Source: Vulcanimicrobiaceae bacterium
Lineage (GTDB): Bacteria; Vulcanimicrobiota; Vulcanimicrobiia; Vulcanimicrobiales; Vulcanimicrobiaceae
Assembly (NCBI GenBank): GCA_046262595.1
Contig: JBHEMM010000008.1
Coordinates: 43,438 to 57,260 of the forward strand
Length of the DNA: 13,823 bases
Direction: 5' to 3'
Made by a program: the position numbers and the translations under genes. Under the pieces are notes generated by a model. It saw nothing but the letters and a program-made list of their open reading frames with translations. It searched no databases and had not been told where the DNA came from. Of this stretch, positions 1 to 13,823 are shown piece after piece; the first letter of the stretch is position 1, and every line of letters starts with the position of its first letter.

Positions 1-1314
1 TTCGCCGCGCCCGCCGCTGCACAGTACTCCAACGAGTATTATCCGCCCAAGCTTGCGCACCAGGGCAAGACCGCGAAGCCGATCGCCGGTACCGGCAAAG
101 TGATCGTGCAGGTTCAGGTCAACGCCAACGGCTCGCATAAAGTGATCCGCGTGATCAAGTCGACGAACTCCGCCGACAACGCCGCGGCGCTCGACATTGC
201 GGGCAACTCTTCATACAAGCCCGCAACGCGCGGCAGCAAATCGGTGACGGCGTACTACGATTTTACGCTGAAGTTTACGGGGCGCACCGTCGCGAGCGCG
301 AACGCCGGGGGCGGTACGAGCAATTTTAAGGGCGTCGCCGGGCAAATCGATGGGATGATCCGTAAAGCGAATTACGCGGGTGCGAAAGCGCGCGCGCAAA
401 CGGCGCTTCAGTCGAACCCCGACGACCCGACGTTGAATTCCGAGCTCGGCGCTGCGAATTATTTCATGAACGATCTCCCCGCCGCGGCGGCCGCTTTTTC
501 CAAAGTGAGCAGCCTGAATCCAGAGTTCAAGCAGGTCGCCGCGAACGCGTACATGCAGGCGGCGACGAAGCTCGTTTCGTCCAATGCCTCACTGGCGCTC
601 GCCTACGCGCAGCGCGCGGTCGCGCTTTCTCCCGGCGGCGGCAGCTACTACGCTCTTGGCTCGGCCGAACTCGCTTCCGGTAATGCGGCACAAGCTGCTA
701 CCGATCTGAAGCGCGCGCGTGACGCCGTGTTCGGCGATCCGAAAGCGGATGTGAAATCGCGCGTCAACGTGGACGCGCAACTGTATGCCGCATACAATCA
801 AGCCGGCGAGACGGCGCAAGCAGCCGCGACCATGGACGAAGTCAAGAAGCTCGATCCGAACAATCCGGCGCTGAGCACGATTCAGGCCAACACGTACATC
901 GCTCAGGGTCAGGCGCTGCAAAAAGCGGGCAAATTCGACGAGGCCATCGCGGCGTTCTTGCAGGCGGCGGCGGTAAACAATCCCGCCGCGCAGGTCACAG
1001 GCAACCTTTCCGCGGCGTTTGCCTTGAGCTCGAAGCTCAGTCAAAAGGATGCAAAACCGACCGTTGCCGACTATAAAACGATGCAGGGCTACGCCGACAA
1101 AGCGCTCGCGCTGCGGCCCAGCGATCCGCAGGCAAACTTTGCCGAGGGCATCGCTTTGGCAGGCCAGTACTTGGTCGGCGGAAAGAGCGACGCATCGCTT
1201 AAAACCAGAGCGATGGCTGCGCTCAATAAGGCCAAATCGCAGGCGCAGTCCGCGGGCAATATGTCGCTGTCCATCGCCGTCGATAATTTCATCAAGCAGT
1301 CGCTGCCGCAATAA
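1..1314 (+). CDS. Exported protein with N-terminal TonB C-terminal-like domain and TPR repeats (5' end outside window)
   Basis: Frame is open from base 1 (FAAPAAA|QYSNEYYPPK..., resembling a signal-peptide cleavage site), so the track start at 100 is probably internal. GTGKVIVQVQVNANG...KSTNSADNAAALDIA...YKPATRG...YDFTLKF fits the TonB_C pattern. It is followed by Ala-rich TPR-like helices (ELGAANYF, YYALGSAEL, AGKFDEAIAAF). Confidence 0.8.
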   Translation, partial: FAAPAAAQYSNEYYPPKLAHQGKTAKPIAGTGKVIVQVQVNANGSHKVIRVIKSTNSADNAAALDIAGNSSYKPATRGSKSVTAYYDFTLKFTGRTVASANAGGGTSNFKGVAGQIDGMIRKANYAGAKARAQTALQSNPDDPTLNSELGAANYFMNDLPAAAAAFSKVSSLNPEFKQVAANAYMQAATKLVSSNASLALAYAQRAVALSPGGGSYYALGSAELASGNAAQAATDLKRARDAVFGDPKADVKSRVNVDAQLYAAYNQAGETAQAAATMDEVKKLDPNNPALSTIQANTYIAQGQALQKAGKFDEAIAAFLQAAAVNNPAAQVTGNLSAAFALSSKLSQKDAKPTVADYKTMQGYADKALALRPSDPQANFAEGIALAGQYLVGGKSDASLKTRAMAALNKAKSQAQSAGNMSLSIAVDNFIKQSLPQ

Positions 1315-1370
1315 GAGTGCCGGACGGCTCGTTACAAGGACTCTACGCAGAGGTGGACTAACCCGCCTCC

Positions 1371-1409
1371 ACGTACGGGGGGGTCGCCCCCGTCCGTTGT
1401 TTCTGTCTT
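1371..1409 (+). terminator. Possible intrinsic terminator/attenuator hairpin upstream of exbB
   Basis: ACGGGGG(1375-1381)-GGTCG-CCCCCGT(1387-1393), extendable by ACG/CGT, followed by the imperfect T-rich tail TGTTTCTGTCTT. Confidence 0.4.
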
Positions 1410-1452
1410 AGCGCACAATACGTTCCCGTAAAAATCGGAGGGGTCGAAAATA

Positions 1453-2112
1453 GTGTTTGGTGGTTTTATCTCATTCATGCAGGCGGGCGGCTGGGACATG
1501 TGGCTCCTCCTGCTCCTCTCGGTGGCCGGCCTTGCCGTCGTCATCGAACGGCTGATCTTTTTCTCGACGCAGCACGGCGATACCAAAGGCTTGCTGCGCG
1601 CTATCGGTCAGAAGATTGCGGCGAACGACATCGACGGTGCCGTCAAGGTCTGCCGCGGACAAAAGGGCATGCTGCCGCGCATTCTGGAGTTCGGGCTTCT
1701 TCGCGGTGAAAAGAACCGCGCGGACATCACGGACGCCCTCTCGATTGCGCTCATGGAGCACTTGAACGCGCTCGAGCGCTATCTGGGCATCATCGGCACG
1801 ATTGCCGTTATTGCGCCGTTCGTCGGCTTGTTCGGTACGGTGCTCGGCATCATCAAGGCCTTCAACGACATCGCGCTCAAGGGAAACTCCACGCCTGCGG
1901 TCGTCGCAGCAGGCGTGTCCGAAGCGCTCATCACTACCGCCACGGGTCTTATCATCGCGGTTATCGCCGTCGTGTTCTTCAACTATTTCAAGACGCGCAT
2001 CAAGGCGTACAACCAAGAGATGATCGTTGCAGCGAACCAGATGGCCGAGATGCTGCACTTCCACAATACGGGTTCGCCGATCCCCACCGACCTGTACCAA
2101 CCGGTCAAGTAA
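1453..2112 (+). CDS. exbB: MotA/TolQ/ExbB proton channel family protein
   Basis: Motifs LGIIGTIAVIAPFVGLFGTVLGIIKAF and VAAGVSEALITTATGLIIAV; N-terminal TM helix ending in IER; GGAGG upstream of the GTG start. exbB versus tolQ cannot be resolved strictly. Confidence 0.92.
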   Translation: MFGGFISFMQAGGWDMWLLLLLSVAGLAVVIERLIFFSTQHGDTKGLLRAIGQKIAANDIDGAVKVCRGQKGMLPRILEFGLLRGEKNRADITDALSIALMEHLNALERYLGIIGTIAVIAPFVGLFGTVLGIIKAFNDIALKGNSTPAVVAAGVSEALITTATGLIIAVIAVVFFNYFKTRIKAYNQEMIVAANQMAEMLHFHNTGSPIPTDLYQPVK

Positions 2113-2126
2113 GGAAGTAGGACCCG

Positions 2127-2537
2127 GTGAGTCTTCTTTCGGCGAAACAAGACGAAGAGGTGATGGCGGAGATCAACATCACGCCGTTCACCGACGTCTT
2201 GCTGGTGCTGCTCATCATCTTCATGATCTTAGCCGCGCTCGTTACGCCGCCCGGTTTCGAAAAAGAGCTGCCGAACAATAACAATTCGCAGCCGCAGAAT
2301 CAGAAGAAACACGACGACATCGAGATCGACGTCAACAATAAAGGCGTCATCTACGTGGATGGACAGAAAACCGATACGTCCGGCATCTACGGCGTCATGA
2401 TCACCGAACGTTCGAAAAAGGGCAACAAGCACGTCTCGATCGTCGCCGACGCCAAGGCGCCTTACGGCACCATCATCCGCATCCTCGATGCCGCGAAAGT
2501 CGCGGGCTTGGAAGACGTCGGCTTCGTTACGTCATAA
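2127..2537 (+). CDS. exbD: Biopolymer transport protein ExbD/TolR (copy 1)
   Basis: EINITPFTDVLLVLLIIFMI with the conserved membrane Asp; C-terminal ADAKAPYGTIIRILDAAKVAG. Confidence 0.92.
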   Translation: MSLLSAKQDEEVMAEINITPFTDVLLVLLIIFMILAALVTPPGFEKELPNNNNSQPQNQKKHDDIEIDVNNKGVIYVDGQKTDTSGIYGVMITERSKKGNKHVSIVADAKAPYGTIIRILDAAKVAGLEDVGFVTS

Positions 2538-2558
2538 GTGGAGGTTTTAATTTAATCC

Positions 2559-2972
2559 GTGGCCGTTTCAACTGGTCAAGGCGAAGAAGAAGTCATGTCG
2601 ACCATCAACATCACGCCGTTCACGGACGTGTTGCTGGTCCTGCTGATCATCTTCATCATTCTCGCTTCGGTTACTAAAGAGCCCCCGCTTCCGCTTGCGA
2701 AGAACAAAGACAAAGTCGTGGCTTCGCAGATCGTCGTGATGATCAACGACAAGAACGAAGTGTTGATCGGCGGTAACCCGACGCCGCTCGGGGACGCGAA
2801 ATCCGCGTTTGGAACGCTGCAAGAAAACACGGGTCACAAGTTCAAGAGCGTGATCATCAAGGCGGATCCGAAAGCGAACTACGGCACGATCCTGCAAGTC
2901 ATGGACGCCGCCAAGTCCAACGACCTCACGGAGTTTGGTCTGGCGAACAAGGTCGAGGGAAGCAAAACCTAA
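2559..2972 (+). CDS. exbD: Biopolymer transport protein ExbD/TolR (copy 2)
   Basis: TINITPFTDVLLVLLIIFII; KADPKANYGTILQVMDAAK; GGAGG upstream. Confidence 0.92.
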   Translation: MAVSTGQGEEEVMSTINITPFTDVLLVLLIIFIILASVTKEPPLPLAKNKDKVVASQIVVMINDKNEVLIGGNPTPLGDAKSAFGTLQENTGHKFKSVIIKADPKANYGTILQVMDAAKSNDLTEFGLANKVEGSKT

Positions 2973-2975
2973 ACG

Positions 2976-3719
2976 ATGCCTAACGCAGACAAATCCCCGT
3001 TCATCACCTCGGGCCACCGGTTCCGTAATTTTCTGGGCTGGGCGTTTCTTATCTCGCTTGCCGTGCACTTCGTTGCCGCGCCGTTCTTGAAGAACCTTAC
3101 GCAGCACTCGGAAGAACAGCAAGTCGAGAAAGTTTCGGTCACCAAGCGGATTATCGTGAAACCGCCGACGCCGCCGCCGCCCACGCCCACGCCGCCGCCG
3201 CCGAAGACGACGCCGCCGCCGAAGCAGCAGCAGCAGCAGCCGCAGCCGCAGCTCAAAGTGCAGCCGCCGAAGACGCAAAGCAACAATGCGTCGACGACGA
3301 GCACCGAGAGTAAGTACGTCGCGCCCAAGAGCGGCTCCGAGAACGGTGCTCCCGCGGGTCACGGAACCGCGCCGCCCGCTCCGGTCGCGAGCGTGGGTCC
3401 GCCGGCCAGTACGCCGACGCCCAAGCCGGCTTGCAAAACGCCGTATCAGGAGGCGACCGCCACGCAAACCGTCGCGCCCGAATATCCCGACTCGGCGCGC
3501 GAGCAGGGATTGGGACGCGTTGAAGTCGCCGTCGTCGTGACGGTGGGGGCATCCGGCTCACCCTCGAGTCCGACCATTCAAACGTCCTCGGGGAACATGG
3601 CGATGGATCAGGCTGCGAAGCAGGCAGCGATGCAATCGCAGTACGTCCCCAAAATCGTAAATTGCACACCCGTAGCGGAAAGCTACATCTTTCGCGTGAC
3701 GTTCGACCCCAACCAATAG
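2976..3719 (+). CDS. tonB: TonB-family energy transducer (copy 1)
   Basis: N-terminal TM with S-x3-H (ISLAVHF); Pro/Gln-rich spacer; C-terminal domain PEYPDSAREQGLGRVEVAVVVTVG...SSGNMAMDQAAKQAA...YIFRVTF. Confidence 0.85.
   Translation: MPNADKSPFITSGHRFRNFLGWAFLISLAVHFVAAPFLKNLTQHSEEQQVEKVSVTKRIIVKPPTPPPPTPTPPPPKTTPPPKQQQQQPQPQLKVQPPKTQSNNASTTSTESKYVAPKSGSENGAPAGHGTAPPAPVASVGPPASTPTPKPACKTPYQEATATQTVAPEYPDSAREQGLGRVEVAVVVTVGASGSPSSPTIQTSSGNMAMDQAAKQAAMQSQYVPKIVNCTPVAESYIFRVTFDPNQ
3162..3251 (+). repeat. In-frame low-complexity (CCG/ACG)n and (CAG)n triplet tracts encoding the TonB Pro/Gln spacer
   Basis: ccgccgacgccgccgccgcccacg... and cagcagcagcagcagccgcagccgcag encode PPTPPPPTPTPPPPKTTPPPKQQQQQPQPQ. 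Confidence 0.85.
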
Positions 3720-3739
3720 ACGCGGCTCGTGCCCTAAGC

Positions 3740-3775
3740 GGCAAAACGCTCACGAGAGGGGGCGTTTTGTCTTTG
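3740..3775 (+). terminator. Rho-independent terminator-like hairpin after the first tonB
   Basis: GGCAAAACGCTC (3740-3751) pairs with GGGCGTTTTGTC (3760-3771), 12 bp including G-U pairs, followed by TTTG. Confidence 0.65.
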
Positions 3776-3792
3776 TGTGAAGGCGCCCGGCA

Positions 3793-4431
3793 ATGAATCC
3801 GAAGCGCACGCGAAACGTGTTCCTCTGGGCGATCGCGCTCTCAATTCTCGTGCACTTCCTATTCGCGGGCTACATCCGGTGGCCGGTGACGATGCGTTCG
3901 TTCGAAGAGACGCGCATCGCGCGAATCCACATAACAACGATCGCGAGAGTGGTCCCGCACACGCCGCCGCCGCCGGCACCAGCGGCGAAGTCGAGCATCG
4001 CTCCGCCGAGCCTTGCCGCAAGAGGGCGCGGCCCGAAAGCCGCGATGCATAATGCGATCGGGCCCCTGCGCCTGCATACGCCGGCGCCCTCGCACACACC
4101 CACCCCGCTGCCGACGCCCGCATCGAGGCCCTCACTGGGCCCGTGCGGCGGCCATCAAAACACCGAACCCTCCGTGCAGGCCACGCCGGACGCGGTCGAC
4201 ATACCGCCCGACGCCCGCGCCAGCAAAGTCAGCGGCACGGCCCAGATTAGCGTTTCGCTCGATCCGCAAGGCCGCGTGACGGATACCGCGCTCGCGCAGT
4301 CCTCCGGCAACGCCGGTCTGGATACAGTTGCGGACCGTCTTGCCCGCGCGACGACCTACTCGCCCAAATACGTCAACTGCCGAGCCGTGGCCGGCCAGTT
4401 CGTCTTCAGCGTGAACTTTTCTGCGCTGTAG
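3793..4431 (+). CDS. tonB: TonB-family energy transducer (copy 2)
   Basis: TM with S-x3-H (LSILVHF); Pro-rich linker; TonB_C pattern IPPDARASKVSGTAQISVSLDPQGRV...SSGNAGLD...FVFSVNF. Confidence 0.82.
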   Translation: MNPKRTRNVFLWAIALSILVHFLFAGYIRWPVTMRSFEETRIARIHITTIARVVPHTPPPPAPAAKSSIAPPSLAARGRGPKAAMHNAIGPLRLHTPAPSHTPTPLPTPASRPSLGPCGGHQNTEPSVQATPDAVDIPPDARASKVSGTAQISVSLDPQGRVTDTALAQSSGNAGLDTVADRLARATTYSPKYVNCRAVAGQFVFSVNFSAL

Positions 4432-4459
4432 TTTGTCAGGTGCCGAAAAAAGAGGCGGT

Positions 4460-4837
4460 CTAAAGAACGCCCATGTCGCGAAGCAGGCGCAGGGTGTCGA
4501 TGTAGCGGGTGAGGTCTTTTTCGGTGGATTCGTCGACATCCGAGAACGCGACGCCGGTGCGGTAGCGTTGCAGCATGCCGTCGAAGCGCGACCAGCGGAC
4601 CATGCCTTTGAGGCGGATCATCGGGCGCGTGTCGCCGCGTAATTCGAGCTGCACCGTGATAGGCGCGTCTTTGAGGAGCTCGGCATTGGTGATCATCGCC
4701 ATACCGCCCGGCGCGATATCGTACGTCTCCGTGAATTCCGGCGCGAACTCATCACCGATGCTGTATGAGACCAGCAGCGTGTCGCCAACCCGCTCGAACT
4801 CGCGGTGATGACCAAACTGCACCTCTTCTGAGCCCAC
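4460..4837 (-). CDS. Stand-alone PilZ-domain protein (putative c-di-GMP receptor)
   Basis: RxxxR (REFER), a D/NxSxxG variant (TYDIAPGGM), and beta-barrel features LKGMVRW and RTGVAFSDV. The start codon is uncertain. Confidence 0.8.
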   Translation of the reverse strand: MGSEEVQFGHHREFERVGDTLLVSYSIGDEFAPEFTETYDIAPGGMAMITNAELLKDAPITVQLELRGDTRPMIRLKGMVRWSRFDGMLQRYRTGVAFSDVDESTEKDLTRYIDTLRLLRDMGVL

Positions 4838-4894
4838 AGCATCGGCTTAGGCCGTCTCCAGGAGCAATCCTTCCCGCGACGTATCTTCGGCAGC

Positions 4895-5755
4895 GTGTCT
4901 TTTGCCCAAGCTCTTGCGCTCGCGGTCTTGCAAGGCGTCACCGAGCTGTTTCCGGTCAGCAGCCTCGGCCAAACGATTCTCATTCCGGCGCTGCTGCACT
5001 GGGACAACATCAACCGTTCCGACCCGCGCTTTCTGGCGTTTGTCGTCGTGTTGCACCTTGGGACGGCGCTTGCGTTGCTGCTCTTCTATTGGAGAACGTG
5101 GGCGAAGATTGCGCGCGCGCTCGTTGCGAGCGTGATCCGCGGCAAGCTCGGAGCCGATCCCGATGAAAAGCTTGGCTGGCTGCTGGTGGTTGCGACCGTT
5201 CCCGTGGGGCTGCTCGGTGTGCTGCTCAAAGACCCGGTACGCACGTTATTCGGAAGCGCCCGTTTGGCCGCGCTCTTCTTGATGCTCAACGCAGCGGTCA
5301 TGTTTTTCGGCGAGTATCTGCGCCGCCGGCAAAAGCACCAGTTCCACCGGGCGGACAAACGCGTGGAAACGCTCACATGGCTGCAGAGCGCCGGCATCGG
5401 CTTCGGCCAAGCGCTTGCGCTTTTCCCCGGCATCTCGCGTTCGGGCGTCTCCATGGTGGCCGGTCTCCTTGCGGACCTCAACCACGAAGATGCAGCGAAT
5501 TTTTCGTTCTTGCTCGCAACGCCCGTTATTCTGGCGGCGGGTTTGTTGGAAGTCCCCGAGCTGCTCGTGCCTGGAGCGAACGTCGCGCTCGCGCAAGCGT
5601 TGGCCGGCGGCGTCGTCGCGGGCATTGCAGCGTACGCTTCCGTCGCGTTCTTAGTCCGTTATTTTAGAAACAACGATCTGCGTCCGTTCGGATGGTACTG
5701 CCTGGTGTTCGGGGCGTTATGCTTTCTTTTAGCTACCAGAGGAGTTATTCATTGA
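4895..5755 (+). CDS. uppP: Undecaprenyl-diphosphate phosphatase (BacA family)
   Basis: QGVTELFPVSS, VVLHLGTALALL and ALFPGISRSG motifs; AANFSFLLATPVI; multi-TM. Confidence 0.93.
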   Translation: MSFAQALALAVLQGVTELFPVSSLGQTILIPALLHWDNINRSDPRFLAFVVVLHLGTALALLLFYWRTWAKIARALVASVIRGKLGADPDEKLGWLLVVATVPVGLLGVLLKDPVRTLFGSARLAALFLMLNAAVMFFGEYLRRRQKHQFHRADKRVETLTWLQSAGIGFGQALALFPGISRSGVSMVAGLLADLNHEDAANFSFLLATPVILAAGLLEVPELLVPGANVALAQALAGGVVAGIAAYASVAFLVRYFRNNDLRPFGWYCLVFGALCFLLATRGVIH

Positions 5756-5955
5756 AGATACTTGCGGCGGTTTTAGGCATCGTGTTCATCGTGCTCGCGA
5801 TTCTGGCATGGAGCGGCATCGCTCATTTCTTACCGGCGTTAGGTCTCGACGGCAGACATCACACCAAACACGGCATCGTGTACCTCGTGCTCGCCGTCCT
5901 GTGCTTTGTGTGGGCGCGCATGTCCAGCGATACGGCGGTTACTTCGTCCCGATAA
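5752..5955 (+). CDS. Small two-TM membrane protein (67 aa) with a His-rich loop
   Basis: TTG start at 5752 overlaps the uppP stop (TTGA), with AGGAG at 5740-5744. MKILAAVLGIVFIVLAILAW...GRHHTKHG IVYLVLAVLCFVW gives two hydrophobic helices. The track start at 5692 is likely too early. Confidence 0.75.
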   Translation: MKILAAVLGIVFIVLAILAWSGIAHFLPALGLDGRHHTKHGIVYLVLAVLCFVWARMSSDTAVTSSR

Positions 5956-6853
5956 GGTACACTTCGTTCGGGTGCGGCGCGTAGATTTCGACGTTCGCGC
6001 GCGCATTGCGCACGTGCGGTTCGAATTCGCGCAAGCGCTGCTCGGTGGTCTGAACGATGACCACCGGGTAGCCTTGCGCGTTGGAGAGTACGCTCGCAAT
6101 CGCGCGCGCGTAGCCGTGTTCGTCGCTGCTGCGCGCACCGAATAACGAATCGCGGTACGCGTACTCGATGTTGTAATAGGGATTGCCCTGCCACCACGCT
6201 TCCCACATCCAAATGCGCGCATCGGCACTGCGGAACGAGTTGCGCGCCGGCGGACAAAGAAACAAGGCGTCCGCCTGCTGCGCCGCGATCGTCTGCAGCA
6301 CGTCGGATTGGCGCACGGTGTTGCGCCGGAGATTGCTGCCCACCCATTGATCGGTTTTGCGGATGTAATGCCAAGCCAGCTCGCTCGGCGGAACGTCCTG
6401 CATGTCGTCCGGATAGTGGGCTTTTTGCAGCCAATAGCAGAGGACGTTCCACAAACCGGCGATCGCGAGACCCGTTTGCCCGTCGCTGCGAAGGTTGTGC
6501 ACGTTGTCATGCCAAACGCCCAGATAAATGCACTGTTCTTCCGAGAAGAAGACGCCTTCCCACGCCTTGAACATGTCGACCGAATAAATCCGGCCGGGCA
6601 GCATCTCAACGATCTCGGCAACTTCGTTATCGCGCAGGATCGTGAAATCGTTTACCACCAGGCCTTCGCCCGCACGCACGAACCATTCCACCAAATCGCC
6701 GCCATGCACGGCGATGCCTTGGCGCTTGAAATAGTTCAGATGCGTGGGCAGCCCCATGAACGGATCGACGACGCTCGTGCAGTCGAACCGGCGCAAGATC
6801 TCTTCAATGCGCGAAGCGCAGATGCGGCGCGTGCGTTCGTGCAGTTCGATCAC
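5939..6853 (-). CDS. Dam/D12-class N6-adenine DNA methyltransferase homologue, probably catalytically altered or inactive
   Basis: Alpha-class motif order: SVVDPFMGLP...FKRQGIAVHGGD (motif I/II-like), and later D...ADALFLCPPA at the (D/N)PPY position. Confidence 0.62.
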   Translation of the reverse strand: MIELHERTRRICASRIEEILRRFDCTSVVDPFMGLPTHLNYFKRQGIAVHGGDLVEWFVRAGEGLVVNDFTILRDNEVAEIVEMLPGRIYSVDMFKAWEGVFFSEEQCIYLGVWHDNVHNLRSDGQTGLAIAGLWNVLCYWLQKAHYPDDMQDVPPSELAWHYIRKTDQWVGSNLRRNTVRQSDVLQTIAAQQADALFLCPPARNSFRSADARIWMWEAWWQGNPYYNIEYAYRDSLFGARSSDEHGYARAIASVLSNAQGYPVVIVQTTEQRLREFEPHVRNARANVEIYAPHPNEVYLIGTK

Positions 6854-8034
6854 GCGTGCATCTTTGCAATGCTCGCGAGCGCGCGAACGGCTGCGGGGTC
6901 GAACTGCGTGCCCGAAGCCGTTTCGAGCAGCGTCATGGGCAGTGAGCGCTCCTGCGCGGCCTTGCTGCGGCGCGATTGCTCGAGTGCATCGTGCGCAATT
7001 GCGAGCGCCAATGCTTGTGCGCCCGCAGGAATGTGTTTCGAGCGCAGGCCATCCGGCGCACCGGTGCCGTCAAACCATTCCGCGCGCGCACGGACGATTG
7101 CGGCCGCGGGCCGCAGCCACGCGCAGGGCGAAAGCAACTCCGCGGCTTGCACCGCGTTGCGGCTCCGCAGTTCGATGCCCAGGCGCGCGAGCGGGCCAAA
7201 GCGGTCGTCCTCCAGGCGTTTCGCGCGCAGTTCGCCGGCGCCGAAGAGCTGTGCGGCCATCGCGGCATCGCGTATCTCTTCCTCGGGCGCTCCGGCGGCT
7301 TGCAAAATGTCTCGCACCGTTTCGGCGATGCGCGCGCTGCGTCCGGGCGTTGCGTTATGTGCGTCGATGGCGGCGCTGAGCAGTTCGAGGATATCCTCGG
7401 GCGTGGTTCGCGACGCCGCAAGCGCTTCATGCGGAACGGGAACGGGCGCAACCTCGCCGCCGTTGGTGTGATACCACGTTACGAACGAGCGCGTCTGTTC
7501 GGGCGAAAAGCTGCGGCCAGCTTCGGCTGTGATCGCCACGAGCGCTTCTTCGGGTTCGCCGGCATGGACGTATGCGCTTGCAATGTTCAGAATTTGCGCG
7601 GCTTTGGGAATGCCGGTCCAGCGCAATTGATCGGGGAATCCGGTACCGTCCCAGCATTCCGACTGCCACCGCACGATGTCGGCCGTGTCGTGCGGCAGCG
7701 CAGCGATTTTCTCGCACAGACGCGCGCTGTGGGCGGGAATATCCCAAAGCGCCATCGCGCTCGAGCGTTCACTGAGGTCGTGGCCTTTGGCCAGTGCCGG
7801 GTTGCCGACGGCGCCGCTGTTGCGAAGCAGCGCCGAAAAAAAGAGCGCGGCAGACTGCTCGGCGGAGAGCCCTTCAATGTCACCGATCGCCGCGGCCAGC
7901 GAAGCGATGCGCGCGCCTTCTGCGGGCGAGGTGCCCGCTGCATAGTCGCCGGCGGTTCCGAAAAACGCGAGGAGCTCACCGAGGGCCGTGGACTCAGAGG
8001 CCGAACTGGAGCCTGAACCTTCTGCCAAGGACAT
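6850..8034 (-). CDS. Tandem HD-GYP-like domain protein, both domains degenerate
   Basis: Two repeats of the ExxDGxG(Y)P-x-L---IP signature (ECWDGTGFPDQLRWTGIP; EWFDGTGAPDGLRSKHIP) plus GRSFSP/GTQFDP. The HD positions read RN and FG. Confidence 0.8.
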   Translation of the reverse strand: MSLAEGSGSSSASESTALGELLAFFGTAGDYAAGTSPAEGARIASLAAAIGDIEGLSAEQSAALFFSALLRNSGAVGNPALAKGHDLSERSSAMALWDIPAHSARLCEKIAALPHDTADIVRWQSECWDGTGFPDQLRWTGIPKAAQILNIASAYVHAGEPEEALVAITAEAGRSFSPEQTRSFVTWYHTNGGEVAPVPVPHEALAASRTTPEDILELLSAAIDAHNATPGRSARIAETVRDILQAAGAPEEEIRDAAMAAQLFGAGELRAKRLEDDRFGPLARLGIELRSRNAVQAAELLSPCAWLRPAAAIVRARAEWFDGTGAPDGLRSKHIPAGAQALALAIAHDALEQSRRSKAAQERSLPMTLLETASGTQFDPAAVRALASIAKMHA

Positions 8035-8057
8035 GCTCCGCTCGTTTTTCTAAAGTT

Positions 8058-8528
8058 GTGCCGAAACCCTCACATATCGCCGACGACGGCAGCCTTTTTA
8101 TGGTGGACGTCTCGGAAAAAAGCTCGACTGCCCGGACGGCCGCCGCACAGGCGCGCGTGCGTTTGGGTGCGGACGCCGCGCAGGCACTGCGTACGGCGGC
8201 GCTCGCTAAGGGCGACGCGTTCGCTGCCGCACAAATCGCCGGTATTATGGCGGCAAAAAACACCGCCGGCCTCATTCCGCTGGCCCACCCGCTTGCGCTG
8301 AGCAAAGTGGACGTATCGTTCGCGTGGGATGGCGACATACTCGTCATCGATGCAACGGCGCGAACCGTCGCGCAGACGGGCGTGGAGATGGAAGCGCTTG
8401 TCGCCGCGAGCATTGCAGCGCTCACCATTTACGACATGGCAAAGGCCGTGACCAAGCGCATCTGTATCGAATCCGTGCGGCTCGTCTCGAAAACCGGCGG
8501 CAAAAGCGGCGATTACCATGCGGTTTAA
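8058..8528 (+). CDS. moaC: Cyclic pyranopterin monophosphate synthase MoaC
   Basis: SHIADDG..MVDVSEK, KGDAFAAAQIAGIMAAK, LIPLAHP, TGVEMEAL, LTIYDMAKAV, KTGGKSG. GTG 8058 chosen as start because the track extension to 7794 overlaps the opposite-strand gene. Confidence 0.93.
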   Translation: MPKPSHIADDGSLFMVDVSEKSSTARTAAAQARVRLGADAAQALRTAALAKGDAFAAAQIAGIMAAKNTAGLIPLAHPLALSKVDVSFAWDGDILVIDATARTVAQTGVEMEALVAASIAALTIYDMAKAVTKRICIESVRLVSKTGGKSGDYHAV

Positions 8529-9000
8529 AGCCGCGCTGATCGTTCTTTCGGACCGCGCCGCATCAGGTGCACGCGCCGACGGCTGCCTGCCCGTCATGCG
8601 CGAGCGATTGTCGAGCGTTTACGCCATCGATCGTGAAAGCGTCCTCGCCGACGACGCGGCTGCGCTGCAAGCGGAACTTATCGAGCTGTGCGATGCCGGC
8701 ACCGTCTCGGTGATTTTAACCAGCGGCGGCACGGGCCTCGGGCCGCGCGACCGCACGCCGCAGGCGACCGCCGCTATCGTGGATTACGAAGTGCCCGGAA
8801 TTGCTGAAGCGCTTCGTGCAGCCTCACTTGCGTTCACGAAAACGGCAATGCTTTCGCGCGGCATTGCCGGCGTGCGCCACCGTACGCTGATCGTCAATCT
8901 GCCCGGGAGCCCGAAGGCGGTGGGCGAGTGCCTCGATGTGCTCATACCGGTGCTTCCTCACGCTCTGGAACTGCTGGCTGGAGACGCTGCGGACGGATGA
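8518..9000 (+). CDS. mog: Molybdopterin adenylyltransferase (MogA/MoaB family)
   Basis: LSDR, TSGGTGLGPRDRTPQAT, PGIAEALR, AMLSRGIAG, IVNLPGSPKAV. Confidence 0.88.
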   Translation: MRFKAALIVLSDRAASGARADGCLPVMRERLSSVYAIDRESVLADDAAALQAELIELCDAGTVSVILTSGGTGLGPRDRTPQATAAIVDYEVPGIAEALRAASLAFTKTAMLSRGIAGVRHRTLIVNLPGSPKAVGECLDVLIPVLPHALELLAGDAADG

Positions 9001-10313
9001 ATTTCACGCAAGCGCAGTCCTATCTGTATGCGACGGTCAATGAAACAGCATCGCGCCGGGAACCGCACCGGCTTGACCGCATGCGCGCGTTCTTGCACGC
9101 ATTGGACGATCCGCAAAACACGTATCCGACGGTCCAGATTGGCGGCACCAGCGGAAAAGGCTCCACTTCCACGATGGCAGCCGCTGCGCTCACGGCTTGC
9201 GGAAAGCGCACCGGCCTGCATACGAAACCGCACATCCGCTCCATCACCGAACGCGCGCGCATCGACGCAGTGCCCATTCCGGAAGAACGCTTTGCGGAAC
9301 TGCTGAGCGACATGATGCCGGCGATCGGCACGGTCGAACGCGACCACTCACGACCTTCGTATTATGAAACGCTGCTCGCGCTCACGCTGCTGTATTTCGC
9401 GCGTGAGGGCGTGGATATCGCCGTGATTGAAGTCGGCATCGGCGGCAAGCTCGACGGCACGAACGTGCTGCGGCCCAACGTTTGCGCCATCACGAACGTC
9501 GGCTTGGATCACGTGGACGTACTGGGAGACACGATCGAAGAGATCGCGGCAGACAAAGCCGGCATCGCGAAAGCCGGCGTGCCGCTGGTGAGCGCCGTCG
9601 AACAGCCCGTCGCCCGTGAGATCATCGAACAAGCCTGCGCGGCGGCGGGCGCGCCGTTCGTTCCCGTGTTCGATCGAACGGAAGTTGCGGCGCGCACCGG
9701 CAGCGTTTACGGCCAGTCGTTCACGCTCACTACGCCCAGAGAAACGTATTCGATCGAACTGCCGTTGCTCGGCGCGTTTCAGCAGCGCAATGCAGCCACC
9801 GCCGTCACGGTGCTCGAAGAGCTCGGGCCGTTATATCCGGGAAAGGAAGCGATCGAACGCGGGCTAGCCGGCCTCACGCTGAGTGGGCGCATGGAATACT
9901 TTCCCTCGCATCCCGGCATCGTGTTCGACATCGCGCACAACCCCGACAAGGCCCATCATTTGGCGGACGCGCTGCGCGAAATTTTCCCCGGGCGCCATAT
10001 CACGTTCGTGATCGCTATCGGCGAGAGTAAGGACACTTCGGAGATACTGCTCGCGTTCGCCGGTTTGGGCGCGACGTTCATCTTCACGTCGTTCGAAGCG
10101 CACGGACGCAGCGCGGTCAAACCCCAGCGGCTGGCGAGCGTTGCGGAAAGTTTAGGGCTTTGGGGCCGTCCGACGCCGGATCCGGTTGAGGCGCTCGCCA
10201 TTGCGCGCCGGAACGCATCGGCGGACGGGATCGTCGTCGTGACCGGCTCGACGTACGTCGTGGCGGAGCTGCGTGCCTGGTGGATGGAACACGTTGCAGC
10301 TGCGCGGCCGTGA
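8997..10313 (+). CDS. folC: Bifunctional folylpolyglutamate synthase/dihydrofolate synthase
   Basis: P-loop GGTSGKGST, IEVGIGGKLDGTNV, GLDHVDVLGDTIEEIAADKAGI, DIAHNP, VVTGS. ATG 8997 overlaps the mog stop (ATGA). Confidence 0.92.
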   Translation: MNFTQAQSYLYATVNETASRREPHRLDRMRAFLHALDDPQNTYPTVQIGGTSGKGSTSTMAAAALTACGKRTGLHTKPHIRSITERARIDAVPIPEERFAELLSDMMPAIGTVERDHSRPSYYETLLALTLLYFAREGVDIAVIEVGIGGKLDGTNVLRPNVCAITNVGLDHVDVLGDTIEEIAADKAGIAKAGVPLVSAVEQPVAREIIEQACAAAGAPFVPVFDRTEVAARTGSVYGQSFTLTTPRETYSIELPLLGAFQQRNAATAVTVLEELGPLYPGKEAIERGLAGLTLSGRMEYFPSHPGIVFDIAHNPDKAHHLADALREIFPGRHITFVIAIGESKDTSEILLAFAGLGATFIFTSFEAHGRSAVKPQRLASVAESLGLWGRPTPDPVEALAIARRNASADGIVVVTGSTYVVAELRAWWMEHVAAARP

Positions 10314-11118
10314 CCTGCGCTGGGGCGAACGCACCTATGTCATGGGCATCGTCAACGTCACGCCGGATTCGTTTTCAGGCGACGGCATTGAAGAGGCGCA
10401 GGCGGCTGCCGCTTTCGCGGTAAGGCAAGCGCAGGGCGCCGATATCGTCGATATCGGGGCAGAATCCACGCGCCCAGGGCACGCGCCCGTGGACGAAGCG
10501 GCCGAGTTGCAGCGCCTGCTGCCGGTTCTTCGCGCGGTACGCGCGCAGCTTCCCGATGTTGTGATCTCCGTCGATACGCACAAGCCGGCGGTCTTTGAAG
10601 CGGCGCACGCGCACGGTGCGGACATTCTGAACTCGATTTGGGGCTTGCCCGAACCGTTGCTTGCGAGCGCGGCGCGCGCCGGCGTCCCGGTCGTCGTCAT
10701 GCACAATCAAACCGGCACGAGCTACGCCGGCCGCGTTATTGATGAAGTGAAGCGGTTTTTGCTCGAGGCTGCGCACCGCGCGCTTCACGCCGGAATTTCA
10801 CGCGAGCGGATCGTCCTGGATCCGGGCATCGGCTTCGGGAAAACGCCGGATCAGAACATCGAAGTGCTGCGCGATCTCCGGGCAATCACCGCACTCGGCT
10901 TTCCCACGTTGATAGGAACATCGCGCAAATCCACCATCGGCAAGCTCACGGGGAAGGCGCCGCCGCAGCGCGTCTTCGGCACGGCGGCGACCACGGCGTT
11001 GGCGGTAGCTGCAGGAATCGATATCGTGCGCGTCCATGATGTGGATGCCGCGCTGGACGCGGTGCACGTCAGCGATGCGATCGTTCGCAACTGGAGGCCG
11101 CAAGAATGGATGTCATAG
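10273..11118 (+). CDS. folP: Dihydropteroate synthase
   Basis: MGIVNVTPDSFS, DIGAESTRPG, ISVDT, LDPGIGFGKT, GTSRKS, IVRVHDV. Start is GTG 10273 or TTG 10294. Confidence 0.95.
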   Translation: MPGGWNTLQLRGRDLRWGERTYVMGIVNVTPDSFSGDGIEEAQAAAAFAVRQAQGADIVDIGAESTRPGHAPVDEAAELQRLLPVLRAVRAQLPDVVISVDTHKPAVFEAAHAHGADILNSIWGLPEPLLASAARAGVPVVVMHNQTGTSYAGRVIDEVKRFLLEAAHRALHAGISRERIVLDPGIGFGKTPDQNIEVLRDLRAITALGFPTLIGTSRKSTIGKLTGKAPPQRVFGTAATTALAVAAGIDIVRVHDVDAALDAVHVSDAIVRNWRPQEWMS

Positions 11119-11477
11119 AGCTCCGCGGCATGCGGGTCTACGGCAAGCACGGTGCAAACCCAGGCGAACGAGACCGGGAGCAGATTTTCGAGTTGAACGT
11201 GCGGCTGGAGCTCGACTTAGCGCAGGCCGCATCCGGTGATGAATTGCAGGCAACGCTCGACTATGCCGCCCTGCACGCGCGCATTAAAGCAACCGTCGAA
11301 TCGACCTCGTTCCGTCTGCTCGAACGGTTGGCATCCGAAGTGATGGGCGCAATCTTTGCCGACGCGCGCGTTGCTCGCGCCGGCGTGCGGATCGCAAAGC
11401 CGCAGCTGCTCGAGGGCGCGACGCCCAGCGTGCTGCTCCAGCGCGAAAACCCGCGCTACCGTGCCGCGTTTCCGTGA
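11106..11477 (+). CDS. folB: Dihydroneopterin aldolase
   Basis: YGKHGANPGER..Q.F, TLDYAAL, FRLLERLA, RIAKP; GGAGG at 11093-11097. Confidence 0.92.
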   Translation: MDVIELRGMRVYGKHGANPGERDREQIFELNVRLELDLAQAASGDELQATLDYAALHARIKATVESTSFRLLERLASEVMGAIFADARVARAGVRIAKPQLLEGATPSVLLQRENPRYRAAFP

Positions 11478-12352
11478 ACGCGACGCCGATCGCGGCAATC
11501 GGTCTCGGCTCGAACATGGGCGATCCGCGTGCGAATGTGAAGCGCGCCGTTTCGGCGCTCTCATCGGCGGGGCAGGTTCTCGCCGTCTCGCGCTTCTATC
11601 GCACGAAACCGTGGGGCGGCCCGCCCGGTCAGGCGGATTTCTGCAACGCAGCCGTTCTGCTGGAAACCCTGCTCGAACCGCTGGCTTTGCTCGCCGAACT
11701 CAAGCGCCTGGAGAGCGTGCTGGGCCGCGTGCCGTCGGAACGCTGGGGGCCGCGAGCTATTGATCTCGACATTCTGCTCTACGGCCGCGAGCGGATCGAC
11801 CACCCCGATTTATGCGTTCCGCATGCGCGCCTTTTCGAGCGGGCGTTCGCATTGGCGCCCCTTGCCGACCTCGATCCGCTCTTTGCAAGCGCATTCGCGG
11901 GGCTCGACCCGCAGGAGCGCGAATCGATAGCGCTCATGTCCGAGGACCCCCTGGTCGACCGTGTGCGCACGCTTGCGCAGGCGTTCTTAGAAACCGATTT
12001 GATGCGGTTGCGCATCGAAGAAGAGAACGAGGATGCCGTAGAGCTGCGCCGCAAGGCCGTTGCTGCGCCGCGGCGCGCTCCGCAGGACGATGAAGGCTCG
12101 AGCGGCTCGCCCGCGCCTGCGGCCGTAGCGGATCTCGTAAAGGCCGACCTGGTGGGCATCTTTCATTTGAGCCGGCCGCCCGTGCGCGATGGCGACGCGC
12201 TCGAGGGCGATCGCGAGCTGGCGTACGTGGAAGCGCTGGGCATCCGCAATCCCGTGCGTTCGCTCGGCGCGGGTCGGGTTCGTGCGGTGCGATGCAAGGA
12301 CGGCGATGCGGTCGAATACGGCCAAGTGCTCTTCGAGATCGACCGTGTTTAA
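11474..12352 (+). CDS. folK: HPPK (FolK) fused to a C-terminal BCCP/AccB-like domain lacking the biotinyl lysine
   Basis: Residues 1-~150: IGLGSNMGD, FCNAAV, ELKRLE..LGR, RWGPRAIDLDILL, VPH, ERAF. Residues 155-292: AccB-like N-terminal segment, Ala/Pro linker, VKADLVGIF, YVEALGIRNPV, DGDAVEYGQVLFEI. Confidence 0.88.
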   Translation: MNATPIAAIGLGSNMGDPRANVKRAVSALSSAGQVLAVSRFYRTKPWGGPPGQADFCNAAVLLETLLEPLALLAELKRLESVLGRVPSERWGPRAIDLDILLYGRERIDHPDLCVPHARLFERAFALAPLADLDPLFASAFAGLDPQERESIALMSEDPLVDRVRTLAQAFLETDLMRLRIEEENEDAVELRRKAVAAPRRAPQDDEGSSGSPAPAAVADLVKADLVGIFHLSRPPVRDGDALEGDRELAYVEALGIRNPVRSLGAGRVRAVRCKDGDAVEYGQVLFEIDRV

Positions 12353-13700
12353 AAAAGTGCTCATCGCGAACCGGGGCGAGATCGCCCTTCGCATTAACCG
12401 CGCGTGCCGCGAGCTCGGCGTTCAGACAGTGGCGATCTTCTCTGAAGCCGACCGGCTCTCGCTGCACGTGCGCCATGCAAGCCAAGCGTTTTGCGTAGGC
12501 CCGGGACCCGTTACGCGTTCATACTTGAACATTCCGAACATTATCTCGACCGCGCTGATCACGGGATGCGATGCCGTCCATCCCGGGTATGGATTTCTCG
12601 CTGAAAATGCGCGCTTCGCCGAGATCTGCGCGGACCACGGTTTGACGTTTATCGGTCCGCGCCCGGAAGTGATCGCGGCCATGGGCGATAAAGCGACGGC
12701 GAAGCGCGTCATGCGTGAAGCGGGTGTCGCCACCACGCCTGGAACCGACATTCTGCCCTCCGCGCAGGAAGCGCGGGCGGCCGCCGACACGATCGGGTAT
12801 CCGGTGCTCCTCAAGGCGACGGCCGGCGGCGGCGGCAAGGGCATGCGAGTCGTGCATGCGCCCGAAGAACTCGAGCGCGCGTATGCATCGGCGACGGCCG
12901 AAGCCGAAGCGAGCTTCAAAGACGGGCGCGTCTATATGGAAAAGCTCATCATTAAGCCGCGCCACATCGAAGTGCAAGTCTTGGGAGACCGTTTCGGAAA
13001 CGTCGTCCATTTAGGCGAGCGCGACTGTTCGGTGCAGAAGCCCTCACATCAAAAATTGATCGAAGAAGCGCCTGCGGCAAATCTTCCCGTGCCGGCGCGC
13101 GACGCGCTGCACGAGATGGCGGTGAAGGCGTGCAAAGCCGTGGGCTACAGCAACGCCGGCACGCTCGAGTTCTTGGTCAGCGGCGATCAAATCTACTTCA
13201 TGGAAATGAACACGCGCATTCAAGTCGAGCACCCGGTCACCGAGATGGTTTACGATATCGATTTGGTCAAAGAACAGATTCGCATCGCCGCGGGCGAGGC
13301 TCTGGGCTACGTTCAGGGTGACTTGAAGGCCTCGGGGCACGCGATCGAATGCCGGATCAACGCGGAAGATGCGCTCAACAACTTTGCTCCGGCTGCCGGT
13401 ACGCTGACGAACGTCGTCTTTCCCGGCGGCCCGGGCATCCGCGTGGATACGCACGTGTATTCCGGCGCGACCGTTCCGCCGTTCTACTATTCGATGATCG
13501 CAAAAATCATCGCCGTCGGCAGCACGCGCGATGCGGCAATCGCACGCATGGAACGCGGGCTTCGCGAGACCGTCGTCGAAGGCGTCAACACCACCATCGA
13601 TCAGTGTTTGGAAATTTTAGGCACCGCCGAATTCCGTTCGGGGCATTACTCGATCGATTTTCTTCCCGCGCTGCTCGAGAGCCGCGTGGGTGCAGTTTAG
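12345..13700 (+). CDS. accC: Biotin carboxylase subunit (AccC family)
   Basis: FKKVLIANRGEIA, HPGYGFLAEN, GGGGKGMR, EMNTRIQVEHPVTE, ECRINAED. The true start is GTG 12345, overlapping the upstream gene end. Confidence 0.93.
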   Translation: MFKKVLIANRGEIALRINRACRELGVQTVAIFSEADRLSLHVRHASQAFCVGPGPVTRSYLNIPNIISTALITGCDAVHPGYGFLAENARFAEICADHGLTFIGPRPEVIAAMGDKATAKRVMREAGVATTPGTDILPSAQEARAAADTIGYPVLLKATAGGGGKGMRVVHAPEELERAYASATAEAEASFKDGRVYMEKLIIKPRHIEVQVLGDRFGNVVHLGERDCSVQKPSHQKLIEEAPAANLPVPARDALHEMAVKACKAVGYSNAGTLEFLVSGDQIYFMEMNTRIQVEHPVTEMVYDIDLVKEQIRIAAGEALGYVQGDLKASGHAIECRINAEDALNNFAPAAGTLTNVVFPGGPGIRVDTHVYSGATVPPFYYSMIAKIIAVGSTRDAAIARMERGLRETVVEGVNTTIDQCLEILGTAEFRSGHYSIDFLPALLESRVGAV

Positions 13701-13709
13701 GAGACCCTC

Positions 13710-13823
13710 GTGCCGTCCCGCCGCATGGCCCGCGAACTCGCGCTTAAAGCGCTTTTTTCCGTCGAAGTTGGGCATCGCGATCCCGCCGAAGTTTTGGATG
13801 AATACCTGGCGACCCACTCCGAG
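13710..13823 (+). CDS. nusB: Transcription antitermination factor NusB (3' truncated by window; not in ORF track)
   Basis: AGGAG at 13699-13703, then GTG: MPSRRMARELALKALFSVEVG..., matching the NusB N-terminal RRxARE.A...LF motif. The accB-accC-nusB neighbourhood is also known. Confidence 0.82.
   Translation, partial: MPSRRMARELALKALFSVEVGHRDPAEVLDEYLATHSE

Follow-up and report, generated by a model that had tools for sequence, protein, structure and literature searches.

Why should an enzyme of folate biosynthesis be joined, in one reading frame, to an AccB-like module that lacks the biotin-accepting lysine, directly ahead of a biotin carboxylase gene? The question is raised by a stretch of 13,823 nucleotides (the window) from a Vulcanimicrobiaceae genome designated G000, in which a 292-residue frame without internal stop (11474..12352, +) places FolK in frame with the module. 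A preliminary description of the window proposed a scaffold or regulator that resembles the plant BADC proteins and tethers FolK to the carboxylase. The comparisons described here place the emphasis differently. The object of interest is likely the AccB paralogue itself, which is devoid of the acceptor lysine (Lys-less) across this phylum of soil bacteria and is a likely bacterial analogue of BADC; its recurrent fusion to FolK is most probably carried along as a passenger and does no harm because a predicted internal promoter exists.

The frame follows a folC–folP–folB run (8997..11477, +; Pfam Mur_ligase, Pterin_bind and FolB). Its HPPK (folK) part comprises 11474..11935 (+), with a GTG start that overlaps the folB stop, and passes the cut-offs of both TIGR01498 (126.9 bits versus 54.1) and PF01288 (Pfam HPPK; residues 9–135, 127.7 bits, cut-off 25.7). 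Residues 236–289 match Pfam Biotin_lipoyl (28.4 bits, cut-off 22.1). Translation and these matches bear out the uninterrupted FolK/AccB-like frame of the preliminary description, as well as its position directly before accC, the GTG of which (12345) is overlapped by the end of the frame by 8 nt. The accC gene (12345..13700, +) is followed by the start of a gene that we take, from sequence resemblance alone, to be nusB-like, and that is cut at the window end (13710..13823, +). All the motifs GxGSN, PWG, FxN, ExxxGR, WGPRxIDLD, PH and RxF are present in the HPPK part, presumably with the roles that they have in E. coli HPPK, and motif counts show the active-site motifs to be intact in fused genes. 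The structure model of the 292-residue protein (pLDDT of 88.6, pTM of 0.60) has two separate well-folded domains. Since folK has no stop codon, the fusion protein is likely the sole product of this gene. A second HPPK is present in the window genome, fused to an MptA/FolE2-type GTP cyclohydrolase (L263:2300-3727, at G000:C7:60299-61726, minus; TIGR00294 score of 255 versus 220, TIGR01498 score of 68.6 versus 54.1), and frames of about 500 residues resembling it occur in most relatives.

Two further observations concern the remainder of the window. A 304-residue ORF at 5939–6853 (−) has no Pfam or convincing PDB match; its words DPFMG and LCPPA may point to a DNA adenine methyltransferase in which the catalytic motif has degenerated. 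At 1–4431, judging from translations, a TPR protein with a TonB-like N-terminus, an ExbB/TolQ-like gene, two ExbD-like genes and two proline-rich TonB-like genes stand in a row, here in a lineage near Terrabacteria.

The Lys-less AccB-like protein comprises 138 residues when counted from Met155 (11936..12352, +). The profile of the C-terminal part aligns over the full length of E. coli AccB, including a homologous N-terminal domain, and the alignment puts EALGI (12230..12244, +) on EAMKM, with Gly256 (codon 12239–12241) replacing the acceptor lysine, as the preliminary description had stated. Its further claim of a full AccB module does not hold: about five residues are missing from its thumb loop in comparison with E. 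coli AccB, and the score against TIGR00531 (BCCP) is 37.3 bits, below the cut-off of 115.2. In the model, an N-terminal helix and two strands are connected by a low-confidence linker to a biotinyl-type barrel without a thumb, the best fold match of which is the E. coli biotinyl domain (PDB entry 1BDO, r.m.s.d. of 2.4 Å). The AccB-type N-terminal domain and the biotinyl-domain fold that characterize AccB/BCCP are therefore both found, and the acceptor lysine of the (E)AMKM hairpin is missing. Biotinylation at another lysine, which had been raised as an alternative, was rejected, as the other lysines lie off the hairpin and are variable (K69 is Arg in 11/80 sequences). Judged by its sequence, the module is unable to take biotin at the canonical site. 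The former lysine hairpin is nevertheless invariant and Arg-rich (R93 E94 L95 A96 ... L101 G102 R104 N105 P106 R108 in 80/80 sequences), a patch that is not kept in other classes of the phylum; Lys-less proteins of different classes share only 18–32% identity. Charge complementarity between the N-terminal domains of the Lys-less protein and AccB was not seen, both being slightly acidic. In databases, the Lys-less proteins are annotated as ordinary biotin carboxyl carrier proteins.

The window AccC passes TIGR00514 (633.4 versus 626.5), contains the motifs EMNTRIQVEH and RINAED, and is the only stand-alone one among three biotin carboxylases found in G000, two being fused alpha subunits. Because its operon partner has no acceptor lysine, a true AccB must serve it. 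Such a gene, which the preliminary description had expected elsewhere, is indeed present: a canonical accB (EAMKLF) lies 3′ of hisS on contig C11, and a canonical-type match at another site occurs in 59/61 genomes of the class. EAMKL(F/M) occurs in 29 of 30 such second-site loci that were read, and a hisS motif precedes the gene in 26 of these. In G000, which is 90% complete, accA is located at the end of a contig, and searches by motif or family did not detect accD. A deviant, biotin-independent AccC was considered and rejected, as the change of YDS to YYS is private to this assembly (1/91 loci) and the other motifs are intact. As a separate observation, AccC has a one-residue insertion, QKP(S/A/G/T)HQK versus QRRHQK, in 93/94 loci of the order (one frameshifted) and in the sister-order loci read; it is absent from other classes of the phylum. 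Just past the window (G000:C8:57261-57410), a gap of 10 N is followed by a repeat of the accC tail and nusB start with 76% protein identity, and the scaffold thus joins two different strains or species.

The Lys-less gene was found in 243/251 genomes of the order, including 184/186 high-quality ones. Distinct loci read number 163, comprising 146 from the order and 17 from the sister order; they are the best-scoring matches among those with listed coordinates, a choice that over-represents close kin of the window and biases the frequencies. Of the unpublished genomes, G022, G030, G023, G165 and G194 are represented by one locus each in the order counts and the tree, G048 and G059 enter the sister-order counts and G031 the tallies, and no conclusion hangs on any of them. 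The biotin-lysine site is Gly in all 144 readable loci of the order (two are unreadable). In the sister order, the context is EAL(R/K)(L/V), with Arg at the site in 9/17 loci and Lys in 8/17 (one read by eye). For the other classes, 24 accC loci were fetched, and the 23 readable upstream genes have S, G, N or R at the site and never K; an ordinary EAMK AccB is encoded in 15/16 of their second-site loci. In all loci read, accC is immediately preceded by the Lys-less gene, and this order is kept over the whole phylum sample while the genes upstream change freely. In a wider search for its range, a non-Lys residue occupies the site in 42 of the best 150 representatives, with 14 unread by the pattern; one Lys-less match, named Armatimonadota, may lie beyond the phylum. 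Separately, the query used retrieved no AccC at E ≤ 1e-120 from 16/41 genomes outside the class (families f4, f5 and most of f11). On the comparison of loci, the Lys-less gene is ancient and not a case of local decay.

The fusion has a different history. Among the 146 order loci, folK and the Lys-less gene are fused in 54, adjacent with an intervening stop in 39 and separated in 51, with two left unclassified; 90 of the 144 classifiable loci thus lack the fusion. No fusion was found in 40 loci outside the order (17/17 sister-order and 23/23 other-class loci are unfused). Of what the preliminary description asked of relatives, the loss of the lysine is thus conserved and the fusion is not. An assembly slip is ruled out by 54 distinct loci, and by two genomes of the same genus, in which the frame runs through this junction without a stop; two fused loci have a frameshift elsewhere in the ORF. 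A divergent gene frequently lies between folK and the Lys-less gene: in 38/50 separated loci, it encodes GAF and double HD domains (for example L079:2119-3915, minus), and a homologue is present in G000 on contig C22.

On a tree of AccC and the Lys-less protein (148/163 loci, 131 in-group tips; 15 loci with a short AccC or unknown state were dropped), the fusion state changes 14 times, compared with a mean of 40 after shuffling. Near-equal costs yield 7–9 gains and 5–7 losses, other costs 4–16 gains, on a tree in which several deep nodes are poorly supported. Several losses occurred through a stop just ahead of Met155. Fused junctions have 12 different lengths and share no linker sequence beyond the promoter-encoded residues, and no residue was found to track the fusion state, the best difference (0.42) being clade-linked. 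In-frame junctions number 54, against one locus in which folK continues out of frame past the internal start. Computed from the loci, out-of-frame run-ons would add a median of 21–34 junk residues and drop ribosomes before accC, so purifying selection can account for their scarcity. The in-frame excess does require selection; purifying selection can explain it, and a benefit of tethering may do so as well. Neighbouring junctions are never fused (folP–folB 0/110, folB–folK 0/115, Lys-less gene–accC 0/146).

An internal signal is common to all arrangements. Upstream of Met155 and its equivalents, CGAA precedes an ATG or GTG by 9–13 nt in fused, adjacent and separated loci alike. In the window, comparison of loci and with the SigH consensus yields a predicted −35 box, GGGG (11899..11902, +), and a predicted −10 box, CGAAT (11920..11924, +), 18 nt past the former and 12 nt ahead of Met155. 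The GG-N18-CGAA element falls into two different reading frames of folK, which points to a signal at the DNA level. Element and internal start occur together in 145/146 order loci, including 54/54 fused ones, a count inflated by picking the start with the requirement of a GAA 8–13 nt upstream; only the C before GAA (82–98% of loci) and the −35 GG at −21/−20 from GAA (79–92% of loci in every arrangement) are unbiased features. As a control, CGAA was found at equal distance before 152 of 3264 ATG or GTG triplets within accC. The −35 box varies from GGGG in G000, a partial match to the AGGA of SigH, to (A/C/G)GG(A/G) in the order and AGGC in the sister order, where AGG is present in 17/17 loci. 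The pattern used detected no such element in the 23 other-class loci. In separated loci, the divergent GAF/HD gene upstream (38/50) means that the Lys-less gene needs a promoter of its own, and the element persists where a divergent gene lies upstream. A SigH above the TIGR02859 cut-off is encoded in G000 and in 54/61 genomes, and SigH is strongly conserved in the class (58/61), so that AGGA- and GAAT-like boxes 17–18 nt apart coincide with a SigH gene in the same genome, consistent with a SigH-type promoter. No conserved Shine–Dalgarno sequence was found before Met155, and the distance of 9–13 nt from element to start codon would give a near-leaderless mRNA. Genome-wide enrichment of the element in G000 is modest, about threefold (10/694 likely starts versus 30/6452 inner ATGs; also 56/7709 versus 49/18842). 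Many genes of housekeeping appearance, which we take from their translations to be birA-, folD-, thyA-, argS-, aroQ- and acpS-like, also have the element 9–13 nt ahead of a plausible start (for example at C17:4257, C60:6710, C12:23509, C14:45163 and C7:61726), a pattern that points to a broad SigH regulon and to near-leaderless mRNAs in G000.

These boxes can be compared with published ones. The available part of PMC12456013 gives the SigH consensus as AGGA-N17/18-GAAT, and that of PMC7438776 lists C. difficile SigH promoters, internal ones included, as ending about 9–10 nt after GAA; if the last listed base is the start site, the leader here would be 0–4 nt. PMC5641562 yielded nothing on SigH. 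It is likely that the 138-residue protein is made on its own from the internal Met155 start. The separate polypeptide that the preliminary description had named as a counter-case is accordingly favoured, probably beside the fusion product, and of its proposal the BADC-like role is plausible, whereas tethering is not supported as the main purpose, as the fusion is labile and the internal start is kept in 54/54 fused loci.

These data are probably, if far from certainly, explained by a Lys-less AccB paralogue that helps to assemble acetyl-CoA carboxylase (ACC) as a non-catalytic, BADC-like subunit, with its own predicted SigH promoter inside folK, to which FolK has been joined by harmless stop loss. 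Transcription by SigH polymerase would begin a few bases ahead of Met155 and give a near-leaderless mRNA for the Lys-less protein and AccC. The N-terminal helix-strand domain of the Lys-less protein would pair with that of the true AccB and dock on AccC, and so promote assembly of the carboxylase with a carrier that is encoded elsewhere. The upstream fol transcript would give FolK with the module as a passenger. Loss of an intervening gene would bring folK up to the promoter, after which small deletions could remove its stop; of the stop-less junctions, only those in frame would survive, since ribosomes then run on to accC and FolK acquires no junk tail. With the free protein retaining its own start, loss of the folK stop would cost little, and this would explain why this junction fuses often and the others never. 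Read-through from FolK into the module is likely tolerated and not a purposeful tether. Against the assembly-subunit reading stand the in-frame bias and several origins of the fusion, which also fit positive selection, the lysine kept in 8/17 sister-order proteins, the modest enrichment of the promoter element, the failure of the pattern search to find it in other classes and the disagreement of plant papers over glue or inhibitor.

That the fusion is adaptive, the module tethering HPPK to the carboxylase complex and coupling pterin with fatty-acid metabolism, is unlikely. The case for it is formed by the 7–9 or so independent gains, the 54 in-frame junctions against one (chance expectation 1:2; binomial P of about 4e-4 for 9/10 events), the persistence over several genera in the window clade, the intact HPPK motifs and the restriction of fusion to this junction. 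It is weakened by the 5–7 or so losses, several through a stop just before Met155, by the 12 linker lengths without shared sequence, by an internal start that is never lost, by the prevalence of unfused loci (90/144, and all 40 outside the order) and by the absence of any residue tracking fusion. To our knowledge, moreover, HPPK and biotin carboxylase share no metabolite beyond ATP. A combined scenario, in which an obligatory carrier pair of one biotinylated protein and one convergent BADC exists in the whole phylum, the non-catalytic subunit was repeatedly selected, in several lineages, as a FolK docking tag and the internal SigH promoter supplies the free subunit, strikes us as doubtful to a very similar degree. 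The view that both the lysine loss and the fusion stem from misassembly or a locally decayed accB, an alternative recognized in the preliminary description, could appeal to the N gap and divergent accC-tail duplicate just past the window and to the private YYS of AccC, but it is refuted, and made extremely improbable, by dozens of independent assemblies that share both the junction and the Gly.

Rivals that concern the role of the Lys-less protein leave the fusion aside. It could be a negative regulator that fills carrier sites on AccC, or acts as a decoy for BirA or PII, and damps fatty-acid synthesis, with the fusion still a passenger; we consider this a possibility to be taken seriously, albeit the less probable role. 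In its first description BADC appeared as an inhibitor, and it also interacts with PII, according to the available parts of PMC12706156 and PMC11926652, and the invariant Arg-rich hairpin (80/80) suggests a binding surface, but that patch is not kept in other classes. A gene always before accC and present in 243/251 genomes has the pattern of a stoichiometric subunit, not of a separately controlled inhibitor, and because it is fixed beside accC and almost never missing, an assembly role is favoured. Very unlikely, in our judgement, is a paralogue that has left ACC for another partner or ligand and stands before accC by inherited gene order alone. The low identity between classes, the missing thumb loop and an invariant basic surface unlike that of BCCP would fit such a departure, but retention of the AccB-type N-terminal domain and of the order with accC, amid changing upstream genes, would not.

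If the assembly-subunit reading is true, a bacterial counterpart of BADC accompanies accC phylum-wide and a non-biotinylated carrier arose twice; with five genes, the locus would be a simple system for deciding whether BADC is glue or inhibitor. It also shows how an internal near-leaderless promoter allows neighbouring genes to fuse and separate again, so that function should be inferred from fusions with care.

Among known systems, bacterial AccB/BCCP (TIGR00531; PDB entries 1BDO and 4HR7) shares with the module the three-part layout, the fold and the place directly before accC. The module differs in having Gly for Lys, no thumb and a basic instead of an acidic hairpin, and the real AccB is encoded by a separate gene. 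With FolK/HPPK (TIGR01498), the frame shares a complete HPPK domain in a folC–folP–folB–folK run. Fusions of FolK/HPPK with other folate enzymes are known; they differ from the fusion described here, in which the partner is no folate enzyme. The predicted promoter shares with the SigH (Spo0H) promoters of Bacillota the −35 AGGA and −10 GAAT boxes with a 17–18-nt spacer, as given in the available part of PMC12456013, and with those of C. difficile their occurrence within genes (PMC7438776, likewise in part); it differs in being GC-shifted (GG...CGAA), in lying 9–13 nt from the start codon and in being predicted from sequence. Neither a bacterial BADC counterpart nor a FolK–BCCP fusion appeared in the titles and abstract openings of the literature searched, and the available part of PMC11926652 calls BADC unique to the plant enzyme. 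The same source describes BADC as a ‘glue’ that binds the N-terminal region of BCCP; an inhibitory or PII-linked role has also been published (PMC12706156, available part), glue versus inhibitor being disputed among the plant papers. Plant BADC1–3 are low-identity BCCP paralogues without the biotinylation motif that occur beside a true BCCP and one BC (PMC11926652 and PMC12706156, available parts), and in G000, too, a BCCP homologue without the motif coexists with a true BCCP. The protein described here differs in being bacterial, encoded in the accC operon and known from genes alone, and convergence with plant BADC is likelier than common descent.
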